Source: a virus | Lineage: Duplodnaviria; Heunggongvirae; Uroviricota; Caudoviricetes | Length of the DNA stretch: 64,000 bases | IMG/VR virus record: IMGVR_UViG_3300035034_002381 | Coordinates: 1 to 64,000 of that record | Strand: one strand, 5' to 3' | Part shown: piece after piece, positions 1-64,000 of the stretch | How positions within the stretch are numbered: the first letter of the stretch is position 1 | Layout of the letters: each line of letters begins with the position of its first letter | The notes under the pieces: model-generated | The model's database searches: none | What the model was told of the DNA's origin: nothing | What the model saw: the letters and a program-made list of their open reading frames with translations, nothing else | Program-made: the position numbers and the translations under genes

Positions 1-186
1 AAAAACTTTACAAAAAGTAAAACTTTTTATAAAAATCTGTGTATACTTAAAACTTAAACAAATAATTTCGATGCAACAATCAATTTACATACAAAACTTT
101 TTCAACACTATTTTTAGTGTCCATGGGATTTATGTGGAAAAAGAAGAGGATTGGAGTTAACAAATATACAAGATATTTTAACATAA

Positions 187-222
187 GAAAAATCCCTTCT
201 ATTAATTTAGAAGGGATTTTTC
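187..222 (+). terminator. intrinsic terminator hairpin
   Basis: 10-bp stem aaatcccttc/gaagggattt (189-198/210-219) with a T-rich tail, just upstream of the first tRNA. Confidence 0.6.
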
Positions 223-228
223 TATTTG

Positions 229-302
229 GGGCCTTTAGCTCAGTTGGTCAGAGCAGTGCGCTCATAACGCAAAGGTCACTGGTTCGAGCCCAGTATGGCC
301 CA
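229..302 (+). tRNA. tRNA-Met(CAT), elongator or Ile2-type
   Basis: hand-folded cloverleaf: acceptor gggcctt/atggccc (1 mismatch), D gctc-agttggtca-gagc, anticodon arm gtgcg-ctCATaa-cgcaa, T actgg-ttcgagc-ccagt. Confidence 0.85.
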
Positions 303-308
303 CAACAT

Positions 309-347
309 ATTCAGATAAGGTTCTGGGTTCGAATCCCAGTCTGAATA
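309..347 (+). ncRNA. tRNA-like minihelix (acceptor-like stem plus T-arm only)
   Basis: 7-bp stem attcaga/tctgaat encloses taaggtt plus ctggg-ttcgaat-cccag; no D or anticodon arm; sits between two tRNAs. Confidence 0.4.
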
Positions 348-348
348 C

Positions 349-431
349 AGCACAAAGGCGAAACAGGTATTCGTAGCGGATTGTAACCCCGCTGTCTTTT
401 GACATTGTGGGTTCGAGTCCCACTTGTGCTA
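349..431 (+). tRNA. class II tRNA, anticodon GTA (Tyr)
   Basis: acceptor agcacaa/ttgtgct, anticodon loop ttGTAac, 14-nt variable arm tgtcttttgacatt, T gtggg-ttcgagt-cccac. Confidence 0.65.
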
Positions 432-436
432 CAAAT

Positions 437-510
437 AGTCATATAGCTCAATTGGTTGGAGCATCACGCTGATAACGTGAAGGTTATAGGTTCGAGTCCT
501 ATTATGACTA
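437..510 (+). tRNA. tRNA-Ile(GAT)
   Basis: acceptor agtcata/tatgact, D gctc-aattggttg-gagc, anticodon arm tcacg-ctGATaa-cgtga, T atagg-ttcgagt-cctat. Confidence 0.85.
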
Positions 511-511
511 C

Positions 512-586
512 GACGCGGATAAGGCACAGGTAGTCTTGACAGTCTGTAAAACTGTTATGTTATGGGTTCGAGTCCCATGCGCGTCA
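512..586 (+). tRNA. tRNA-like, anticodon GTA on a class I (short variable region) body
   Basis: acceptor gacgcgg/gcgcgtc (7-66 G.G), anticodon arm acagt-ctGTAaa-actgt, T atggg-ttcgagt-cccat; isotype uncertain. Confidence 0.55.
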
Positions 587-587
587 C

Positions 588-673
588 TGAAGTGTACCCG
601 AGCGGTTTGCAGGGACCAGACTGATATTCTGGGAGTATTTTACTCAACGTGGGTTCGAATCCCATCACTTCAA
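588..673 (+). tRNA. class II tRNA with Tyr-like D-arm but anticodon loop ctGATat
   Basis: perfect acceptor tgaagtg/cacttca, D ccc-gagcggtttgca-ggg, anticodon arm ccaga-ctgatat-tctgg, variable arm gagta-tttt-tactc, T gtggg-ttcgaat-cccat. Confidence 0.6.
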
Positions 674-679
674 CCATAT

Positions 680-753
680 CGCGGGGTGCCTGGAGAGGTT
701 CCAGATCGGGCTCATAACTCGAATTAACGTGGGTTCGACTCCCACTCCCGCAA
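680..753 (+). tRNA. tRNA-fMet(CAT), initiator-like
   Basis: C1.A72 mismatch (cgcgggg/tcccgca), anticodon arm tcggg-ctCATaa-ctcga, T gtggg-ttcgact-cccac, discriminator A. Confidence 0.8.
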
Positions 754-755
754 CT

Positions 756-828
756 AGGATAGTAGCTTAGTGGCAAAAGCACAACTTTTACATGGTTGAT
801 ATCGTGGGTTCGAGTCCCATCTATCCTA
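756..828 (+). tRNA. tRNA-Val(TAC)
   Basis: acceptor aggatag/ctatcct, D gctt-agtggcaa-aagc, anticodon arm caact-ttTACat-ggttg, T gtggg-ttcgagt-cccat. Confidence 0.85.
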
Positions 829-867
829 CAACATGGGGGAAGACAAAGGTAAATTTATTGAAGATTT

Positions 868-940
868 GGGGCTGTAGCAAAGTTGGTCTATGCGGTGGAT
901 TGAAGATCCATGGATGTCGGTTCGATCCCGACCGGTCTCA
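868..940 (+). tRNA. tRNA-Phe(GAA)
   Basis: acceptor ggggctg/cggtctc (three G.U pairs), anticodon arm gtgga-ttGAAga-tccat, T gtcgg-ttcgatc-ccgac. Confidence 0.8.
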
Positions 941-1020
941 CAAGATTAAAAAATAGAAATCATGAAAAAAACATTAGATTATCTTTAAAACCTAAAGATA
1001 TGAGCAATGGCATTGAACAT

Positions 1021-1093
1021 GGTGTACATAGCTTAGTGGTAGAGCATCGTCTTGTGGTGGCGAGGGGCGTGAGTTCGAATCTCATTGTACACC
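1021..1093 (+). tRNA. tRNA-His(GTG)
   Basis: extra G-1 opposite discriminator C, acceptor gtgtaca/tgtacac, anticodon arm tcgtc-ttGTGgt-ggcga, T gtgag-ttcgaat-ctcat. Confidence 0.85.
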
Positions 1094-1136
1094 CACTTTG
1101 GTCATTTTTGAATTTTGGATAAAAATTGAAAATAAC

Positions 1137-1166
1137 TAAAACTTTCTACATTTAGTATAATATAAC
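1137..1166 (+). promoter_or_regulatory. recurrent phage promoter-like motif (TAAAACTTT ... TATAAT)
   Basis: TAAAACTTT at 1137-1145 and tataat at 1156-1161, 35 nt upstream of the ATG at 1201. Confidence 0.5.
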
Positions 1167-1200
1167 CTTGGAAAATTAATAACTTAATCTAAACAAATCT

Positions 1201-2661
1201 ATGGTATTATTACAAATTATTGGAGTACTTGCAATTATTTTCGGTATTATTATGATGTTTTTACATCCTATTGCCAAACGAAAAGAACAGAAAATAATTG
1301 ACGAAAAACAAGCTGCCGAGGAGGCAAGAGAAAAAGGTCAATCATATAGACCTGATTTAAGATCATTAAGTAAACCTAACGCGTTTTCTTTATTATTTAC
1401 TAAAAGTAAATCCTGGTTAGTAATGGGATTAGGTTTAGTAGCAATACTAATTCAAGGATTATTCTTTTATAATCCTGCAGGGACTGCAACGGCAGTCCAA
1501 TATATTTGGGGTGGGGATGATCCTGTTACAACACAAGGGATCAAATTAAAATTGTATGGTAAAACGATACCCATCTCATTTGAGATAGCCATGCAGGATA
1601 TTATTGGTGAAAGCGAAGAATATGAAGAAGGAATTTATTATCGAAAAGGCCAACGAAGAGAATTTGCTGATGCGATTAAAGCAGATATTGCAGCATCTTT
1701 AATTGTTTCTGTTGATTACGCTAATGATTCTCTATTCTTGGATATGGCTGATAAAAATAGATCCGAGAAAAAATTGGTTTATGCTCGTATTTATCCAGTT
1801 TATGATCAAGCATTAAAGAATACTTGCAAGCTTATGGACGCCCAAGATTATATTTCCGGTGCATCCTCTCAGTTTGACTATTACTTGAAAGATCAAATGG
1901 AGAACGGTATGTATTTAACTGAGGAAGTTTATGAAGATGTTAAAACTATGCCTATGACTTTGGGTGACTCTCTATCAAGAACAGTTGCTGCGGGTGTGAT
2001 TAATGACGATAAACGTGAGAAGAAATATCGTATTCGTAAAGATCATAATGGTGAACCGATACGAGATGCATCTAACTCATTAAAGAGATATGGTTTAACT
2101 GTGCAACAAGCTGCTGTAACGAATATTGATTGGGAAGAATCCTTTGATGCTCGACTGCAACTACAAAAAGAACAAGTTGCACAAACTCAAATTGAGAAAC
2201 AAGAGGCGGAAAAGGAATACTATGCAACACAGAAAACTATTGCAAAGGGTGAAAGAGAAAAGGCTGAAGTGCGAGTAACATTGGAAAAGGCGCAGTTACA
2301 ACAAACGATTGCGGCGGAAACAAAAGCTAAATCTGCAAAATACAAAGAGCAGGAAGAGATTAATTTACTTGCTGCGGCTAAAAAGGAAGCTGAAAGAATT
2401 CGTGTGACTGCTGATGCTGATGCATATGAAATTATGAAAAAAGTTCAGGTAGGTATTACTCCCGAAACTGAGCTACAAATGAGATTGGATGCTGGAATTG
2501 CAGAAAAAGCGGCAATTGCTGGACCCACAGGTCTAAAACTACCTGATAATTTGACAATCATGACTATGCCAGGAAACGGAAAATCATCTGATGCTGGAAT
2601 TCTTGAATCAATTATCGGAGCCGAAATCTTAAAAGGTAACGGAAACATTAAAACAAAGTAA
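1201..2661 (+). CDS. membrane-anchored SPFH/band-7 (flotillin/HflK-like) protein, tentative
   Basis: 486-aa ORF; N-terminal TM helix LLQIIGVLAIIFGIIMMFL, a second hydrophobic segment, and a long Ala/Glu/Lys coiled-coil tail; family assigned by eye. Confidence 0.45.
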   Translation: MVLLQIIGVLAIIFGIIMMFLHPIAKRKEQKIIDEKQAAEEAREKGQSYRPDLRSLSKPNAFSLLFTKSKSWLVMGLGLVAILIQGLFFYNPAGTATAVQYIWGGDDPVTTQGIKLKLYGKTIPISFEIAMQDIIGESEEYEEGIYYRKGQRREFADAIKADIAASLIVSVDYANDSLFLDMADKNRSEKKLVYARIYPVYDQALKNTCKLMDAQDYISGASSQFDYYLKDQMENGMYLTEEVYEDVKTMPMTLGDSLSRTVAAGVINDDKREKKYRIRKDHNGEPIRDASNSLKRYGLTVQQAAVTNIDWEESFDARLQLQKEQVAQTQIEKQEAEKEYYATQKTIAKGEREKAEVRVTLEKAQLQQTIAAETKAKSAKYKEQEEINLLAAAKKEAERIRVTADADAYEIMKKVQVGITPETELQMRLDAGIAEKAAIAGPTGLKLPDNLTIMTMPGNGKSSDAGILESIIGAEILKGNGNIKTK

Positions 2662-2690
2662 AACTTTTTACTGTAAAAGGTATATAAATA
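2659..2690 (+). promoter_or_regulatory. TAAAACTTT ... TATATAAA promoter-like motif
   Basis: same bipartite motif, upstream of the ATG at 2715. Confidence 0.45.
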
Positions 2691-2714
2691 ATCAAATAAC
2701 AAAAACAAACCAAA

Positions 2715-3176
2715 ATGGTAGATTTCAACACAATCACAGAGAAAAACGAATCTGAAGCAAAAGCAAAATTCAGAGAAAATGGTACCGGAGTTAAAATGGG
2801 AACATTTGCTTCTGGTGACGAAAGCAAATGGGAAGATCTAATTAACACAGGTCTTTTCAGTAATCAAGCTATCAAAAACAGAATGCTTGACGTTGCACGC
2901 AGAATTAACACTATGTGTAATGACGAACTTTTAGGTAATCTTGACGTGGCTTTTACTGTTACTGATGCTCGTGATAATAAGGTGGAATTTACCTACATGG
3001 ATATTTATACTTTTTTACGAGCGGCATACCGTTACAGAAGTGAAACTAAGAATTATAGAGAAATGAAAGCTAGAAAAGCTGAACTTGAAAAATTCACTGA
3101 AGAAACTAAGACCGTAAAAGAAAAACGTGCTGAGGCACTCAAGGAACTTAAAGAACTTGAAAAGTCTCTTGCATAA
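2715..3176 (+). CDS. hypothetical protein with C-terminal coiled coil
   Basis: 153-aa ORF preceded by the promoter motif; no recognisable catalytic motif. Confidence 0.7.
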   Translation: MVDFNTITEKNESEAKAKFRENGTGVKMGTFASGDESKWEDLINTGLFSNQAIKNRMLDVARRINTMCNDELLGNLDVAFTVTDARDNKVEFTYMDIYTFLRAAYRYRSETKNYREMKARKAELEKFTEETKTVKEKRAEALKELKELEKSLA

Positions 3177-3334
3177 AAGTTTCTGTCTCTGGGAGACCTA
3201 ACACTGATGATGACAAGCGTCTTGAAAACCTATTTAATCCATAAACTTGGGAAGAAAATGAGAGTGAGTAACTCGAATGAATCGAATGTATGATTCAAAA
3301 GGTATTGGTAGGTTAATTCTTATCAATACCTCTA

Positions 3335-3428
3335 AAATTCTTCTTAGAATCCATAAAACTTAGCTCATTGGTTGGGCATTTGTATAAGAACAAAAGGAGC
3401 GGTTCAATTCCGTAGACTAGAAGAATTT
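3335..3428 (+). ncRNA. stem-closed tRNA-mimic RNA (Y-RNA/YrlA-like architecture), module 1
   Basis: 10-bp terminal helix aaattcttct/agaagaattt (3335-3344/3419-3428); encloses the CTTAGAATCCATAAAACT motif, D-arm-like gctc-attggtt-gggc, hairpin tttgt-ataaga-acaaa and T-arm-like gcgg-ttcaatt-ccgt. Confidence 0.4.
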
Positions 3429-3432
3429 AATT

Positions 3433-3556
3433 GCCGGGTTAGTGTAAGGGTCAACACACGTAAAGTAAACATAGTGAACTTTACGAATCACTTAGAATAA
3501 CTAACTATACAATCCATATGGAGGACGGATAACTGGTTCGAGTCCAGTGCCTGGCA
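3433..3556 (+). ncRNA. 124-nt tRNA-like RNA with a large insertion between anticodon-position hairpin and T-arm
   Basis: acceptor gccgggt/gcctggc, D gtgt-aagggtca-acac, 8-bp hairpin cgtaaagt/actttacg, 46-nt insert carrying CTTAGAATAACTAACT, T actgg-ttcgagt-ccagt. Confidence 0.4.
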
Positions 3557-3567
3557 CAAATTAAATT

Positions 3568-3620
3568 GCAGAGTGGTGTAGTGGCAGCACACGTAAACGC
3601 CGATTAGTGAAGCATTTACG
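3568..3620 (+). ncRNA. paralogous 5'-half tRNA-like fragment
   Basis: gcagagtggtgtagtggcagcacacgtaaa...tagtgaagcatttacg parallels the 5' half of 3433-3556 (D gtgt/acac, hairpin cgtaaa/tttacg); no T-arm follows. Confidence 0.3.
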
Positions 3621-3720
3621 TTACACTAAAAAATTGGCAAATCTCGTTCAAAAGAAATTTTCAAATGTAACAACAGAAATTGAAGATGTTGATGAATGGG
3701 TATATTTATATGTAAGAATT

Positions 3721-3752
3721 TAAAACTTTTTTCAAACTAAAGAATATAAAGA
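3721..3752 (+). promoter_or_regulatory. TAAAACTTT ... TATAAAG promoter-like motif driving the 3761-3894 RNA
   Basis: motif ends about 9 nt before the 18-bp terminal stem. Confidence 0.5.
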
Positions 3753-3760
3753 ACAATAAT

Positions 3761-3894
3761 ACCAATAAAAATTCGACTTAGAATACCTAAAACTAAAGTT
3801 TAAATTAGCTCATTGAGCATATTTTTTTTATAAATACGGTCTAGGTTAATCCCTAGAAATTCAAACGTTTAGTCGAATTTTTATTGGTTTTTTA
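3761..3894 (+). ncRNA. stem-closed tRNA-mimic RNA (Y-RNA/YrlA-like architecture), module 3
   Basis: perfect 18-bp terminal helix accaataaaaattcgact/agtcgaatttttattggt (3761-3778/3871-3888) followed by a T-run; encloses CTTAGAATACCTAAAACT, tagctcattgagca and T-arm-like tctagg-ttaatc-cctaga; has its own upstream promoter motif. Confidence 0.5.
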
Positions 3895-3900
3895 AAATAT

Positions 3901-3975
3901 TGCGGGGTGGACTGGAGTTGGATCCAGCTTGGTCTCATAAGCCAAATCACGGGAGTTCGAATCTCTCCCCCGCTA
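3901..3975 (+). tRNA. tRNA-Met(CAT) type, second initiator-like body
   Basis: acceptor tgcgggg/ccccgct with a T1.T72 mismatch, anticodon arm ttggt-ctCATaa-gccaa, T gggag-ttcgaat-ctctc. Confidence 0.75.
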
Positions 3976-4280
3976 CTTGTTAATAGGCATTTTATCAGTA
4001 ACACTGGAAGTTTTGGCCGAATAAATTAAAAAGTAAAATGTGTGTTCGTGTGTTAGTAAAGAGCTGCACGAATTAAATTTAATAAGTTCTGACTAGTGGT
4101 TTCGGTTTAATAGGGAAAGATACTTACCACTGAAAAAACTAAAATGTATACCCTGTAGATTTTCAATATTTATCTAACTAAATATTGCGTGTTAGAAAGT
4201 TCTAGATTAACTGTGCACAGGTTATTTAGTTCTTATAAATTTTAGAATGCACTTAACAATGTAGCGTTAATCTAAAAAAT

Positions 4281-4354
4281 GCCTCGGTAACTCAGTTGGT
4301 TAGAGTATCTGCTCGACATGCAGAAAGCCACAGGTTCGAATCCTGTTCGGGGTA
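4281..4354 (+). tRNA. tRNA-Val(GAC) with C at position 33
   Basis: acceptor gcctcgg/tcggggt (G.U rich), D actc-agttggtta-gagt, anticodon arm tctgc-tcGACat-gcaga, T acagg-ttcgaat-cctgt. Confidence 0.7.
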
Positions 4355-4384
4355 CTTATTCTACTTAGAATACTTAAACTTTAT

Positions 4385-4419
4385 AAATTGGTTCGATTCC
4401 AATTTTTATTGGTCTTTTT
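4385..4419 (+). terminator. T-arm-like hairpin terminator
   Basis: aaattgg-ttcgatt-ccaattt followed by ttattggtcttttt; its 3' flank repeats the aatttttattggt of the module 3 stem. Confidence 0.45.
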
Positions 4420-4528
4420 CTGTCAATTAAGTATCAAATAAATTTTTAATATATTGATTGATTTGAATATATTAAACAACCTCTCTTAGAAAATCTAAGT
4501 TAGAGAAGTTAAATCATCAAAAACAAAA

Positions 4529-6472
4529 ATGATGTCTACAAAAACAAAATCTTTATCAAAAGAAAGAGTTGCCTCTGTTTCAGGAGATAAACCAAGACTC
4601 CCAAGAACTCTTGAAACTCTTCAAGGTTTAAGAACAGCTCAAGGATTATCTGACGCGCAAATTGCGAATATGTTAGATAACGCATTATCAGAAACTTCAA
4701 GTAACCATATTATATATGTTCTTGAAAGATTAATGTTACACATTGGTGATGTGAGTCGACAACACAATATGTTGAAAGAATTGGGAATTAATTCTAAATC
4801 TGGTGGCGCACAAGAACGTGGGGTATTCCGATCTATTTTACGATGGTGGGAAAAAACTTTGCCTGAATCATTTGCAGAAAATCTTCGAGTATTCGCTGAA
4901 TTCTCAGTTTTGGAAAACTTGATGTTTTATGAACTTAAAACTGAAAGAGCAACTGGAAAATTAATTGGAAAGGAAATTTTGTTTCCTATGCCAAGTAAAG
5001 TACATGAATTTCTAGCGAACGAAATTCACAAAAATAGAAATGTGAATCTTATTGCTAAGCATTTACCAAAATATGACACTGGTAAAAGTCGAACCACTAA
5101 GAAAACCATGCATATTAAAGACGGTAAGGATAGTTTCATGTGGAAACTTCCTGAAGGTAAAGCTTGGGTTAAATTAAATGGTGATCTAATCGAAGGAGAA
5201 TCTGTTAAGATTACTCAAGGTGATGTAGTTTCATATCCTCGTGATAAATCTTCACATGTTTTAGAAAAACAAAGATTCGTTAATTCTTGGATTTCTAGTT
5301 TCTGTAAAGTTATGGGATGGTCAATTACTGATTATAACAATTTCCGTAAACAACAAAACACACCGGAACAAAAATTCTCAAGTAAACGTGTTTTAAACAT
5401 GCCGAAATCAGATTTCTGGAAAATGCTTGATGGTTTGACTTCTGGTCAAAGATACAGAGTTTCTAGAATGTTAGATTTCAATGCGGAAAAGTGGGGAGAA
5501 TTACCGAAATGGTATGATTTGTGGGAAGGTAACCAAGAAAAAGTAGCCGATAAACTTCGACAAGCTGCAGCTGATGGTGATACTGAAGCAACAGAAAAAT
5601 TGAAGAAAGAATTCAAGGTTAAATCTACTGGAAAAAACACTGTTGATTTATTGAAAGATATGTTAACAGGTAATCATGACGATAGATTCATTAACAACAC
5701 TTATCAATCTATGATTGAGAATATGGATATTGTTGCGAATGTTTTTCCAGTAATTGATGGTTCCGCATCTATGGATTGCCAAATTGGTGGAGGATGGAGT
5801 CCTCGAAGTTCTCGAAGTTCTACGGATAGACAACTTTCAAATAGAGCTGTCGCATATGCTATGGCAATTGCATTTTCTACTAGAAACCCAGTACCAGGAT
5901 TCCGTAACACGTTCGGATGGTTCTCCAGAAACTTTCACATTGTTGGAAAATCTAAGTATGTGAACAATGCACCTAATCAATACGTTGATTCTGGAAGTTA
6001 TACTAAAAAGGTTAATGAGTTCAATGTTTTATCTGAAACTAATACTTTCACTGAAAACTACTCAAACTTGAGAAAATCTGATCCAGGAGAAATATCATCT
6101 ACAAATATGGGTTCTGTGATTACTCACTTCACAAATTTAGTAGAAACTGGTAAATTTCATGTTGAGGATCTTCCATCTGCGTTACTTTTTATCACAGATA
6201 ATGAAAACAACACAGGAATTAGTCCGAAGGAAGCGTTGGCAATAGCTAACAAAATTGGATGGTCTCCATTGGTTATTTTCTGGGGGTTAACTAAAGTTCC
6301 AAGCAACATGATGAATCAGTATAAGGGAATTCCTAACTGCTTACTTGTTGGAGGATTTAATGAATCAGTACTTTCACAAGTACTTAGGGGTATTAAATCT
6401 GGTTCAGTTGATCCAGAGGATGAAATCTGGAGTATTGTCGAAAATAAAAGATATGCAGTAATTACTGAGTAA
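4529..6472 (+). CDS. Ro60/TROVE-like (or DUF2828-like) protein with C-terminal vWA domain
   Basis: 647-aa ORF; MIDAS-type DGSASM, SSTNMG, LLFITDNENNTG and VGGFNESVLSQV resemble, by eye, the Ro60 vWA motifs DVSASM, GGTDCS, TDNETFAG and CGFDTGALDV; helical N-terminal two thirds. Confidence 0.55.
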   Translation: MMSTKTKSLSKERVASVSGDKPRLPRTLETLQGLRTAQGLSDAQIANMLDNALSETSSNHIIYVLERLMLHIGDVSRQHNMLKELGINSKSGGAQERGVFRSILRWWEKTLPESFAENLRVFAEFSVLENLMFYELKTERATGKLIGKEILFPMPSKVHEFLANEIHKNRNVNLIAKHLPKYDTGKSRTTKKTMHIKDGKDSFMWKLPEGKAWVKLNGDLIEGESVKITQGDVVSYPRDKSSHVLEKQRFVNSWISSFCKVMGWSITDYNNFRKQQNTPEQKFSSKRVLNMPKSDFWKMLDGLTSGQRYRVSRMLDFNAEKWGELPKWYDLWEGNQEKVADKLRQAAADGDTEATEKLKKEFKVKSTGKNTVDLLKDMLTGNHDDRFINNTYQSMIENMDIVANVFPVIDGSASMDCQIGGGWSPRSSRSSTDRQLSNRAVAYAMAIAFSTRNPVPGFRNTFGWFSRNFHIVGKSKYVNNAPNQYVDSGSYTKKVNEFNVLSETNTFTENYSNLRKSDPGEISSTNMGSVITHFTNLVETGKFHVEDLPSALLFITDNENNTGISPKEALAIANKIGWSPLVIFWGLTKVPSNMMNQYKGIPNCLLVGGFNESVLSQVLRGIKSGSVDPEDEIWSIVENKRYAVITE

Positions 6473-6492
6473 TCTTAATTTTCAAATTACTA

Positions 6493-6522
6493 AGGAGAGG
6501 CATTTTTGCCTCTCCTTTTTTT
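6493..6522 (+). terminator. intrinsic terminator
   Basis: aggagaggc-attttt-gcctctcct followed by a T-run. Confidence 0.8.
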
Positions 6523-6527
6523 ATGTT

Positions 6528-6556
6528 TAAAACTATATCAATCTTAGATATATAAT
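6528..6556 (+). promoter_or_regulatory. TAAAACT ... CTTAGATATATAAT promoter-like motif
   Basis: near-identical 40-nt block recurs at 22859-22900. Confidence 0.55.
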
Positions 6557-6576
6557 ACAAATAAATTAAATTAAAT

Positions 6577-7140
6577 ATGAAAAATGTAAAAAACTTTCGT
6601 GAGTTTCTGAACGAGAATCGAGTCGAAAAGAGATTAGCTAGTCTGGACGCAGAATATACTATTGACAAAAAGTTGTGTAAACAATTAATGGATGTGGGAG
6701 AGCAAATAGATTATATATACAATAATTTAGATTTGCCACACTCTGACTTTGCCACTTCTAATTTTATACCACCCGAAATTGAAAACGATGATAAAACAGC
6801 GAGTGATTGGGTAGAATCTGAGAAGGCTCTTATAAGAAGTGAACTAAAATCTAAAGAATCTGAATATAAAAAAATTCTTAGAAAAATACAATCTAAACAT
6901 TCGTATATTAATGATGTAATTGAATATCTTAATCAAACTAATTTAGGTTTTACTTTAGAAAATACATTTATTGATAAAATAAACAGAAGAAATGATATCA
7001 TAAATACTGTTGTAATAAAAAGTTGGTATGGGTATGCTAAAGCTTCAAGAAAAGAATTAGAAAGATATAAAATAACACCTGAGCAACTTGCAGGTACTAT
7101 ATTATCAATGCGAGCAGTCGCTGATGAACTAACATATTAG
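6577..7140 (+). CDS. hypothetical protein with CTS-like N-terminal leader (MKNVKNFREFLNE)
   Basis: 187-aa ORF; leader resembles the T4 capsid targeting sequence MKTYQEFIAE. Confidence 0.7.
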   Translation: MKNVKNFREFLNENRVEKRLASLDAEYTIDKKLCKQLMDVGEQIDYIYNNLDLPHSDFATSNFIPPEIENDDKTASDWVESEKALIRSELKSKESEYKKILRKIQSKHSYINDVIEYLNQTNLGFTLENTFIDKINRRNDIINTVVIKSWYGYAKASRKELERYKITPEQLAGTILSMRAVADELTY

Positions 7141-7224
7141 TAATAAAGTACTAAGTGATATTTGTAAACAATTAAAAAATAAGAATATCGAATGTGGCTT
7201 TGATGATGCATTCGACCCTAGTTA

Positions 7225-7425
7225 ATGGAAAGTTTTAAAAGTATACTCGAATCTAAAGATTCTGATAAACTCGCAAAAGAGATCAATAATGCAATCATTA
7301 AAATTGATGATTCTATGTCATACAAAGATTTTGCAGCTGCAGTTATCAAAATAATGAAAGAAGAATACGGAGAACACCTATATACAGAATTCTTAGGAAT
7401 TTTACAAAAAAATCTAAAGAAATGA
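7225..7425 (+). CDS. small hypothetical protein (MESFKSILESK, weak CTS-like)
   Basis: 66-aa ORF; ATGA overlap with the next start. Confidence 0.6.
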   Translation: MESFKSILESKDSDKLAKEINNAIIKIDDSMSYKDFAAAVIKIMKEEYGEHLYTEFLGILQKNLKK

Positions 7426-7790
7426 AGACTTTTAAAGAATTTATAAACGAATCGGAATATATGGTGGTGAATGGAAAGAAAACGCCGAGATAACAGCTAG
7501 ACAATTATCTTCTGGGTTGGTTATTAGCATTGAACCTACAAAAATAAAAGTATTAGTTAGTACATCATCAGAACTAGATATCGATGTTTTAATGTCTAAC
7601 AATGATAAAATTGAATATAGAAGTTATAGACGACTCGCCGTATACAAAACCAGGATCTACACAAAGTTTTATTAGAATAAAACTGAATGGAAAAACTATA
7701 TATGAAGATAAAGGAGCTAATTATGCCGACGCACCAAGTGACGAGATTATTAGAGCTTATGAAGAGGTGTATAAAATTAGATCCAAATAG
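7422..7790 (+). pseudogene. frame-split CTS-family gene (MKTFKEFINESE...)
   Basis: the reading frame passes from frame 0 (7422-7493) to the -1 frame (open 7436 to about 7670) and back to frame 0 (7602-7790); only the first segment has a start codon. Confidence 0.35.
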
Positions 7791-7839
7791 GGAATACGTT
7801 TGCTTCTATACACAATAATTCAAAATATAAGACTTGAAA

Positions 7840-8004
7840 ATGAAAAGATTTTTTAGAGTTGCTAGTATTACATCATTAATTGTTCTGTGTCTATTCACAT
7901 TTTTAATGCACGCGTTTCCATGGGAATGGTCAACTGATATTAGATTATATTGCATATTCACAATGGTTTCTTCATCGATTGTCGCGTATTTCGTAAGCCG
8001 TTAA
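7840..8004 (+). CDS. small membrane protein
   Basis: 54-aa ORF below the track cutoff; two hydrophobic helices; followed by a strong terminator. Confidence 0.5.
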   Translation: MKRFFRVASITSLIVLCLFTFLMHAFPWEWSTDIRLYCIFTMVSSSIVAYFVSR

Positions 8005-8026
8005 TAAAATTTAACATATAGATAAC

Positions 8027-8056
8027 AGTGGGACTTTTATAGTCCCACTTTTTTTG
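8027..8056 (+). terminator. intrinsic terminator
   Basis: agtgggact-tttat-agtcccact followed by a T-run. Confidence 0.8.
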
Positions 8057-8091
8057 TTTATATTTATACTGAATTTAAAAACTCAAAATAA

Positions 8092-8265
8092 ATGTCAAGA
8101 GAAAATATGGATTATATGGGCGATGCAGTCTACGCAGAATACACGGGATGGTCAATTGATTTACGAGTCAATGATCATCGGAATCCTGTCGCTGTCGTTT
8201 TAGAAGAACTAGTCTTACAAAATTTAGTCGATTTTGCTAGACGAAAAGGTCTTAAAATCAAATAA
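8092..8265 (+). CDS. small hypothetical protein
   Basis: 57-aa ORF MSRENMDYMGDAVYAEY..., immediately upstream of 8274. Confidence 0.45.
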   Translation: MSRENMDYMGDAVYAEYTGWSIDLRVNDHRNPVAVVLEELVLQNLVDFARRKGLKIK

Positions 8266-8273
8266 ATTATGAA

Positions 8274-8636
8274 ATGAAAGTAATTTATTCTGCAGTTTTT
8301 GTTGATAAGTCTACCCTTATAAAAAAATTTAAACCGGTATTTGATAACATTCATGCTCATCACATGACTATTGAATTTAGACCAGAATCAACAGATAATC
8401 TGGATATTGACAAAAATTACAAATTGAAAATTATCGGTAGATTAATTACAGACAAAGTTGATGTTCTTCTTGTTGATGATGGAGGCATCAGTAAAAATGA
8501 ATTCCCACACATTACAATTTCTATAGCTGATGGTGTTAGGCCTTTCGAAAGTAATACCGAAATCAAAAATAATTATTCCAAAATAACTAAACTTCGTGGA
8601 GAAATAACAGGCAAAATCGGAGTTTTCACCGCATAA
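8274..8636 (+). CDS. 2H phosphoesterase superfamily protein (LigT/CPDase/Acb1-like)
   Basis: two H-x-T-x motifs (HHMTIEF and PHITISI) about 60 aa apart in a 120-aa protein. Confidence 0.6.
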   Translation: MKVIYSAVFVDKSTLIKKFKPVFDNIHAHHMTIEFRPESTDNLDIDKNYKLKIIGRLITDKVDVLLVDDGGISKNEFPHITISIADGVRPFESNTEIKNNYSKITKLRGEITGKIGVFTA

Positions 8637-8645
8637 ATCTTAACT

Positions 8646-8870
8646 ATGAAAAAGGTAACATTTCTAATTTTAATATTGTTCAACATTAATTTATGGGCAC
8701 AAGAACAACCAGATACAGTTTATGTTCTGAAAAGTTTTACAGTCAAAGGTGTGAGAGCTGATCCTAAAACACCGATCACACAAAAAACAATAGACAAGAA
8801 ATTTATTGAACGCAATTATTTTGGTCAAGAAATTCCTATTCTTTTAAATACCACACCATCAATAAATTAG
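8646..8870 (+). pseudogene. N-terminal fragment of a TonB-dependent receptor (signal peptide plus start of plug domain)
   Basis: MKKVTFLILILFNINLWAQ signal, then VKGVRADPKTPITQKTI...GQEIPILLNTTPSIN; stops after 74 aa, whereas full receptors are 700+ aa. Confidence 0.55.
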
Positions 8871-8949
8871 GTATGGAAAAATCTCAAGACTTTGAACCAA
8901 CCGAACCAGAAGAAATGTATTAAAATAATTGAAAATAACTCTTCCAGAT

Positions 8950-8982
8950 TAAAACTTTTTGATTACTTTTGTATATATACTG
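8950..8982 (+). promoter_or_regulatory. TAAAACTTT ... TATATATA promoter-like motif
   Basis: upstream of a 29-codon ORF and tRNA island 2. Confidence 0.45.
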
Positions 8983-9118
8983 TATATTTAAACAAACAAT
9001 AATGAAAACACAAATCAACATAACTACCAGTTATTCTTTAAGAAGCTTATGTACGTCGCTGAGACTATATGAGACAGGGTATCTATGTTGATCAAACATA
9101 TTTTTGATTACAAACTAA

Positions 9119-9150
9119 ACCCTGTCTATTTAATTAGACAGGGTTTTTTT
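9119..9150 (+). terminator. intrinsic terminator
   Basis: accctgtcta-tttaat-tagacagggt followed by a T7 run. Confidence 0.8.
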
Positions 9151-9154
9151 ATTT

Positions 9155-9245
9155 GGAAGATAAAGCAGCTGCATTGGAGCGGCGACTAGCCTTGAAAACT
9201 AGGTCTCGGAGAAATCTGGGTGGGGTTCGAGTCCTCTGTCTTCCT
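9155..9245 (+). tRNA. tRNA-Ser(TGA)
   Basis: acceptor ggaagat/gtcttcc, anticodon loop ctTGAaa, long variable arm, T gggg-ttcgagt-cctc. Confidence 0.75.
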
Positions 9246-9277
9246 CAAAGTTTTAGTTCATTGACATATTAATATTA

Positions 9278-9361
9278 GAGGATGCGGTAATGGTGGTTAT
9301 TACAGTATCTTGGAAAGGTACCGATCGTTTATTCGGTCAGGGTTCGACTCCCTCATCCTCT
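9278..9361 (+). tRNA. tRNA-Ser(GGA)
   Basis: acceptor gaggatg/catcctc, anticodon arm gtatc-ttGGAaa-ggtac, variable arm gatcg-tttatt-cggtc, T aggg-ttcgact-ccct; ends uncertain by 1 nt. Confidence 0.75.
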
Positions 9362-9365
9362 GCTA

Positions 9366-9488
9366 TGTTCTTCTTAGAATAACTAATTTATGTAAATGTG
9401 AGTTCGAATCTCATCAAATGCTTTTAGCATCTGTAGCCAAATGGTTAGGCAATATACTTGAAATATATAACAAACGATTAGAAGAACA
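9366..9488 (+). ncRNA. circularly permuted tRNA-like element closed by a 9-bp leader-trailer helix
   Basis: order: helix 5' strand tgttcttct, CTTAGAATAACTAATTT, T-arm gtgag-ttcgaat-ctcat, capped acceptor hairpin caaatgc-tttta-gcatctg, ta, D-arm gcc-aaatggtta-ggc, anticodon arm atata-ctTGAaa-tatat, helix 3' strand agaagaaca. Confidence 0.5.
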
Positions 9489-9492
9489 ACAT

Positions 9493-9565
9493 GCTTCCAT
9501 AGTATAAAGGTTCATTATTCCTGTTTTGTAATCAGGCGATATCGGTTCGATTCCGATTGGGAGCT
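9493..9565 (+). tRNA. tRNA-Thr(TGT)
   Basis: acceptor gcttcca/tgggagc, anticodon loop ttTGTaa (31-39 T.T), T atcgg-ttcgatt-ccgat. Confidence 0.75.
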
Positions 9566-9714
9566 CAATGAATATGATGTTTATTTAGATCCTAAAAATG
9601 ATTATCTTATTGGTATAGATAGTAAAAAAATTGAAAAGGTCGAAGAATTGTATAATGTGCGTAATAATAGACAAGGATAATTTATCTTGGAATGATATTC
9701 AAAATAAAATAAAT

Positions 9715-9795
9715 GTTTCAGTGGTGGAATGGTAGACACGTCGGTCTTAGGAACCGATGCCGAAAGGCGTGAGAGTTCGAGTCTCTCCTGGAATA
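9715..9795 (+). tRNA. tRNA-Leu(TAG), canonical class II
   Basis: acceptor gtttcag/ctggaat, D gtgg-aatggtag-acac, anticodon arm tcggt-ctTAGga-accga, variable arm tgccgaaaggcgt, T gagag-ttcgagt-ctctc. Confidence 0.8.
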
Positions 9796-9796
9796 C

Positions 9797-9876
9797 ACTC
9801 TGGTGGATTAGGTAAATTGGTACAGCTAAACGGCTTAGACCCGTATCCCTTCTGGGTTCGAATCCCAGTCAGAGTA
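9797..9876 (+). tRNA. atypical 80-nt tRNA, anticodon TAG (Leu codons), expanded D region, short variable region
   Basis: acceptor actctgg/tcagagt, D region tggattaggtaaattggtacagctaa, anticodon arm acgg-ctTAGac-ccgt, T ctggg-ttcgaat-cccag, A73. Confidence 0.55.
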
Positions 9877-9881
9877 CAAAT

Positions 9882-9961
9882 GCTCCTGTGGTTTATGTAA
9901 ATTGGCACAGCTAAGCGGCTTAAACCCGCAACCTTTATGGGTTCGAGTCCCATCAGGAGTA
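9882..9961 (+). tRNA. atypical 80-nt tRNA, anticodon TAA (Leu codons), same family
   Basis: acceptor gctcctg/caggagt, D region tggtttatgtaaattggcacagctaa, anticodon arm gcgg-ctTAAac-ccgc, T atggg-ttcgagt-cccat, A73. Confidence 0.55.
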
Positions 9962-10056
9962 CAAAAGTTTATCAACGTCTTGAGTCAAGTTGGATGATGA
10001 CAAAAAGGCTAACGGCAGAAGTGAATCCATCGCACTGTGTTACATAAACTTTATCT

Positions 10057-10129
10057 GGCCAGGATTCTCAATTGGACGGGACTCTGTCTTCTAAACAGAT
10101 GTTTGTGGGTTCGAATCCCATCTTGGTCT
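10057..10129 (+). tRNA. tRNA-Arg(TCT)
   Basis: acceptor ggccagg/cttggtc, D tctc-aattggac-ggga, anticodon arm tctgt-ctTCTaa-acaga, T gtggg-ttcgaat-cccat. Confidence 0.85.
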
Positions 10130-10135
10130 CTAAAC

Positions 10136-10209
10136 GCAGGTATACCTAAGTGGTTTAAAGGAGCGGATTGCAAACCCGTTATTCATTGGTTCGAATCCAA
10201 TTACCTGCT
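10136..10209 (+). tRNA. tRNA-Cys(GCA)
   Basis: perfect acceptor gcaggta/tacctgc, anticodon loop ttGCAaa, T attgg-ttcgaat-ccaat. Confidence 0.8.
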
Positions 10210-10214
10210 CACTT

Positions 10215-10297
10215 GGAAGGTAACTTGATGGTGATAGAGGTAGTTTGCTAAACTACTGGCCGTTTACTCGGTCGAGGTTCGATTCCTCTGCCTTCCG
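10215..10297 (+). tRNA. tRNA-Ser(GCT)
   Basis: acceptor ggaaggt/gccttcc, anticodon arm gtagt-ttGCTaa-actac, variable arm ggccg-tttact-cggtc, discriminator G. Confidence 0.8.
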
Positions 10298-10301
10298 CTA
10301 T

Positions 10302-10379
10302 GCTCCTGTGGATTATGTAAAAGCACAGCTAACACCTTGAGGAGGTGATCCTTTGTGGGTTCGAGTCCCGCCAGGAGTA
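10302..10379 (+). tRNA. atypical 78-nt tRNA, anticodon GAG (Leu codons), same family
   Basis: acceptor gctcctg/caggagt, D region tggattatgtaaaagcacagctaa, anticodon arm cacc-ttGAGga-ggtg, T gtggg-ttcgagt-cccgc, A73. Confidence 0.55.
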
Positions 10380-10382
10380 CAA

Positions 10383-10476
10383 AGAAGCAAAGAGTTAGTT
10401 AGGTTAGACTGGCTTGTTATGTGGTGAAATTGGTAAACGCGAGCGCTTTGGTGCTTAGTAACCTTAACACTTCTTA
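10383..10476 (+). ncRNA. tRNA-derived fragment (Leu-type D-arm, no T-arm) flanked by 6-bp complementary ends
   Basis: aagaag/cttctt ends; internal gtggtgaaattggtaaacgc resembles the Leu D-arms at 9715 and 10788. Confidence 0.3.
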
Positions 10477-10479
10477 TTT

Positions 10480-10553
10480 GCTGAGTTAGTATAGTCGGTT
10501 TATTACGATACCCTGGTACGGTATTAACACCAGTTCGATTCTGGTACTCAGCT
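10480..10553 (+). tRNA. tRNA-Thr(GGT)
   Basis: perfect acceptor gctgagt/actcagc, anticodon arm atacc-ctGGTac-ggtat, T accag-ttcgatt-ctggt. Confidence 0.8.
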
Positions 10554-10565
10554 CATGAAAAATAT

Positions 10566-10645
10566 GCCTCTGTGGATTATGTAAATTGGCACAGCTAACG
10601 GTTTCAAACTCCGATCTTTTATGGGTTCGAATCCCATCAGAGGCA
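10566..10645 (+). tRNA. atypical 80-nt tRNA, anticodon CAA (Leu codons), same family
   Basis: acceptor gcctctg/cagaggc, D region tggattatgtaaattggcacagctaa, anticodon arm cgg(t)-ttCAAac-(t)ccg, T atggg-ttcgaat-cccat, A73. Confidence 0.5.
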
Positions 10646-10661
10646 CAAGTAGGAGAAATTT

Positions 10662-10746
10662 AGTCCAGTGGCGAAACAGGTATACGCACAAGATTTAAGC
10701 TCTTGCTTCCATTGAGGAATTGCGGGTTCGATTCCCGCCTGGATTA
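10662..10746 (+). tRNA. tRNA-Leu(TAA), canonical class II
   Basis: acceptor agtccag/ctggatt, D gcga-aacaggtata-cgc, anticodon arm caaga-ttTAAgc-tcttg, long variable arm, T gcggg-ttcgatt-cccgc. Confidence 0.8.
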
Positions 10747-10749
10747 CTA

Positions 10750-10781
10750 AGTTAGTACGGGTTCGATCCCCGTCTTGGCTA
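10750..10781 (+). ncRNA. second tRNA-like minihelix (acceptor-like stem plus T-arm)
   Basis: agttag/ttggct (wobble-rich) enclosing acggg-ttcgatc-cccgt; no D or anticodon arm. Confidence 0.35.
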
Positions 10782-10787
10782 CTAAAT

Positions 10788-10899
10788 TTGACCGTGGTGA
10801 AATTGGTAAACACACCCTTAAATCAGGGAGTATGAGAATATGTACTTGAAGCTGACGCAGAACATCATACATATGTAGGTTCGAATCCTATCGGTCGAA
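10788..10899 (+). ncRNA. 112-nt tRNA-like RNA (Leu-type D-arm) with a roughly 46-nt extra arm
   Basis: acceptor ttgaccg/cggtcga, D gtg-aaattggtaaa-cac, weak anticodon-position hairpin ccct-taaatc-aggg, extra hairpin atatgta...tacatat, T gtagg-ttcgaat-cctat. Confidence 0.45.
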
Positions 10900-10904
10900 C
10901 AAAT

Positions 10905-10978
<74 letters not shown>

Positions 10979-10983
10979 CTATC

Positions 10984-11013
10984 TAAAACTTTATTCAATT
11001 TCCATAATATAAT
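10984..11013 (+). promoter_or_regulatory. TAAAACTTT ... TAATATAAT promoter-like motif
   Basis: immediately after the last tRNA, upstream of the ATG at 11035. Confidence 0.5.
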
Positions 11014-11034
11014 GTGTAACTAAACTTTATAGAA

Positions 11035-11205
11035 ATGGAAAAAATACTAATGTCTGAAATTTTGACTTATGACAACTTCGACGACGGTTTACCTGAAGAA
11101 TATGAATTTGTCGATTCTGAACAAACATATTTTGATGGTGAAAAAGGCTTTGTTAATATCGAAGCTATTATCAGAAGAGAATCAGACTCACAATTTTTAA
11201 AGTAA
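11035..11205 (+). CDS. small acidic protein; possible -1 frameshift extension to 11333
   Basis: 56-aa ORF ending caa ttt tta aag taa; T_TTA_AAG heptamer at 11196-11202; the -1 frame stays open for 43 further codons. Confidence 0.45.
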   Translation: MEKILMSEILTYDNFDDGLPEEYEFVDSEQTYFDGEKGFVNIEAIIRRESDSQFLK

Positions 11206-11260
11206 AATACACCGATTATGGAAAAGGTGAAAATGATCTTATGGAAAGTGTGGGCGAACC

Positions 11261-11326
11261 TGTAACTCAAAAATCCAAAACAATTTTCTACTATGTAACT
11301 CAAAAATCCAAAACAATTTTCTACTA
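11261..11326. repeat. perfect 33-bp tandem duplication
   Basis: tgtaactcaaaaatccaaaacaattttctacta occurs twice (11261-11293 and 11294-11326); encodes VTQKSKTIFYY twice in the -1 frame. Confidence 0.95.
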
Positions 11327-11598
11327 TGAATAGTATGACCTTTTTATTAGGCATTACGTATGTTATCGGATACTTTTTAAGTATCATAATCCTAAAAAGA
11401 TTTCACCATATTTTGGATATTCCAGATTATAATTCATATCCAAAATATAATGAATATTCAAGCAATGCACAAGCATACACAATGTGGTCAATTGTATGGC
11501 CGTTATTTTGGGTCTTAAAAATCATAGTTCTTCTTTTCGAAAAACTTATTAATTTAACTAAATATATACTAAATGGAAACTCAAGCTCAAGAAAGTAA
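11326..11598 (+). CDS. small membrane protein
   Basis: 90-aa ORF with two or three hydrophobic segments. Confidence 0.6.
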   Translation: MNSMTFLLGITYVIGYFLSIIILKRFHHILDIPDYNSYPKYNEYSSNAQAYTMWSIVWPLFWVLKIIVLLFEKLINLTKYILNGNSSSRK

Positions 11599-12508
11599 TA
11601 GAATAATCAAAGAAATTCATTCTTCTTTTTATTCAATGGATCAAGAAACTGATACATATCTTCAACGCCAAATTCAAGCTGCGTATGACGAATCTATCAA
11701 AGGCTCTTTAGAGAAGACTATCAAAAAATATGGTTTTAATAATGCCAAAAACTCTGACATTTTTGATAAAGCATTACTTGAAAGTCGGGAAGAATTAAAT
11801 GATGTCTTAAACGAATGTTCAGTGACATATCCAGGTAAAAAGTTTATTACTGATGAACAAATAGCACAGCTTTGTATCAAATATAATTTATTACTAACAA
11901 CACCAGATAGATTTATTGGTGAAATACCAGAACGTAATATCCAAGAGTTGAACGACTTTAATCCAAAAGGTAGCGAAAAAAAGGCGTTTTTTGATCCCAA
12001 AGTTTTTTATAAATTATATAACTTTATAAGAGAATATGAAGAGAAGCATTATTATATGAATAAAAATCTAAAAAAATCTATTGCAATGATTTATCGATCA
12101 TTTATGAATCATAGTAACATGGATTCAATACTTTTTCCAGATAATAATAAATATATTGTTCATGGTGTCAATGAAGATAAATCAATCACCACAACTGAAT
12201 TAGGTATTCAAACAGCAAAGAAAATATCTGAAGAATTATCTAAGAAAGAAAGAAATTCTGTACCTATTTTACCGTTGTTTTCACAAACTATGATAGCAGC
12301 GACATCTGATTTACTTGATATTCCTAAACTAGGATTGATCAAGAATAAAAGAAATGAACTTGTTTTAGGTCTTAATTCAAAACAATTTAAAGAAAATTTT
12401 CTACCTGATCCAATTGTACTACATAAAGTAAAACGTGGTGCTATTATTATAACTGCTTGGGGCTTGGAATCTCAAGATGAACTAGTATTCAATCCTATTA
12501 TTAATTGA
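11573..12508 (+). CDS. hypothetical protein
   Basis: 311-aa ORF; no motif recognised. Confidence 0.75.
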   Translation: METQAQESNRIIKEIHSSFYSMDQETDTYLQRQIQAAYDESIKGSLEKTIKKYGFNNAKNSDIFDKALLESREELNDVLNECSVTYPGKKFITDEQIAQLCIKYNLLLTTPDRFIGEIPERNIQELNDFNPKGSEKKAFFDPKVFYKLYNFIREYEEKHYYMNKNLKKSIAMIYRSFMNHSNMDSILFPDNNKYIVHGVNEDKSITTTELGIQTAKKISEELSKKERNSVPILPLFSQTMIAATSDLLDIPKLGLIKNKRNELVLGLNSKQFKENFLPDPIVLHKVKRGAIIITAWGLESQDELVFNPIIN

Positions 12509-12512
12509 TAAT

Positions 12513-12695
12513 ATGGAATATACGTGTATAAAGGTAGTAACTATTACAGAAGGTAATTTACCCCCTAGGATAGTAGTTGAATTGAAATCTGGAAATATTA
12601 AAATCGAAATAGAAATAAATGAAGACTTTGAAAAGGTCCCTGAAGATCTATTGAAACTTAAACCGGGCGAAACGTATTCGCTTTTAATAAATTAA
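12513..12695 (+). CDS. small hypothetical protein
   Basis: 60-aa ORF, tight spacing with its neighbours. Confidence 0.55.
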   Translation: MEYTCIKVVTITEGNLPPRIVVELKSGNIKIEIEINEDFEKVPEDLLKLKPGETYSLLIN

Positions 12696-12712
12696 TAAAA
12701 ACAAAACCCCTT

Positions 12713-14710
12713 ATGAAAAAACTATTACTATTATTAATGCTATTTTCTTCTGTGAATTTATTTTCACAAGAAAATTATTTGATCCTTGATACCATTGGTA
12801 TGGATCAATACGAAAAACAAATTTTTGAGGAAAAAGTAAATTCCCCAGAATCTAACGAAGAGATTTCATGTTTAACCTTATTTGCTGGATCCAGACATGA
12901 ATTTAATTCAAAGTTAAAATCAATTAACGAATCAAAAAGCAATGTTGATATTAACGAAACTATTAGAATTCCCGTTGTTTATCATATTATGCACATTACC
13001 AAATTTGGTCTTGGTGGAGTTCCTTTCGAATCAGGACTAATTAGCAAACAACAAGTGTGGTCTGCTTTGGATGATCATATTAAAGGATTCCAAGCATATG
13101 TTGGGACTCGTCAAGAAACGGGATATGATACTAATATAGAATTTTATTTAGCAAACCTGGATGAAGAAGGAAATTTATTTGACGGTGTTATTTATTATGA
13201 TATGGACACAGTCCCCTGGGTAACTACTGAGGAAAGAGAACAATTTTTTAATTTCGGAATGTTTGGTATTGGACTTGATGATTTCTTAATCAAAAATAAC
13301 ATTTCATTAGACCCTGATAGATATCTAAATGTTTACATTACTCCAGAGATTTCTGGTAATGATGGAGGTAATGGGATCCAAGGATATGCATTTTTTCCAG
13401 GTGGTACTCAAGCACTTTGGGGACAAACAAATTTATCAAATATAGTAGGATTACCTTCAGTAAACTATTATGATGCTGATTTTGATGGTATAATGGACGA
13501 AGGAGTGGGGCCTTTACTTAAACCCAGTGCTCAAGAAAATGATACCCATCCACACGAAACCGGACATAATTTCCGTCTTTATCATACATTCCAAGGACAA
13601 AGTTGTGCAATTGAAGGTAATTGTGATACCCAAGGAGATGGAATCTGTGATACGGAGCCAACCCCACGTAATACCCAATGTAATTATAATGGGTGTCCGA
13701 CTCCTACCCCCGTTTCTAATAAGAATTATATGTCATATTCAGAATGCAGGTTTGAATTTACCGAAGACCAAAACCATGAAATGCGATCTTCTTTCACTGA
13801 AGATCTACCATTACTTGTTAGCAGTATTGATTCGGGATTATGTTATATTCCAAGACAAACCCAAGTTGAAATGATCATCCCACAATCAAACGATATAACA
13901 GGATGTCCCGATTCTCCTTTCCTTTCTTTTACTGTAAGAAACCTAGGTCCTGAAGTTGATTCAACAGGAATCCCGGTTATGTTAACAAATCTTGTTATAG
14001 CTTATGGAAATGATTTGTCTAACGTTGACACGTTTGAATTTAATTTAAATTTAGGTCCTTTCCAATATGATGATTTAGTTTTACCTTCTGTAGATAATCA
14101 AAGTTCAAATAGAAAGATCAAATTACTTTCTGTTAACGGATTTCCGGTAGAAGATTCAAGCACTCTTTCTACTAATCTTCCAGTAGGACCTAATGAATTA
14201 ATTGTAGTTTGCCAACCAAACTGTTCATCAATACAAGATAATTATTGGAAAGTTACAAATTTAAATACTGGAACTATTGCATTCCAAAGTGAATATTATC
14301 CTGTTAATTATTCAGGACCTCCTATCGAAACAAGGATCTGTTTACCTGGAGGCAATTATCAATTTTCATTAATTGATGAATCTGAAAATGGTTGGAATGG
14401 TACTTTTTGTAATCCCGATTTTTTCGATGAACCATTTATGGAAGTTTATTACAATGGATCCTTATGTCAATCTATACAAGGTGATGAATTTAATAGTTCT
14501 GAGTGGTCATTTACAAATTGTAACACTAGTACTCAGGGACTGATTGAAAATGAAGAAGAACCTGTTTTAGAATATGAGTACTATACTCAACAAATGGAAA
14601 GAGTAGAATTTGAAGATATTGTTACAAACCAATTCTTTATAATTTATACTTATGAAAAATCTGAAAGTTCTAGAGAGTTGATCGATAGAGATTGGATCAT
14701 AAAACAGTAA
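12713..14710 (+). CDS. secreted zinc metallopeptidase, M43 (pappalysin/ulilysin-like)
   Basis: signal peptide MKKLLLLLMLFSSVNLFSQ; HETGHNFRLYHTFQG fits the M43 HExxHxxGxxH-type motif; Cys-rich; C-terminal strand-rich tail ending IIKQ resembles a T9SS sorting domain. Confidence 0.7.
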   Translation: MKKLLLLLMLFSSVNLFSQENYLILDTIGMDQYEKQIFEEKVNSPESNEEISCLTLFAGSRHEFNSKLKSINESKSNVDINETIRIPVVYHIMHITKFGLGGVPFESGLISKQQVWSALDDHIKGFQAYVGTRQETGYDTNIEFYLANLDEEGNLFDGVIYYDMDTVPWVTTEEREQFFNFGMFGIGLDDFLIKNNISLDPDRYLNVYITPEISGNDGGNGIQGYAFFPGGTQALWGQTNLSNIVGLPSVNYYDADFDGIMDEGVGPLLKPSAQENDTHPHETGHNFRLYHTFQGQSCAIEGNCDTQGDGICDTEPTPRNTQCNYNGCPTPTPVSNKNYMSYSECRFEFTEDQNHEMRSSFTEDLPLLVSSIDSGLCYIPRQTQVEMIIPQSNDITGCPDSPFLSFTVRNLGPEVDSTGIPVMLTNLVIAYGNDLSNVDTFEFNLNLGPFQYDDLVLPSVDNQSSNRKIKLLSVNGFPVEDSSTLSTNLPVGPNELIVVCQPNCSSIQDNYWKVTNLNTGTIAFQSEYYPVNYSGPPIETRICLPGGNYQFSLIDESENGWNGTFCNPDFFDEPFMEVYYNGSLCQSIQGDEFNSSEWSFTNCNTSTQGLIENEEEPVLEYEYYTQQMERVEFEDIVTNQFFIIYTYEKSESSRELIDRDWIIKQ

Positions 14711-14868
14711 ACAAACAATGTGGGTGTATAGAAATGTACACTCACATTCTAACTAAATTTTTATGTAGCAGATGATGAAGTAGCTAAGAATCAAAAATTA
14801 CGAAAATGGCTTGTGTTACCCAAATGGTAAACTGACTTTTCGGGGATTTCTTAAATCAAAAATAAAAC

Positions 14869-15075
14869 ATGGAAAAAGTAAGAATCGTTCAAGATGAAAG
14901 TAGTCATTGGTACATAATCCCTAATAAAAAATTGGAAGATTTTTATGAAGATTCTGTAAACATTGAAATGTGTGATAATGGGAATTTTGATAGAAAATGG
15001 GCGCAATATGCTACAGGCGGCAGCCCTAATAATATTCAATTATATGCAAATTTAGAAGTTTATTTTTCTATGTGA
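14869..15075 (+). CDS. small hypothetical protein
   Basis: 68-aa ORF. Confidence 0.55.
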   Translation: MEKVRIVQDESSHWYIIPNKKLEDFYEDSVNIEMCDNGNFDRKWAQYATGGSPNNIQLYANLEVYFSM

Positions 15076-15110
15076 ATTATTTTGATTATATTTAAACAAA
15101 TAAAATTGGT

Positions 15111-15422
15111 ATGGAAAGAAATGAATTTTTAGAACTTGATGGTTTAGCAGCAGAAACTGAAACACATGAATGGTTTTGGGACAAAAGTTCTACACTACTT
15201 GCTCACAAAAAATCTATAACTTCTAACGGTAGAGAAGACGATTCACTCGACGTTAAATGTATGGTTTGTAGGAATAAAGAAACTGGTGAGTATGACAGAG
15301 TTGTATTAAACAACAAAAACGAACCTATTTATGATACTAAAAGTTTAGAAAGTCTAGGTTTTTGGATTGATAAACATAAAGTAATTAAAAGATACCAAGA
15401 TCATGACAAAATTTCAAAGTAA
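15111..15422 (+). CDS. hypothetical protein
   Basis: 103-aa ORF. Confidence 0.6.
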   Translation: MERNEFLELDGLAAETETHEWFWDKSSTLLAHKKSITSNGREDDSLDVKCMVCRNKETGEYDRVVLNNKNEPIYDTKSLESLGFWIDKHKVIKRYQDHDKISK

Positions 15423-15603
15423 TTCAATAGGAACTGTAATGATACCCGACGGTACGTATTTAGGTACAGTCACTGGTTTTAGAGTTAAACTTAAAAGAGG
15501 CGGAACGATTTTAGAGTTTGAAGTCAAAGACAATAGTAATCAAAGTAATCTTCCTGTTAATATCATAGTTAATGGTATGCGGGCAAAAGTAATACAAACA
15601 TGA
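15403..15603 (+). CDS. small hypothetical protein
   Basis: 66-aa ORF; overlaps its neighbours and ends in an ATGA junction with 15600. Confidence 0.5.
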   Translation: MTKFQSNSIGTVMIPDGTYLGTVTGFRVKLKRGGTILEFEVKDNSNQSNLPVNIIVNGMRAKVIQT

Positions 15604-16139
15604 AAAACTGGAGATCAGTTGCTGATAAAGGTACAAAATTTGATTTAGTTGAATATACCAAAAAATTTCTTGGTGATTATAATCATAGCGATGTACATAT
15701 TTATGTAGGTTGCGATAGTCAAAATATTCGCAAGTCAAAATGGACTGGTTATGTTACTTGTGTAGCATTTCATATAGGTACAATTGACGGCGATGAATTT
15801 TATGGTAGAGGTGTTCACTTGATTTTTCAAACTGAAAAGTACAAAAAAATCAATGATAACTGGACTCGACTTTGGAAAGAAGTTGAAAAATCTATGGAAG
15901 CAGCAGAAACTTTAAGACAAGCTGGTATTTTAATTCACCAAGTAGATCTTGATTTTAACCAGGATGAACTTCATGATTCTAATAGACTAGTTTCGGCAGG
16001 TGTTGGATTATTTGTGGGTTTAGGTTATAAAGTTGCATCAAAACCTGATGAATTAATTGCATCCCGAGCGGCTGATCATATTATTCATCATACTTCTTGG
16101 AAGAATGTAAAAAGTCTAAATGTAAAAAGTCTAAACTAA
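15600..16139 (+). CDS. YkuK/DUF458-like RNase H-fold protein
   Basis: IYVGCDSQ, YVTCVAFHIG and VDLDFN...KPDELIASRAADH follow the remembered YkuK pattern (GTDSQ ... KP..aA..vAD); the 3' end carries a 15-bp tandem repeat (NVKSL twice, 16104-16133). Confidence 0.5.
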   Translation: MKNWRSVADKGTKFDLVEYTKKFLGDYNHSDVHIYVGCDSQNIRKSKWTGYVTCVAFHIGTIDGDEFYGRGVHLIFQTEKYKKINDNWTRLWKEVEKSMEAAETLRQAGILIHQVDLDFNQDELHDSNRLVSAGVGLFVGLGYKVASKPDELIASRAADHIIHHTSWKNVKSLNVKSLN

Positions 16140-16355
16140 TGGAGGAAAGAGATATTCGCATTTACATTTATGATCCAGGAAGTTTGAAAAAATTCCACCA
16201 AATCATAAACACAAACATAAAAGTATTGAGTCTGCAGAAGAACTAATAAAAAGGCTACAAGAAAACCCTAAATTTAGATTTGACAGGAGACAATTTGTGA
16301 TTACGGAATACACTGGAGTTTACCAATCATCAATAATCAAAATCATAAATCCTTT

Positions 16356-16688
16356 ATGAAAAAATGGGATGATATAAGAAACTCGATGTCTGGAAATTCA
16401 GATATTATAGAAGTTTGGAAGAAAGTTGTAGATAAACACCAAAATGAAGAAATTGAGTGGATTGAAAACCTTAGAAAACAAGGTTATAAAGCATCTCATC
16501 CTAATGACGGTTGGGTAGACAGAGAAAATAACAAAATACATCTGGTTTATCCACAATTCAACGATGGAATTGGTGTGAATGATAAACTAATGATTGGTAG
16601 TCCAAACAGTGATAATAATCGACCTGTGCGAATAACCGGCATTGATGAATTTGCAATGACATATTATTTATTTGAAGACTTAGAATAA
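16356..16688 (+). CDS. hypothetical protein
   Basis: 110-aa ORF followed by a terminator. Confidence 0.65.
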   Translation: MKKWDDIRNSMSGNSDIIEVWKKVVDKHQNEEIEWIENLRKQGYKASHPNDGWVDRENNKIHLVYPQFNDGIGVNDKLMIGSPNSDNNRPVRITGIDEFAMTYYLFEDLE

Positions 16689-16712
16689 CCATAACATATT
16701 ATCCTTTTCTTA

Positions 16713-16747
16713 ATGACCAAGATTCTAAGAATCTTGGTCATTTTTTA
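16713..16747 (+). terminator. intrinsic terminator
   Basis: 13-bp stem atgaccaagattc/gaatcttggtcat with loop taa and a T-run. Confidence 0.85.
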
Positions 16748-17058
16748 TGAGAAAAATCTATATATATAAACTAATAATATGTATGGACACAGAATCACAT
16801 AGCTCGTTTAGCGAATCTTTACAAGATAGAAATTACTATCTAGTCAAAGATTACTTACATGAACTAGGATTTTTGCCCTCACAATATTATATTAAAGATT
16901 ATCAGAATTCAATTGAAGTTGATTTTGATGATAATCAAGCCGTCTTTTATATTATAGAAGATATCAAAAAGACAAAATACATAGAGCATTTTGATGTTGA
17001 TTATAAAAAGCCGGCGAATTCAAGAAGACATACTGCAGTGTTTAATTTCACTCAGTAA
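16747..17058 (+). CDS. hypothetical protein (alternative start 16783)
   Basis: 103-aa ORF; the first ATG abuts the terminator T-run, so the internal ATG at 16783 (MDTESH) may be the real start. Confidence 0.55.
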   Translation: MRKIYIYKLIICMDTESHSSFSESLQDRNYYLVKDYLHELGFLPSQYYIKDYQNSIEVDFDDNQAVFYIIEDIKKTKYIEHFDVDYKKPANSRRHTAVFNFTQ

Positions 17059-17119
17059 AAAATGAGAATAAAAAAAATCATTTTATCCTTGATATATAAA
17101 AAAACAAATATAGAAAAAG

Positions 17120-19195
17120 ATGAACAAAGATTCTAATGTATTATTAATACTTGAAAGATCTTCATCAAATCTAGATGTTAACAAGGAATCGGGTGATTAT
17201 ATTCTCGAAGGTATTTTTGCTCAATTTGGAGTTGAAAACAATAACAAAAGGATTTATGAGGAAAAAGAGTATTTACCACATCTCGAATACTTAAAAAAGA
17301 AAATTTCAGAAAATCGATTGATGGGAGAACTTGATCACCCAGAAAAATTTGAAATTGCTTTAGACAAAGTATCTCACGTAATTGAGAATATTGAATATGA
17401 TCAAGCAAAACGCCAGATTAAAGGGCGTGTACGTATTTTAGATACGCCATCCGGAAAAATCGCAAAGAGTCTAATCGACTCTAATATTCCTATTAGTATT
17501 TCATCACGAGCTGCTGGTTCTGTGAGTGAAAATAAAACTGTTTCTATTAAGAGAATTTTTACTTATGATTTAGTTGCTGATCCAGGTTTTGAAGATGCAC
17601 AATTATCAAGAATAAATGAATCATTTGGTTTAGACAACGAAAATAATCTACAAATTTTTGATGCTTCTAGATGGGACAACAATTTTTCGTTTGATGAAAA
17701 AGAAAAAGAAAAGCCTGTTGAGGCAATAAAAGAAAATAAAGAAAATACTACAGATATGAAAGAATTTGTGACAATTGAAAGCATGGAACGCTATTCATTA
17801 ATGGTCAAAGAAGAAATTGCTAAAATCAATACACGATTAGAAACTCTGAATGAGAGTAATGCTAATTCTGATGAAACAGCAGAACTTAGAAAAACCGTTG
17901 ATAATTTAGTAGGGTATGTTAATGAAATGGCTACCGAAATTAATCAAAACAGAGAATACATGTCATATACTGCTGAAATGCTTGACGAAAGTATTTCTTG
18001 GTCAGAAAATGAGATCGGTAATCAAGTTACTAAATTAATTGAATATACTGAATCTGAATTGGCTGTTCATCTTGATGGTTTAATTGAACACAATAACTAT
18101 CTTGCAGAAAAATTAAACACGACTATTGGATACGTTAATGAAGAATTGGCTCCAATTTTAGATGAGTCTATTAATCACAATGATTATTTAGTTGAACAAA
18201 TTGCTAATAACCGAAAATATACTGAGTATCTTGCTGAAAATGCTGTAGACTCAACAAATTTTGATTCGTTAGTAGAATATACTGAACATGTATATGAAAA
18301 TGCTGCTGGAAAATTTGAAGGTAAAATTAATGAATCTGCAACTGCTGAGGATGTAATTAAAAAACATAAACTTAAAACACATCACGATGTTGCTAAGTTT
18401 ATAGGAGATTTTTATGATTTACCAGATACAATTAAAGGATCTACCGATAAATTCACATTTAAAGACGTTGAGGACAACGTAATTAAAGTTGATGGTAAAG
18501 CAGGAACAGTAGACGGTAAAAAATTATCTCTGGCGGGATTGGTTGATCTTATGTCAGGTGGTGATTTTGATCTTCTTATTGAAAATCAAGCTAATAAAAT
18601 TAACGAAAATAAAAACGTATCAACAGATATTGAAAATCGATACATGAGTATCAATGAAAAAATTGACGCGGCTCTTGAGCAGATCAAGAAAACAAAGACT
18701 GAAGAAATCACAGAGTCTAAACGTCATCCTTTCACCAAACTACTCAACGAAAGTAATAGAGCTGCTTTCACTGAGTTAGGAAAAACCGAAAAAGAAAAGG
18801 TTTCAAAAGCTCTAAATGAAAACGGTATTTTAAGTACTGTAAAACTTAACGAAAAATTCACTTCATTGTTAGAAGGTAATTTCGAAATTGTTGAAGAGCC
18901 TAAATGGTTATCTGAAGCACCAGACAAGTATAAAGCTATTTTTGAAAGTTTGAATGAGGAAACTCAGGATAAACTTAGAGCTCAAGCTTCATGGTACGAA
19001 GGTAAACTTAAATCTCCTTATCAAATCGAAAATTTCTGGGCAACTAGAGGACTGAACGAAGACGTTGAGTTGAAGAATCTGAAAGACGATGCTGATGTAA
19101 AACTTATTAAAGAAAGTAATGATAGATCTAAAGATCTGGGTTATTCTTCTGATCGAGTTGCTGCAATTAAACAAGGTCTGAAAAGATTCAAATAA
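17120..19195 (+). CDS. prohead core protease (T4 gp21-like) fused to a scaffold-like coiled-coil region
   Basis: LEGIFAQFGVENNNKRIYEEKEY...GELDHP...ISISSRAAGSV parallels T4 gp21 IEGIFMQAEVVNRNKRLYPKR...GELNHP...GVSSRGLGSL; acidic helical C-terminal 450 aa; sits directly upstream of the capsid gene. Confidence 0.8.
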   Translation: MNKDSNVLLILERSSSNLDVNKESGDYILEGIFAQFGVENNNKRIYEEKEYLPHLEYLKKKISENRLMGELDHPEKFEIALDKVSHVIENIEYDQAKRQIKGRVRILDTPSGKIAKSLIDSNIPISISSRAAGSVSENKTVSIKRIFTYDLVADPGFEDAQLSRINESFGLDNENNLQIFDASRWDNNFSFDEKEKEKPVEAIKENKENTTDMKEFVTIESMERYSLMVKEEIAKINTRLETLNESNANSDETAELRKTVDNLVGYVNEMATEINQNREYMSYTAEMLDESISWSENEIGNQVTKLIEYTESELAVHLDGLIEHNNYLAEKLNTTIGYVNEELAPILDESINHNDYLVEQIANNRKYTEYLAENAVDSTNFDSLVEYTEHVYENAAGKFEGKINESATAEDVIKKHKLKTHHDVAKFIGDFYDLPDTIKGSTDKFTFKDVEDNVIKVDGKAGTVDGKKLSLAGLVDLMSGGDFDLLIENQANKINENKNVSTDIENRYMSINEKIDAALEQIKKTKTEEITESKRHPFTKLLNESNRAAFTELGKTEKEKVSKALNENGILSTVKLNEKFTSLLEGNFEIVEEPKWLSEAPDKYKAIFESLNEETQDKLRAQASWYEGKLKSPYQIENFWATRGLNEDVELKNLKDDADVKLIKESNDRSKDLGYSSDRVAAIKQGLKRFK

Positions 19196-19213
19196 AAAAT
19201 AATTTCATAATAA

Positions 19214-21007
19214 ATGAAACTTTTAAACGAACAAAAGATCTATGATGAGTGGGCTCCTATGCTAGAGGAGGAAACTTCAATCAAAGATTCTTCAAAATTG
19301 GGATGGATGACTAAATATTGTCACTACCATTCATTAAATGAAGCATTCACTGCACCTGCAGCTGGATTGCTTAACACGCCAGGTATGGGTAATGTAACTC
19401 CTGCTGGAGCTGCTGCCGGTGGTGCTAATGCATTCTACGGAAGTACTACTACTGGTTCAGGAGATAAATTCCCTTCATTATTGCCACTATCTATTCAGGT
19501 AGCTGCAAGAACTGTAGGATTTGATATCGTTCCTGTTATTCCTATGAACGGACCTTCGGGGGTTCTTACATACATGGATTATGTCTATGCTGGTGGAAAA
19601 GGAGCATTCGGAGCACCTCCAGGTGCTGCAGGTGCTGCAAACCCAGGTCTTAACGCTTACGCTGACAAGCCGTTAGTATTCAAAATCCAACTTGTTGGAG
19701 ATGAGAAAACTGCTTTCGATGCTGCTGCTGCGGGTGATGAATTCTTATTTGCTTCTGGTGCACTTGCTGCAACTGGAAACACACTACGTGTTGCTAAAAT
19801 CGGTCCTTCTAGAATCGACGGTCACTCTATTTTTAGAGTAATTGGAGAATCTGGTGATGCTGATGCGACTGGCGGTGCAGCTGCTGCTGTAGCGACAACT
19901 CTTACATCGCCACAATCTATCACATTGGCTTCTGTATTTACAGGAACTGCTGCGATGATTACTGCGGCTGGTGCTTTAGTTGATGCTGCTGATTCAGTAG
20001 TTAATCGTCCAGAACTTGTTAAAGCTCTTGAAGATCACGTTCAAGGTTTTGCTGGTGCAGGTCCAAACGATGATGAAGCATGGTCAGGAAATGCGACTGA
20101 TGGTACTGTATCTTACGAACCAATGCGAAGAGGTGTAGGTGAAGAGCAGTACTTCAGAACTATGGGACTTCAAGCTTTCACGAAATTCATTGAAGCTGAA
20201 ACTTTCCAAGTTGCTGCTAATGTTACTACAGAACAAATTCAAGATTTACAACGTCAGTATGGAATCGATGTGATTGCAATGATCGAGAACTCATTAGTAA
20301 ATGATATCTCTCAATCTATTAACAAGCACATTCTTTCTAGAGCTTTCGCTCTTGGATGGGGTGCAAACCTTACATTCAGAGATGTTGAAGGTGCAAACCT
20401 TAACCTTGAATTGGTAAACACTGGAACTGGTGTTACTGCAACTCCTGCTTACATTGATAAGACTGGAGTAGGTACTGCATCTGTATATCCTGCTTTCCAA
20501 GAATTTGCTGGAGCTGCTGCTGCTGCATCATTGGAAAACCAAGCAACATTCCAACGAAGAGTATATTCTAAAGTACTTGCTGCTGGAAACGTTGTTACTC
20601 AAAGAGGACGTAGAGGACCTGCAAACTTCATTGTTACTAACCTTCAGTTAGCGACAGCGTTGCAAGATTCTGCACAATTCTCTTGGGCACCAATGGCAAA
20701 CACCATTAACCAAAACAACGGTTCGCTTTACCCAGTGGGTACTGTAGCCGGAATGACTGTTTATGTAGATCCTAACATGGGATTCTCTGATAACAGAATT
20801 CTTGTTGGACGTAAAGGTGCTGATGAAGAACCAGGACTTAAATTCATGCCTTACTTAATGGCTGAATCAATCCAAACAATTGCTGAAGGTACAATGGCTC
20901 CGAAAGTTGCCGTAAAATCACGTTATGCTTTAGTTGAAGCTGGACACCACCCAGAAACAATGTACTTTACTATTGCAGTAAATGTACCTGTAGGTGGATT
21001 AGTATAA
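19214..21007 (+). CDS. major capsid protein (T4 gp23-like)
   Basis: 597-aa Ala/Gly-rich ORF; VGFDIVPVIPMNGPSGVL, EQIQDLQRQYGIDV, GRRGPANFIVTN and MTVYVDPNM line up by eye with gp23 blocks; strong terminator downstream. Confidence 0.8.
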   Translation: MKLLNEQKIYDEWAPMLEEETSIKDSSKLGWMTKYCHYHSLNEAFTAPAAGLLNTPGMGNVTPAGAAAGGANAFYGSTTTGSGDKFPSLLPLSIQVAARTVGFDIVPVIPMNGPSGVLTYMDYVYAGGKGAFGAPPGAAGAANPGLNAYADKPLVFKIQLVGDEKTAFDAAAAGDEFLFASGALAATGNTLRVAKIGPSRIDGHSIFRVIGESGDADATGGAAAAVATTLTSPQSITLASVFTGTAAMITAAGALVDAADSVVNRPELVKALEDHVQGFAGAGPNDDEAWSGNATDGTVSYEPMRRGVGEEQYFRTMGLQAFTKFIEAETFQVAANVTTEQIQDLQRQYGIDVIAMIENSLVNDISQSINKHILSRAFALGWGANLTFRDVEGANLNLELVNTGTGVTATPAYIDKTGVGTASVYPAFQEFAGAAAAASLENQATFQRRVYSKVLAAGNVVTQRGRRGPANFIVTNLQLATALQDSAQFSWAPMANTINQNNGSLYPVGTVAGMTVYVDPNMGFSDNRILVGRKGADEEPGLKFMPYLMAESIQTIAEGTMAPKVAVKSRYALVEAGHHPETMYFTIAVNVPVGGLV

Positions 21008-21034
21008 GAAATATCTTAAACTATATAAATACCG

Positions 21035-21066
21035 AGAGGGGATCGAAAGATTCCCTCTTTTTTTTT
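21035..21066 (+). terminator. intrinsic terminator of the capsid gene
   Basis: agagggga-tcgaaaga-ttccctct followed by a T10 run. Confidence 0.85.
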
Positions 21067-21069
21067 GCA

Positions 21070-21100
21070 TAAAACTTTATTCAATATTGTATATATAATA
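21070..21100 (+). promoter_or_regulatory. TAAAACTTT ... TATATATAAT promoter-like motif for the endonuclease gene
   Basis: lies between the capsid terminator and the ATG at 21117. Confidence 0.5.
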
Positions 21101-21116
21101 TACAATTATTAGAGCC

Positions 21117-22802
21117 ATGAACACTTCAGTCAAAGATATTATAAAAAACGTAAAATCCACCAAAGGTTTAGCAGTAAAAATATCAAATTCAGAAAGTCTA
21201 AATAAAGAACTTTTAGAATTAACCAAATACCTACCAACAGACTCTAGTATATCTGAGCGCATTTATAATATCTTAAATAATATTGATGTACAAAGTCTTT
21301 GTATTTGTGGTGACACATTACCATTCATTAAAATTTCCAAAGGTTACAAAACTTCGTGTGGTAATAAAGAATGTAAGTCGCGAACACGGAGTAATATTAA
21401 TAAAGAATCCAGTAAGAAAATAGACTGGGGCGAATCGATCAATAAACAACAAAAAACCAATTTACAAAAATACGGTTATGTTTCTAATCTTGCATCACCT
21501 AAAGAACGAGAAAAACATAAAGTTATTCTTAAAGAATTGACTGGATATGAACACCCATTACAGAATCCTGAATCTAAAAAGAAAAGACATAACACTTGTA
21601 TAAAAAATCATGGTACATTAAATTTCATCCATTCAAATAAATCAATACAAACGTTACAAGCAAAATATAATACCACTGCCACTAATTGTGCTCAAATACC
21701 CGAAATTCAAGATAGATCTGCCAAAACCCAATCTATAAATGCTGATAAAGCTTTATATCAAAAAATTGATAAAATAAATAAAACTATAATAGATCTTAAT
21801 AAAACAAATGCTAATATTGAGTGTGTGGGTTGTGGTCGTATTATGAATATACATCGGCAAGCACTCAATTATTATATTCGAAATTCTATTGACAATTGTT
21901 GGTCTTGCAACCCTGATTTTTCACCATTTGCCAGTAACAAAGAAAAGATGATTGTTACATGGCTCACTGATATAGGTATCACAAATATTGACACAAATCG
22001 CCGGAGATTTGGTGGTAAAGAAATAGATATTTTCTTAAATGATTATAACCTAGGAATTGAATTCAATGGCACATATTGGCATAGTGAATTACACAAAGAA
22101 AAAAATTACCATTTAAATAAAAAAACATATATTGAGAACTTGGGTTTCAAGTTGATTAATGTTTGGGAAGATGATTGGGAAGATGATATAAAACGTAATA
22201 TAATTCAAAGCAGAATTAAAAATTTAATAAACCTAAATCACCGCAAAATATATGGGCGTAAATGTCAGATAGTTCAAATATCTAACAAAGAAGCTAAAGA
22301 ATTTTATACCAATAATCATATTCAAGGTCATGCTATATCAGAAATTAACTACGCATTAGTATATGATAATGAAATTGTTTCAGTCATGAGCTTTTCTAGT
22401 AAAAATAGATTTTTCATTAAGAAAAATAGGGATAATGAAATAGAGTTGACTAGATTTGCAAATTTGATAGGTGTAAGTGTTTTAGGTGGTTTCTCTAAAC
22501 TATTCAAACATTTTTTGAAAAATAATGACCATGATACCATTATTTCATTTGCAGAATTTGATTGGACTGATGAGACTAATAATGTTTATCTTATGAATGG
22601 TTTTAAATTTTTAGGGAATTCTGGACCATCGTATTCATGGGTTGTTAATGGAAAACGGTTTTCTAGATTTAACTTTTCTAAGCAAAAATTAATCAAAGAA
22701 GGTTATGATAAGAATAAAACAGAAGTCGAAATAATGCACGAAAGAAAATATTATCGAGCTTGGAATAGTGGTAACTTAAAATTTATTTATAATAAATTAT
22801 AA
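21117..22802 (+). CDS. free-standing homing-endonuclease-like protein (PD-(D/E)xK/Vsr-like core plus Hef-like C-terminal region)
   Basis: GGKEIDIFLNDYNLGIEFNGTYWHSE nuclease-like block; C-terminal IYGRKCQIVQISNKEAKEFYTNNHIQG resembles proteins annotated Hef-like; Cys-rich N-terminus; own promoter; inserted between the capsid gene and a relic of its 3' end. Confidence 0.5.
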   Translation: MNTSVKDIIKNVKSTKGLAVKISNSESLNKELLELTKYLPTDSSISERIYNILNNIDVQSLCICGDTLPFIKISKGYKTSCGNKECKSRTRSNINKESSKKIDWGESINKQQKTNLQKYGYVSNLASPKEREKHKVILKELTGYEHPLQNPESKKKRHNTCIKNHGTLNFIHSNKSIQTLQAKYNTTATNCAQIPEIQDRSAKTQSINADKALYQKIDKINKTIIDLNKTNANIECVGCGRIMNIHRQALNYYIRNSIDNCWSCNPDFSPFASNKEKMIVTWLTDIGITNIDTNRRRFGGKEIDIFLNDYNLGIEFNGTYWHSELHKEKNYHLNKKTYIENLGFKLINVWEDDWEDDIKRNIIQSRIKNLINLNHRKIYGRKCQIVQISNKEAKEFYTNNHIQGHAISEINYALVYDNEIVSVMSFSSKNRFFIKKNRDNEIELTRFANLIGVSVLGGFSKLFKHFLKNNDHDTIISFAEFDWTDETNNVYLMNGFKFLGNSGPSYSWVVNGKRFSRFNFSKQKLIKEGYDKNKTEVEIMHERKYYRAWNSGNLKFIYNKL

Positions 22803-22822
22803 TATATACAACATATATACTT

Positions 22823-22864
22823 GTTGAGGCGGGTCACCACCCAGAAACAATGTTCCCTCTTTTT
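22823..22864 (+). repeat. relic copy of the capsid gene 3' end fused to the distal half of its terminator
   Basis: 22823-22853 matches 20933-20963 at 28 of 31 nt, all three differences being synonymous third positions (VEAGHHPETM); 22853-22864 ttccctcttttt equals 21051-21062. Confidence 0.85.
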
Positions 22865-22869
22865 ATGTT

Positions 22870-22898
22870 TAAAACTTATATTAATCTTAGATATATAA
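22870..22898 (+). promoter_or_regulatory. TAAAACTT ... CTTAGATATATAAA promoter-like motif
   Basis: near-identical to 6528-6556. Confidence 0.55.
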
Positions 22899-22918
22899 AC
22901 TACATATAATCAAATAAT

Positions 22919-23111
22919 ATGAAGACATTTAATGAATACGAACAAATCAATGAATCTGGTAATTAAAACTGCACAAAAAATTCAAATAGATCTTAAGAAA
23001 TTTCTTGAAGATGTAGTAATACCAGCATCTAATGGATATGTTAGAAATGAAGGTGATGCAGCTTTATTGTTATACGATATACTTGCACAAAAATATGATA
23101 TTACAACATAG
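22919..23111 (+). pseudogene. frame-split CTS-family gene (MKTFNEYEQINES...)
   Basis: 15-codon ORF with a CTS-like start, then a 53-codon ORF (MNLVIKTAQ...) overlapping it in another frame. Confidence 0.35.
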
Positions 23112-23235
23112 ACGCTATGAATGACGACGAAAAAATATAGTTTAAGTTCCAAATTATAGATTTAGTTAAGAAAAATCCCAACAATGAAAAACTGGGTGAA
23201 AAGATTAGATCTTTTACTAAAAATATGATATAAAG

Positions 23236-23484
23236 ATGAAAAACATAAAAGATTTTGGTGAGTTTAAATTAAATGAAAAAAGAAATGAGGCACTGAAAAA
23301 GGTTAAAACATCTTCGACTGTGCTAGATAATTTTGTTATGGATGTATTAAAAACTCAAAAGCTTTATCAAAACGAAATTCCTAAGCTACTTGCTAATGAT
23401 AAAGAATTAATAACTGAATTCAAAGAAGGTCGACAAGCATTTAATGATCTTCGAATATTAAATGATATGCTTGCAAAGAAATAA
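23236..23484 (+). CDS. CTS-leader small protein (MKNIKDFGEFKLNE)
   Basis: 82-aa ORF. Confidence 0.65.
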   Translation: MKNIKDFGEFKLNEKRNEALKKVKTSSTVLDNFVMDVLKTQKLYQNEIPKLLANDKELITEFKEGRQAFNDLRILNDMLAKK

Positions 23485-23492
23485 ATAATACA

Positions 23493-23702
23493 ATGAAAAA
23501 CTTAAAAACATTTGAACAGTTTGTAACTGATAAGCTAATGGAAGGTGCAATGTCTGATATACATCTTATGGCTAAAAATTCTAAAACTATAGAAAATTTT
23601 ATAAAAGCTTTTTATAAAAAATACGATAATAAAGTCAAGAAGGGAAAAAGCACTGATGAATGGATAATCAGTCTATATAATGATATGGAATCAAAAACAT
23701 AA
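23493..23702 (+). CDS. CTS-leader small protein (MKNLKTFEQFVTD)
   Basis: 69-aa ORF; its first 30 nt are nearly identical to those of 23712. Confidence 0.65.
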   Translation: MKNLKTFEQFVTDKLMEGAMSDIHLMAKNSKTIENFIKAFYKKYDNKVKKGKSTDEWIISLYNDMESKT

Positions 23703-23711
23703 ATACCACTA

Positions 23712-24743
23712 ATGAAAAATTTAAAAACATTTGAACAATTTGAACTAGAAAATCTTAATGAGAAAGTGGGTTATAATCAAATTTCACACAAAAATAAAAG
23801 TTTTGTAGTTTATAATCATAAAGGAATTGAAGATTTATCTAAAAAATATAAAATTGTCAACCTAAAGAATTCTGTAGGACCTGATATAGAATTTCCTGCA
23901 ATAGCAGAATTAGATAATAATAAACCTTTTATTAGAAACATCTATAGACATGAGCTTGATAAATTAGAAAAAGGAATCTTTTTCGAATCCCATAATTTAG
24001 ACAAAGATGCTAAACTTTTTGAATCTGGAGCGATAACTAAAATTTTGACAGATGCAGGATTTATCAGTTTTGAAGACTCTGATGAATATGATTATGATAT
24101 AGGAATAGGTGGAGTAATTAACACTGTTGATCCAGGTATAGCTAAAGATATAGCAGATGAATTAAATGATAATGGTATATCTGCGAAAGCAAAAAGAGAT
24201 ACTGTAATTGTTGAATCTGTGAATGAGGGAATTTACGCTGATAAACTCGCAAAAGGATTATGGGATGGTGACATGGATTTTTCCGATTTAAGTAAAAGTG
24301 AACAAGACTTAATCGACAAGTTCGTCAAAAGAAATCTTGGTATCTTTAAAGACGAAAGATTTGAGATTCCCTTTCCTGATGAAGCTGCTGACACTGGAGA
24401 GTTTTGGGATGAAATTCAAAAAGATAAAGATTACTCAAAATTTGCAAAGGCTGTTAAAAAAGCAAGTTTGGGTGAAATTGAGTTTGTGAACGAATCTATT
24501 AATCAGATTCCTGGAGAAATACAATTTAATGTTGAACCACATACGTTTCTTAAAGATCCTAGAGAACTAGACAAAGCAGTAGCTGAAGTTGATAAATATT
24601 TAGCGGGCGGTAAAGAAAACATTGGCGGATTTATGATAGATCGATATTTAAAAGATTCTTTTGATCTTGATGCGTTTATTGACTCTGTGCATTTACATTA
24701 CCCTAGACCAATGATTCCTGAAATTCAATCCAAGAATCTATGA
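23712..24743 (+). CDS. CTS-leader protein (MKNLKTFEQFELEN)
   Basis: 343-aa acidic ORF. Confidence 0.75.
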   Translation: MKNLKTFEQFELENLNEKVGYNQISHKNKSFVVYNHKGIEDLSKKYKIVNLKNSVGPDIEFPAIAELDNNKPFIRNIYRHELDKLEKGIFFESHNLDKDAKLFESGAITKILTDAGFISFEDSDEYDYDIGIGGVINTVDPGIAKDIADELNDNGISAKAKRDTVIVESVNEGIYADKLAKGLWDGDMDFSDLSKSEQDLIDKFVKRNLGIFKDERFEIPFPDEAADTGEFWDEIQKDKDYSKFAKAVKKASLGEIEFVNESINQIPGEIQFNVEPHTFLKDPRELDKAVAEVDKYLAGGKENIGGFMIDRYLKDSFDLDAFIDSVHLHYPRPMIPEIQSKNL

Positions 24744-24937
24744 ATGAAGCTAGTCATAAAAATGATTTTCTTGATTTTTTCCGAGTTCCTGATTCTAAAA
24801 GGTTAAAATTTGCAATTTATAAATTTGATGGTAATGACGATATGGATGATTTATTTGATGATCTTAAACCTTATGCATCGACAGTTGATGAGGTTAGAAA
24901 CTATTATGAAATAGCAACAAAAACACGCGATAATTAA
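24740..24937 (+). CDS. small acidic hypothetical protein
   Basis: 65-aa ORF, ATGA overlap. Confidence 0.55.
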   Translation: MNEASHKNDFLDFFRVPDSKRLKFAIYKFDGNDDMDDLFDDLKPYASTVDEVRNYYEIATKTRDN

Positions 24938-25806
24938 TGAACTTTAAAACATATTCACATCTGAAGGAAATTCTTCATGAAAGTGAAAATTATCAAGAAG
25001 TAATACATGAAGCTTTTGAATGGATTGAGGATGATTCTATTTTTGAGGCATACGCGTGGGCTTTTATTAAAAGCCCTGTTAAAGTGACTAAAATGTTTAC
25101 TAATCAAAATAAGCTTACAAAATCTTTAATTAGTCAGGCTGTTATTGATATTGATCTACAGAATCGTAAAGAAGCTGCTAAAAAAATATCTGACCCACAG
25201 AAAGCCAAAAACCAGAGAGAAAAACTCCAACAAGCTCATGACATAAAGAAAAAGGGTTTATCCGATAAAATCAGTGGTATAAAACAAAGAATTGATGATT
25301 TAGCTGGTAGTGATTCTAAACTTCAAGAATTGGCTTCAAATTTAAAAACTAAATCTGGATTAGCTGCTGCAGAGAAATTAATTAAGGCAGCTGATGGGGC
25401 AGAACAGAAAGAATTACAAATTAAGATTAGAAAAAGTAAAGAAAAACTTTCGAGACAAGAAAACATTTTTAAAGAATATGAGTCTAATCTTTCTACTGAG
25501 GATAAAGCTAAAGGTCAAGAACAAGCTAAAACTGCTAAATCTGAAGACGATGGAAAATCTGATTCTACTAAAAAGGATGCAGAGTCTTCTATTGAGGAAA
25601 AAATCGAGGCGGAAAAGGATGCAATTAACGATTTAGTTAGAGAATTTAATGGGAAGAAAAAGAAAATTGCAGAAGCTAGAAAAAGATCGCATATTACACA
25701 AGCAAAATTTGATGAGTTAATGAAAAATCTCATGAAAGAAGGTCACCAAGAAAAAATTGATGTTCATAAAAAGAACATTATAGATTTAAAAAAGAATAGC
25801 AAATAA
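24937..25806 (+). CDS. Lys/Glu-rich coiled-coil protein (weak CTS-like start MNFKTYSHLKEILHE)
   Basis: 289-aa ORF, TAATG overlap. Confidence 0.7.
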   Translation: MNFKTYSHLKEILHESENYQEVIHEAFEWIEDDSIFEAYAWAFIKSPVKVTKMFTNQNKLTKSLISQAVIDIDLQNRKEAAKKISDPQKAKNQREKLQQAHDIKKKGLSDKISGIKQRIDDLAGSDSKLQELASNLKTKSGLAAAEKLIKAADGAEQKELQIKIRKSKEKLSRQENIFKEYESNLSTEDKAKGQEQAKTAKSEDDGKSDSTKKDAESSIEEKIEAEKDAINDLVREFNGKKKKIAEARKRSHITQAKFDELMKNLMKEGHQEKIDVHKKNIIDLKKNSK

Positions 25807-26081
25807 TGAAAAAGGCAAGAACATTTACAGAATTTAATGAGTCTATATCAAACGAAGAAGAACTAAATGAAGCAGTCGATGTATTTATCGCAATTGCTGA
25901 AGCTTTAGACGTAAGTTTAGATGTCGCAAAAATGATAGTAGCTTTGGCAGGAGTCACCGGAACAGTAACTTTCGCAGCAGCAATGACAAAAATCCAAGAT
26001 GTATTGGCAAAGAAAAATCCTAAATTATCTAAGAAATTAGGTGATATTACAAAAGGAGCAAATAACGCGAGAACACAATAG
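25806..26081 (+). CDS. CTS-leader small protein (MKKARTFTEFNES)
   Basis: 91-aa ORF with a hydrophobic central segment. Confidence 0.6.
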   Translation: MKKARTFTEFNESISNEEELNEAVDVFIAIAEALDVSLDVAKMIVALAGVTGTVTFAAAMTKIQDVLAKKNPKLSKKLGDITKGANNARTQ

Positions 26082-26085
26082 AAAT

Positions 26086-26505
26086 ATGGATGATATTAGC
26101 AATGGAGGTGGAATTCTCCAAAAAACAAAGATACTTACAGTAACAAATAAGATTGGTTATGCCAAGAATTCTGAGGGTGTGACTTCTGTATTTGCTAATA
26201 CTGATATTGGAGCAGGCGATCTTATCGAGGTTGCGACCCTTCTAGAAGTTTCAGATATGGTGATGACAAATAGAGAAATTGCTGATCATGTTTTTACAGT
26301 AAATCCAGAAAGTAAACAATATGCGATCGGTTTAGGATTTGCTTGTTTATATCAACATAACGATAAACCTAACGCCGAGTGGAATATACCTAGCGATAAA
26401 AAGGAAATCAGATTTACTGCTAAAGACGACATAAAAAAATCTGAAGAAATCACAATTTCATACGGAAAGAATTATTTCCTAAGTAGAGAAAAGAAAGAGG
26501 AATAA
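26086..26505 (+). CDS. SET-domain protein (putative protein lysine methyltransferase)
   Basis: FACLYQHNDKPNAEW resembles the NHSxxPN motif and EEITISYGKNYF the ELtxdYg motif; start moved to the ATG at 26086 because the track start at 26041 is GTG and overlaps the previous gene. Confidence 0.55.
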   Translation: MDDISNGGGILQKTKILTVTNKIGYAKNSEGVTSVFANTDIGAGDLIEVATLLEVSDMVMTNREIADHVFTVNPESKQYAIGLGFACLYQHNDKPNAEWNIPSDKKEIRFTAKDDIKKSEEITISYGKNYFLSREKKEE

Positions 26506-26562
26506 ATTTTGGAATAAGCTAAAACATTTGAGGCTTTCATGAATATAAACTAAAAGATATTC

Positions 26563-26973
26563 ATGAAAGCCTTTACTTATGTTATAGATATTGATGACAC
26601 TATCAATATTACCGATAGAGATGAAAATAATATAGGACTGTATTCTCAGTCTCGGCCGATACTTAAAGTTATCAATAAAATTCGAAGACTTAAAAAAGAA
26701 GGCCACAAAATCATACTTTTTACTGCTAGAGGTATGCGTACATTTAATAATGATGTCAAAAAAATCGAAGATTTTCATAGAGAAACACTCGTTAAATGGT
26801 TAAATGACCATGAAGTCCCTTATGACGAACTACAGTTCGGTAAACCATGGGGCCCCCATGTAATATATGTCGATGATCGTGCTGTTACTATTAACCAATT
26901 TGTTTTGGGTGGTCCCGAAAATCACAGAAGTTATACACACATTAACAAAACAGTTATAAATGATGAATTATAA
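26563..26973 (+). CDS. HAD-superfamily phosphatase
   Basis: motif I VIDIDDTI, motif II ILFTARG, motif III/IV K...YVDDR. Confidence 0.65.
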   Translation: MKAFTYVIDIDDTINITDRDENNIGLYSQSRPILKVINKIRRLKKEGHKIILFTARGMRTFNNDVKKIEDFHRETLVKWLNDHEVPYDELQFGKPWGPHVIYVDDRAVTINQFVLGGPENHRSYTHINKTVINDEL

Positions 26974-28660
26974 AGTAATTATTCCCGCGGCAGGGAAGGC
27001 ATCAAGACTCAAGCCTTTATCTTCTTCAATGTCAAAATCAATGGTGCCAGTAAATGGTAAACCAATAATTTCATATATTCTTGATCAACTGTTTGAACTA
27101 GGAAATCCATTTCAAATAGTTATTGTTGAAAATGAGCTCGGTGATATTCAAGATTTTGTTAAAAACGCATATCCAAATTATTATGAAGAATCCCGTATTC
27201 TTTTTGCAACTCAAAAAGAAAGGTTAGGTCCTTTGCATGCTATTGAAATTGGTGCAAATAGGTTTCCGGAAAATGATAACATGCCAATTATGGTTTGGCT
27301 CGGAGATACAATCTGTTTGGAAATGGGTGAGTTGCCAGTTAATGAATCTTTATTAATTACATCGCCTGTCGCCGATTATAAAAGATGGTGTTTAGTAGAT
27401 AACGAGAATGTCTTCTATGATAAACCAGATAACAAACCAAGCACTAACCAAGCTTTAATAGGTATATATTATTTCCATGATTTTAAGGCCTTCTACGAGG
27501 CCCTAGATAAGGGAATGCAAGCTCCTATGATTAAAGATGAACATCAAATATCGGCTTTATTAGAAGCATATAAAAAACAACATATATTCAAAATCAGAAA
27601 AACTGATGAATGGTTTGATTGTGGTGAGTTACATACATTTTATGAATCTAAAGCAAGACTTCTTGGAAGATCTGCCAGGTCATTTAATAGTCTAGAAGTA
27701 AATACATTCCATAACACAATTACTAAATCTTCATTAACATTCGAAGGTAAACTGAAAATTGAGAATGAAAAAAATTGGTATTTAGGTTTACCTGAGAATA
27801 TTCAGATTCTCACACCTAGAGTATTAAAATCAAATTCAGGTACGCTAGTTATGTCGCAAGAACCTGGAACACCTCTTAATGAAATGTGGCTTTATGAGGA
27901 TTTGACTGATGATACATGGAAAAGAATAATTGATAAAACGTTACTTATACACAATAAAATTTTCTATCAATCTAGATATATTCCTAAATCTTCTAAATTA
28001 GATAGATTTGCTGCAAGAAAGGAAATGTATCTGACTAAAAATATTGACAGATTGACAGAAATTTCATTCCTGCCTTTTGCACAGAAAAATATAAAAATGA
28101 TTCGAGATTTTGTGCGGGTTACTGGTGAATTATTAATTGAAGATGAAGGTCGTTGGTCGCCACATTTTCATGGAGATTCTCACATGGGTAATATTTTATT
28201 TGAACCTTTACAGGGAAGTATGAAATTTTTGGATCCACGTGGAAAGTTTGGAAATATCGTAGGCATTGAGGGCGATATGTATTATGATATGGCTAAAATT
28301 GCGCAAGATTTTCTTTTACGCTATCCTGAAATTTTATCTGGTCATTATCATTTTAGTGGAGATAATTTTGACCAGCTTGAATTTTATAGAAATGACGAGA
28401 GATCTAAAACTATGCTAAAACATTTCAGAAAAAGAATTGGTGAATATGGTTATATTCCTAATCTTGTTTTAATGTTAGCAACTGTGCTTATCATAACTTG
28501 TATACCTTTTCATAAAGACGATCCAGAAAGACAAAAAGCATTTTGGTATATGGCAGTAAATGTTATTAAAGAAAGAGGGTGGAATATCCAACTCGAAGAT
28601 CATCTCAAAAAACAAAAATTACAATTATCAGACAAGATACATAATCTATACAACTTATAA
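26960..28660 (+). CDS. bifunctional nucleotidylyltransferase (N-terminal) / APH-fold small-molecule kinase (C-terminal): LicC-LicA-like or MurU-AmgK-like
   Basis: N-terminal IIPAAGKASRLKPLS...KSMVPVNGKPII is an NTP-transferase signature; C-terminal HGDSHMGN (H-x-D-x4-N), FLDPRG and GDMYYDMAKI resemble choline/aminoglycoside kinase motifs. Confidence 0.65.
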   Translation: MMNYKVIIPAAGKASRLKPLSSSMSKSMVPVNGKPIISYILDQLFELGNPFQIVIVENELGDIQDFVKNAYPNYYEESRILFATQKERLGPLHAIEIGANRFPENDNMPIMVWLGDTICLEMGELPVNESLLITSPVADYKRWCLVDNENVFYDKPDNKPSTNQALIGIYYFHDFKAFYEALDKGMQAPMIKDEHQISALLEAYKKQHIFKIRKTDEWFDCGELHTFYESKARLLGRSARSFNSLEVNTFHNTITKSSLTFEGKLKIENEKNWYLGLPENIQILTPRVLKSNSGTLVMSQEPGTPLNEMWLYEDLTDDTWKRIIDKTLLIHNKIFYQSRYIPKSSKLDRFAARKEMYLTKNIDRLTEISFLPFAQKNIKMIRDFVRVTGELLIEDEGRWSPHFHGDSHMGNILFEPLQGSMKFLDPRGKFGNIVGIEGDMYYDMAKIAQDFLLRYPEILSGHYHFSGDNFDQLEFYRNDERSKTMLKHFRKRIGEYGYIPNLVLMLATVLIITCIPFHKDDPERQKAFWYMAVNVIKERGWNIQLEDHLKKQKLQLSDKIHNLYNL

Positions 28661-28670
28661 AAAACATACT

Positions 28671-28949
28671 ATGAGCAAAGATTTAGAAAAAGCTAGTGAG
28701 ACACTAGAAGAAACATTGACAGATATCCAAAAGGTGGCAGCTGCTAATTTTTATGATATTGTACAAATTAGTTTAGCCGATAAAGAAGGTAAAGTAGTTG
28801 GTAAAGCTTCTATGAAATATGAAGATATTTTAGCAATGACTAAGATGCATACACAAGATTCTTCACACGTTGTAGGAATGTTATTTCATGCAGTCGAATC
28901 AGAAACTCGTAACAAATTACGAGAAGAAAAAGAAAATGAAGCCAAATGA
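28671..28949 (+). CDS. hypothetical protein
   Basis: start trimmed to MSKDLEK to avoid a 100-nt overlap with the previous gene. Confidence 0.55.
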   Translation: MSKDLEKASETLEETLTDIQKVAAANFYDIVQISLADKEGKVVGKASMKYEDILAMTKMHTQDSSHVVGMLFHAVESETRNKLREEKENEAK

Positions 28950-29134
28950 TTTTTAAAGTAAGAGTAGAAGAAAAGAGCATAGAAGATGTTATAGAACTTA
29001 TTGAAACAGGAGAAGGGAAAAAAGGTCTCCAATTTGATCTATATAATGAAAAACCATATTTTTCACATGTAGAAATTTTCGTTAATACTGATGATTTCTA
29101 CACATTAAAGGATTATTTAAATGAACAAACCTAA
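28946..29134 (+). CDS. small hypothetical protein
   Basis: 62-aa ORF, ATGA overlap. Confidence 0.5.
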   Translation: MIFKVRVEEKSIEDVIELIETGEGKKGLQFDLYNEKPYFSHVEIFVNTDDFYTLKDYLNEQT

Positions 29135-31064
29135 GACTATATGTCTTGTTATGATTGTAAAAAATGAGGCAAAAAATTTACCTCGTTGTTTTTCTACGAT
29201 CAAACATATTATTGATTATTGGGTAATTGTTGATACTGGTTCAACTGATAACACACAGGAAGTTATACAGAAAGAGTTAGCCGATATTCCTGGTGTATTA
29301 ATGGAAAGACCGTGGGTCAATTTTGGTCATAATAGATCCGAATCTTTGGCTTTTGCTAAAAACAGAGCAGATTATCTTTTGCTTTGTGATGCTGATGAAC
29401 AAATTATACCTACACACAATTTTGACAAATCTGAGTTGACTCTTGATCAATATCATTTAAGATATAATGGGAGCTTAGATTATATGGTTCCTTATCTTAT
29501 TAAGTCTAATTTGGCTTGGAGATTTGTAGGAGTTACCCATGAATTTTTGACAGCAAGTGACACAAAATCTTCAGGTGAGATTAAAAGCCTTTCAATTAAA
29601 GATTGGGGAGATGGTGGAGCAAAATCTGATAAATTTGAAAGAGACATTAAATTGCTCGAACAAGGTTTGATTGATGAACCGAAGAATGTTAGGTATATGT
29701 TTTATCTAGCAAATTCTTATAAGAATACTAAGGATTTTGATAACGCAATCAAATGGTATAAAAAACGTATCGATGCAGGGGGTTGGATAGAAGAAGTTAC
29801 ATGTTCATATGAATATATGGGAGGATGTTATCAGCAGAAAAATGACCACGGGAATGCGATTAAAACATGGATAGATGGTTATGAATTTAATCCTTCTCGT
29901 GCTGAGTGTTTATATGAGGCAGGTAAATTACTTCGTGAAGAAAATAAGAATAGAATAGCTTACGAATTTTTACAAAAGGCTAAAGAAATTCCATATCCTA
30001 CTAACGATAGATTATTTATCAAAAGAGATGTTTATGAATATTTGATAGATTATGAACTGACTATTTGTGCATATTATGTTAAACCAGAATATGATATGAC
30101 CGAGACATTTAAAAGGCTAATCTTTTGGCCAAGTCATTTACAACAAAACATTATACAAAATTTTAAGTTTTGGGCTAAAGATTTGAATACACTTATAGGT
30201 CAAGAGGAAAGTATGATCTTGGCTAAAGATTTGATTAGTAATGATTTGGTTGAGGGTTTTACACCTAGTTCCCCATCAATTCTTTTTCATAAAAATCGCA
30301 AGTACATAAATGTGCGCCAAGTATCATATAAAATTGACGAAAATGGTAAGTATTTAGATCGTGCAAGTGGAGGTCATTGTAAACATGTGAATACAATTAA
30401 CACAATGTATTGGACTGATGGACCCTCATATGACACGGAAAATTTTAAACCCAATGATATTTCTACTAAACATGTGAATGGTATTGAAGATCTAAAACTA
30501 TATACACACAATGGAGTAATCAAATACACTGGGACAAAATGGTTGGATTATAACAAAATTTCTATAGTTATTGGTGAGTATACTAAAGAAGGTCTAGATA
30601 ATTATGCTATTCTAGAGTCTCCAGAAGGAAGGAATGTTGAAAAAAATTGGGTACCGTTTGGATTAGATAATGAAGAACTTTTTGTATATGATTGGAATCC
30701 AATAAAAATTGGAAGAATCAAAAATAATAAACTAGTAATCAAAAATTTAAAAACTAGTTTTCCTAACTTGCGTGGATCAGCTCCTGGTAAACTTATTGGA
30801 GATCATATCTATTTTTTATGTCATTTTGTAGAATATTCTACACCAAGAATTTACTATCATATCTTCATTAAAATGCATAAAGATAATTGGGAAAAAATCG
30901 AGATTTCTAAACCGTTTGTTTTTGAAAAACCACAAATAGAATATTCAGTAGGATTTGATTATAATATTAAGACTGATGATATACATATTGCATATAGTGT
31001 AAATGATTCGAATGCAAGAATCAAATCTTATTCACAAACACAATTTCAAAAACTTTTTACTTAA
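29121..31064 (+). CDS. GT2-family glycosyltransferase with TPR region and large C-terminal domain
   Basis: ICLVMIVKNEAKNLPRC...VIVDTGSTDNT...LLLCDADE is the GT2 (SpsA-like) pattern; TPR-like YMFYLANSYKNTKDFDNAIKWYKKRI. Confidence 0.65.
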   Translation: MNKPKTICLVMIVKNEAKNLPRCFSTIKHIIDYWVIVDTGSTDNTQEVIQKELADIPGVLMERPWVNFGHNRSESLAFAKNRADYLLLCDADEQIIPTHNFDKSELTLDQYHLRYNGSLDYMVPYLIKSNLAWRFVGVTHEFLTASDTKSSGEIKSLSIKDWGDGGAKSDKFERDIKLLEQGLIDEPKNVRYMFYLANSYKNTKDFDNAIKWYKKRIDAGGWIEEVTCSYEYMGGCYQQKNDHGNAIKTWIDGYEFNPSRAECLYEAGKLLREENKNRIAYEFLQKAKEIPYPTNDRLFIKRDVYEYLIDYELTICAYYVKPEYDMTETFKRLIFWPSHLQQNIIQNFKFWAKDLNTLIGQEESMILAKDLISNDLVEGFTPSSPSILFHKNRKYINVRQVSYKIDENGKYLDRASGGHCKHVNTINTMYWTDGPSYDTENFKPNDISTKHVNGIEDLKLYTHNGVIKYTGTKWLDYNKISIVIGEYTKEGLDNYAILESPEGRNVEKNWVPFGLDNEELFVYDWNPIKIGRIKNNKLVIKNLKTSFPNLRGSAPGKLIGDHIYFLCHFVEYSTPRIYYHIFIKMHKDNWEKIEISKPFVFEKPQIEYSVGFDYNIKTDDIHIAYSVNDSNARIKSYSQTQFQKLFT

Positions 31065-32362
31065 TGTACATTATAAAAAACAATAAACTTGAATCTACTG
31101 ATAATATCGATTTATTTTTTAATGAGATAAATGTTGGACAACATATTGCTAAATATGGATATTTCGAAAGTGACCTTATTAATTGGTTAAAGCTTACATA
31201 TAAAAATAATGATAAAATCTTTTTAGATTTAGGAGCGCACATAGGTTCATATTCAATAGAATTAGCAGAAAATTTTCATTCAGTTCATTCATTTGAACCT
31301 AATCCAACAGTCTATAATCATTTATGTGCTAATGTTGCATTAAAGAGATTATCAAATAGGGTATTTCCACACAGAGTTGCATTATCGGATAATAAATCTA
31401 AACAGCCATATTATGAGAGATCCAAAGATGGTGGAGGTAATGGAATTGAAGTTGTAAGAGAGAACGATAAGCACTCATTCTTTGTAGAATCTAAATGTTT
31501 AGATGATTATTCTTTCGATAAAGAAATCGGTTTGATTAAAATTGATATCGAAGGTCATGAGTATAAAGCTATTTTGGGTGCATATGAAACTTTGAAAAAC
31601 TCATATTTCCCACCTATAATTTTCGAATCTTGGGCGCAAAATACACACCCAGAATATTCACAAGAAATACTTTTAGAAATTCGTGATAAAACATTTGATG
31701 TATTAAAGGATTATGGATACACTGTTAAATCCATAAGTGGATATAATGAAATGTTTATTGCTGTTCAAGAGCGTGAAAAATCTCAAGAAGATATTATTGT
31801 TGAAGGTCTTTTGACAGATAAGTTAGACGTATGGCTTAACTCACCTGGAGGGACTCGAAGCAATTATATAGCCGATGTTCTAGAAAAAAGTAATTTAAGA
31901 GTGAGAAACGAATCCTGGTATAAGTATGGTTGTCATTGGACTTCTCCTTTATTTGAAAGGGAATTTAAAACTACAAGATTGTTTTGCTACACTAGCGATA
32001 TCGGACTCGCATTGACAAGTCAGTTAAATGCCAATACTATTGATAAACTGAATTTTGCAGATTTTTATAATGAACCATGGGATTTATATCGATGGATACA
32101 AAATATTAAAAAACAAGTGATTAACTGGTCGGATCCTGGCGTATTCTTTTTAAATACCGACTATTTAAATGATAAAGATATTCAGTCTGAATTTAAAACT
32201 CTTACTGGAGATAGTTTAGACATATCAGATTTCAGACTTGACCGTAAATCTAAAAAATTACATCCTGCATTAATACAATACATGGATGAGATTAATGAGA
32301 TTAATGAGTTATTAGCAAAATTACCTAATGCCGGTTTTGGCGGAGAAGTTGATGAAGGTTAA
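31064..32362 (+). CDS. FkbM-family methyltransferase with extra C-terminal domain
   Basis: DLGAHIGSYSIELAE...VHSFEPNPTVYNHLCANV...KIDIEGHE. Confidence 0.6.
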   Translation: MYIIKNNKLESTDNIDLFFNEINVGQHIAKYGYFESDLINWLKLTYKNNDKIFLDLGAHIGSYSIELAENFHSVHSFEPNPTVYNHLCANVALKRLSNRVFPHRVALSDNKSKQPYYERSKDGGGNGIEVVRENDKHSFFVESKCLDDYSFDKEIGLIKIDIEGHEYKAILGAYETLKNSYFPPIIFESWAQNTHPEYSQEILLEIRDKTFDVLKDYGYTVKSISGYNEMFIAVQEREKSQEDIIVEGLLTDKLDVWLNSPGGTRSNYIADVLEKSNLRVRNESWYKYGCHWTSPLFEREFKTTRLFCYTSDIGLALTSQLNANTIDKLNFADFYNEPWDLYRWIQNIKKQVINWSDPGVFFLNTDYLNDKDIQSEFKTLTGDSLDISDFRLDRKSKKLHPALIQYMDEINEINELLAKLPNAGFGGEVDEG

Positions 32363-32366
32363 AAAT

Positions 32367-32580
32367 ATGAAATTAGAAATTGATTTTAGTTTGAGCGATT
32401 TAAAAAATAATTGGAAACCAAAAATTAAGATTTGGTTATCATGGGAGTACTAAAGGTGATAAGATAGAATTTGAAATGTATTTTGATGAATATCACAGTG
32501 AATGGACTTCTTTTAAAGATAAAGCGTTTAAAGGATTTGTTCTTAAAAAAATAGATAGAATATTAGACGAAAATTGTTAA
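32367..32580 (+). pseudogene. frame-split small gene
   Basis: MKLEIDFSLSDLKNNWKPKIKI... stops at 32451-32453 while another frame continues GYHGSTKGDKIEFEMYFDEYHSEW... to 32580; the junction lies in an A-rich run. Confidence 0.3.
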
Positions 32581-32621
32581 AAGTCAAATATTTTGATTAT
32601 ATTTATCCTAAATTAATAACA

Positions 32622-32741
32622 ATGGAATATAAATATAATGAGCTGGAAAAACTTCTTATTCTTATGGGTAAAAAATATCCAAATGACCATGATCTTGGCA
32701 ATCAAGCGCGTAAACTTATTCAAAAGATCAAAGAAAAATAA
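32622..32741 (+). CDS. small hypothetical protein (possibly frame-split, continuing to 32817)
   Basis: 39-aa ORF after ttttgattatattta; another frame continues KFNPIADWRPLTEEELKSNLFKPPF and ends in a TAATG junction with 32817. Confidence 0.35.
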   Translation: MEYKYNELEKLLILMGKKYPNDHDLGNQARKLIQKIKEK

Positions 32742-32816
32742 ATTCAATCCAATAGCTGATTGGAGGCCGTTAACTGAGGAAGAATTAAAGTCAAATCTTT
32801 TTAAACCACCCTTTTA

Positions 32817-33455
32817 ATGAACATATTTGTTCTTGACGAAAATGTCAAAAAATGTGCCGAATATCATTGTGATAAACATGTTGTCAAAATGATTACTGAG
32901 CATAATCAAATTTTGGGTTCGATTTCTTATTTACGTAGAGGTATTTCTAAAAAATCGGAAATAACTGATGAATTTATTCAACAACATTTCCAAAATTTTC
33001 CTAGAAAAAAATTAGCAATTGATATGGATTCATTACCCATTGCTGATCATTCGCCACTTATCAAAAAATTATGGAATTTTGTAAAACCCGCAGAATTGTC
33101 TTGGCCGTACGGTATTGGTTATAAAAATCATCCATGTACACAATGGGCTAATGCGTCTAAAGAAAATTATGATTGGCTATGCTCACTCAATCTTGAATTG
33201 TGTAAAGAATATACTAAACGATATAATCGTCGACATGCTGGTGAGGATATTACTCAATGGTATATTGAAAACGCACCATATCTACCGAATTCTGGCATGA
33301 CTCCATTTGTTTTAGCTATGCCTGATGATTGTAAATCTGATGATCCAGTTGAATCTTATCGAATTTACTACATTTATCATAAATATAAATTTGCCAAATG
33401 GAAAACAAAAGTTCCAAATTGGTATATAAACGTTATAAAACATCAAGAAATATGA
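32817..33455 (+). CDS. conserved hypothetical protein (N-terminus MNIFVLDENVKKCAEYHCDKHVVKM)
   Basis: 212-aa ORF; the N-terminal block looks like a widespread phage and giant-virus family whose function I cannot name. Confidence 0.7.
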   Translation: MNIFVLDENVKKCAEYHCDKHVVKMITEHNQILGSISYLRRGISKKSEITDEFIQQHFQNFPRKKLAIDMDSLPIADHSPLIKKLWNFVKPAELSWPYGIGYKNHPCTQWANASKENYDWLCSLNLELCKEYTKRYNRRHAGEDITQWYIENAPYLPNSGMTPFVLAMPDDCKSDDPVESYRIYYIYHKYKFAKWKTKVPNWYINVIKHQEI

Positions 33456-34009
33456 CAATCAAACACAGAATAACTGATTCTGAAAATACCCATGTTATGC
33501 TCGACATAGAAACTTTGGGTACTGGTGCTAATGCAATCATTTTACAGATTGCAATGGTCAAATTTGGTCTTAACGATCAAAATGGTGAAACAATGAAAAC
33601 TATAGTTAATGTTTTTCCTTGTATCAAAGAACAACATGATGAAGGTAGAACAATGACTTTCGATACAGTTAACTGGTGGCTTGGTCCAGATCATGTGAGC
33701 ATATTAGCAAATCTGCGGAAACAGGAAACATCCAATTTGGTAGATGTTAGATCTCAAATAGCTAAGCACATGGAAGAATTTAGGAAATCGGGAGTTCATC
33801 TGTGGGCAAGGTCACCCAAATTTGACATCAAGATTTTAGAAGATTTTTTAGGAACAGATGTGCCAGAACATTCCCGAAGGCACCAAAGAGATGTTAGAGA
33901 ATATGAATTTATTTCGGGCGATCGCCCAGGTGCATCCCATGATGCAGAAGATGATTGTATTCAACAAATTATATTAGTCACTAATGTTATTCAAAGACTT
34001 TTTATATGA
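33452..34009 (+). CDS. DEDDh 3'-5' exonuclease (DnaQ-like)
   Basis: VMLDIETLG (Exo I) and ASHDAEDDC (H-x4-D Exo III); start set at the ATGA overlap with the previous stop. Confidence 0.65.
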   Translation: MTIKHRITDSENTHVMLDIETLGTGANAIILQIAMVKFGLNDQNGETMKTIVNVFPCIKEQHDEGRTMTFDTVNWWLGPDHVSILANLRKQETSNLVDVRSQIAKHMEEFRKSGVHLWARSPKFDIKILEDFLGTDVPEHSRRHQRDVREYEFISGDRPGASHDAEDDCIQQIILVTNVIQRLFI

Positions 34010-34122
34010 TAACCTCGATAGTAGAAATTATTAAAGAATCTCTAATTGGTAAATCAGTTATAGTTGCCGAGTATTACCCGGATAACAATGAGGGAAATTA
34101 CAAATTCTAAAATAAAGTTAAC

Positions 34123-35022
34123 ATGATATCAGAAGAAAAATTTCCCGATGGACAAATTAATTTTAAAGCAAATACAGAGGACATCAAAAGTCTTTTAACA
34201 CCACCATACATTTTATCAAATGATAATGCGATAAATTTTACAATTGATCTAAGTAACTGGGATAAATTTCAAACTTTGTTGGCAGCCAATGCAAAATTTA
34301 GACAAACGCACAAACAAATTAATTTACATATAGGTTATCTTTTTGGTTCAAGAAGTGACCGTAAATTTGAACATGACGGAATTAACTATTTTCGTGATGT
34401 AATTGCTAAAACAATCAATGATCAAAATTTCAACAAAGTTACTGTATTTGATCCACACTCACTTGCAGTAGAAAATGCAATTAATAATTGTGAGAGTATT
34501 CATCCGTTCCCACAAATCAATCACCATTTTTTAAATATGGTTGGAAATTTAGATTTATCTGAATATGAAATTGTTATAGCGTCTCCAGACCTTGGGGCAT
34601 ACAAAAAAGTCTTTGGAATTTTTGCTAAATTTTCCGAAAAATATCCAAACATACATTTTAATTTTATTTCCGCAAATAAAATTCGTAGTCTGTCTGGTGA
34701 TATTTCTATGGTTTTAAATCCACCATATAAAGAATTTGACAAATCAAAAAAACGAATTCTATATTTAATTGATGATATTTGTGATGGCGGGAGGACCTTT
34801 ATAGAATTTGCTAAACTTCTTAACGAAGATTTTGAGAAAAAGTATCTATATGTATCACATGGAATATTTTCTAAAGGTCTTGATCCATTATTAGAACATT
34901 TCGATAAAATTTTTACTACAAACAGTATTTCGAATACTTATATCAAATATCTAACAAACGATAATACCATTCTAAATTCTAACATTCTTTTTACCACATT
35001 TATTTCGCAACGCAATGAATAA
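34123..35022 (+). CDS. ribose-phosphate pyrophosphokinase (Prs)-like enzyme; candidate ADPR-pyrophosphate synthetase (Adps) of NARP1
   Basis: 299 aa; VFDPHSLAVENAI resembles the Prs DLHA loop, and YLIDDICDGGRTF is a type I PRPP-binding loop. Confidence 0.6.
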   Translation: MISEEKFPDGQINFKANTEDIKSLLTPPYILSNDNAINFTIDLSNWDKFQTLLAANAKFRQTHKQINLHIGYLFGSRSDRKFEHDGINYFRDVIAKTINDQNFNKVTVFDPHSLAVENAINNCESIHPFPQINHHFLNMVGNLDLSEYEIVIASPDLGAYKKVFGIFAKFSEKYPNIHFNFISANKIRSLSGDISMVLNPPYKEFDKSKKRILYLIDDICDGGRTFIEFAKLLNEDFEKKYLYVSHGIFSKGLDPLLEHFDKIFTTNSISNTYIKYLTNDNTILNSNILFTTFISQRNE

Positions 35023-35989
35023 AAAAGCAACAATTCTTCTTGGACTGCCATTAGCAGGCAAGTCGACTTATATAGGAAACAGAATAGAATATGGTGATTG
35101 GTCAGACACAGGATTAGTTTTAGTATCTGCAGATGATCTTAAAGAAAATCATGAAGATTATGATCCCGACCATGCGTATAAAATTCATGAGTGGTCAGTT
35201 AAAGAGGCCGAAAGGCAAATGAAAGAATACTCAGAATTTGGATCAAAACACATTATCATGGACGGTGGTGGCATTAACAATTCATATACTCGTAGAATTA
35301 TGTCTGATCTACGTTTAAAAGGTTATGAAATTGAACTTATACATATTAAAACGCCGCTCCAAGTTTGTCTTCTTAGAAATGAGAAGCGGGTCCGCAAAGT
35401 TCCAGTGCATGATATTGTAACAAAGGCAGCTCGAGAACGTAAACAATATGAGATACTTAAAGATGTTGTAGATAGTGTTACTATAGTTCCATATTTCACA
35501 AACAAACATATTTTTATAGATATGGATGGAGTTATTGCGGGACAGTCTGTCTTGCCAGAATTTGAAGGAAAAATAGATTTTGTTAATAGCGAAATTTTTA
35601 CTATTTTACCACCTGTTCATCAAGTTATTGATAAACTTAATAGTCTTGATTCTGAAAAACATACACTTTATATTTTATCAGCAACACCGAATTCATATTC
35701 GTATACTGAAAAACATGATTGGTTAGATAAACATTTTAACATACCAAGAGAACGCAGATTTTTTGTAAATGCTGGAAAGCATAAAGCAGAAATGTTAGAA
35801 AATCTAAGAATAAAACTCAAAACTGATAAACGTGATGTCACTCTGATTGAAGATACGCACTCGACACTTAAAGATGTTAGAGACCTTAGAATGAATCCAA
35901 TACATGTATCTGAATTTTTATCAAATGATTTTTTGCGAGATGAAGAATTATATGACTATAAATATTACGAAAACCCAAATAATAAATAA
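35015..35989 (+). CDS. P-loop kinase fused to HAD phosphatase (T4 polynucleotide kinase/phosphatase-like architecture)
   Basis: GLPLAGKST Walker A; IMDGGGINNSYTRR and RNEKRVRKVPVHDI parallel T4 Pnk ISDTNLNPERR and RNSKRGTKAVPIDV; C-terminal FIDMDGVIA is a DxDG HAD motif. Confidence 0.5.
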   Translation: MNKKATILLGLPLAGKSTYIGNRIEYGDWSDTGLVLVSADDLKENHEDYDPDHAYKIHEWSVKEAERQMKEYSEFGSKHIIMDGGGINNSYTRRIMSDLRLKGYEIELIHIKTPLQVCLLRNEKRVRKVPVHDIVTKAARERKQYEILKDVVDSVTIVPYFTNKHIFIDMDGVIAGQSVLPEFEGKIDFVNSEIFTILPPVHQVIDKLNSLDSEKHTLYILSATPNSYSYTEKHDWLDKHFNIPRERRFFVNAGKHKAEMLENLRIKLKTDKRDVTLIEDTHSTLKDVRDLRMNPIHVSEFLSNDFLRDEELYDYKYYENPNNK

Positions 35990-35995
35990 AAAGAT

Positions 35996-37714
35996 ATGAG
36001 AAAAATGAACGCTTTCTTAGCAACCGATGGTTATAAAACAGGCCATCACATAATGTATCCTGAAGGAACTATTGAGGTATATGATAATTTAACACCCCGC
36101 AGTTTTAAATACGCAATCAACAATGTCGAGTATGTTATTGCTGTGGGTCAAAAAATGGCAGTCACAGAAATCAACGATATGTTTAACGAAACATTTTTTA
36201 GACATGAAGATGTTGAAAGACTTGCCTTTCATTTATTTAGACAAGGATTACCTGAACAAAAAGCTAAAGAAACCGCAAGAAATAAAATTAAAGCCGAAGT
36301 ATGTAGTGAAATCAAAAAGGAGTTTTCGTTATATCTAGATATGAAATATGATGTTTCGCATATTGAAAGACTTTGGGATTTAGGATATCTTCCTGTAAAA
36401 ATAAAAGCTTTACCAGAAGGTGTAAAGGTCCCAATAAAGGTTCCTGTACTTACAATTGTAAATACTTTGCCAGATTTTTTCTGGTTACCTAATTTCTTGG
36501 AGACTATTATTTCTAATTTGTTATGGAAACCTATGACATCTGCAACTATTGCGTACGAGTTCAAGAAAACTTTGACTAAATGGGCAATGAAAACTGATAG
36601 CAAAAATGTTTCTATTGTAGAATTTCAGGCACATGATTTTTCAATGCGAGGAATGGATTCTATTTATGCTGCTGCTTCATCAGGTTTAGGTCATGCATCA
36701 TCATTCCTTGGAAGTGATACAATACCAGTAATTCATGCAGCAAGATATTATTATGGTGATCAAGGTCCTATTATACATTCTGTAAATGCTACAGAACACA
36801 GTGTCATGTGTGCTGGAGAAAAAGATAGTGAAATTGAAACATTCAGACGATTATTGCGTCTTTTCCCGACAGGAATCTTATCAGTAGTTTCTGATACTTG
36901 GGATTTATGGAAAGTGATAGTAAAATATCTTCCTGAATTAAAGGACGAAATTCTAAAAAGAGCAGGAAAACTGGTTATTAGACCTGACTCTGGAAATCCT
37001 GTTGATATTATTTGTGGTTTTGATCATAATAGATTTGATACACACGAAGAAGCAGAAAAATATTATAGAACTTATGGAATAAAAGATCCAAAATACTATG
37101 TAAAAAACGAATTCTTTACTGTAATTTCACATTCAGGCAACAATTTTAAATATGCAGATTTAGAAGAGACTCCTGCTGATAAAGGAGTCGTGCAATTATT
37201 ATGGGAAATCTTTGGAGGGCAAATAAATGAAGATGGATTCAAAGTTTTAAATGAACACATTGGCGCAATTTATGGTGATAGTATTAATTTCGAAAGAGCA
37301 AATCAGATTTGTGAGAGACTAGCCAGCAAAGGATTTGCGACTACAAACGTTGTACTTGGAATAGGATCCTTCACATATCAGTATAACACTCGTGATAACC
37401 ATGGATTTGCCGTTAAAGCTACTCATATAACTATTCAACATCCTGATGGAAAAATGGAAGAAAGAGACATATTCAAAGACCCACTAACATCGGTAGGTAC
37501 AAATAAAACTAGTGCTAAAGGATTTATTCAAGTACTTAAAGAAAATGGAGAGTATATTATGAGAGATCAGGTTAGTAGAGAACAAGAAGAAAATTCTTTA
37601 CTTACAATGATTTATTTAGATGGTAAAGTTCTTTCCGAAGACACACTCAAAAGTATTCGTAGAAATGTGAATAACGAATTGGCTGTTGAATTAGGATTAT
37701 ATGAAGTAGCATAA
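35996..37714 (+). CDS. nicotinamide phosphoribosyltransferase (NAMPT/NadV)-like enzyme; candidate Namat of NARP1
   Basis: N-terminus LATDGYKTGHHIMYPEGT matches the NAMPT TDSYK..H pattern; 572 aa, longer than typical NAMPT. Confidence 0.65.
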   Translation: MRKMNAFLATDGYKTGHHIMYPEGTIEVYDNLTPRSFKYAINNVEYVIAVGQKMAVTEINDMFNETFFRHEDVERLAFHLFRQGLPEQKAKETARNKIKAEVCSEIKKEFSLYLDMKYDVSHIERLWDLGYLPVKIKALPEGVKVPIKVPVLTIVNTLPDFFWLPNFLETIISNLLWKPMTSATIAYEFKKTLTKWAMKTDSKNVSIVEFQAHDFSMRGMDSIYAAASSGLGHASSFLGSDTIPVIHAARYYYGDQGPIIHSVNATEHSVMCAGEKDSEIETFRRLLRLFPTGILSVVSDTWDLWKVIVKYLPELKDEILKRAGKLVIRPDSGNPVDIICGFDHNRFDTHEEAEKYYRTYGIKDPKYYVKNEFFTVISHSGNNFKYADLEETPADKGVVQLLWEIFGGQINEDGFKVLNEHIGAIYGDSINFERANQICERLASKGFATTNVVLGIGSFTYQYNTRDNHGFAVKATHITIQHPDGKMEERDIFKDPLTSVGTNKTSAKGFIQVLKENGEYIMRDQVSREQEENSLLTMIYLDGKVLSEDTLKSIRRNVNNELAVELGLYEVA

Positions 37715-37755
37715 TGGAACAAGTTACATAATTTTCTAAAATAAACTGATTCTAT

Positions 37756-37790
37756 TAAAACTTTTCAAGTCTAGATTAATATAAAATATA
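37756..37790 (+). promoter_or_regulatory. TAAAACTTT ... TAATATAAAATATAATG promoter-like motif
   Basis: immediately upstream of 37791. Confidence 0.45.
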
Positions 37791-39107
37791 ATGAAAAGAT
37801 CTGGTATTAAAGTAGCGGTATTTCCCATGGGTTCAATTATCCGATTTAGGAAAGATGGAATCAAAAGATCGTTTGGTCGTTTAGAATATTATAATTTGAT
37901 TTGGGCGTTGGCCAGAAATCCAAGTATTTCGGAAATTTGGCTTTTACAAGTTTCTGATTGGGAACAATTGACTGATGATGAAAAAATTGATTTTGATCCT
38001 AGAAAAGTTATTCGTAACATTTATGCGGAATTTAAAGTAGACAAACCTAATAGTAAAAAACAAGAATCTTACGCTGATCTTTGGAACAAAATTTCTCATC
38101 TTAAGCAACCTGATTTTGCAATTGTATTTTCTACACAAGGTCTTACTAGAATTTCTATACCAAATATTATACCTAAAGTAAAAAATCCTGAAGAAAAAGC
38201 TAAATGTTTAGAAATGACAATACGCTATTGTTCTTCACAAATGTATTATCTAAACAATTCAGAAATTCCATATTTTTTGGTAGTTAATGATGGCAGATTT
38301 TTGTATACTAATACACATACAAAATATCTGGATATGTTTAATTTACCCAAAGAAATCATGGGATTTTACAAAAATGATGATTATATACTTCATCATTATG
38401 ATAAAATGCCGGATGATGGTGGCAAAATGACTACTGATGTTGTTAAGTTATCATACAGTAAAATGATTTGGCTTAATAATATCAGTGAAAAAATCATAGA
38501 CCCTGCCAACATAGAGAAAACTGAAAAGTTTTCTATTGTAGCTATGCAGGCAGCTTATGGTAAAGATAAACATGATCCTAGATATTCTATTCTAAAGGAG
38601 TGGTTTTTAGACGTAGATGGAAATGAAGATGTTTCGATTTATGGTAAATGGGGAGAATCTTATGTTAAAGATTATCAACATTTTAAAGGCTTAAAGCCAC
38701 ATACTGAAATTGATGAAATTTTCAAGAAAACTAGGTACACATTATTGATTCCAACAGAACCTTTATGGGTAACTACGAAAATATGTGAGATGTTGAAATT
38801 GGGTGTTGTCCCGTTTTTGCATCCTAGTTATGATGAAAAAAATCTATCATTTGGAGAGGATTCATTTTTTAGAGTAAAAAATCCGGAAGATTTAAAAAAG
38901 AAGATTTCATTTTTAGAAAAAAATCCAGATAAAAGAATCAAGCTCATACAAAAGGCTCAAGAAAAATATATGGAAGGTGTCACAAACGGAACTTGTGTCG
39001 TCGACGCAATTAATCCATATCTTCAACGGGCTAATATTGATGTAGAATTGCAACATGGATTTAGTGATGAACTAATTCGTAAGCGCAAAGTTAAAAAATT
39101 ATTTTAA
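37791..39107 (+). CDS. GT-B-like glycosyltransferase, possibly T4 beta-glucosyltransferase-like (tentative)
   Basis: 438 aa; C-terminal layout FSIVAMQAAYGKDKHDPRY...YTLLIPTEPLWVTTKICEMLKLGVVPFL...FFRVKNPEDLKKKISFLEKNP resembles the T4 BGT C-terminal half from memory. Confidence 0.4.
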   Translation: MKRSGIKVAVFPMGSIIRFRKDGIKRSFGRLEYYNLIWALARNPSISEIWLLQVSDWEQLTDDEKIDFDPRKVIRNIYAEFKVDKPNSKKQESYADLWNKISHLKQPDFAIVFSTQGLTRISIPNIIPKVKNPEEKAKCLEMTIRYCSSQMYYLNNSEIPYFLVVNDGRFLYTNTHTKYLDMFNLPKEIMGFYKNDDYILHHYDKMPDDGGKMTTDVVKLSYSKMIWLNNISEKIIDPANIEKTEKFSIVAMQAAYGKDKHDPRYSILKEWFLDVDGNEDVSIYGKWGESYVKDYQHFKGLKPHTEIDEIFKKTRYTLLIPTEPLWVTTKICEMLKLGVVPFLHPSYDEKNLSFGEDSFFRVKNPEDLKKKISFLEKNPDKRIKLIQKAQEKYMEGVTNGTCVVDAINPYLQRANIDVELQHGFSDELIRKRKVKKLF

Positions 39108-39110
39108 ATT

Positions 39111-40319
39111 ATGAAGAATAAATTTTCTAAGGATGGACATTGGAGATTCGGTACTATAGTTCCATTAATCGGGGGAATGACCATATCCAACCAACAAGCA
39201 ACCGGAGATAATCCGGACTTTTTAATATCTTATCCAGCGTTTGCAGGCAATGATTCTCATTGTGTTAATCATTTTAAAGATACCCCATATTATGTAGTCG
39301 ACCCAGAAACTAATGAATTACCTGAAGACGATACTTTTCAAAATGTAGATTTTGTGTCTGCAGTGTGCCCATGTGCAGGACTTTCTATGTTAAATACTTC
39401 TAAGAAAAGAGGATCTGATGCAGAAATGAATAATTGGATGTATAAATCTGCAGAATTAGTTTTAGAACAAATTAAACCCAAAGTTTTTTGGGGGGAGAAT
39501 GCACCAGGTCTATATACAAAATCTGGTGAAGGTGTAGTCAAAAAATTGAGAGAAATTGCTGAAAAGAATGGTTATGTACTTTCATTAGTCAAAACTAATA
39601 CCTTTTTACATGGTATACCACAACATAGAACTAGAACTTTTTACTTTTTTTGGCAAGGTAAACATGCGCCAATACTGAATTATACCGAGCGGGATGCACC
39701 AACTCTTAAAGAATATCTAGATCAAATTCCTGAAAATGCTTCTATGCAAGATGAAAAATTCGGCTTAGAAAGTATGAATAGTCTTTGGTTTAAATTCTTA
39801 AAAGATCAAAACATAAAAATTTCAGATGTACAAAAAAGTACGTGTAAATCAATTATGGATTATTGTGTAGCCGAAAAATTGATGCCGAAAATGGTTGATT
39901 GGGGTGAAGAAAATGGATATGATAAAATGGTCAGGACTGCTAAGCATATTCTACATAAACAATCTATGGGTAAAGGTTGGTGGGACGCTACACCATTAGT
40001 ACCAACAGATACTATTAATGCGCTGATTAGTAAGAATGCTGGAATTGTCCACCCGAACGGAGAAAGACCAATTAATACCCGAGAAGCTTTATGGTTAATG
40101 GGATTACCACATGATTTTACTATGGTCGATTATGACAATAGAAAAAATAGCAATCACATTTGCCAAAACGTACCGGTAACCACTGCAAAAGACTGGACAT
40201 TCGAAGTGATGAAATTTATCAATAAAGATATTGAAAAAATTGCAACGCCGTTTCTAAAACAAAACAATATCAAACAAAGAATAGATTTACAAGAAAATAA
40301 ATCCAAAGCACTTTTTTAA
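39111..40319 (+). CDS. DNA (cytosine-5) methyltransferase-family enzyme
   Basis: motif IV AVCPCAGLS, motif VI FWGENAPGL, motif VIII GIPQHRTRTFYF. Confidence 0.75.
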   Translation: MKNKFSKDGHWRFGTIVPLIGGMTISNQQATGDNPDFLISYPAFAGNDSHCVNHFKDTPYYVVDPETNELPEDDTFQNVDFVSAVCPCAGLSMLNTSKKRGSDAEMNNWMYKSAELVLEQIKPKVFWGENAPGLYTKSGEGVVKKLREIAEKNGYVLSLVKTNTFLHGIPQHRTRTFYFFWQGKHAPILNYTERDAPTLKEYLDQIPENASMQDEKFGLESMNSLWFKFLKDQNIKISDVQKSTCKSIMDYCVAEKLMPKMVDWGEENGYDKMVRTAKHILHKQSMGKGWWDATPLVPTDTINALISKNAGIVHPNGERPINTREALWLMGLPHDFTMVDYDNRKNSNHICQNVPVTTAKDWTFEVMKFINKDIEKIATPFLKQNNIKQRIDLQENKSKALF

Positions 40320-40321
40320 AT

Positions 40322-41761
40322 ATGAAACCTTTATTTGTAATAGAAGACGAAATACAAAATAAGTCTAATATATTCGAACTAATTAATCCACAAAAATTAG
40401 ATCCGAATAAAAAGACTATATTAATAATCACATACAAAAATTTTGCTGGTGATTTTGACTATATTTATGGATTTAATCACAAGATTATTGAATTATTAAA
40501 AGATCAATATAATATTGTATTTGCTGGAAAGGAAATTAAAAAGAATGTCATCGATATAGATAATTTCTATTTAATTGATATGAAAGGTTATACGAGTTTA
40601 AATCAGAATAGATTTAAGCGCAAAAAAGAAGATCCTAACAGTAACCAAATTAACAGAAATATTTTATGGGAAGAATTTGAATCTGCGTTCGGTGATTTAG
40701 AAATTGATTTAATTTTTTATGCGACACCAGAGTATGCGATTTTACCTCATGGTAAATCTTATCATAAAGATTTCAAAGAAATACAAAACGAAATTCATGA
40801 TTATGTAGGCGCAGATACTAAAAAGATTCAGCGTATTAACGAAATTATGTACGATATCTATGAAAATTATGATACCCATGCATCTATTTTAATGTTTTCT
40901 GCCTGGCATAAAAATGTCATGATGAACTTGCCGGTTTTTCTAAAAGAAAGAAATTCGTTTAAAGTCATTGCATTTTCTATTGATCCTGCAAATACTTATC
41001 GATATTTGGAACACCATGGAATAGAATGTACCAATTTTTATTTTGAAGAAGATAAACGTGGTACTCGCAATTTCGAAAAATTTCCAATAGCACATCTTCA
41101 ACATTTAATTTTTGAAAACAACGAAAATCCTACAGAAAAATATAGTTTAGAAAAAACTACAGATTTTTTCTTTATGGGAACGATTATTCAAGAAAAGGGA
41201 AGTAGAATGCAGATGTGGTATGAATTTTTATCAGATTTAAAATTAGACGATAAATCTAATTTTTGGATCCCAATTAAACATAATGGAATTTACCGAACTA
41301 AAAAACAAGAAACTAGTGGTCATACCAAAAAGGGTTTACAGATTATTGATGAAAAATTCACAGACATTAAAAATGCTATCATAAATCATCCCAATTTTTC
41401 TGGACATTTATTACCATCAGAAGTCAAAAAACATATTGTAGCTTATAAATATTCATTAGTATTGCGATGTGTTTCTATTTATGATAGTCTAAATTTTAGA
41501 CCTATTTATTATGTTTATTTAAACATTCTTCCATTTTTAGATCATATGTATGATCCAGATTATTTACAGATTCCTAAGAAATTTCAAGACAAATTAGCAG
41601 TATCTAATTCACGAGATATCGAGGATAGAATCAAATATTATAATCAAAATCCAAAAGAAAGAATTCAGTTATTAAAAGAAATGAGAGAGTTTTTTGAAAT
41701 AGACGAGTTTTTAGAAGATTGGAAAAACATAACACTAAAACATATAGATCATGCTAAATAA
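40322..41761 (+). CDS. paralogous GT-B-like glycosyltransferase (tentative)
   Basis: 479 aa; FFFMGTIIQEKGSR...KYSLVLRCVSIYDSLNFRPIYYVYLNILPFL...AVSNSRDIEDRIKYYNQNP has the same layout as 37791. Confidence 0.35.
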   Translation: MKPLFVIEDEIQNKSNIFELINPQKLDPNKKTILIITYKNFAGDFDYIYGFNHKIIELLKDQYNIVFAGKEIKKNVIDIDNFYLIDMKGYTSLNQNRFKRKKEDPNSNQINRNILWEEFESAFGDLEIDLIFYATPEYAILPHGKSYHKDFKEIQNEIHDYVGADTKKIQRINEIMYDIYENYDTHASILMFSAWHKNVMMNLPVFLKERNSFKVIAFSIDPANTYRYLEHHGIECTNFYFEEDKRGTRNFEKFPIAHLQHLIFENNENPTEKYSLEKTTDFFFMGTIIQEKGSRMQMWYEFLSDLKLDDKSNFWIPIKHNGIYRTKKQETSGHTKKGLQIIDEKFTDIKNAIINHPNFSGHLLPSEVKKHIVAYKYSLVLRCVSIYDSLNFRPIYYVYLNILPFLDHMYDPDYLQIPKKFQDKLAVSNSRDIEDRIKYYNQNPKERIQLLKEMREFFEIDEFLEDWKNITLKHIDHAK

Positions 41762-42398
41762 GATATTTAAAAGTTTGAGTAATTCTGAAAATGAAGCATT
41801 ATGTGTACAAAGAACTAATCTTTTATTCGAAGCATTAGATATTATAGAAAAACATAATGGGAAAGCTTGGTTAGATTGTGGTACTTTGTTAGGTGCGTAT
41901 AGAGATGGTGAATATATTCCATGGGACGTCGATGTAGATTTAGGAATTAATATCGAGGATGTTACTGAGGAAATGCTAAATGATTTCAGAGATAAATATA
42001 ATATACGACACGATAATGGAAACTTAGATCAATACAAATTTTGCTCATTTTATAAGAGAGATGAAAATGGTGATAATTACAAATTTAGAAGATGTAATTT
42101 ATGGATTGATTTACATATGTACTATCCAAATTATGATGGTACAAGAACTATGACAATTACTACAGGAAAAATTAGAGCACCTAAAAAAATCTTTCCAGCA
42201 CCTGCTGAATGTATCGAGAATTTAGAACAAATTGAATGGCAAGGTAGAAAAGTAAATATTCCTAGTAAAACTGTAAAATATTTAGAACAATGGTATGGAT
42301 ATGATTGGGACGTACCTAACGATAAATGGAAAATGTCTCCGAGTTGGTACGATAATCCAACAAATGACAAAATTATTCAAGGTAAAACCCTCTTTTAA
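41751..42398 (+). CDS. LicD-family phosphotransferase (phosphocholine/phospho-alditol transferase family)
   Basis: KAWLDCGTLLGAYRDGEYIPWDVDVDLGI matches the LicD signature W.d.GTLLGa.R...IPWDdD.D. Confidence 0.75.
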   Translation: MLNKIFKSLSNSENEALCVQRTNLLFEALDIIEKHNGKAWLDCGTLLGAYRDGEYIPWDVDVDLGINIEDVTEEMLNDFRDKYNIRHDNGNLDQYKFCSFYKRDENGDNYKFRRCNLWIDLHMYYPNYDGTRTMTITTGKIRAPKKIFPAPAECIENLEQIEWQGRKVNIPSKTVKYLEQWYGYDWDVPNDKWKMSPSWYDNPTNDKIIQGKTLF

Positions 42399-42416
42399 AC
42401 AAAATAAACAAAACAA

Positions 42417-43178
42417 ATGCATATATTAAATGAATATTTTGACAAGATTTATATTACCAACCTCGACTCGGCCAAAGATAGATATGAAAGATTATCTAAA
42501 GAACTGGATTCATTTGGCGTTGTTTATGAAAGATTCAAAGCATTGACTCCAGATGATGCAAGAAAGGTATTTGCTGAAAAAGGCCTAAAGATTCCTAAAA
42601 GTAATAGTGGAGCTCTTGGTTGCGCAACTTCACATTATATATGCTGTCAACAGGCTGCGAAAAATGGACTTAAAAGAATTTTGATTCTTGAAGATGATGC
42701 AAGAATAACCGATATAGATTTTAATCAAGAGACTCAAAATTTAGTTGAACAAATAAGAAAAACCGACTGGTTTTATCTAAAGCTTGGTTATAATATCACT
42801 AACCAGATGTTAGACGAAAATTTTGAGTTTCATAGAGTTTCAGAAAATTTGTTTAATCTTTCAAAAAGTTCTATGACCACCGCTATAGCTTTCAATATCG
42901 AAAAAATCGTAGAGGATGAGAATGCTTCCACAGTTTTTATTTCTGATCACGCATTAGAAAATAGTAAATTGAATATTCATATTGACCATAGATTGTTTAT
43001 GATGTGTAACGAATTCGGAATTCTACAATGCCATTATTATCCAGCAATATTTACTCAGACTGATGGGTATTCATACATAGGAAAAGAAGAAAGGAAATTC
43101 TCTAATATTGATAAAAGAACAAACAGAATATTCAAAGAGCATATACAATCTTCTAGCTCAACAAAAAAATTATTTTAA
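42417..43178 (+). CDS. glycosyltransferase family 25 (LgtB/Lic2B-like)
   Basis: FDKIYITNLDSAKDRYERL..., GALGCATSHY and ILILEDDARI. Confidence 0.65.
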   Translation: MHILNEYFDKIYITNLDSAKDRYERLSKELDSFGVVYERFKALTPDDARKVFAEKGLKIPKSNSGALGCATSHYICCQQAAKNGLKRILILEDDARITDIDFNQETQNLVEQIRKTDWFYLKLGYNITNQMLDENFEFHRVSENLFNLSKSSMTTAIAFNIEKIVEDENASTVFISDHALENSKLNIHIDHRLFMMCNEFGILQCHYYPAIFTQTDGYSYIGKEERKFSNIDKRTNRIFKEHIQSSSSTKKLF

Positions 43179-43196
43179 ACAAAGAAAATAGAAAAT

Positions 43197-43976
43197 ATGG
43201 AATTTTTAAATATACTACAATCGGAATTACAATCGGGATTTATTTACATACCTAATAGAGGCAATGCTGGGGATGTTGTCATTCAACAATCTACTATTAA
43301 ATTTTTTGAAAAAAATAATCTAAACTTCGAATTAGGAAAAAACACTACAACTTATGTTGGGGAAAATCTAGTTTATGGTGGGGGTGGAAATTTGATTGGA
43401 AAATACCAACCGGCTAAAAAATTCATAAAATTAAATGCGGAAAAAAATCATATAATGATATTACCGCATACAATTAAGAACAGCGAAAAGTCTTTAAATA
43501 TGCTGAATAAGGATTCTATTGTTTTTTGCAGAGAAAGAATATCTCATGAATATGTTAGTAAATTTATTGAAAAATGTTATTTACATAAAGATATGGCTTT
43601 TCATCTAGATTTAGAATCTTATAAAAAGGAATCTAAATATGAAGTAGGAAATATATTTAGAATGGATGTCGAATCTTCTAATAACGTTAAAAAAATTCCA
43701 TCTAATAATGTGGATATATCCAGTGTTTTTAATCGTAGAAATCAGCATACAAATTTAGAAGTAGCTCAAGCTGTATTTGATGATTTTGTTAATTATATAG
43801 CAGATTTCGAAATTGTAAACACAGATAGATTACATATTGCAATTATTGCTGCAATATTGGGAAAAAATGTTAATCTTTATCCTAACTCATATTATAAAAA
43901 TAAAGCCGTATATGACTATACATTATCGTTAGAATATCCCAACGTCAATTTTATCGATGAAGTAAAATATAGATGA
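43197..43976 (+). CDS. polysaccharide pyruvyl transferase family protein
   Basis: PNRGNAGDVVIQ, VYGGGGNL and NTDRLHIAIIAAILGKNV. Confidence 0.6.
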   Translation: MEFLNILQSELQSGFIYIPNRGNAGDVVIQQSTIKFFEKNNLNFELGKNTTTYVGENLVYGGGGNLIGKYQPAKKFIKLNAEKNHIMILPHTIKNSEKSLNMLNKDSIVFCRERISHEYVSKFIEKCYLHKDMAFHLDLESYKKESKYEVGNIFRMDVESSNNVKKIPSNNVDISSVFNRRNQHTNLEVAQAVFDDFVNYIADFEIVNTDRLHIAIIAAILGKNVNLYPNSYYKNKAVYDYTLSLEYPNVNFIDEVKYR

Positions 43977-43983
43977 TGCATTT

Positions 43984-44013
43984 TAAAACTTTTTATTAAT
44001 GTATTAATATAAA
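43984..44013 (+). promoter_or_regulatory. TAAAACTTT ... TAATATAAA promoter-like motif
   Basis: upstream of 44031. Confidence 0.45.
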
Positions 44014-44030
44014 CTTTAATATACTTTTTT

Positions 44031-44603
44031 ATGAAAACAATTATTATTGAAGGATGTGATAGAGTAGGAAAAGATACAGTTTGTAATGGAATAAAACTGA
44101 CTGCGGACTGTTTACTTTATCGACATTGGCTTAAACCTAAAGGTCAAACTAATGATGAAAGAGTTAATTATCAAAAGACAACATTTAAAAAGGAATTTGA
44201 TTTACGTAAATCTTTTTTGGATGATTGGTATCTTAATGATAATGATAAAAATTCTGATTTAATTCTTTGGAACAGAAGTCATATTGGAGAATATGTTTAT
44301 GGAAAACTATATCGAGACTATGATCCAAATTGGATTTATAATCTGGAAAATCTTTATAATTTTTCTGATAATAACATTTATTTGGTAATGTTATATGCAG
44401 ATCCAGATTTTTTGTGTGAGAATGATGATGGACATTCATTCAGTTCTGATATTGAAGGTAAAACGCAAGAAATCAATTTATTCCACGAAGCAGTGGATAA
44501 AAGTCTAATACCAAATAAAATAAAAATAAAAGTAAATGACGGAAAACGTTACCGAGACAGAAAAGAAATTAGAAAAGAAATTTTTGATCGAATCTTCAAT
44601 TAA
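44031..44603 (+). CDS. deoxynucleoside monophosphate kinase (T4 gp1-like)
   Basis: IIIEGCDRVGKDT resembles T4 gp1 FLSGVKRSGKDT; 190 aa; directly upstream of the hydroxymethylase. Confidence 0.6.
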   Translation: MKTIIIEGCDRVGKDTVCNGIKLTADCLLYRHWLKPKGQTNDERVNYQKTTFKKEFDLRKSFLDDWYLNDNDKNSDLILWNRSHIGEYVYGKLYRDYDPNWIYNLENLYNFSDNNIYLVMLYADPDFLCENDDGHSFSSDIEGKTQEINLFHEAVDKSLIPNKIKIKVNDGKRYRDRKEIRKEIFDRIFN

Positions 44604-45468
44604 TCAAAGATTCCAAGAACTTATTGAGCAGATTGAGATATCTGCAGAAATGAATGGTACAGTTAATCCACGAGATTTACTGGTTAAAGAATCACTACTT
44701 ACAGGATTTTCTATTGATCCAAGATATCCATGTATAGATTTCGAAGCAAGAAAATTCAACTATAAATATTTTGCTGCTGAGGTTGCATGGTATTTATTAA
44801 AAGATAATACAACAGAATTTATTTCTAAGTTTTCCAATTTCTGGAATAATATTACAAATCCAGATGGAACTATTAATTCTAATTATGGAAAAATTCTATT
44901 AACACAAATAAACAATACTATCACACCAATAGCATGGGTAGTAAATTCTTTAAGAAAAGATAAAAATTCTAGACAAGCAATTGCATATATTGGAAGTAAG
45001 GATTTTCAATATGAAGGAAATAAAGATTTTGTGTGTACTCAATATATTTTGTTTTTTATTCGAAACGATGAACTTCATATGAAAGTTCAAATGAGATCAA
45101 ACGATATTTTTTATGGATTATCTTATGATGCTCCTTGGTTTTCGTTAGTTCATCAAAATACATTTCTTGAACTAAAAGAATTATATCCAGAATTAAAAAT
45201 TGGAAAGTATTTTCATTTTTCTGATAACTCACATTTTTATCAAAGACATTTTAGTAAAGCTCAAGAAGTCTTACAAGAAGAGGTTAAGCTTGGTCCTAAA
45301 ATTGTTCTTGAGAAACCTTTATGGAGAACTTATGAAAATGGTAATTGCGTTATTACTGAAACGGCTAGTAATTATATAGATTTTTTCAATAAAAATTTAG
45401 GTGATTTATCCGAGTATAAAAACGAACAATTTAAAGAAGTTCTCAAAAAAATCGTAAAAATTAACTAA
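44536..45468 (+). CDS. deoxycytidylate hydroxymethylase (T4 gp42-like; thymidylate synthase superfamily)
   Basis: GTINSNYG, NSRQAIAYI, DFVCTQYILFFIRN (catalytic Cys), MRSNDIFYGLSYDAPW (Asp where ThyA has Asn) and NSHFYQRHF parallel T4 gp42 blocks; start uncertain (68-nt overlap; alternative ATG at 44650). Confidence 0.75.
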   Translation: MTENVTETEKKLEKKFLIESSINQRFQELIEQIEISAEMNGTVNPRDLLVKESLLTGFSIDPRYPCIDFEARKFNYKYFAAEVAWYLLKDNTTEFISKFSNFWNNITNPDGTINSNYGKILLTQINNTITPIAWVVNSLRKDKNSRQAIAYIGSKDFQYEGNKDFVCTQYILFFIRNDELHMKVQMRSNDIFYGLSYDAPWFSLVHQNTFLELKELYPELKIGKYFHFSDNSHFYQRHFSKAQEVLQEEVKLGPKIVLEKPLWRTYENGNCVITETASNYIDFFNKNLGDLSEYKNEQFKEVLKKIVKIN

Positions 45469-45532
45469 ACAAAAATTTTATAGTACCAATATTTTTTATT
45501 ATATTTGTACTGTAATTAAAAACAACACATAC

Positions 45533-46681
45533 ATGAATAATCAAAAAACAATCCAGGCGATTGAGGATAAATTCTCCGCCGCAATTGAACCGCTGAAAAA
45601 GCAAACTGTTCGTAAAGAAATTAATTTTAGAGACATTGAAATCAATGATTCTAAATTATATTTTCAAGATACACCACTTTCAAAAATTGCACAAAGAAAA
45701 ATTTTGAATGAGTTGCAAGTCAAAAGTGGATTTATCAATTATTCTGAAAAATTGGAAGATCGTGACTGGGAAATGATTTCTAAAAAACTTAAAGATGCAC
45801 AAGGTGATCGGGTTGTTTATGGAAATTTTGAAACCGACTCAGAAAACAAAGAAATTATCCAAAACGTTTTTGGTAAAAAACAAGACAAACCTGCTGCCGA
45901 TCCTGGAGATTATGATTTTTTCATAAACTCAATTACAGAGTCTTTAGGAAAATCTGAAATTGAATATGATTTGGGATCATTTAATTTTGATCAATACCGA
46001 AGAATTTTTGATTTATCCCTGCTAAACAGAGAATCAAGTATTGATATCTTTAAGGATGGAAAAGATATTTGGGATGGCGGTCATTCATTCACATTCAATA
46101 CTTCACAATTTTCTACTTCACCATTTTTCGAAAGATTGGTTTGTACTAATGGAATGAGAAGTCGCCAAAACATGTTTAGCTCTTCAATTAACCAAAGTAA
46201 ATTCAATGTTAAGAAAATATCCAGATTGATTGAAAAAAATATTTTGGATGGTACGGAATCTTTGAATGAAGCAATCATGATTCAAGCTAATCACTTGATC
46301 AAAAACAACATCTCAATTAATGAATTTGATATTTTCCGCAAGAAATTCATTACATCCGACGAAGAAAAACAACACCTTTTCGAAAAAATTCGTAATCAAT
46401 ATTTTGATGATAAGCCTTTCTATAAAGCTTATGGAGAAAATATTGCGGAAAAATCGAAAAAATGGAGATCAACCGCAAATTCAGGAATCAATGCATATCA
46501 ATTTTTTAATATGCTTACCTGGTTAGGTTCTCACCAAAAAGAAACTGGATTGTCTGACACAGTTTCTAGAGATATCCAACTAAGCGCCTCTAATCTGTTT
46601 TTCAAAGAAAATCTTGATTTGGAAGATGTGGCTGGAAATGTTAACGTGGATTATCCTGTTAATGATATTGCGTTCGCATAA
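45533..46681 (+). CDS. DUF932-like protein
   Basis: FFERLVCTNGM motif; 382 aa. Confidence 0.45.
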   Translation: MNNQKTIQAIEDKFSAAIEPLKKQTVRKEINFRDIEINDSKLYFQDTPLSKIAQRKILNELQVKSGFINYSEKLEDRDWEMISKKLKDAQGDRVVYGNFETDSENKEIIQNVFGKKQDKPAADPGDYDFFINSITESLGKSEIEYDLGSFNFDQYRRIFDLSLLNRESSIDIFKDGKDIWDGGHSFTFNTSQFSTSPFFERLVCTNGMRSRQNMFSSSINQSKFNVKKISRLIEKNILDGTESLNEAIMIQANHLIKNNISINEFDIFRKKFITSDEEKQHLFEKIRNQYFDDKPFYKAYGENIAEKSKKWRSTANSGINAYQFFNMLTWLGSHQKETGLSDTVSRDIQLSASNLFFKENLDLEDVAGNVNVDYPVNDIAFA

Positions 46682-46718
46682 GATTTTCTTTTCATAATTA
46701 ATCCATTCTGTGGATTAA

Positions 46719-46749
46719 AGCCCGAGCAAATTAATGCTCGGGCTTTTTT
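46719..46749 (+). terminator. intrinsic terminator
   Basis: agcccgagc-aaattaat-gctcgggct followed by a T-run; a second small hairpin lies just upstream. Confidence 0.85.
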
Positions 46750-46796
46750 ATGTTGTTTAAAAATTGATATATAATCTATAAAGAAAATAACATATA

Positions 46797-47360
46797 ATGA
46801 AAAATTTAAAATCTTACGAAAATTTTGAGAATCAACTTTTAGAAAATGGGTGGAGTGGTGAACATCTCGACGCAAATTTTAAACTTGATGGAAATGAAGT
46901 AATTGTGACTTTTGATAAAGCCATGACTTCAGCAGTCAAAAAAGTTCTTGCTGGAAAGAACGATCCTCTACTTGATACAGTAGAGGATGAGATCAGAATT
47001 CAATTAGGTAGAGAAATTGACTGGGATCAAGATGTTGAACCATCTAAATCAGGTATAGGAATGAGATTTGTGCTTGAACATATTCAACTTTTTGAAGGAA
47101 AAGCTTCGCCTGGTGGTGAAATAGAAATTAAAGAACTACAAGATTTGGTAGATGATTTACCTAAAACTGTAATTACACAAAACGCAGAGTACGACAGATT
47201 CGACAGAAATTTTAATTTTGAATTTACAATTAGTGGTGATAATTGGCAGATATATTATGACAAATTGGCCAAGTCACCATATTTATTAAATCTGGATAGT
47301 GGAACGGATAAAGAAATAGTTAATCCACTGGAATTACAAAAATTACTTAAATCATTTTAA
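46797..47360 (+). CDS. CTS-leader protein (MKNLKSYENFENQ)
   Basis: 187-aa ORF. Confidence 0.7.
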   Translation: MKNLKSYENFENQLLENGWSGEHLDANFKLDGNEVIVTFDKAMTSAVKKVLAGKNDPLLDTVEDEIRIQLGREIDWDQDVEPSKSGIGMRFVLEHIQLFEGKASPGGEIEIKELQDLVDDLPKTVITQNAEYDRFDRNFNFEFTISGDNWQIYYDKLAKSPYLLNLDSGTDKEIVNPLELQKLLKSF

Positions 47361-47361
47361 A

Positions 47362-47640
47362 ATGGAAAATGTAGACATGGGATTATGGGCAGTGAATGTA
47401 ACTGTTTATCAAGAAGATTCAAAAGGCAAAGAAAAGGGTGTTAGACATCCTTATCTAGTAAATGCAGCAAGCGCAAAGCATGCGATTGAAATTGTTGAAG
47501 AAGATTATAAAGGTTCACCACAAAAATGGAAAATATCAGCAATTAAAAAATCTAATGTTGTTGATGTATTAAACTATTCTGGTGTACAGAACCTCACGAA
47601 AAATACACAGCTTGATACTAGTTTAATGTTAAATGATTAA
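47362..47640 (+). CDS. hypothetical protein
   Basis: 92-aa ORF. Confidence 0.6.
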   Translation: MENVDMGLWAVNVTVYQEDSKGKEKGVRHPYLVNAASAKHAIEIVEEDYKGSPQKWKISAIKKSNVVDVLNYSGVQNLTKNTQLDTSLMLND

Positions 47641-47730
47641 TATATATTATATTAACAAGTATAACTGAGGTCATTCTAGGCCATCTAGATTTAACACAGA
47701 AGGTCATAGATATAAAATTTAATACACAAA

Positions 47731-47925
47731 ATGAAAAGTTTCAAAAAAGTCTTAGAAAACAAAGAAGCTGATAAGCTATATACTTTAAAACTGGACTTGA
47801 TCAGTTGGTGGAAAGAAAATTCAAGTAAACCAAATGTTATAAAAAAGAGAAAAAACATTCAAGGTAAAATTGATCAAGTAGTAAAATTATTAGATGAAGT
47901 TGTAGATGAAACTTATGAAAAGTAA
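47731..47925 (+). CDS. small protein (weak CTS-like MKSFKKVLENKE)
   Basis: 64-aa ORF. Confidence 0.55.
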   Translation: MKSFKKVLENKEADKLYTLKLDLISWWKENSSKPNVIKKRKNIQGKIDQVVKLLDEVVDETYEK

Positions 47926-47930
47926 ATTAA

Positions 47931-48263
47931 ATGGACACACAACAGTTTAACGAAATTGAAGAGATTAATCAGATTAAAGTTATTCCAAATGGTTGGCGAG
48001 AAGTTACAATTGAGTACGGAATTAAAAAGTATGGGACCAGTGCATCACTACTTTTTTGCTGGAGAGTAGAAAATACTAATTTAATTTTCGAGGCGCCATT
48101 AAATCAAGTTTATGAAGATTGTCAAGGTAAGTATGAAGAACATTTTATCAAAGTTTTGGAAGTCTTCTGGAAAGACTTCGTTGAGTGGAAATCACAAGGA
48201 TTCCCAAAACCCTGGATGCGAAAACACAAAGAGCAATTCGGAAAATACATATACACTTATTAA
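47931..48263 (+). CDS. hypothetical protein
   Basis: 110-aa ORF. Confidence 0.6.
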   Translation: MDTQQFNEIEEINQIKVIPNGWREVTIEYGIKKYGTSASLLFCWRVENTNLIFEAPLNQVYEDCQGKYEEHFIKVLEVFWKDFVEWKSQGFPKPWMRKHKEQFGKYIYTY

Positions 48264-48273
48264 AATTAAACAA

Positions 48274-48876
48274 ATGCAAGGACAATTATACCAATGGCAA
48301 AAAGGTGAATACATTGAACAATATTCTAAAGCTATCGATGTAGAAGAAGAAGGCGAGATGTCATTTCTGATTTTTGAAGATGGTAGAAGAATTAACATCG
48401 AACTTATTGAAGAATTTCTTATACCAGTAAATTCAGAAGACGAAGGTTATATTATCAGAGAAGAAGTTATAGATGATTTAGTAGAAATGAAAGGTAAAGA
48501 CGGTGGGATATATACTGTTCCTGGACCAGATCATGGTAAGCGTCGGATCACGAAAAAACCTAAAACCAAACAAGCCAAACCCATCATCACATCGACACCT
48601 AAACAACAAATTAAAGAGGAACCTAAAAATCTTTATCCTAATGATCCTATAATAGCACTCTTAGAAAAATCAAAAAAGGTCACCAAACCTATTAATATAA
48701 CATTACGTTTAGATATTATTACACAAGGTACATACGATCTGATTATTGACAATTTTGAAGATAGTGAAGAAAGCATTGTTGAATATTTGATTTCTTCTAT
48801 CGATAAAAAGGAATTAGTGGAAAGTATAAAGGTTCAACTTAAAGGTTCGTATTCGAAAACACCAATCACAGTATGA
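48274..48876 (+). CDS. hypothetical protein
   Basis: start trimmed to MQGQLYQ to remove the overlap with 47931-48263. Confidence 0.6.
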   Translation: MQGQLYQWQKGEYIEQYSKAIDVEEEGEMSFLIFEDGRRINIELIEEFLIPVNSEDEGYIIREEVIDDLVEMKGKDGGIYTVPGPDHGKRRITKKPKTKQAKPIITSTPKQQIKEEPKNLYPNDPIIALLEKSKKVTKPINITLRLDIITQGTYDLIIDNFEDSEESIVEYLISSIDKKELVESIKVQLKGSYSKTPITV

Positions 48877-49403
48877 AAGATAAAAATTTAAAATATGAAT
48901 CGAAGAGATTTAACGTTGTTAAAAAACAGGGTAGAGTTAAAATAGATTATAAAAAAATGACAGTTGGCGTTTTACCATATACTATTAAAGATGGACTCCT
49001 AGACAAAATTGGTATTCTGCATGAATGGAATCCTACAAGACAAGATGATTTTTGTCACACGATAATCACTGGTACTGTAGACCCAGAAGATACTGATTAT
49101 CTTTTTGCGGCAAAAAGAGAATTACTTGAGGAAGGTGGCATTAAAGATACTAATGACGATAATTGGATATTTTTAGGTTCATTTTACGTTTCAAAAGGCA
49201 GTAATGAAATGTGTCACACCTTTGCAGTAGATGTTACAGATCTAGAAATTGGTGAAGCAGTAGGAGATGGTTCTGATGCTGAAGAAAAATCTGAATTTTC
49301 TTTAATGGATTCAGGAAATGCAATTACAATTACTAATGAAAGTTTAGTCTTAGCCTCATTTCTAAGACTGTTTGACTTCTTTTATCAAAAGAATAATGGG
49401 TAA
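48873..49403 (+). CDS. Nudix hydrolase
   Basis: Nudix box GTVDPEDTDYLFAAKRELLEEGGI (G-x5-E-x7-REUxEExGU). Confidence 0.8.
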   Translation: MKDKNLKYESKRFNVVKKQGRVKIDYKKMTVGVLPYTIKDGLLDKIGILHEWNPTRQDDFCHTIITGTVDPEDTDYLFAAKRELLEEGGIKDTNDDNWIFLGSFYVSKGSNEMCHTFAVDVTDLEIGEAVGDGSDAEEKSEFSLMDSGNAITITNESLVLASFLRLFDFFYQKNNG

Positions 49404-49746
49404 TTATATCAATTCATATTTACATGAGAAATTGGATAATAAAATTCAATTAATACATGTTACCACACCTGAAATAGCTAAACAAATAAAAATTGAAGGT
49501 TTTATATCCAGGGGATATATAAATCATAAGTATTATTCAAATTTAGGAAATAACGGAATATATTTTTACGATAATAGAAGACAGGCACAATTTTATGCGG
49601 GACATTTAATGAGTAAAATTAATTCAAAAAAGTGGCACTTATATTTTGTGAAATATTGCGTGGATATACAATGCACAATAGTAAAATTGAAGATGGAATA
49701 TTTATCAAAACTGAAGATTTACCAAAAATTAAAATTAATGGTGTGA
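49396..49746 (+). CDS. hypothetical protein, probably frame-split near 49640 (alternative C-terminus to 49785); faint H-Y-E ADP-ribosyltransferase-like pattern
   Basis: LIHVTT, GIYFYD and, in the other frame, SKIEDGIFIK; the second frame (IFCEILRGYTMHNSKIEDGIFIKTEDLPKIKINGVTIESY) looks more protein-like than the track tail. Confidence 0.35.
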   Translation: MGNYINSYLHEKLDNKIQLIHVTTPEIAKQIKIEGFISRGYINHKYYSNLGNNGIYFYDNRRQAQFYAGHLMSKINSKKWHLYFVKYCVDIQCTIVKLKMEYLSKLKIYQKLKLMV

Positions 49747-49796
49747 CCATAGAATCATATAGCGAAATTTATTGATACCAATTAAAACAAAATTAG

Positions 49797-50012
49797 ATGA
49801 ACAGAAAAGATCGTAGAAATGCAGAAAGAAGCATGGGTTTATTAAAAGAGAATAGTAAAAAATCTTGGAGTGCCAGAAAAGAAATCTATGACAGAAAACG
49901 TAAGATTGGTAAAAAAATTCATAATGAGAATGTAGAACGTATCCATAATCAACAATTAGAAGAAGAGGATAGAAAGTACACCCAGCGAATGATTGATAAT
50001 ACAGAAGTCTAA
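49797..50012 (+). CDS. small basic protein
   Basis: 71-aa Arg/Lys-rich ORF. Confidence 0.55.
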   Translation: MNRKDRRNAERSMGLLKENSKKSWSARKEIYDRKRKIGKKIHNENVERIHNQQLEEEDRKYTQRMIDNTEV

Positions 50013-50015
50013 AAT

Positions 50016-50456
50016 ATGCAACTTAAAGATAAAAAAATTTATGTAACAACATTAAAAAAATCTAAACTTAGAAATAAATTTCTAAACTTCAGATTTTACT
50101 ATTTCATATCAGTCCCAGATATTATCAAGGAGTTAGGTGAAGACCCAGAAAATCTTACTGATCGAGGTATTTTTCTAGTTAATAATAAGATTGTTGAAGA
50201 TATTCATAATTGTTTAAAAAGAAAAAAGTATATGGCCATCATATATTCGAATCCTGATTTAAATTATGAAGCAATTAAGAATCTACAAGAAAAATACGCT
50301 GAACATGAAAATATTCTCAGCATATCATTCTTAGATTATAAAAATAAACCAGAAAATGTGGATCTTTGGCAATTATTCGAAGAAGTCATATTCTTTCCAG
50401 AAATGACAAAGAAAAAAATCATTGAATGTAAATCTATTCAAATAGAAGATATATAA
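50016..50456 (+). CDS. hypothetical protein
   Basis: 146-aa ORF. Confidence 0.6.
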   Translation: MQLKDKKIYVTTLKKSKLRNKFLNFRFYYFISVPDIIKELGEDPENLTDRGIFLVNNKIVEDIHNCLKRKKYMAIIYSNPDLNYEAIKNLQEKYAEHENILSISFLDYKNKPENVDLWQLFEEVIFFPEMTKKKIIECKSIQIEDI

Positions 50457-50462
50457 TTCATA

Positions 50463-51734
50463 ATGGCAATAAACTTTCCAATACCTACAGTCGTAGGACA
50501 GATTTATACAAGCGGTGCAAATTCATGGGAGTGGACAGGTCAAGCTTGGAAGGGACTTGGTACTGTTTTACCTGGACCTACAGGCCCTCCTGGGCCTAGC
50601 GAGTACATTCCGCCACCTAGAATTCCTACTATAGAATTAGGAGTTAGAAAGGCTATAAGAGAACTTGGTGAATTTGATAGCATTATGTACAGAATTCCTG
50701 AGATAGATTTTTATACAGAATTTCAAGCTTATAATCCTAAAATATTTCTATTCAGAAAAAACTTTAATAACAAGAGAAAATATGAAACAGATCCAAATGG
50801 TATAGGCACTACTATAAGAACTAATAGAAATGGATCATTCGGACGACCTAAACATATATTTGAATCTAGGAATCCAAATATTGTTAAACAGGCGGCAAAA
50901 AGATTTACTATTTTTGAATGTGATACTAATTTTACTCCATCTTGGGGCGATTCTTTTCCAGAACAAATCCAATTAGTCAATAGTGATTTTACAACGGCAG
51001 TAAATGTTGATGAATGGTTGGTTGATGGTGGAGTACTTGTTACAGGCACTGGAATATTTGTTGATAATAAGGAGACTTTTGAAACACCCGCTATTTCATT
51101 ACCAGCGTACGTAGATAATAACTCTAGAACTAAATTTTCTATACCTATAAAATTTTCAAGTATTCAAGATACAATTGAAATTATAGTTGAAGATGCAAAT
51201 TCTAACGAGATTTCTAGATATCAGATAGTTGAAGTGTTACTAGATACCTTTTATATACCGCTGTTTAATACTGGTGTGAATAATCCTGCCTTTGATATGT
51301 CAGAAATTAAGATTTATCTTAACGCTGATGGTGGATCTTTTGTAATTGAAAAGATTGGTCAACATCCTGATTTTCAAATAGGTAATGTTCCAGATACAAA
51401 TATGTATCAATGGAAAGATATGTTATTATTACCTGAACTAATTCCGTCCGATGCGTTCACTGTATCTAATCCAACATATAATTCAGGAGAACCCTCAAAC
51501 ACACAATTTTTCGATTCAAGCAAAATTGTGTGTGATTGGTATACTAGAGATCCTGGAGTTAGATGGTTATCTACATCAAGTAATGGTTCAAAACAATTTT
51601 TTAAATTTGCGATCGGAATAGAATATCAAAACAAATTATATTATGGACCAAAATCACCAGAGACTCTAGTATGTGAGTATAAAAGAGCTGACGGAATTGA
51701 TGATAATGCTCCTATAGCATTAAATATAAAATAA
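50463..51734 (+). CDS. tail fibre / receptor-binding-like structural protein
   Basis: N-terminus FPIPTVVGQIYTSGANSWEWTGQAWKG followed by the collagen-like GPTGPPGPS is typical of phage fibre N-termini. Confidence 0.55.
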   Translation: MAINFPIPTVVGQIYTSGANSWEWTGQAWKGLGTVLPGPTGPPGPSEYIPPPRIPTIELGVRKAIRELGEFDSIMYRIPEIDFYTEFQAYNPKIFLFRKNFNNKRKYETDPNGIGTTIRTNRNGSFGRPKHIFESRNPNIVKQAAKRFTIFECDTNFTPSWGDSFPEQIQLVNSDFTTAVNVDEWLVDGGVLVTGTGIFVDNKETFETPAISLPAYVDNNSRTKFSIPIKFSSIQDTIEIIVEDANSNEISRYQIVEVLLDTFYIPLFNTGVNNPAFDMSEIKIYLNADGGSFVIEKIGQHPDFQIGNVPDTNMYQWKDMLLLPELIPSDAFTVSNPTYNSGEPSNTQFFDSSKIVCDWYTRDPGVRWLSTSSNGSKQFFKFAIGIEYQNKLYYGPKSPETLVCEYKRADGIDDNAPIALNIK

Positions 51735-51740
51735 GAAATT

Positions 51741-51860
51741 AAAAATATTGGGTGGTTATTATATAGAACAAAAATATTGACCTATTACTATACGAAGCAA
51801 AACTTATTGGTTCGTTATTATACCGCCCAAAACTATTGAATAGTGTCTGTCACTTAAAGA
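51741..51860. repeat. four degenerate 29-30-nt direct repeats (iteron-like)
   Basis: each unit starts AAAA(A/C)T(T)ATTG and carries TTATTA(T)ATA-like cores, starting at 51741, 51770, 51799 and 51829; ends in hairpin agtgtct/agacact. Confidence 0.6.
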
Positions 51861-52005
51861 CACTTCCAAAATTGGGAAGCTTGAACCGAGTTAATTCTTT
51901 TTTTCCTCGAGAAAATTTCTTTTTAGAAAATTTTAGTCTTTCTTTCTTTTCTTTGCCAGGTTCCATACCCGAACTAAAGGAAGTATCATGTTTTTCTTCT
52001 GGCAT
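51850..52005 (-). CDS. possible small basic protein (only plausible minus-strand gene)
   Basis: 51-aa ORF MPEEKHDTSFSSGMEPGKEKKERLKFSKKKFSRGKKELTRFKLPNFGSVFK in an otherwise non-coding gap. Confidence 0.3.
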   Translation of the reverse strand: MPEEKHDTSFSSGMEPGKEKKERLKFSKKKFSRGKKELTRFKLPNFGSVFK

Positions 52006-52052
52006 ATGATTTATGATTAATTTAAGATATATATCTTAAATACACAGATTTA

Positions 52053-53924
52053 ATGGCAAACCCAAATTTTTCAGCCACCAGAAATATAACTAATGAGGTC
52101 GACCTTAATTCTCAAGAAGCACAAAATACTCTTGATAATTCTTCTGACCCAAGTGCACCAAGTTCACTTAATGAATCCAGATTAACCAATGATTCAAATA
52201 TTGGTAAAGGTGGTCCATATTCAAATCCAGGTAGAGCAAGTGGCGGGTGGCCTAATTTCAGAAGACCAGGCGAAGAGCCCGACGATATTGCAGCAATTGG
52301 TGCCGACAGTCTTATCGGAATGCCCTTTCCCGATGATGAAGGTGGTAACGGCTATACCATAACTGCGTTAAAAAGAGGACCAGATTCTACAGGAAACTTG
52401 AACGGTTTCGCCGATCCAAGAACATTTATTGATCGACCAGGTGAACAACCTTGGTATAATACTGATGGTGTAAATGCCAGAGAACCATTAACATCCGAAA
52501 TTATTAAATGGGCTCAAAACGGCCAAGGCAGTAGTGAAGGTGGCGGTCGGAACAAAAGGCCATATAAATACACTGATTTTGTTTTCGCGAAATATTGGAA
52601 CAAAATTCCAAATAACTATATGATGACTTTACGTAGGTTTCCATATCCTGTATTTGATAATTTGCAATTTCCTGGAGAGAATGGTGGTGAAGATGTATCT
52701 CCACAAAAATACTACGCGCCTATAGCACAGGCTATAACTTATATGGGAGATGAAACTGAAAACAAACTTTCGAATATAGTTTCGTTTGATGCGGGATTAC
52801 CTCATAGCGAATTAAAGGCGGAAGTCCATGAGATAACTGGTCAAAATCCAGGGGCTGGGTCTGGTCCAGGAGGCGGATTAGCTAGGGTTTTAGGAATACT
52901 TTCTGGTGAAGCAAATGCACAGACAATCATTCGAAATGGAGAAGCAGTAGATCCTTATACAAATGGACCATATATGAATAGAGTACAAGGTCCATTAAAT
53001 AGAATAGATTCAGTTAATCGAAGAGATCCAGGCCTAACGTTTGATCAAAAATTTGAATTAAAGTTTCATTATGTAGCTAGACCGATTGGTGGATCTAATA
53101 CCAAGGCAGTAATGTTAGATATATTGGCTAATTTACTTACGTTAACATATGCTGAAGCCTCATTTTGGGGAGGATCACATAGATTTACAGGCGGAAGGCC
53201 TGCTTATCCGTTTTTAGGTGGTGCTGCTGGAACAAACGCTTTATTCCAAGGTGATATGGGCGGGTTTTATGATGCACTAACAAATCAAATTGCTGACGCG
53301 GGAGCAAATATTTCCAGTATATTCGATTCATTATTGTCTGGAGATCCAATCGAAGGTCTTAAAAATTTAGCTGCTGGTGGTGCCAAATTAGGAATTTCTG
53401 CTCTAATGGCAGGTAAAAGGCCGATGGCTTGGCAATTACCTGCTTTACTTACGGGTAATCCAGTGGGAGAATGGCATCTGACTGTGGGTAATCCATTAAA
53501 TCCAATTATGGAAATTGGTAATTTGGTATGTACAAATATTAAAATAGAGTTTGGTGATGAGATGGGTCCTGATGACTTTCCACTTGAAATGACCGCTACA
53601 ATTTCACTTGATCATGGAATGCCTAGAGATAAAGCTTCGATTGAATCTATGTTTAACCGCGGAGGTGGGAAAATTTATTATGTACCGGATGAATACCAGT
53701 TTGGTACTGGGAAAAATAGTCTTAATGGTACTTCTGTGGATGCGGCCTCATCTCGAGATGCTACAGAACAAGGACAAACTGTTCATCAACGAACTTCTTC
53801 ACAGAGAAATGTAGAAGAAATCGATAGATTAATTACTAACGGAAAAAGAGATGTATCAGCAGTCTCTAAAAATTTATTAGAAACAGCCAAAATGGTTACT
53901 GGTTATGGGACTAATCAAGTCTAA
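52053..53924 (+). CDS. virion structural protein (baseplate/tail module)
   Basis: 623-aa Gly/Pro-rich ORF at the head of an overlapping structural operon. Confidence 0.55.
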   Translation: MANPNFSATRNITNEVDLNSQEAQNTLDNSSDPSAPSSLNESRLTNDSNIGKGGPYSNPGRASGGWPNFRRPGEEPDDIAAIGADSLIGMPFPDDEGGNGYTITALKRGPDSTGNLNGFADPRTFIDRPGEQPWYNTDGVNAREPLTSEIIKWAQNGQGSSEGGGRNKRPYKYTDFVFAKYWNKIPNNYMMTLRRFPYPVFDNLQFPGENGGEDVSPQKYYAPIAQAITYMGDETENKLSNIVSFDAGLPHSELKAEVHEITGQNPGAGSGPGGGLARVLGILSGEANAQTIIRNGEAVDPYTNGPYMNRVQGPLNRIDSVNRRDPGLTFDQKFELKFHYVARPIGGSNTKAVMLDILANLLTLTYAEASFWGGSHRFTGGRPAYPFLGGAAGTNALFQGDMGGFYDALTNQIADAGANISSIFDSLLSGDPIEGLKNLAAGGAKLGISALMAGKRPMAWQLPALLTGNPVGEWHLTVGNPLNPIMEIGNLVCTNIKIEFGDEMGPDDFPLEMTATISLDHGMPRDKASIESMFNRGGGKIYYVPDEYQFGTGKNSLNGTSVDAASSRDATEQGQTVHQRTSSQRNVEEIDRLITNGKRDVSAVSKNLLETAKMVTGYGTNQV

Positions 53925-54637
53925 TGAAATTAGAAAAAACTATAGATAATAAGAGGGTTTTTGAAAAACCTAATGGCGATCAAGTAATTGATTTGACTCA
54001 ACAAAATTATAATCCGGCGAATTTTACAAAAATCATAGATTATATCATAGTAAGTCAAGATTTGGCTATGCGCCCGGATTTAATTTCTATTGCAGCTTAT
54101 CGAGATATATCCGCGACTGATCTTATAATGAAACAGAATGCCATATCTAATCCTTTTTCGATTGATGAAGGTGAAATAATTTTTATTCAAGAAAGGAGAG
54201 AAATAAATCGCCAGTTTAAAGATGTTGGTCGAATAGCAGATAAAAATAGAGTACGTACACAATATATTGATTCTGATAAAGCACCTGGAATCGATGACAA
54301 TTTAGAAAAATTCAATATTAGACAAAAACCTAAACCTGGCATCAATAAACCAGTAGCTTTACCACCTAATTTTGCTAATTTTGGAGATGAAGAAATTAAA
54401 TTTAGAGGTGGAAAAGTCGTATTTGGAGAAGATATTACAGACAATAAAGAAGTTTGTGAGGAAGAAACATTATCAAAATCAGAGTTTTTGAAAAGACTTT
54501 CCAAAAATAGAATGACGAATACAAATAGAAGATCGATTGAGACTGCACAATCAACTTTTAGAACAGATCAGAACAATATTGATAACCCACCAAATAATGG
54601 AAATTTTAGAAATGGTGGTACTGAAGGAGGTAGATAA
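53924..54637 (+). CDS. LysM-like (tail protein X-like) structural protein
   Basis: DYIIVSQDLAMRPDLISIAAYRDISATDLIMKQNAISNPFSIDEGEIIFI resembles a LysM fold; TAATG coupling. Confidence 0.4.
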   Translation: MKLEKTIDNKRVFEKPNGDQVIDLTQQNYNPANFTKIIDYIIVSQDLAMRPDLISIAAYRDISATDLIMKQNAISNPFSIDEGEIIFIQERREINRQFKDVGRIADKNRVRTQYIDSDKAPGIDDNLEKFNIRQKPKPGINKPVALPPNFANFGDEEIKFRGGKVVFGEDITDNKEVCEEETLSKSEFLKRLSKNRMTNTNRRSIETAQSTFRTDQNNIDNPPNNGNFRNGGTEGGR

Positions 54638-56094
54638 TGGCACAAGAAGAAAAAAGTATAATACGTTCATTATTAGAACCAACAATTGCTTTAGATGAAC
54701 TTTCATTTGCGGATGTCGAAGAAGGTACAAATTCGGGTAATTTTAGAGGAGATAAAGTCCAAAAAACAATAGGTAATTTATTTCCTATGATAGTTATTAA
54801 CGACTATATTATTTCTGAGGAAGAGCTTGAAAGAATGACAATCGACACTACTGGATTTATTCCATTAATTACGATAAAAATGGTTTTGTCTCAAACGTCA
54901 ACATTTGTATCCAAAGCAATGCCCAAAGATGGTGATTTAATGAATGTCTTTGTACGAGCAAGATCAAACGAATTTAAACCTATACGCAATGATTATCTAA
55001 TCACAAACGTTTCAACATCTAAAAGTGTAACTCCTGACGGACATGGAATGTCTATTATTATAGGAGGCGAATTATTTATACCCAATTTATATGATGAAAG
55101 AATAGTTGCTAAGAATGGTTCTTCGTATGAGGCTATAAAAGAAATTGCGCAAGACTTAGGTTTAGGATTTGCGTCAAACGAATCTTTTACAGCTGACGAA
55201 CAAACATGGTTATGTGGTAACAATTCATATTATAATTTTATCCATCATATTACAGATTCTTCTTGGAAAAATGAAAATTCTTTTTTCCAATGCTTTATTG
55301 ATATCTATTATCATTTAAATTTTGTGAATGTGAACAATCAATTCAGTGATCAAGTTAGAATAGATGACGCGCTGGTCGATACGTTATTTTCACAAGATAC
55401 ATTAGAAGGAGAAGAAATAGCATTGACTATTGACCGTAAAGTATTCACAAATATTACTGATAAACAGGGAACACCCATGTGGATTAAGAAATATGCTATG
55501 ATTAACCAATCATCTGATTTGGCCAAAAAATATGGTTATAAAATGCATTGTGAGTTTTTTGAACAAAATACATTAGAGAAATGGGATATTTTTTCAGAAC
55601 CATTAATTGTAGAAAGTTCAGAAAATAACAAAATTCTATTAAAAGGTAGACCTAATGAGGATTTTTATAAAACTCAGATTAAAAAGAGATGGGCAGGTCT
55701 GCAATATTCATTACCCGAACATAATGTACATGATAAATATTTGTATGCACAAATTAATAATCTTATGAACAATACTGAGCTGAAAAAATTACAGCTCAAA
55801 ATTGAAGTACCTAGAGCAAATTTCAATATTTATCGGGGAGAGCGGGTGCCTTGTGTACTTATTTCAGTTGGTGATCCTAGGAAAACTCCGTATTTACAAG
55901 GAGAACAAGAATTGTCCGAAGGCGGAGATTTGTCATCACCGACTGCACCTGTTCTTGATAAATTTTTAAGCGGATACTATATGATTCAGGGTATGGTATT
56001 TTCTTACAAAACAAGAAATCCTGATTTACCGGAAGATCGAGCATTTTTCTCGGAGGATATTATACTTTCTAGAAGGGTTTGGCCTGTACCGTGA
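54637..56094 (+). CDS. baseplate hub-like structural protein
   Basis: 485-aa ORF between the LysM-like and spike genes; position-based call. Confidence 0.4.
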   Translation: MAQEEKSIIRSLLEPTIALDELSFADVEEGTNSGNFRGDKVQKTIGNLFPMIVINDYIISEEELERMTIDTTGFIPLITIKMVLSQTSTFVSKAMPKDGDLMNVFVRARSNEFKPIRNDYLITNVSTSKSVTPDGHGMSIIIGGELFIPNLYDERIVAKNGSSYEAIKEIAQDLGLGFASNESFTADEQTWLCGNNSYYNFIHHITDSSWKNENSFFQCFIDIYYHLNFVNVNNQFSDQVRIDDALVDTLFSQDTLEGEEIALTIDRKVFTNITDKQGTPMWIKKYAMINQSSDLAKKYGYKMHCEFFEQNTLEKWDIFSEPLIVESSENNKILLKGRPNEDFYKTQIKKRWAGLQYSLPEHNVHDKYLYAQINNLMNNTELKKLQLKIEVPRANFNIYRGERVPCVLISVGDPRKTPYLQGEQELSEGGDLSSPTAPVLDKFLSGYYMIQGMVFSYKTRNPDLPEDRAFFSEDIILSRRVWPVP

Positions 56095-56104
56095 TATATA
56101 ACTT

Positions 56105-59023
56105 ATGTCAGCAAATACTAAATATCTAAAAAGAAAGCATGTTTCTAAATTTTTGCAATCTGCACAATTTTTAGGAAAAAGAGGTGTCCTACATAATGAT
56201 TATGACGAACCTACATACGTTGGGTTCTGGGTAGAATTTGATTTTGTTGGCCCTTCATTAGATGATCCTGCGCTGATTAATTATAATCGGATGCCTAATG
56301 GACTTTTAGGTACTGAAAATGGTACATATTCGGCTGAAAAATATCTTAGAAGCATCAACGAGGATCGTAAGGCTGATATGATTAATGCGTTTAATAAACT
56401 TCTTCGAGATATTTCTAAAGAAACTCCGGATGCAATAGCATCAATATCGGGTTTGGATTCTCTGTATAAATTAGATCCGACAAAAAGTTGGAGAGCATCA
56501 GAAGCTGAAATTACATTGAATTTTGAAGAATCTATAGATAATCGCATCAACGCACTGTTTGATCTTTATCGCCAGGGTGCATTCGATGCGTCATTTATGC
56601 GTTGGGCATTACCGGATATTCATAGGTTTTTTAAAATGAATATTTATGTTACAGAGTTTAGAGCTTTCCATGTACCAAGAGGTAATAACGAAAGAGCAAC
56701 ACTAGAAGAAAATGAAGACTTTATAGATATAGGAGATCAAAATAGATCAGGTAAAAGTTTTTTGAATCAACAAGTTGATGGATACAAAACACAATTCAAT
56801 AATATCAGTGATTCAATTAATGAAAGAACTGCTACAGGACCTGATGGTAAAAGTCGTCTAGCAAGTGAAGTGAGTTCAGGATCATTTTTCAGTGCACAAA
56901 CGTCTGATGATATTTCAACTAACGATTATTTTTTGAAGGTTCTCGATAAGAATCTCACGATATTAAAATTTGAACTTGGTGACTGTGAAATTGTTTTACC
57001 TGAACTTGCACCTTCGTGGACACAAGAAATATCAAATCAAATTCATGGAGAATCTTTAACAGCAGCAATGAAGATAAAAATTGGTAATATTTGTGAGGTT
57101 AATGAATATTCAGCTTTAGGTGCTAGCTTATTTCAAGGTTTAGATAATTTAAGTGATTACGTTTTATCCTGTAAATTCAAAACACAGAAAACTGATATTG
57201 ATAAATATTTCGAAATTTTAGGTGATAGTTCTAAATCTACTGCGGACAGTGTCTATTCTGACGTTAATTATCCTTATGGTAAAGGACATTTAACAAACAG
57301 TGATAATGAAATTTTTAAAGGCATAGGCGAAAGATTGTTAGAAAATTCATTTACATTATTAGAATCTACTATACAAAATGCAGTGAGTGAAGAAGTTAAT
57401 GGTGTGTTTTTAGGAAATGTTTATAATTTTTCTGCTGCAAGTGCATTCAGAAGCTTATCAGCTGATCCAAGAGCAATTGGTGCATCACTTTCACAGATTA
57501 TTAATAACGCAAATGGGTCTGAGAATGGTGGAGAAATTCTAAACAACATTAACCTAGAAATCACAAGGGCACCAGACTTAATCAAAAATAATCCTAAACT
57601 TGAATTAAATTTTTCAGAAACTAGAGATCAGAATCCTGGAAGCGCAGATATTGAATCTGTTGACCCACAGGAACAAGACCCGGGAAATTCTGGCTTGACA
57701 CAAGTCGAAATTAATGAGTCTTCACCAGGTAACATTGGATTATTAAGCACACCCACCAATCCAGGTAATCCAGGATCAATAGATTTAAGAATACCAGAAA
57801 AAGCTCAGGCAAATCAAGAAAATGTAGATTTAAATTCTCCAGATTCTCCACAAGCCTCTCCACAAAACGCAGATCTAAATTTTACAGAGCCTCAGAATCA
57901 GAGTACAGGAAATATAGAATTAACACAAGTACCAAACTCTGAAGCTGACACGGGTAACATCGGATTATCCGATGTTCCAGTAAATGACATAAGTGAGCTT
58001 GGAAATCAAGATCTAAACTTTAGAGAGACTACAGACGAAAATCCAGGTAATGTTGATTTAGACGAAATTAGTATATCAGAAGGAAATTTAAGTAATGTTG
58101 GTTTAGACATTAATGAAGTGCAATCAGATACAGAAGATAATGTTGATTTAAATTATCCACCAATAAATGATGCTGATCAAAATAATGTACAACTCACACA
58201 AGTCGAGTCCTCTAATGATCAACCTAATAATGTTGGAATAGATTTTTCTGAATCTACTGATACAAATTTAGATAATCTCGAATTGAATTATCCATCAAAA
58301 TCTACAACCAAAGAAGAAAACGTGGGTTTAGATAATGTAGAAATAAAATCAGACAGACCTACAAATGTTGGTTTGGAAATTGATGAAAACATTAATGAAA
58401 CTGACAAAAACGTAGATCTCAATTATGTTAATAACAAATCTAGTGTTGACGAAAATATCAATTTATCTGAGGTCGAATTAAAATCAAAAAGACCACAATC
58501 TGTTGATTTAAAATTTAATACTAATCCTGAAGCTGAAAATGATAACGTAGACTTAGATTATCCTAAGAAGATTAATAAGGAAAATGAACCAGTTGAAAAT
58601 ATTTCATTATCCGAAGTTAATGATCCTAAAAATACTGTAAATAACGTTGACATTAATTATATAGAACAAAAGAAAAAGGAAAGACCTACAAAAATAGAAA
58701 TAGATGGTGATTATCTTAGAAAGGAAGCGCTAGGTAAAATTGAATTAAAAGGACAAGAATCAACAGGAAAAATTGACACGAAAGTAAATGTCAGTTATCC
58801 ACAAAAAGATAAGAATGAGCCTGGCAATTCCGGTATTGAATATGAATACACAACCGAGAAGGATGTTATAGGAAATACACAAGAAGAATCACCAGAAAAT
58901 GAGACTAATTTAGATAACAAAAACGCAGGTTTAAAATATAGAGATCATAAAACTTTTCCAAAAGAAGGAACAGAAATTCAGTCAACAAAACCTATTAAAA
59001 AGCCTAAGCGCAAAAACGAATAA
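56105..59023 (+). CDS. large structural protein with a highly repetitive acidic C-terminal half
   Basis: 972 aa; from about aa 500 roughly 25 degenerate 12-16-aa units of the type x-N-[VI]-[DG]-L-[ND]-[YF]... Confidence 0.6.
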   Translation: MSANTKYLKRKHVSKFLQSAQFLGKRGVLHNDYDEPTYVGFWVEFDFVGPSLDDPALINYNRMPNGLLGTENGTYSAEKYLRSINEDRKADMINAFNKLLRDISKETPDAIASISGLDSLYKLDPTKSWRASEAEITLNFEESIDNRINALFDLYRQGAFDASFMRWALPDIHRFFKMNIYVTEFRAFHVPRGNNERATLEENEDFIDIGDQNRSGKSFLNQQVDGYKTQFNNISDSINERTATGPDGKSRLASEVSSGSFFSAQTSDDISTNDYFLKVLDKNLTILKFELGDCEIVLPELAPSWTQEISNQIHGESLTAAMKIKIGNICEVNEYSALGASLFQGLDNLSDYVLSCKFKTQKTDIDKYFEILGDSSKSTADSVYSDVNYPYGKGHLTNSDNEIFKGIGERLLENSFTLLESTIQNAVSEEVNGVFLGNVYNFSAASAFRSLSADPRAIGASLSQIINNANGSENGGEILNNINLEITRAPDLIKNNPKLELNFSETRDQNPGSADIESVDPQEQDPGNSGLTQVEINESSPGNIGLLSTPTNPGNPGSIDLRIPEKAQANQENVDLNSPDSPQASPQNADLNFTEPQNQSTGNIELTQVPNSEADTGNIGLSDVPVNDISELGNQDLNFRETTDENPGNVDLDEISISEGNLSNVGLDINEVQSDTEDNVDLNYPPINDADQNNVQLTQVESSNDQPNNVGIDFSESTDTNLDNLELNYPSKSTTKEENVGLDNVEIKSDRPTNVGLEIDENINETDKNVDLNYVNNKSSVDENINLSEVELKSKRPQSVDLKFNTNPEAENDNVDLDYPKKINKENEPVENISLSEVNDPKNTVNNVDINYIEQKKKERPTKIEIDGDYLRKEALGKIELKGQESTGKIDTKVNVSYPQKDKNEPGNSGIEYEYTTEKDVIGNTQEESPENETNLDNKNAGLKYRDHKTFPKEGTEIQSTKPIKKPKRKNE
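57600..58830 (+). repeat. degenerate in-frame repeat array (NVDLNYP-type units)
   Basis: e.g. ENVDLNSP, QNADLNFT, GNIELTQV, GNIGLSDV, NQDLNFRE, GNVDLDEI, SNVGLDIN, DNVDLNYP, NNVQLTQV, NNVGIDFS, DNLELNYP, ENVGLDNV, TNVGLEID, KNVDLNYV, ENINLSEV, QSVDLKFN, DNVDLDYP, NNVDINYI. Confidence 0.8.
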
Positions 59024-59025
59024 AT

Positions 59026-59817
59026 ATGAGTACTAAAAACCAAGAAAAAAGATTATTATCCCAAGATCTTAAAGAGAAAAATTGGATTGGTGAAGTAGTA
59101 GAAAACGATGATCCCGAAATAGAATTCAGATGTAAAATAAAAGTCTTTGGACTATTTGATGATTTAGAAACAGATTCTATTCCCTGGGCATTTCCTGCTA
59201 ATCAAGGAATTTTTGCGTCTGAAGCGGGTGGTGCAGGTAGTGGTTCAGTTCCAAAAATCGGTACTTTACTCAAGGTGACTTTTGAAAATGGAGATATATA
59301 TTCTCCTATGTATCATGCAATACAAAATATTAACCCAGCACTTAAAGAAGAGATTAGAGATGATTATCTTGGATCACATGTGATTGCATATGATGAAGAT
59401 GCAGATTTAAAGATTTTATACCAACCTGATACCGGAATAAAAATCCATCTCAGAGATTCCCATGTTACAATTAATCCTGATGAAAGCATTACAATAGAAC
59501 ATAGGGATTCTTTAAGTATCATAGAACTTGTAGGCGATACAGTGAATGTAGTTACACAGAATAGAATAGAAATGACAGCAGATACGGATATTATTGCGAC
59601 TGCACCACAAGCTACTATTAATGGTACACAAAGAACTACGTTAGGTCCATTAGGTAATTTTGGTGCAGTAGGTTCTGAACCTTTATGGGCATTTCTAAAA
59701 AGTTTAGCAGCCGTAGTTGATGCTAAATGGCCTCCAACACCAGGTATTAATGCTGCAGCTGCAGCGGCAGGAGAAGTAGCAAGTACATCACTCAACAATA
59801 AAGTCTCAGTTCCGTAA
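59026..59817 (+). CDS. baseplate central spike protein (gp5/gpV/VgrG-type OB-fold)
   Basis: IGEVVENDDPEIEFRCKIKVFGLFDD...IPWAFPA...GSVPKIGTLLKVTFENGDIYSPMY is the classic gpV/gp5 N-terminal OB pattern. Confidence 0.7.
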   Translation: MSTKNQEKRLLSQDLKEKNWIGEVVENDDPEIEFRCKIKVFGLFDDLETDSIPWAFPANQGIFASEAGGAGSGSVPKIGTLLKVTFENGDIYSPMYHAIQNINPALKEEIRDDYLGSHVIAYDEDADLKILYQPDTGIKIHLRDSHVTINPDESITIEHRDSLSIIELVGDTVNVVTQNRIEMTADTDIIATAPQATINGTQRTTLGPLGNFGAVGSEPLWAFLKSLAAVVDAKWPPTPGINAAAAAAGEVASTSLNNKVSVP

Positions 59818-59827
59818 AAAATAAAAA

Positions 59828-62587
59828 ATGTCATTAGAACAAGCAACTTCAGAACTCAACAGATTATTAAACACTATACCAAATAGATCGGAAGAGATTC
59901 AAAATTTTATTGAGTTACAAAAAGAATCTTTCAGAAACATTGATGGTGAATTATTTCCTAAGACAGGATTTGAAGAATTATCTTCCGCTGAGTTATTAAA
60001 TATTATAGATCAAACTTATCCTGGGTTCAAAGAAAACTTTCAAGAAATATTCGATACAATTGTACCTGTCACAATTAACGAATTTGACTCTGATGTCTAT
60101 AGCGAAAAGGAAATTCTTGAAGTAATTGAAGATTGGAAGAAAGAATGTGCTATTAGATCGTTAGGTCAAGAAAATTTTTCTAAAGAAGAGATTATAGACT
60201 CTGTTAAAGAGTGTCGGCAACAAGTAGAAAATCCTATCATTCCGTTCACAAGACAAGAAATTATTAAGGCTGCATGTGAAAAAATTATAGAAGAATCGGA
60301 AGTAAATCCAGAAGCAGTCATTCCAGGAAACCCCGATATTGAAGATGTTATTGGTGTCGACACAATAGAACCTGAACTAGGAGTCCAAGAATTAGACAAT
60401 TTACTAGAAGCAATCAAGGATCCGACTGATGTGATAATTATCGGAAATACTTTAGACACAATCCTAGAAATTTTAGTAAAAGTTGGTGATCAAATCTCAT
60501 GTGCCACACCGTTATTTAGAACAGAATCTGGAATAATACCCGGAGGATTTGACTCAGGAGTTGTAAAAGAAATATTTGTGACTGTCGGAGATTCAATACA
60601 AAACACAGAATTAATTCACATAAATGTTCTTTCAAAAAGTAAGTTAGAAAAATCTTTTGCTGAATCTAAAGAACAGATATCAGAAATTCAACAAGCTGTG
60701 GCTCTAAAGGAACAACAATATCAAGCTGAAAAGAAATGGTATTTTTTAAGATTAGAAGAAGCTTGGTTATCAGGTCGCTATGAATCATATGAATATTATT
60801 TTTCTGGTTTTACTGAAGCATTACAAAGAAGAGATACAGAAAATCAAAGATTACAGGATTTAACACAAGAAATTACTGATATCGAAGATCAAATCAATAC
60901 ATTATTTCAGGGTTATGAAACTACATTTGGAACTGGATCATTACCATTAGCAACAAGACAAAATTTAAGAAGTTTAATAGATCTTAGAAATGTTATTTAT
61001 ATTCAGATTCAGGGTGCCGTTTCCATTATAAACCAAGCGAATGGTGAAATCTTACAATTAAGAAATGAACAATACATTTTTGCTGCTACTGAGGCTGATA
61101 TTAATGCGGAAATCACGTCCGAAACTTCTATTATTGACGATTCTATTTTTTCTGTAGATATTCAAGGTAATCCAGCACCGAATGGAAATTTTATTGTTAA
61201 TCCAATTTTTGATGGTGGTACCCAAGTTCAATTCTTTATTCCTTCACAAGAAACAGTGAATGCGTATCCATCATCAAGAACTTTGGCAAAAGGAGTTCAA
61301 CAAAGAATCGAAGAATTCACAAATGAATTAGGAATCAATAATACTATTTCTAGATATATGGACGATGACGATTATTCGTTTAGTTATAATTTATCGTTTA
61401 CACGATTCCCTATAGATATTGATGGAGATGACGATGACGCATGGATCGAAGCTGAAATTATATCTAGAGATAATAGGCGAGATAGATTGTCGGGACCCTT
61501 TCATAATTTACGAGTAGGATTTTATTTGTTTGTTACAGAATCTAGTGATACATTAAAATCTACACCAGCATGGAATATTGAAGTTAAGGAAAAGGAAAAC
61601 TTATTAAGACTAAATATTGATAGTGCTATTAATAATGCTGAAAATAGAATTCGAGATTATTCTAAACAATATGGCCACATTGCTATAAAACTTCAGGACG
61701 CGTTTTTAGAAATACCTGGCACTAGTACTTTAGATTCATTTAGAATTTCTCTAGAAAATAAAGGGGCTGAACGACAAGCAGCCGAAGAATTAGTCTCAAC
61801 TATTAGAGGTGGATTAGAATCAGCAGAAGAAAAAATTCAACAATTAGAAGAAACTCTGAATTCAATAGATAATAAGACTTGCGAATATTATAAGATTTAT
61901 TCCACAGAACTCAGAAATGATATTAATTTTAAATTATGTATTTGGCCACAAGCTACATCTTTAAACGGTAATGGTGGTAGTGAAAATGGAGTACCATTAG
62001 TAAATGAGGAAATTAATTATAGATCTAATCCAAGATCATTAGAAGAATCTCCACCAATAACTGATCTAGAATGGTGGAAAAAATTCTGTAATTTAGCAAC
62101 AATATTTAATTTAGTACCCATTTATTGGCCTATTGGATTATTAATTCCTAATCCTAGTGGTATACTCAAAATTCCTTTACCAGTTATTTGGAGACCTATA
62201 TTTGTATTACAGACTCCATTAGCATTGATTGTAATTGGAATTGCACAAGCCGGAGTATTACCTGGACCATTTGTTTTTGTACTAAATCCTAATGCGTTTA
62301 GTTTGGGGCCAGTAAGTTTAAATTCTTGTTGGTTTACTGGTGCAGTCAGACCATTCAAAAAAATTAAAAATAAACCAGGATCTCAAATTTTACCTATTGC
62401 ACCAATTATACAAATAGGATTGAACAAAATTGACATAAATCCGAGTGCTACTTCTTTGATTCCATTTATTAAGGATGATCTGCCACCATACGAAAGACTT
62501 TCTTTAAATAACATTCTATTTTTGTTATTCTTGAATAGTTGGTGTAGTGCTGGCAAGAAAAGCCAAGGATTTTTTACTAACCCCTAA
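59828..62587 (+). CDS. large virion protein (coiled-coil middle, hydrophobic C-terminus); possible tape-measure/hub-associated protein
   Basis: 919 aa; lipoyl-like barrel-sandwich segment VKVGDQISCATPLFRTES...VKEIFVTVGDSI; C-terminal hydrophobic stretch WPIGLLIP...LALIVIGIAQAGVLPGPFVFVL. Confidence 0.45.
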   Translation: MSLEQATSELNRLLNTIPNRSEEIQNFIELQKESFRNIDGELFPKTGFEELSSAELLNIIDQTYPGFKENFQEIFDTIVPVTINEFDSDVYSEKEILEVIEDWKKECAIRSLGQENFSKEEIIDSVKECRQQVENPIIPFTRQEIIKAACEKIIEESEVNPEAVIPGNPDIEDVIGVDTIEPELGVQELDNLLEAIKDPTDVIIIGNTLDTILEILVKVGDQISCATPLFRTESGIIPGGFDSGVVKEIFVTVGDSIQNTELIHINVLSKSKLEKSFAESKEQISEIQQAVALKEQQYQAEKKWYFLRLEEAWLSGRYESYEYYFSGFTEALQRRDTENQRLQDLTQEITDIEDQINTLFQGYETTFGTGSLPLATRQNLRSLIDLRNVIYIQIQGAVSIINQANGEILQLRNEQYIFAATEADINAEITSETSIIDDSIFSVDIQGNPAPNGNFIVNPIFDGGTQVQFFIPSQETVNAYPSSRTLAKGVQQRIEEFTNELGINNTISRYMDDDDYSFSYNLSFTRFPIDIDGDDDDAWIEAEIISRDNRRDRLSGPFHNLRVGFYLFVTESSDTLKSTPAWNIEVKEKENLLRLNIDSAINNAENRIRDYSKQYGHIAIKLQDAFLEIPGTSTLDSFRISLENKGAERQAAEELVSTIRGGLESAEEKIQQLEETLNSIDNKTCEYYKIYSTELRNDINFKLCIWPQATSLNGNGGSENGVPLVNEEINYRSNPRSLEESPPITDLEWWKKFCNLATIFNLVPIYWPIGLLIPNPSGILKIPLPVIWRPIFVLQTPLALIVIGIAQAGVLPGPFVFVLNPNAFSLGPVSLNSCWFTGAVRPFKKIKNKPGSQILPIAPIIQIGLNKIDINPSATSLIPFIKDDLPPYERLSLNNILFLLFLNSWCSAGKKSQGFFTNP

Positions 62588-62634
62588 TTGATATATACTA
62601 AATAAACAATTATCAATTTTTTAAAAATAACAAA

Positions 62635-63840
62635 ATGAATAACATTACTGAACAAGGAGATCCAGATTTTGACTGGGCAACATATGAATCGGAAGATTTT
62701 AAAGGTTATAACAAGGATATCCAAAAAATCTATCCAGAGTCTAGAGTTTTATGTAGAAAAGACTATGCTTTAGATTTATACGAGTTAATGCTGGATTATC
62801 CAGTCAAAATTAAAGATGTCCAAGATGGAGATATAGTACAAATAACCTCTATTGAACCTGTCGAGGAATACACAGTATTAGTTACGACATATAATGGATT
62901 ATCTTTACGAGTAGATTTAACTAAAGAAAAAAGGTTCTGCGGGTTTTACGATTTAACACCCGAAGATTTATGGGAAGTTTTACAATCACCAGAAAATCAA
63001 ACAGAAATATTGGAGTCTGAACCAGTGTATATCGAAATTAAGAATACATCACAAGGGATAATTGGAAGCTTATCTAAAGCTCGAGATCATAAAGTTCAAC
63101 ATGATTTTCTTGAAGAAATTAAAAGCCCTTCTAGTGCATATCAAGCAAAGGTTGTTGGATTAAATAAGGGTGGATTTTTTGTAAAGGTTCAAGGTATTGA
63201 CGCATTTCTACCAGGTGGATTAGCTGCGGCAAATAAAATTACGAATTTTGAATCTTATTTAGGTAAAGAAATACCTGTAATGATTGAAGATTACTTGAAG
63301 GATAATGATACATTCATTGTTAGTAACAAAAAATATTTAGATCATATTTTACCAGGTAAAATTGCAAATTTATCCTTAGATAAGGAATATAAAGGTACAG
63401 TTACTGGTACTGCAAAGTTTGGTATTTTTATTGAATTTGATGAAATTTTTACTGGACTGATCCATGTTTCTAAAATGATTAAAGAAACCAAAGAACTTTT
63501 TAAGAACAGGGAAATTAAAGCAGGAGATGAAATGTATTTCTGGATCAAAGAAATCACTGATACTAACAAGATTATTTTGTCTGAAGAAAATCCTATGCTT
63601 AAAAAGATTGCGTTTGATCAATTCAAAGAAAGTAGTGTAGGAATGATTAAAGAAGGTAAAGTTATCTCAAACAAACCCTTTGGGACATTAGTCAAAATGG
63701 AAAAAGATATCATAGGATTAATTTCTAAAAAGGAATTAAAAACAAAAAATATTTTTCCTGAAGTAGGTGGAACTATTATGGTGACTGTGGATGATATCAA
63801 GAAAAATAAAATTTATCTTTCATTACCTAATGAAGCCTAA
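62635..63840 (+). CDS. S1-domain RNA-binding protein (ribosomal protein S1-like, three S1 repeats)
   Basis: YQAKVVGLNKGGFFVKVQGIDAFLPG, YKGTVTGTAKFGIFIEFDEIFTGLIHVSKM and IKEGKVISNKPFGTLVKMEKDIIGLISKKEL. Confidence 0.7.
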   Translation: MNNITEQGDPDFDWATYESEDFKGYNKDIQKIYPESRVLCRKDYALDLYELMLDYPVKIKDVQDGDIVQITSIEPVEEYTVLVTTYNGLSLRVDLTKEKRFCGFYDLTPEDLWEVLQSPENQTEILESEPVYIEIKNTSQGIIGSLSKARDHKVQHDFLEEIKSPSSAYQAKVVGLNKGGFFVKVQGIDAFLPGGLAAANKITNFESYLGKEIPVMIEDYLKDNDTFIVSNKKYLDHILPGKIANLSLDKEYKGTVTGTAKFGIFIEFDEIFTGLIHVSKMIKETKELFKNREIKAGDEMYFWIKEITDTNKIILSEENPMLKKIAFDQFKESSVGMIKEGKVISNKPFGTLVKMEKDIIGLISKKELKTKNIFPEVGGTIMVTVDDIKKNKIYLSLPNEA

Positions 63841-64000
63841 ACATTATACACAGAATGAAATTTTAGAAGGTTCTAGAATAGGAATCGAGTTTGAGTTTTA
63901 TACCAAAATTTCACCAAATAAAGTAGGAAAAATGCTTTCTGAAAAATTAGGTAAAAACGTGGTAGTACCAAAATCTATTACCGAACTTGAGAAAAAAGAA
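63830..64000 (+). CDS. hypothetical protein, 3'-truncated by the window edge
   Basis: ATG at 63830 overlaps the S1 gene end; MKPKHYTQNEILEGSRIGIEFEFY... stays open to position 64000. Confidence 0.5.
   Translation, partial: MKPKHYTQNEILEGSRIGIEFEFYTKISPNKVGKMLSEKLGKNVVVPKSITELEKKE

What the first reader, a model, noticed from the sequence alone, without database searches (positions are those of the whole stretch)
9366..9488. Circularly permuted tRNA-like element with capped acceptor stem and intact UGA anticodon arm
Seen in sequence, in this order:
1. 9-bp leader strand tgttcttct.
2. 23-nt linker with CTTAGAATAACTAATTT.
3. Canonical T-arm gtgag-TTCGAAT-ctcat.
4. 7-bp acceptor-like hairpin caaatgc-tttta-gcatctg, where the 3' strand comes first.
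5. 'ta', then D-arm gcc-aaatggtta-ggc.
6. Anticodon arm atata-ctTGAaa-tatat.
7. 11-nt linker, then trailer strand agaagaaca.

This is a tRNA opened in the variable region with its acceptor end closed.

Established knowledge: permuted tRNA genes processed through circular intermediates are known from a red alga and a few other algae and archaea. YrlA RNAs have a capped acceptor stem.

Inference: the element is either a Y-RNA-like tRNA mimic or a genuinely permuted tRNA-Ser-like gene. I know of no report of either in a phage tRNA array in this form.
Basis: partly seen in the sequence, partly recalled or inferred. Interest (0 to 1): 0.8.

Follow-up and report, generated by a model that had tools for sequence, protein, structure and literature searches.

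The report
Phage Y-RNA-like permuted tRNA mimic
A small phage RNA gene folds like a serine tRNA whose ends have been moved and whose acceptor tip is closed; it most likely partners a very divergent phage version of the RNA-binding protein Ro60 encoded nearby, which extends a known class of tRNA-mimicking "Y RNAs".

Summary
Window 9366-9488 has a 9-bp terminal stem, a T arm, a 7-bp capped acceptor hairpin, a D arm and an intact anticodon arm (UGA). A covariance model built from it finds six homologues in distant phage contigs at 61-90 bits. Across the seven sequences, 95.6% of pair cells are paired and 24 of 29 pairs show compensatory changes, against 33-41% paired in slid controls.

It is not an isolated oddity. 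It belongs to a family of "cassettes" defined by a variable but complementary terminal stem followed by a conserved UAGAA. These cluster on the same strand next to a conserved 647-aa gene (window 4529-6472). That protein is a divergent Ro60 homologue:
- It matches phrog_850, which canonical TROVE proteins also match, at E=8e-16.

Best reading: a Y-RNA-like tRNA mimic, released from the tRNA array by processing of the flanking tRNAs. It differs from YrlA in three ways:
- It keeps a complete anticodon arm.
- It is opened next to the variable region.
- It carries UAGAA instead of CGAA.

A genuinely decoding permuted tRNA-Ser is less likely but not excluded. Verdict: new variant of a known kind.

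The parts
9366..9374 (+). Closing (terminal) stem, 5' strand: UGUUCUUCU
   Evidence: Pairs with 9480-9488. 8 of 9 pairs show compensatory changes across 7 homologues. It starts 2 nt after the end of tRNA-Ser(GGA).
9375..9379 (+). Conserved UAGAA motif immediately after the closing stem; candidate protein-binding site
   Evidence: The scripts anchor on TTAGAA, so the motif is present by construction. Position 6 is U in 60% of 55 distinct cassettes. CTTAGAAW occurs 23 times in the window against 9.8 expected. 5 of the 7 plus-strand CTTAGAAT copies lie in the tRNA regions.
9380..9397 (+). 5' linker, A-rich, ending in U48-equivalent
   Evidence: UAUGU.AAU is partly conserved. A small hairpin is predicted here in L122, L130 and L132 but not in the window copy. 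Status tentative.
9398..9414 (+). T arm GUGAG-UUCGAAU-CUCAU
   Evidence: 100% of cells paired and 3 of 5 pairs compensatory. The T loop is canonical.
9415..9433 (+). Capped acceptor hairpin: 3' strand CAAAUGC, loop UUUUA, 5' strand GCAUCUG
   Evidence: All 7 pairs covary. The stem is 7 bp in all 7 homologues, and cap loops are 4-10 nt and not conserved. A C.A or A.C mismatch sits at position 5-68 in 5 of 7, and at 4-69 in L122.
9434..9450 (+). UA (positions 8-9) plus D arm GCC-AAAUGGUUA-GGC
   Evidence: Nearly invariant sequence with a class-II-type 3-bp D stem. It is shared with the YrlA-type element next to a canonical TROVE gene in L193.
9452..9468 (+). Anticodon arm AUAUA-CUUGAAA-UAUAU (anticodon UGA at 9459-9461)
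   Evidence: 5 of 5 stem pairs are compensatory. The loop CUUGAA(A/C) is invariant in the five closest orthologues. It differs in L142 (UUCUUAA) and L141 (CUUAUAA).
9469..9479 (+). 3' linker, A/C-rich (AACAAACGAUU)
   Evidence: A CA(A)CAAA-like stretch is conserved after the anticodon stem. The base before the 3' strand is U in 93% of cassettes.
9480..9488 (+). Closing stem, 3' strand: AGAAGAACA
   Evidence: Ends 4 nt before the 5' end of tRNA-Thr(UGU) at 9493. The same flush arrangement is seen in L130 and L132.
4529..6472 (+). 647-aa divergent Ro60 (TROVE + vWA) homologue; proposed protein partner
3336..3427 (+). Sister cassette (closing stem AAUUCUUCU/AGAAGAAUU + UAGAAU) with D, anticodon-like and T arms in normal order
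3770..3879 (+). Sister cassette (12-bp closing stem + UAGAAU) with tRNA-like cargo
   Evidence: R1 scores it at 25 bits.
4478..4510 (+). Mini-cassette (closing stem + UAGAAA, 15-nt interior) 19 nt upstream of the Ro60-like start codon

Best explanation
The element is a gene for a small non-coding RNA of the Y-RNA-like, tRNA-mimic kind.

**Release (inferred).** It is transcribed as part of the tRNA array. It is set free when the neighbouring tRNAs are matured, by 3' trimming of tRNA-Ser(GGA) and RNase P cleavage at tRNA-Thr(UGU). This leaves an RNA of about 125-129 nt.

**Fold (shown by covariation).**
- The two ends pair in a 9-bp stem.
- Inside is a complete tRNA-Ser-like body written in permuted order: T arm, 7-bp acceptor stem closed by a loop, D arm, anticodon arm with UGA.
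- The break lies between the anticodon stem and the variable region.

**Partner (inferred by analogy with Ro60/Y RNA).**
- The terminal stem plus the conserved UAGAA just inside it is the docking site for the phage's own divergent Ro60 homologue (window 4529-6472).
- The tRNA-shaped module is the effector end. It would recruit or titrate a tRNA-binding factor, or tether the Ro60-like ring to it.

With the acceptor closed and no CCA, the RNA as made cannot be aminoacylated.
For: **(1) Structure.**
- All five helices covary in seven homologues.
- G.U wobbles occur in the closing, T and anticodon stems, and no A.C occurs there. That points to selection on the plus-strand RNA.

**(2) Partner protein.** The neighbouring 647-aa protein is Ro60-like both by fold and by profile.
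- Fold: where the top three of 48,164 chains are the three Ro60 representatives.
- Profile: phrog_850 at E=8e-16. Canonical TROVE proteins hit the same profile at 3e-47 and 2e-37.

**(3) Linkage.**
- 25 of 33 loci carrying this gene have at least one UAGAA cassette within 2 kb upstream on the same strand. The control is 0 of 66 regions upstream of the protease gene.
- Strand bias is 95 against 18.
- The window element is 2.9 kb downstream on the same strand.

**(4) Independent retrieval.** A DNA pattern using only the T loop and D arm recovered three relevant kinds of site:
- Elements 0.3-0.9 kb upstream of homologues of this protein: L141 (E 6e-32) and L142 (E 5e-49).
- An element 100 nt upstream of a 760-aa vWA protein in L145.
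- A YrlA-topology element 55 nt upstream of a Pfam-confirmed TROVE + vWA_Ro60 gene in L193.

**(5) Architecture matches published Y RNAs.**
- Terminal 5'/3' stem.
- T arm, closed acceptor and D arm module.
- Gene within 4 kb of Ro60 on the same strand (PMC4201824; 10.1101/312249; PMC12135203).

**(6) Flush ends.** The closing stem lies 2-4 nt from the adjacent tRNA ends in the window, L130 and L132.

**(7) Redundancy and variable anticodons.**
- L130 also has a canonical tRNA-Ser(UGA).
- Homologues with the same Ser-type D arm carry other anticodon loops.
- Both facts argue against a decoding role.
Against: - No binding or expression data exist. The Ro60 link rests on gene neighbourhood, fold and analogy.
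- The published Ro60-contact motif (GNCGAAN0-1G / CGAA) is absent. UAGAA shares only GAA with it.
- Rfam YrlA scores 16 bits against a gathering score of 69. That is lower than on ordinary tRNA-tRNA junctions in the same window (21.8 and 24.6 bits).
- A terminator-like hairpin (9117-9146) separates the element's array from the Ro60-like gene.
- These features would be unnecessary for a pure mimic, and YrlA lacks or varies in them:
  - the invariant anticodon loop in five orthologues
  - the strictly 7-bp acceptor stem
  - G1 at the start of the acceptor
- Eight of the 33 loci lack a strict cassette upstream of the gene.
Confidence: 0.6

Rival explanations
1. The element is a genuine permuted tRNA-Ser(UGA) gene. 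RNase P cuts 5' of G9427, the cap loop is trimmed and CCA is added. The result would be either a two-piece tRNA, held together by the acceptor stem and the 9-bp closing stem acting as the long variable arm, or a circularised and re-opened tRNA. That molecule is charged and decodes UCA/UCN.
For: - The anticodon loop CUUGAA(A/C), U33 and A37 are invariant in five orthologues, while the stem beneath covaries.
- The acceptor is exactly 7 bp with G1 in the five UGA orthologues.
- ARAGORN calls all five tRNA-Ser(tga) after re-permutation, including with the closing stem as variable arm.
- ARAGORN finds no tRNA-Ser(UGA) in the window or in the 22 kb of L132.
- M. smegmatis YrlA, which has a 7-bp closed acceptor, is cut by RNase P and receives CCA in vivo (PMC4201824).
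- Other phage tRNAs here also lack encoded CCA.
Against: - L130 carries a canonical tRNA-Ser(tga) 1.1 kb upstream of its permuted copy.
- Homologues L142 and L141 keep the Ser-type D arm but have CUU and UAU in the anticodon position. That would cause miscoding if they were charged.
- The linkers (11 and 23 nt) make the variable region far longer than any known tRNA. ARAGORN rejects the construct with all linkers kept.
- There is no bulge-helix-bulge motif, and no RNA ligase was found among the window ORFs scanned.
- The conserved A.C mismatch and the shared UAGAA module, which also occurs with non-tRNA cargo, are not explained.
Confidence: 0.15
2. The element is a tRNA decoy or sponge that acts without the Ro60-like protein. 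A non-chargeable tRNA look-alike with an intact anticodon arm would titrate a host tRNA-targeting defence enzyme (anticodon nuclease or acceptor-end toxin) or a modification enzyme.
For: - The anticodon arm is intact and conserved, and the acceptor end is blocked.
- It sits inside a large phage tRNA array. From general knowledge, such arrays are thought to counter tRNA-targeting defences.
- Similar capped-acceptor elements with anticodon arms occur in bacterial MAG contigs without a detected Ro60 gene, next to SPFH genes.
Against: - It does not explain the conserved terminal stem plus UAGAA, which is shared with non-tRNA cargos.
- It does not explain the tight linkage of cassettes to the Ro60-like gene.
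- No defence-related partner was identified.
Confidence: 0.12
3. The inverted repeat acts at the DNA level, as the ends of a mobile or recombining tRNA-gene cassette. On this view the permuted order is a by-product of excision and re-insertion, not an RNA structure.
For: - Cassettes have variable cargo.
- The terminal repeats are perfectly complementary and sit next to a fixed short motif.
- Permutation is what circular excision and re-opening would produce.
Against: - Repeat sequences differ from copy to copy within one genome, which is not expected for a recombinase site.
- Internal helices covary and include G.U pairs.
- The strand bias is strong.
- No integrase or transposase is linked.
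- A count of G.U against A.C mismatches in closing stems across all cassettes was uninformative (17 against 17).
Confidence: 0.05
4. The element is a decaying remnant of a tandem tRNA duplication, that is, two truncated pseudogenes.
For: The T arm + 3' acceptor / 5' acceptor + D arm order is what a tRNA-tRNA junction looks like. The YrlA model also scores real junctions (caveat in PMC4201824).
Against: - The element is conserved with compensatory changes in phages whose neighbouring protein is only 25-58% identical.
- The two acceptor strands covary with each other in all 7 pairs.
Confidence: 0.02

Closest known systems
YrlA / bacterial and phage Y-RNA-like RNAs (Rfam RF02553; Chen et al. 2014, PMC4201824; Wang et al. 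2018, bioRxiv 10.1101/312249; Thermus phage phiLo Yrl1/2, PMC12135203)
   Same: - Encoded on the same strand near a Ro60 homologue.
- The 5' and 3' ends form a terminal stem with a short conserved motif near the 5' end.
- The tRNA-like module runs in the order (V)-T arm, closed acceptor stem-loop, UA, D arm.
- There are several Y-like RNAs per locus.
- The D-arm and T-loop sequence is shared with the YrlA-type element beside a canonical TROVE gene in L193.
   Different: - It retains a complete anticodon hairpin with a canonical 7-nt loop. YrlA lacks the anticodon loop, and its anticodon stem continues into the Ro60 module.
- The terminal stem leaves the body beside the variable region.
- The motif is UAGAA, not GNCGAAN0-1G / CGAA.
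- The acceptor is always 7 bp, with a recurrent A.C mismatch.
- The partner protein is so divergent that Pfam TROVE misses it, and it carries an extra beta-rich insert with weak S4-domain matches.
- The element is embedded in a tRNA array, with ends defined by neighbouring tRNAs.
- Rfam score is 16 bits against a gathering score of 69.
Circularly permuted tRNA genes of Cyanidioschyzon merolae and other algae/archaea (recalled from the literature; cited in PMC3400036, PMC4238349)
   Same: The gene order is 3' half (T arm, 3' acceptor strand), then a short intervening sequence, then 5' half (5' acceptor strand, D and anticodon arms). The leader and trailer are complementary.
   Different: - Those precursors use a bulge-helix-bulge motif, the splicing endonuclease and a ligase to make a circular intermediate.
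- Here the stem is an uninterrupted 9 bp with a one-sided UAG. No such enzymes are known in bacteria or seen in the window.
- The linkers are long, and a canonical isoacceptor coexists in L130.
Two-piece tmRNA from permuted ssrA genes (alpha-proteobacteria, some cyanobacteria; from memory, not tested here)
   Same: It is a bacterial precedent for a permuted tRNA-like gene whose acceptor cap is excised to give a functional two-piece, chargeable molecule.
   Different: tmRNA has no anticodon arm, carries an mRNA-like segment and encodes or acquires CCA. ARAGORN finds no tmRNA here.
Stable small RNAs of the phage T4 tRNA cluster (species 1 and 2 / RNA C and D; from memory, not tested)
   Same: They are non-tRNA stable RNAs encoded inside a phage tRNA cluster and released by tRNA-precursor processing.
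   Different: No sequence or structural relation was tested, and T4 has no Ro60 homologue to my knowledge.

Membership tests
Y RNA / YrlA | Encoded within about 4 kb of a Ro60 orthologue on the same strand (PMC4201824) | tested here: met
   The element is 2.9 kb downstream of the stop of the Ro60-like gene at 4529-6472, on the same strand. Homologues lie 0.3-5 kb from theirs.
Y RNA / YrlA | The neighbouring protein is a Ro60/TROVE protein | tested here: met
Y RNA / YrlA | Long stem formed by the 5' and 3' ends | tested here: met
   The stem is 9 bp, with 8 of 9 pairs compensatory. It is flush with the neighbouring tRNA ends.
Y RNA / YrlA | Conserved GNCGAAN0-1G (CGAA) motif near the 5' end | tested here: not met
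   The sequence after the stem is UAGAAUAAC. The only CGAA in the element is inside the T loop. UAGAA is conserved across the cassette family instead.
Y RNA / YrlA | tRNA-like module: T arm, closed acceptor stem-loop, UA, D arm | tested here: met
   Covariation supports it. The Rfam YrlA model aligns locally to exactly this part, model positions 30-81.
Y RNA / YrlA | No anticodon loop; the anticodon-stem equivalent leads into the Ro60-binding stem (10.1101/312249) | tested here: not met
   The anticodon hairpin is intact, with 5 of 5 pairs compensatory. The YrlA-style alternative pairing does not covary: it is possible in the window copy but not in L122 (sequence reading).
Y RNA / YrlA | Reaches the Rfam RF02553 gathering score | tested here: not met
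   It scores 16 bits against 69. The test is weak. The model also gives no hit at E<=0.5 on the element beside a Pfam-confirmed TROVE gene in L193, and it scores tRNA junctions higher.
Y RNA / YrlA | Physically bound by Ro60 | not testable with these tools
   Needs EMSA or co-immunoprecipitation.
Permuted tRNA gene (Cyanidioschyzon type) | 3' half encoded upstream of the 5' half, with all tRNA arms present | tested here: met
   ARAGORN calls tRNA-Ser(tga) after re-permutation.
Permuted tRNA gene (Cyanidioschyzon type) | Bulge-helix-bulge motif at the leader/trailer junction for endonuclease cleavage and circularisation | tested here: not met
   The closing stem is an uninterrupted 9 bp, and only a one-sided UAG follows it.
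Permuted tRNA gene (Cyanidioschyzon type) | Mature contiguous, CCA-tailed, aminoacylated tRNA is produced | not testable with these tools
   Needs RNA end mapping and charging assays.
Permuted tRNA gene (Cyanidioschyzon type) | Supplies an isoacceptor that is otherwise missing | tested here: inconclusive
   No ARAGORN tRNA-Ser(UGA) is found in the window or in L132, but L130 has one. The window also has an uncalled class-II tRNA-like sequence with a CUUGAAA loop at 9155-9244. Only parts of the genomes were seen.
Canonical tRNA (RF00005) | Reaches the tRNA model gathering score in genomic order | tested here: not met
   It scores 23.2 bits against 29 on 9427-9495, with no T arm in the match. 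ARAGORN makes no call.

The most novel reading that the evidence does not exclude
The RNA is both a Y RNA and a working tRNA. While docked by its terminal stem on the Ro60-like ring, its 7-bp capped acceptor is opened by RNase P and receives CCA, as happens to M. smegmatis YrlA. This would yield a two-piece, serine-chargeable molecule with a functional UGA anticodon whose long variable arm is the Ro60-binding stem. On this reading, a phage would be physically coupling a Ro60 ribonucleoprotein to aminoacylation or to the ribosome.
Probability: 0.12. Interest if true: 0.9.

Novelty: new variant of a known kind. Interest (0 to 1): 0.7.

Why it matters
The cellular partners and purpose of the tRNA-like domain of bacterial Y RNAs are still unknown. 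This lineage offers a natural experiment.

- **A hidden Ro60 clade.** This Ro60 homologue is invisible to Pfam TROVE. It sits next to arrays of up to about seven Y-like cassettes.
- **Several permutations of the same body.**
  - The terminal stem is attached beside the variable region in the element studied.
  - It is attached at the acceptor end in sister cassettes.
  - One copy (L108 3704) was read, by eye only, as opened at the anticodon loop like YrlA.
- **A full anticodon arm.** At least one type keeps a full anticodon arm with a conserved anticodon.

If the reading is confirmed, three consequences follow:
- It widens the known range of Ro60/Y RNA systems in viruses.
- It gives a new protein-binding motif (stem + UAGAA) to test.
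- It makes one question directly testable: does a Y RNA's tRNA mimicry extend to anticodon-dependent interactions or even to charging?

It also shows that phage "tRNA arrays" contain conserved non-tRNA genes that tRNA finders skip.

Tried and rejected
**Searches that found nothing useful**
- Megablast and blastn of the region against GenBank phages found nothing apart from the neighbouring tRNA-Thr.
- An exact 37-mer scan of IMG/VR gave 0 hits.
- Single-protein search for related loci for two neighbouring proteins found no relatives.
- Look-ups of the window proteins returned the source contig itself and one short (2.2 kb) Logan contig.
- L004 is 100% identical over the element, so it is uninformative for covariation.
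- Two contig look-ups returned no DNA.
- The L088 relative ends just short of the orthologous site.

**Tests of the Ro60 link that came back negative**
- tblastn of a canonical TROVE protein against the window was negative.
- A sequence-profile search of the PDB with the 647-aa family was negative.
- hhalign against one TROVE sequence was negative.
- The Ro60 relationship appeared only at the fold level and with the PHROG profile.

**Readings considered and dropped**
- A YrlA-style anticodon stem (upstream UAUGU with downstream AUAUA). It is possible in the window copy but not conserved in L122.
- A kink-turn or bulge-helix-bulge reading of the UAGAA junction. It has no consistent support.
- Retron, integron-attC-like and ribozyme readings of the cassettes. 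Rfam gives no hit at E<1, and no linked enzymes were found.

**Inconclusive measures**
- The count of G.U against A.C mismatches over all closing stems was 17 against 17.
- A variable-arm hairpin in the 5' linker is predicted in only 3 of 7 sequences.
Full report
**1. The observation**

Reading window 9100-9800 confirms each segment at the stated coordinates.

| Segment | Coordinates |
|---|---|
| Leader strand | 9366-9374 |
| 23-nt linker | 9375-9397 |
| T arm | 9398-9414 |
| Capped 7-bp acceptor hairpin (3' strand first; C5.A68 mismatch) | 9415-9433 |
| UA | 9434-9435 |
| D arm | 9436-9450 |
| Anticodon arm, loop CUUGAAA | 9452-9468 |
| 11-nt linker | 9469-9479 |
| Trailer strand | 9480-9488 |

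- The element fills the gap between tRNA-Ser(GGA) 9277-9363 and tRNA-Thr(UGU) 9493-9566. ARAGORN does not call it.
- Rfam gives only sub-threshold matches. The tRNA model scores 23.2 bits against 29 on the 5' half plus a spurious 3' strand. YrlA scores 16 bits against 69 on the T arm / capped acceptor / D arm.
- Folding of the single sequence is unremarkable. The z-score is -1.16. The centroid contains the closing stem, the T hairpin and the acceptor hairpin, but not the all-A/U anticodon hairpin.

**2. Finding relatives**

- The window is part of a metagenomic contig (ENA ERZ27315366 k141_21517). It comes from a large, 31% GC phage with a T4-type capsid protein. It has no close relative in GenBank.
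- A second assembly (L004) carries the element 100% identical while its flanks differ, so the element is not an assembly artefact.
- Relatives were collected through the prohead protease and through a conserved 647-aa protein at 4529-6472.

| Locus | Coordinates | Bits |
|---|---|---|
| L122 | 8590-8719 | 72.5 |
| L130 | 16350-16477 | 70 |
| L132 | 16944-17069 | 90 |
| L135 | 9576-9695 | 68 |

- A DNA pattern scan using only the T loop and D arm added L142 4128-4249 (72 bits) and L141 2088-2201 (61 bits).

**3. The structure is real**

On the seven-sequence alignment A8:
- 95.6% of pair cells are standard pairs. Column shuffles give 67% (0 of 500 reach the observed value). Slid partners give 33-41%.
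- 24 of 29 pairs have changes on both sides.
- Every helix covaries: closing stem 8/9, T 3/5, acceptor 7/7, D 1/3, anticodon stem 5/5.

A8 is model-fitted, so an independent check was run. MAFFT + RNAalifold on five sequences predicts the closing stem and the T, D and anticodon arms, with 13 of 21 pairs compensatory.

In most homologues the MFE fold itself contains the closing stem, T arm, capped acceptor and anticodon arm.

Conserved details:
- The acceptor stem is always 7 bp.
- The cap loop is 4-10 nt and not conserved, and there is no encoded CCA.
- A C.A or A.C opposition recurs at position 5-68 in five of seven sequences, and at 4-69 in a sixth.
- The D arm is almost invariant.
- In the five closest orthologues the anticodon loop CUUGAA(A/C) is invariant.

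After in-silico re-permutation, ARAGORN calls all five tRNA-Ser(tga). The decaying-pseudogene explanation is therefore excluded.

**4. The element belongs to a cassette family**

The R1 hits and the window sequence show a recurring module. Its parts are:
- A 9-12 bp terminal stem. Its sequence differs from copy to copy but stays complementary.
- A 5' strand ending in CU, followed by UAGAA(U/C/A).
- A 3' strand beginning with AG and preceded by U (93%).

The cargo varies:
- **Normal-order tRNAs.** ARAGORN calls the cargo a tRNA in these: L122 9016-9138, L130 9876-9994, L132 9876-9986 and L120 5439-5556.
- **Uncalled tRNA-like bodies.** These have D, anticodon and T arms: window 3336-3427 and 3770-3879.
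- **Permuted, capped-acceptor bodies.** This is the present element and its homologues. Weaker relatives are L122 15096-15223 and L104 517-644.
- **A possible YrlA-topology copy.** One copy appears opened at the anticodon loop, as in YrlA (L108 3704-3828). This rests on sequence reading only.
- **Small cargos.** These hold one or two hairpins.

In loci carrying the 647-aa gene there are 95 cassettes on the gene's strand and 18 on the other.

**5. The neighbouring protein is a divergent Ro60**

- **Position.** Cassettes pile up immediately upstream of the 647-aa gene. Of 54 distinct cassettes, 43 lie within 3.2 kb upstream, and many are within 10-450 nt of the start codon.
- **Co-occurrence.** 25 of 33 loci with upstream sequence have at least one strict cassette within 2 kb. 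The control is 0 of 66 regions upstream of the protease gene.
- **Pfam.** The family has no Pfam TROVE hit. It has a MIDAS-like DGSGSM motif and scattered weak vWA, S4 and vWA_Ro60 matches.
- **Model.** An AlphaFold2 model built from 36 family members has pLDDT 81.8 and pTM 0.78.
- **Foldseek.** Against the PDB, the eight best hits are all Ro60, as full-length alignments with E about 1e-5.
- **PHROG profile.**
  - The window protein matches phrog_850 ("RNA-binding protein") at E=8e-16.
  - Two canonical TROVE proteins match the same profile over their full length, at E=3e-47 (L089) and 2e-37 (L193).
  - The L141 homologue matches its ring region at E=1.6e-5.

**6. Independent confirmation of the RNA-protein link**

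The pattern scan used no protein information. Among its best R1 matches:
- L142 and L141 have homologues of the 647-aa protein 0.9 and 0.3 kb downstream on the same strand (tblastn E 5e-49 and 6e-32).
- L145 has a 760-aa vWA protein 100 nt downstream.
- L193 is a bacterial MAG chromosome. It has a Pfam-confirmed TROVE + vWA_Ro60 gene 55 nt downstream.
  - Its element has the published YrlA topology: terminal stem, anticodon stem without loop, T arm, 6-bp capped acceptor, UA, D arm.
  - It shares the D-arm and T-loop sequence with the window element.
  - Rfam's YrlA model misses this element too, so its low score on the window element carries little weight.

**7. Comparison with what is known**

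- Chen et al. 2014 (PMC4201824) defined YrlA RNAs by four features: location within 4 kb of Ro60 on the same strand, a GNCGAAN0-1G motif near the 5' end, a T / closed acceptor / D module, and presence in 22 phages. They warned about tRNA-dimer false positives.
- The same paper showed that the M. smegmatis RNA, which has a 7-bp closed acceptor, is cut by RNase P and receives CCA.
- Wang et al. 2018 (10.1101/312249) state that YrlA lacks the anticodon loop. [quoted passage not shown]
- Phage phiLo Ro60 binds two Yrl RNAs that are encoded upstream of its gene and carry a CGAA motif (PMC12135203).
- TROVE proteins occur in some jumbo phages (PMC7824862).

The kind is therefore known. The features of this element not described there are:
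- the complete anticodon arm
- the opening beside the variable region
- the UAGAA motif
- the very divergent Ro60
- the cassette arrays
- the embedding in a tRNA array, with ends 2-4 nt from neighbouring tRNA termini

**8. Mechanism and rivals**

Most likely (about 0.6):
- The RNA is released by maturation of the flanking tRNAs.
- Its ends pair.
- The stem plus UAGAA docks the Ro60-like protein.
- The tRNA-shaped module engages a tRNA-binding factor.

The structure, the linkage and the protein fold are shown. Release, binding and role are inferred.

The main rival is a decoding permuted tRNA-Ser (about 0.15).
- For: the invariant anticodon loop, the strict 7-bp acceptor with G1, and the M. smegmatis precedent.
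- Against: a canonical tRNA-Ser(UGA) coexists in L130.
- Against: homologues with the same Ser-type D arm have other anticodons.
- Against: the linkers are over-long, and there is no BHB motif.

A Ro60-independent decoy (about 0.12) and a DNA-level cassette (about 0.05) remain possible. A pseudogene does not.

**9. Limits**

- No expression or binding data exist.
- Only 20-kb slices of the relatives were seen.
- The alignments are small (seven sequences).
- The host is unknown.
- The role of the A.C mismatch and of the conserved A/C-rich 3' linker is unexplained.

Noticed in passing
window 3336-3427, 3770-3879, 4478-4510; weaker candidates 3483-3613 and from 4357: These are further closing-stem + UAGAA cassettes directly upstream of the Ro60-like gene. 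Two of them carry D / anticodon-like / T arms in normal order that tRNA finders do not call.
   Followed up: partly
window acceptor position 5-68 (9431/9417), and the same position in L132, L135, L141 and L142 (4-69 in L122): A conserved C.A or A.C opposition sits inside an acceptor stem that otherwise covaries. The in-cassette tRNA-Ile of L122 (9045-9119) also has A5.C68. No explanation was found.
   Followed up: partly
window 9155-9244, 9882-9961, 10788-10899, 9809-9868: These are tRNA-model hits that ARAGORN misses. One is a class-II-like sequence with a CUUGAAA loop directly upstream of tRNA-Ser(GGA). One is an 80-nt hit at 33.7 bits. One is a 112-nt hit at 35.7 bits with a large insertion; a 112-nt counterpart exists in L088 at 1561-1672. 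One is a partial hit.
   Followed up: partly
L197 5698-5817, L171 1473-1593(-), L199 4621-4738(-), L195, L194, L178/L200 (bacterial MAG contigs); window 1201-2661: Capped-acceptor permuted tRNA-like elements with anticodon arms lie 160-490 nt upstream of SPFH/Band_7 genes. This is seen in Leptospiraceae, Campylobacteraceae and Christensenellales-type MAGs, with no Ro60 gene detected. The window also encodes a Band_7 protein next to its tRNA arrays.
   Followed up: partly
L089 1000-1900 and 1900-3510: A related phage (61% protease identity) encodes a canonical TROVE protein. Upstream are two repeated motifs, AUCUGAAGCGG and GUUCGAAGCGG, that look like classical Y-RNA 5' strands. This lineage seems to use either the canonical or the divergent Ro60.
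   Followed up: no
L130 (44 tRNA calls in 22 kb), L108, L121/L099: The tRNA arrays are very dense. They include predicted suppressor tRNAs: anticodon tta in L130 (14326-14396) and L108 (2339-2412), and cta in L121 and L099. This hints at stop-codon recoding in relatives.
   Followed up: no
L132 2158-2610 and 12229-12705; L130 12229-12672: A weak Tpt1/KptA (RNA 2'-phosphotransferase) match lies near the arrays. A dual-specificity-phosphatase-like gene lies close downstream of the Ro60-like gene, separated from it by one 61-aa ORF. These may be RNA-repair functions.
   Followed up: no
window 9150-9566 compared with L004 3140-3557: These 417 bases (tRNA-like sequence, tRNA-Ser, the element, tRNA-Thr) are 100% identical between two phages. 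The next tRNA-Leu is much more divergent between them, with many substitutions in the alignment. In addition, 148 nt present in the window (9567-9714) are absent from L004. This suggests mosaic exchange within the array.
   Followed up: no
window 4529-6472, residues about 133-240: The Ro60-like protein has a beta-rich insert that Ro60 lacks. It gives weak S4-domain matches in 5 of 36 family members, so it may be an extra RNA-binding domain.
   Followed up: no
window 16679-16729: Two CTTAGAAT copies lie in inverted orientation in the short gap between two small ORFs. This may be a hairpin or terminator that reuses the motif.
   Followed up: no

Follow-up and report, generated by a model that had tools for sequence, protein, structure and literature searches.

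Four leucine-anticodon genes in a Caudoviricetes tRNA array probably encode phage-restricted tRNAs with a remodelled core

The window analysed here, a 64,000-nt stretch of a Caudoviricetes record (IMG/VR IMGVR_UViG_3300035034_002381), carries a tRNA array in which four atypical genes with leucine anticodons stand beside canonical tRNA-Leu genes, raising the question of what kind of RNA the atypical genes encode. The first-pass annotation had described them as four paralogs with the anticodons UAG, UAA, GAG and CAA (here copies A to D), lying alongside class II tRNA-Leu(UAG) and tRNA-Leu(UAA). All four were recovered where first annotated, with a mean identity of 85% in the alignment, and a covariance model built from relatives returned their exact coordinates; the two class II genes were confirmed by ARAGORN and Rfam (Table 1), and that for UAG adjoins copy A. 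The proposal of a second structural class of Leu-anticodon tRNA coexisting with class II is upheld by our analysis, and no realignment converts the four genes to ordinary class II tRNA-Leu because they neither carry a long variable arm nor leave space for one. We consider it likely that they are elongator leucine tRNAs belonging to a phage-restricted family with a remodelled core.

Table 1. Features of the tRNA array. R1 is the family covariance model; the gathering threshold of Rfam RF00005 is 29 bits, with copies B and C above it and the partial match of copy A below it.
Feature	Coordinates (strand)	Length (nt)	R1 (bits)	RF00005 (bits)	ARAGORN	P2 strands (5' with 3')	Other parts
Element with YrlA (Y-RNA-like tRNA mimic) layout	9364-9492						
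Class II tRNA-Leu(UAG), canonical	9715-9796 (+)			54.4	called		long variable arm; G37
Copy A, P2-type tRNA-Leu(UAG)	9797-9876 (+)	80	89.2	21.9, partial match only	not called	GGAU 9805-9808 (+) with AUCC 9845-9848 (+)	acceptor 9797-9803/9869-9875; U8 9804; D region 9809-9829; anticodon stem 9830-9833/9841-9844; anticodon loop CUUAGAC 9834-9840; linker CUU; T arm 9852-9868; A73 9876
Copy B, P2-type tRNA-Leu(UAA)	9882-9961 (+)	80	97.7	33.7	not called	GGUU 9890-9893 with AACC 9930-9933	D stem 9896-9898 with 9910-9912; anticodon loop 9919-9925
Copy C, P2-type tRNA-Leu(GAG)	10302-10379 (+)	78	77.9	30.2	called, Leu GAG, anticodon at position 38	GGAU 10310-10313 with AUCC 10348-10351	D loop shorter by 2 nt; one G left of G18G19; G37
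Copy D, P2-type tRNA-Leu(CAA)	10566-10645 (+)	80	94.2	not detected (+ strand)	not detected	GGAU 10574-10577 with AUCU 10614-10617	anticodon stem 10599-10602/10610-10613, loop-side U.U
Class II tRNA-Leu(UAA), canonical	10662-10747 (+)			52.6	called		

Much of the anatomy first described was seen again in the alignment. The copies are 78-80 nt long and share their acceptor and T arms (7-bp and 5-bp stems, both covarying), the spacing between the acceptor and anticodon stems is 26-27 nt, the anticodon loops have 7 nt, and A73 is present in 4/4 and followed by CAA instead of CCA; most relatives, by contrast, encode CCA. The 4-bp anticodon stems covary as reported (ACGG/CCGU, GCGG/CCGC, CACC/GGUG and CGG(U)/(U)CCG), but a stem of this length proved to be a property of the window subtype and not a family trait: 49/79 distinct relatives have a standard fifth pair, where the window subtype has A.A, with its 3' A able to pair with U12. 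The extra length does lie 5' of the anticodon stem, whereas the variable region, described as 6-7 unpaired nucleotides, is in part helical. Its first 3-4 nt form a helix, here called P2, with the 3-4 nt that follow U8, the 5' strand belonging to an insertion of 5 nt after U8/G9. The cloverleaf originally drawn, with an extended D arm and an unpaired variable loop of 6-7 nt, was ruled out by the covariation of nt 9-11 with these "variable" nucleotides.

The earliest hint of P2 was a swap from A-U to U-A at its third pair in copy B, and in copy A the 3' strand of the helix directly adjoins the anticodon stem. Among 78 homologous sequences, pair 9-52 is G-C in 38 and G.U in 40, pair 10-51 is G-C in 59 and A-U in 18, and pair 11-50 is C-G in 30, A-U in 21, U-A in 18 and unpaired in 9, giving compensatory changes in two of the three pairs. 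The third pair is A.A or A.C in 9/78, all of the GGAUAAU subtype. Overall, P2 positions are paired in 95.7% of cases compared with 74.2 +/- 1.9% when the 3' strands are shuffled, and none of 10,000 shuffles equalled the observed value. Members with an extra C after the anticodon stem have G at position 12, which yields a fourth P2 pair, and those with A.A as the top anticodon pair have U,U at positions 12 and 13 (29/29). RNAalifold predicted P2, without having been supplied with it, both on 4 and on 68 sequences. For the fold as a whole, the covariation score over 79 distinct homologues was 0.75 against 0.21 in shuffles (0/500 shuffles equal it), with compensatory change in every helix, in alignments that were motif-seeded and partly model-fitted and hence favour the model, a bias kept small because the sequences are almost gap-free.

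The remaining helices vary in strength. Pairing reaches 98.7% in the acceptor stems and 99.7% in the T stems, with compensatory changes in both, and the T loop hardly departs from UUCGAnU. The weak D stem is usually U.U, G-C and U.G: pair 15-31 is U.U in 71 sequences, G-C in 6, A-U in 1 and G.U in 1; pair 16-30 is G-C in 71, A-U in 5, G.U in 2 and U-A in 1; and pair 17-29 is U.G in 70 and C-G in 9, with G-C in phage PHB09. It closes a class-II-like D loop of 11 nt (AAAUUGGYACA). Two other pairings of this region were considered and set aside. In a UGU/ACA hairpin (15-17 with 26-28), variation breaks pairs and none is compensated, so that 15-17 with 29-31 was preferred; a hairpin offered by RNAalifold (23-25/29-31) would sequester G18G19 and shows no two-sided change. 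The nucleotides after U8 covary with the variable region, and no covariation links them to the 3' part of the D region, in conflict with a cloverleaf built on one four-way junction. With the D and anticodon arms lying inside P2, the molecule has two three-way junctions instead of a single four-way one.

In the 80-nt numbering, the proposed layout would begin with a 7-bp acceptor stem, U8, the 5' strand of P2 (nt 9-11 or 9-12) and 2-3 linker nucleotides, followed by a D arm resembling that of class II (three pairs, 15-17/29-31, with its 11-nt loop), a single linker nucleotide (A32) and an anticodon stem of 5 bp (4 bp in the window subtype) with a 7-nt loop. The 3' half would then comprise the second P2 strand (nt 50-52 or 49-52), a 3-nt linker Y-U-U, a T arm of 5 bp and A73. 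P2 would thereby stand in for the long arm that ordinary bacterial tRNA-Leu has in its variable region.

Could the copies instead be decaying tRNA pseudogenes, or class II tRNA-Leu misread? The anticodon-stem mismatches of the window copies, and the degenerate tRNA-like fragments that the window array also holds, lean that way. However, 79 distinct sequences from very different phages have the same length and show compensatory change in every helix, and the gap between the anticodon and T stems is 6 nt (7 in three members), too short for the long variable arm of class II, which takes more than 10 nt and a hairpin. This reading appears scarcely tenable and is refuted as far as sequence analysis reaches.

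Searches with the family model returned 82 matches, corresponding to 79 distinct sequences at 47 loci, with scores of 62-101 bits, while ordinary tRNAs scored below 50 bits and short-loop phage tRNA-Leu 44-58 bits. By megablast the array matched none of 50,697 phage records, and short blastn queries had to be used; loose motif scans gave mostly chance matches inside ORFs, which were filtered afterwards. Among the sources are contigs 249-379 kb in length and the cultured phages Synechococcus BUCT-ZZ01, Rhizobium RHph_I1_18 and Pseudomonas PHB09. No member turned up when 185,579 bacterial and archaeal genomes were scanned twice by motif, the sole match being a chance one. Members were found in phage and metagenome sequence, and this is probably a phage-only family of leucine tRNAs.

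Its specificity for leucine anticodons is complete in the sample: UAG in 26 members, CAA in 24, UAA in 21, CAG in 4, GAG in 3 and AAG in 1. A structure-only descriptor run over 2.58 Mb of fetched loci, a sample biased by the loci having been picked via the Leu family, gave 64 instances with Leu anticodons in 64/64, and none of the same fold in a non-Leu isotype. Members sit inside tRNA arrays, a few nucleotides from neighbouring genes. In PHB09 the family member is the sole CUN reader, in RHph_I1_18 it is the sole Leu tRNA within the 9-kb stretch examined, and at loci L239, L001 and L002 the anticodons of the family are complementary to those of the other Leu tRNAs. Overall, at most phage loci other than that of the window, the family adds anticodons absent from the locus's other phage-encoded Leu tRNAs and does not duplicate theirs.

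Standard gene finders largely overlook these genes. ARAGORN, suggested as a check in the first-pass annotation, called copy C but none of copies A, B and D, and across the family it missed 62/78 members and missed or mis-assigned 77/78; the records of the three cultured phages either leave the gene unannotated or label it as protein. Phage tRNA complements and codon-usage analyses are therefore incomplete.

Rejection by tRNA finders would also be expected of tRNA-like decoys or regulators acting outside translation, which might for example titrate nucleases, synthetases or modification enzymes. Nearest-neighbour energies make the fold marginal and speak against it (mean -17.4 kcal/mol against an MFE of -25.3), with P2 in the MFE structure of only 4/78 sequences, and the same array has a Y-RNA-like tRNA mimic; for three canonical tRNAs in the window, the distance from the MFE is no more than about 2.5 kcal/mol. 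The single-sequence MFE folds themselves were unrelated and unconserved structures and were rejected as models. Against a decoy function, the acceptor ends are open, A73 is invariant, CCA is encoded in most relatives, the anticodon loops have 7 nt, and U33 is present in 76/78 sequences with a base at that position. The six Leu anticodons are, moreover, complementary to the same phage's other Leu tRNAs, and decoys would not need full isoacceptor sets. We regard a role outside translation as quite improbable.

If the genes act as tRNAs in translation, their amino acid identity becomes the next question. The elements on which E. coli LeuRS is reported to depend are A73, A14 (with U8), A15-U48, G18G19 (with U55/C56) and U54-A58 (PMC6614811). 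With canonical positions inferred from the D-loop alignment, U8, A14, A15, U48, G18G19, U54 U55 C56, A58 and A73 are invariant or present in at least 78/79 members. The marks of other identities are absent: the long arm of tRNA-Ser occurs in 0 sequences, G3:U70 in 1/78, and all 79 anticodons are Leu. A functional tRNA-Leu charged by host LeuRS is the most likely assignment, and the suggestion in the first-pass annotation that these tRNAs are "charged differently" is disfavoured on these features. That every host LeuRS takes up an arm-less tRNA-Leu is not to be assumed, since the short-loop tRNA-Leu(CAA) of Streptomyces coelicolor is not charged by E. coli LeuRS (PMC6614811).

A further reading to be weighed is that a phage or host enzyme attaches some other amino acid, which would recode Leu codons in the manner of allo-tRNAs. 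LeuRS, SerRS and AlaRS do not read the anticodon, so identity could switch. Allo-tRNAs with Leu anticodons insert serine (PMC5389517). Recoding nevertheless seems highly improbable here: all the reported E. coli LeuRS elements are kept, SerRS would lack a long variable arm, G3:U70 is all but missing and the acceptor/T branch is 7/5. No synthetase gene, including a phage LeuRS, was present among the 21 larger or array-adjacent window ORFs scanned, and phage proteins, with Leu at 8% of their codons, would be fatally affected if all six Leu codons were recoded.

In the preferred reading as leucine tRNAs, the RNAs would be excised from a polycistronic tRNA array, CCA would be added (the window copies do not encode it), and host LeuRS would leucylate them by reading A73 and tertiary features of the D and T loops and not the anticodon. 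They could then decode all six Leu codons, UAA and CAA serving UUR, and UAG and GAG serving CUN. In the window, UUA accounts for 47.5% of Leu codons, CUU for 21%, UUG for 13.6% and CUA for 10.6%, and all Leu codons used are covered by the four P2-type anticodons. What the sequences show is the family itself, its Leu specificity, the helices with P2 among them and the retention of the LeuRS elements; expression, an L-shape, charging and ribosomal use are what we infer from these genes.

Why a phage would carry such a fold is a separate matter. The tRNAs may be functional tRNA-Leu whose fold was selected as an escape from attack on class II tRNA-Leu, by a host anticodon nuclease, another tRNA-targeting defence or phage-induced depletion of host tRNA-Leu. 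This idea, put forward in the first-pass annotation as nuclease-resistant replacement, would refine the preferred reading. Evasion of anticodon nucleases by phage tRNAs is established for other isotypes. The window has both forms for UAG and UAA, which pure codon supply would not need, and the anticodon loops differ from class II, with A37 in 77/79 members (including all 26 with UAG; G in 2/79) compared with G37 in the window's class II UAG gene; the occurrence of the family in phage and metagenome sequence and its absence from the scanned cellular genomes also fit. However, no tRNA-Leu-targeting nuclease or defence gene was tied to the loci examined, the family mostly complements, rather than duplicates, other phage Leu tRNAs, and the change sits in the core as well as in the anticodon loop, the site of the known nuclease-evasive tRNA mutations. 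Selection for escape is accordingly possible but unlikely. We hold it equally doubtful that this is a hitherto undescribed natural tRNA topology that works on bacterial ribosomes, and that phages keep it for leucine because it frees the supply from whatever acts on host class II tRNA-Leu, be it a defence directed at tRNAs, depletion of host tRNA-Leu by the phage or reliance on m1G37.

As leucine tRNAs, the P2-type genes have much in common with bacterial class II tRNA-Leu: Leu anticodons, A73, a frequent G1.U72, five helices in total, a D stem of three pairs that closes an 11-nt loop containing AAUUGG, U8-A14, A15-U48, G18G19 and the 7/5 acceptor/T branch. They differ from it in having no hairpin variable arm and 6 nt between the anticodon and T stems, in a fifth helix formed in trans by the U8/G9 insertion with variable-region nucleotides, and in A37 instead of G37 in UAG members. 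Type I tRNA-Leu, with a short variable loop, includes Streptomyces coelicolor tRNA-Leu(CAA) and mitochondrial tRNA-Leu (PMC6614811) and shares the lack of a long arm. Phage type I tRNA-Leu genes of 74-77 nt are annotated in the cultured phages Vibrio JSF10, Escherichia EscoHU1, Erwinia phiEa21-4 and Acinetobacter Aci05, and Aeromonas AhSzw-1 has an unannotated gene of the same kind. These share the T arm, A73, G1.U72, D loop and A37 with the P2 type, are the next-best matches to the family model (44-58 bits) and are probably its evolutionary neighbours, the P2 type amounting to type I with 5 nt added after G9 and one more in the variable region. Type I, however, folds as an ordinary cloverleaf: its connector has 2 nt, its D stem is Watson-Crick, its variable loop consists of 5 unpaired nucleotides, and it has no P2. 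The P2 type has 7 nt between the acceptor and D stems and pairs its first three variable-region nucleotides with nt 9-11; type I is found and annotated by tRNA finders and the P2 type mostly missed.

Like the known non-cloverleaf tRNAs, some of which occur in phages, the P2 type departs from the standard fold in a way that would be translation-compatible, and it resembles tRNA-Pyl and mt-tRNA-Ser(UCN) in that one nucleotide follows the acceptor stem and three precede the T stem. The known examples alter helix lengths but keep the four-way junction; the P2 type alters the topology while keeping a normal 7/5 branch, G18G19 and the T loop. Allo-tRNAs and tRNA-Sec-like molecules have an 8/4, 9/3 or 8/5 branch, a long arm and a 6-bp D stem with a tetraloop, in contrast to the 7/5 branch, missing long arm, 3-pair D stem and 11-nt loop found here. 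There is also a likeness to mitochondrial tRNAs with an extended anticodon stem and no D arm, such as mt-tRNA-Ser(AGY), in which pairing between connector and variable-region nucleotides extends the helix that is stacked on the anticodon stem; P2 together with the anticodon stem similarly forms 8-9 contiguous pairs on the 3' strand, but with a full D arm, including G18G19, inserted in the 5' strand between them.

A full-text literature search, with most subscription journals outside its scope, returned no description of the P2 fold. If charged and used, these RNAs would add a new secondary-structure layout to the few natural exceptions to the cloverleaf, and would indicate that the long arm is replaceable by a helix from distant strands with the LeuRS elements kept. 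Culturable phage-host pairs exist for PHB09, RHph_I1_18 and BUCT-ZZ01, and the compact natural scaffold may interest engineers of LeuRS/tRNA pairs. Finally, YrlA-type Y RNAs have an acceptor-like stem closed by a loop, a T arm before the D arm and ends that form the Ro-binding stem, unlike the four genes, which have open acceptor ends, A73 and the order D arm, anticodon arm, T arm; an element with the YrlA layout does occur upstream in the same array (Table 1).

The four odd tRNA-Leu genes (copies A to D, see the table) are genuine paralogues with a mean identity of 85% across their alignment. As the first-pass annotation had read, they carry the anticodons UAG, UAA, GAG and CAA on covarying 4-bp anticodon stems, and all have A73. 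The anticodon loops are of 7 nt, CAA follows A73, the acceptor stem has 7 bp, and the T arm has 5 bp and the loop sequence UUCGAnU. The canonical long-arm tRNA-Leu genes described alongside them are unambiguous, copy A beginning at the base right after the end of the class II (long variable arm) tRNA-Leu(UAG) and copy B 5 nt past copy A. The window copies contain anticodon-stem mismatches and lack an encoded CCA, and the D loop of copy C is shortened. That they represent a second structural class is supported, but the anatomy had to be revised, as the variable region is not unpaired and takes part in an additional helix.

Features in and around the tRNA arrays of the window
Feature	Position	Strand	Details
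tRNA-Ile(GAU)	588-676	+	ARAGORN; 89 nt, unusually long for the isotype
Ro60/Rsr-like protein (likely)	4529-6472	+	647 aa, between tRNA clusters
tRNA-Sec model match only	9155-9244	+	weak, 30.9 bits vs threshold 47
YrlA-like Y RNA candidate	9364-9492	+	129 nt, tRNA-Ser to tRNA-Thr
Canonical tRNA-Leu(UAG)	9715-9796	+	long arm
Copy A	9797-9876	+	odd tRNA-Leu, UAG
Copy B	9882-9961	+	odd tRNA-Leu, UAA
Copy C	10302-10379	+	odd tRNA-Leu, GAG
Spacer	10380-10479	+	long-range closing stem AAGAAG...UUAGGUUA with UAACCUUAA...CUUCUU
Copy D	10566-10645	+	odd tRNA-Leu, CAA
Canonical tRNA-Leu(UAA)	10662-10747	+	long arm
Orphan T arm and 3' acceptor strand	10748-10787	+	directly after tRNA-Leu(UAA)
tRNA-like gene	10788-10899	+	Rfam tRNA 35.7 bits

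RNAalifold on the four copies paired nt 9-12 (GGAU) with AUCC directly 3' of the anticodon stem, with an A-U to U-A swap in copy B. This helix, referred to here as P2, defines a family of P2-type tRNA-Leu in which nt 9-11 or 9-12 pair with 50-52 or 49-52 (80-nt family numbering). Over the 78 distinct sequences with letters at those columns, pair 9-52 was G-C in 38 and G.U in 40, pair 10-51 was G-C in 59 and A-U in 18, and pair 11-50 was C-G in 30, A-U in 21, U-A in 18 and unpaired in nine. The strands occur in 12 combinations, the common ones in 6-15 loci apiece. P2 was paired in 95.7% of cases, compared with 74.2 ± 1.9% when 3' strands were shuffled among sequences (0/10,000 shuffles reached the observed value), and was recovered again by unguided RNAalifold on 68 sequences. 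Position 12 joins P2 whenever a partner is present: it is G when the anticodon stem is followed by an extra C, and in the window subtype, the 29 sequences with A.A atop the anticodon stem, it is always U, followed by U13. The nine sequences in which the third pair fails are all of a single subtype (GGAUAAU with ACC, ACU or CCC); U12 could substitute in seven of them, with A11 bulged. We consider it very likely that the P2 helix is real.

Homologues were gathered from IMG/VR and metagenome contigs by exact-motif scans on the conserved D region, and a covariance model was built on 68 unique sequences. Applied to 47 non-redundant loci, the model gave 82 matches (79 distinct sequences) at 62-101 bits, while short-loop phage tRNA-Leu scored 44-58 bits and all remaining tRNAs below 50 bits. 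Nearly all members are exactly 80 nt, and the contigs carrying them include some of 249-379 kb. A member was found in each of three cultured phages: unannotated in Synechococcus phage BUCT-ZZ01, likewise unannotated in Rhizobium phage RHph_I1_18, where it lies in the gap separating tRNA-Pro from tRNA-Tyr, and annotated as a hypothetical protein between tRNA-His and tRNA-Cys in Pseudomonas phage PHB09. Two exact-motif scans covering one genome for each of 185,579 species of bacteria and archaea recovered no member, the sole match being a chance one in a non-tRNA region; since such motifs could miss divergent copies, these may still exist in cells.

Standard tools largely overlook the family. 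Of the window copies, ARAGORN called only C and missed A, B and D, and the Rfam tRNA model passed B (33.7 bits) and C (30.2 bits), matched A partially (21.9 bits) and missed D. When CCA was appended to each of the 78 distinct members, ARAGORN failed to detect 62, called nine as Leu with a shifted 5' end, assigned six to other isotypes (Ser, Pyl, Val, Arg, Thr) and called one correctly.

The D stem is formed by 15-17 with 29-31 and is supported by pair changes: 16-30 is G-C in 71 sequences, A-U in 5, G.U in 2 and U-A in 1; 17-29 is U.G in 70 and C-G in 9, with G-C in PHB09; and 15-31 is U.U in 71, otherwise G-C (6), A-U (1) or G.U (1). A D-region hairpin UGU/ACA was rejected because variation only disrupts its pairing. 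The resulting D arm, a 3-pair stem with an 11-nt loop (AAAUUGGYACA), has the same format as that of class II tRNA-Leu. Both types have five helices, but in the family the fifth is not a hairpin: it arises from pairing of a 5-nt insertion, located after U8/G9, with variable-region nucleotides. With the D and anticodon arms both inside P2, the four-way junction becomes two three-way junctions. The 3' strand continues unbroken from anticodon stem to P2, so that a coaxial stack of 8-9 pairs would be possible, and as P2 and the D stem are equal in length, the D arm could sit beside P2 with G18G19 still reaching the T loop. P2 may be stacked on the anticodon stem in this way, with the D arm alongside. 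By nearest-neighbour energy the proposed fold averages ~8 kcal/mol above the minimum free energy (MFE), and P2 appears in the MFE structure of only 4/78 sequences; three canonical window tRNAs, used as control, were within ~2.5 kcal/mol of their own MFE, and two more hand-built controls, being out of register, were left out of account. The proposed fold would have to depend on tertiary contacts and modifications.

All 79 anticodons are those of Leu (UAG 26, CAA 24, UAA 21, CAG 4, GAG 3, AAG 1). A structure-only descriptor, with sequence constrained only at the T loop and U33, was run over 2.58 Mb of fetched loci, in which hundreds of other tRNAs also lie, and gave 64 instances, 64/64 with Leu anticodons; as this family was the basis for choosing the loci, the sample is biased. 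The elements reported to be most important for E. coli LeuRS are A73, A14, A15-U48, G18/G19 with U55/C56, and U54-A58 (PMC6614811); at the matching positions these are invariant or missing from at most one of the 79 sequences. Together with the rarity of G3:U70 (1/78) and the lack of the long arm that tRNA-Ser has, this makes charging by LeuRS the economical reading of the sequences. A37 is present in all 26 UAG members, whereas class II CUN readers, including the window copy, have G37. Judged from sequence features, the P2-type genes are probably functional tRNA-Leu.

Family members adjoin neighbouring array genes at a distance of a few nucleotides. Within the stretches examined of the homologous loci, L239 combines family UAG, UAA and CAA with type I (short variable loop) CAG and class II GAG, L001 the same three with class II AAG, and L002 family UAA and CAA with class II UAG. 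In the stretch of PHB09 examined, the family UAG tRNA is the sole CUN reader beside two short UAA tRNAs, and in RHph_I1_18 it has no other Leu tRNA within a 9-kb stretch. Such a distribution is easier to reconcile with functional decoders than with decoys. In the window, where Leu makes up 8% of codons and UUA 47.5% of Leu codons, the four anticodons together suffice for all six Leu codons. For UAG and UAA, class II copies are present as well, leaving room for a second selective reason; evasion of nucleases is a possible but speculative reason for the P2 fold. The near-identical locus L284 shares the whole array, with a divergent 78-nt version at the copy A position (L284:2633-2710, 62 bits, irregular anticodon loop), an indication that one copy was recently replaced or has decayed.

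Cultured phages also carry type I tRNA-Leu with an ordinary cloverleaf and a 5-nt variable loop (74-77 nt), including Vibrio JSF10 (L303), Acinetobacter Aci05 (L305), Erwinia phiEa21-4 (L308), T5-like Escherichia EscoHU1 (L309) and Aeromonas AhSzw-1 (L310, unannotated); others are at L278:690-763, L239:3850-3923 and L243:1999-2073. These share G1.U72, A73, the D loop, A37 and the T arm with the P2 family, and in alignment the P2 type equals phage type I tRNA-Leu plus 5 nt after G9 and one variable-region nucleotide. Plausibly, the long arm was lost first, and an insertion able to pair with the variable loop was gained later. Type I tRNA-Leu is common among cultured T5-like, Felix-O1-like and Saclayvirus phages, mostly annotated as plain tRNA-Leu. 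Bacterial type I tRNA-Leu is regarded as rare, and the closest published case found, a short-loop tRNA-Leu(CAA) from Streptomyces coelicolor, is reportedly not charged by E. coli LeuRS (PMC6614811), which calls for caution over LeuRS charging of the P2 type. Type I tRNA-Leu also occurs in E. coli phages despite this reported rejection. A full-text literature search, which covered reviews of non-canonical tRNAs and the allo-tRNA paper with most subscription journals outside its reach, found neither the P2 fold nor any phage class of tRNA-Leu without the long arm described, though an earlier description may exist.

The window has a G+C content of ~32% with all genes on the + strand, and its tRNA genes form three clusters, the odd Leu genes lying in that at ~9155-10979. 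It encodes a prohead protease and a major capsid protein of the Gp23 type. The latter shares 40-43% identity with the capsid proteins of Lak megaphages and an uncultured 462-kb phage, so the window comes from a large uncultured T4-like or Lak-like phage. Stop codons of 39 long window ORFs were TAA (32), TGA (6) and only once TAG. CUA-anticodon tRNAs, labelled 'tRNA-Pyl' by ARAGORN or record annotation, occur in several related loci and in RHph_I1_18 (L247:1591-1664, L238:6968-7040, L311:5912-5989) and are possible amber suppressors.

The element between tRNA-Ser and tRNA-Thr contains permuted tRNA parts in the same layout as YrlA: a T arm (9397-9413), a closed acceptor-like stem (CAAAUGC uuua GCAUCUG, 6/7 pairs, small closing loop), a D arm and an anticodon-like hairpin, with mutually paired outer flanks (~9366-9376, ~9482-9490). 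Alignment to the Rfam YrlA model spans three of these parts (T arm, closed stem, D arm) and scores a sub-threshold 16 bits (E 0.47). We consider the element a probable Y-RNA-like tRNA mimic of the phage; it is identical in L284, and a single motif scan across viral contigs gave no further relatives. Its natural partner is likely the predicted 647-aa protein, for which there was no Pfam match but one to PHROG 850 'RNA-binding protein' (8e-16), and in which a MIDAS-like motif, DGSGSM, is invariant. Top Foldseek matches of its AlphaFold model (pLDDT 83.8) were Deinococcus Rsr 2nvo, Xenopus Ro 1yvr/1yvp and human Ro60 9nen (E 4e-5 to 1e-4), consistent with a Ro60/Rsr-like product; its 95 homologues, on contigs of up to 448 kb, are all unnamed or 'hypothetical'.

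The tRNA-like gene at 10788-10899 has a class-II-Leu-like D arm, an irregular anticodon region (CCC UUAAAUCA GGG, apparent 8-nt loop) and a ~45-nt insert at the expected place of the variable arm, and was not called by ARAGORN. Rfam gave nothing convincing for the spacer, which has a tRNA-Leu-like D arm and no T arm, or for the orphan T arm; both could be remnants or further tRNA-like RNAs.
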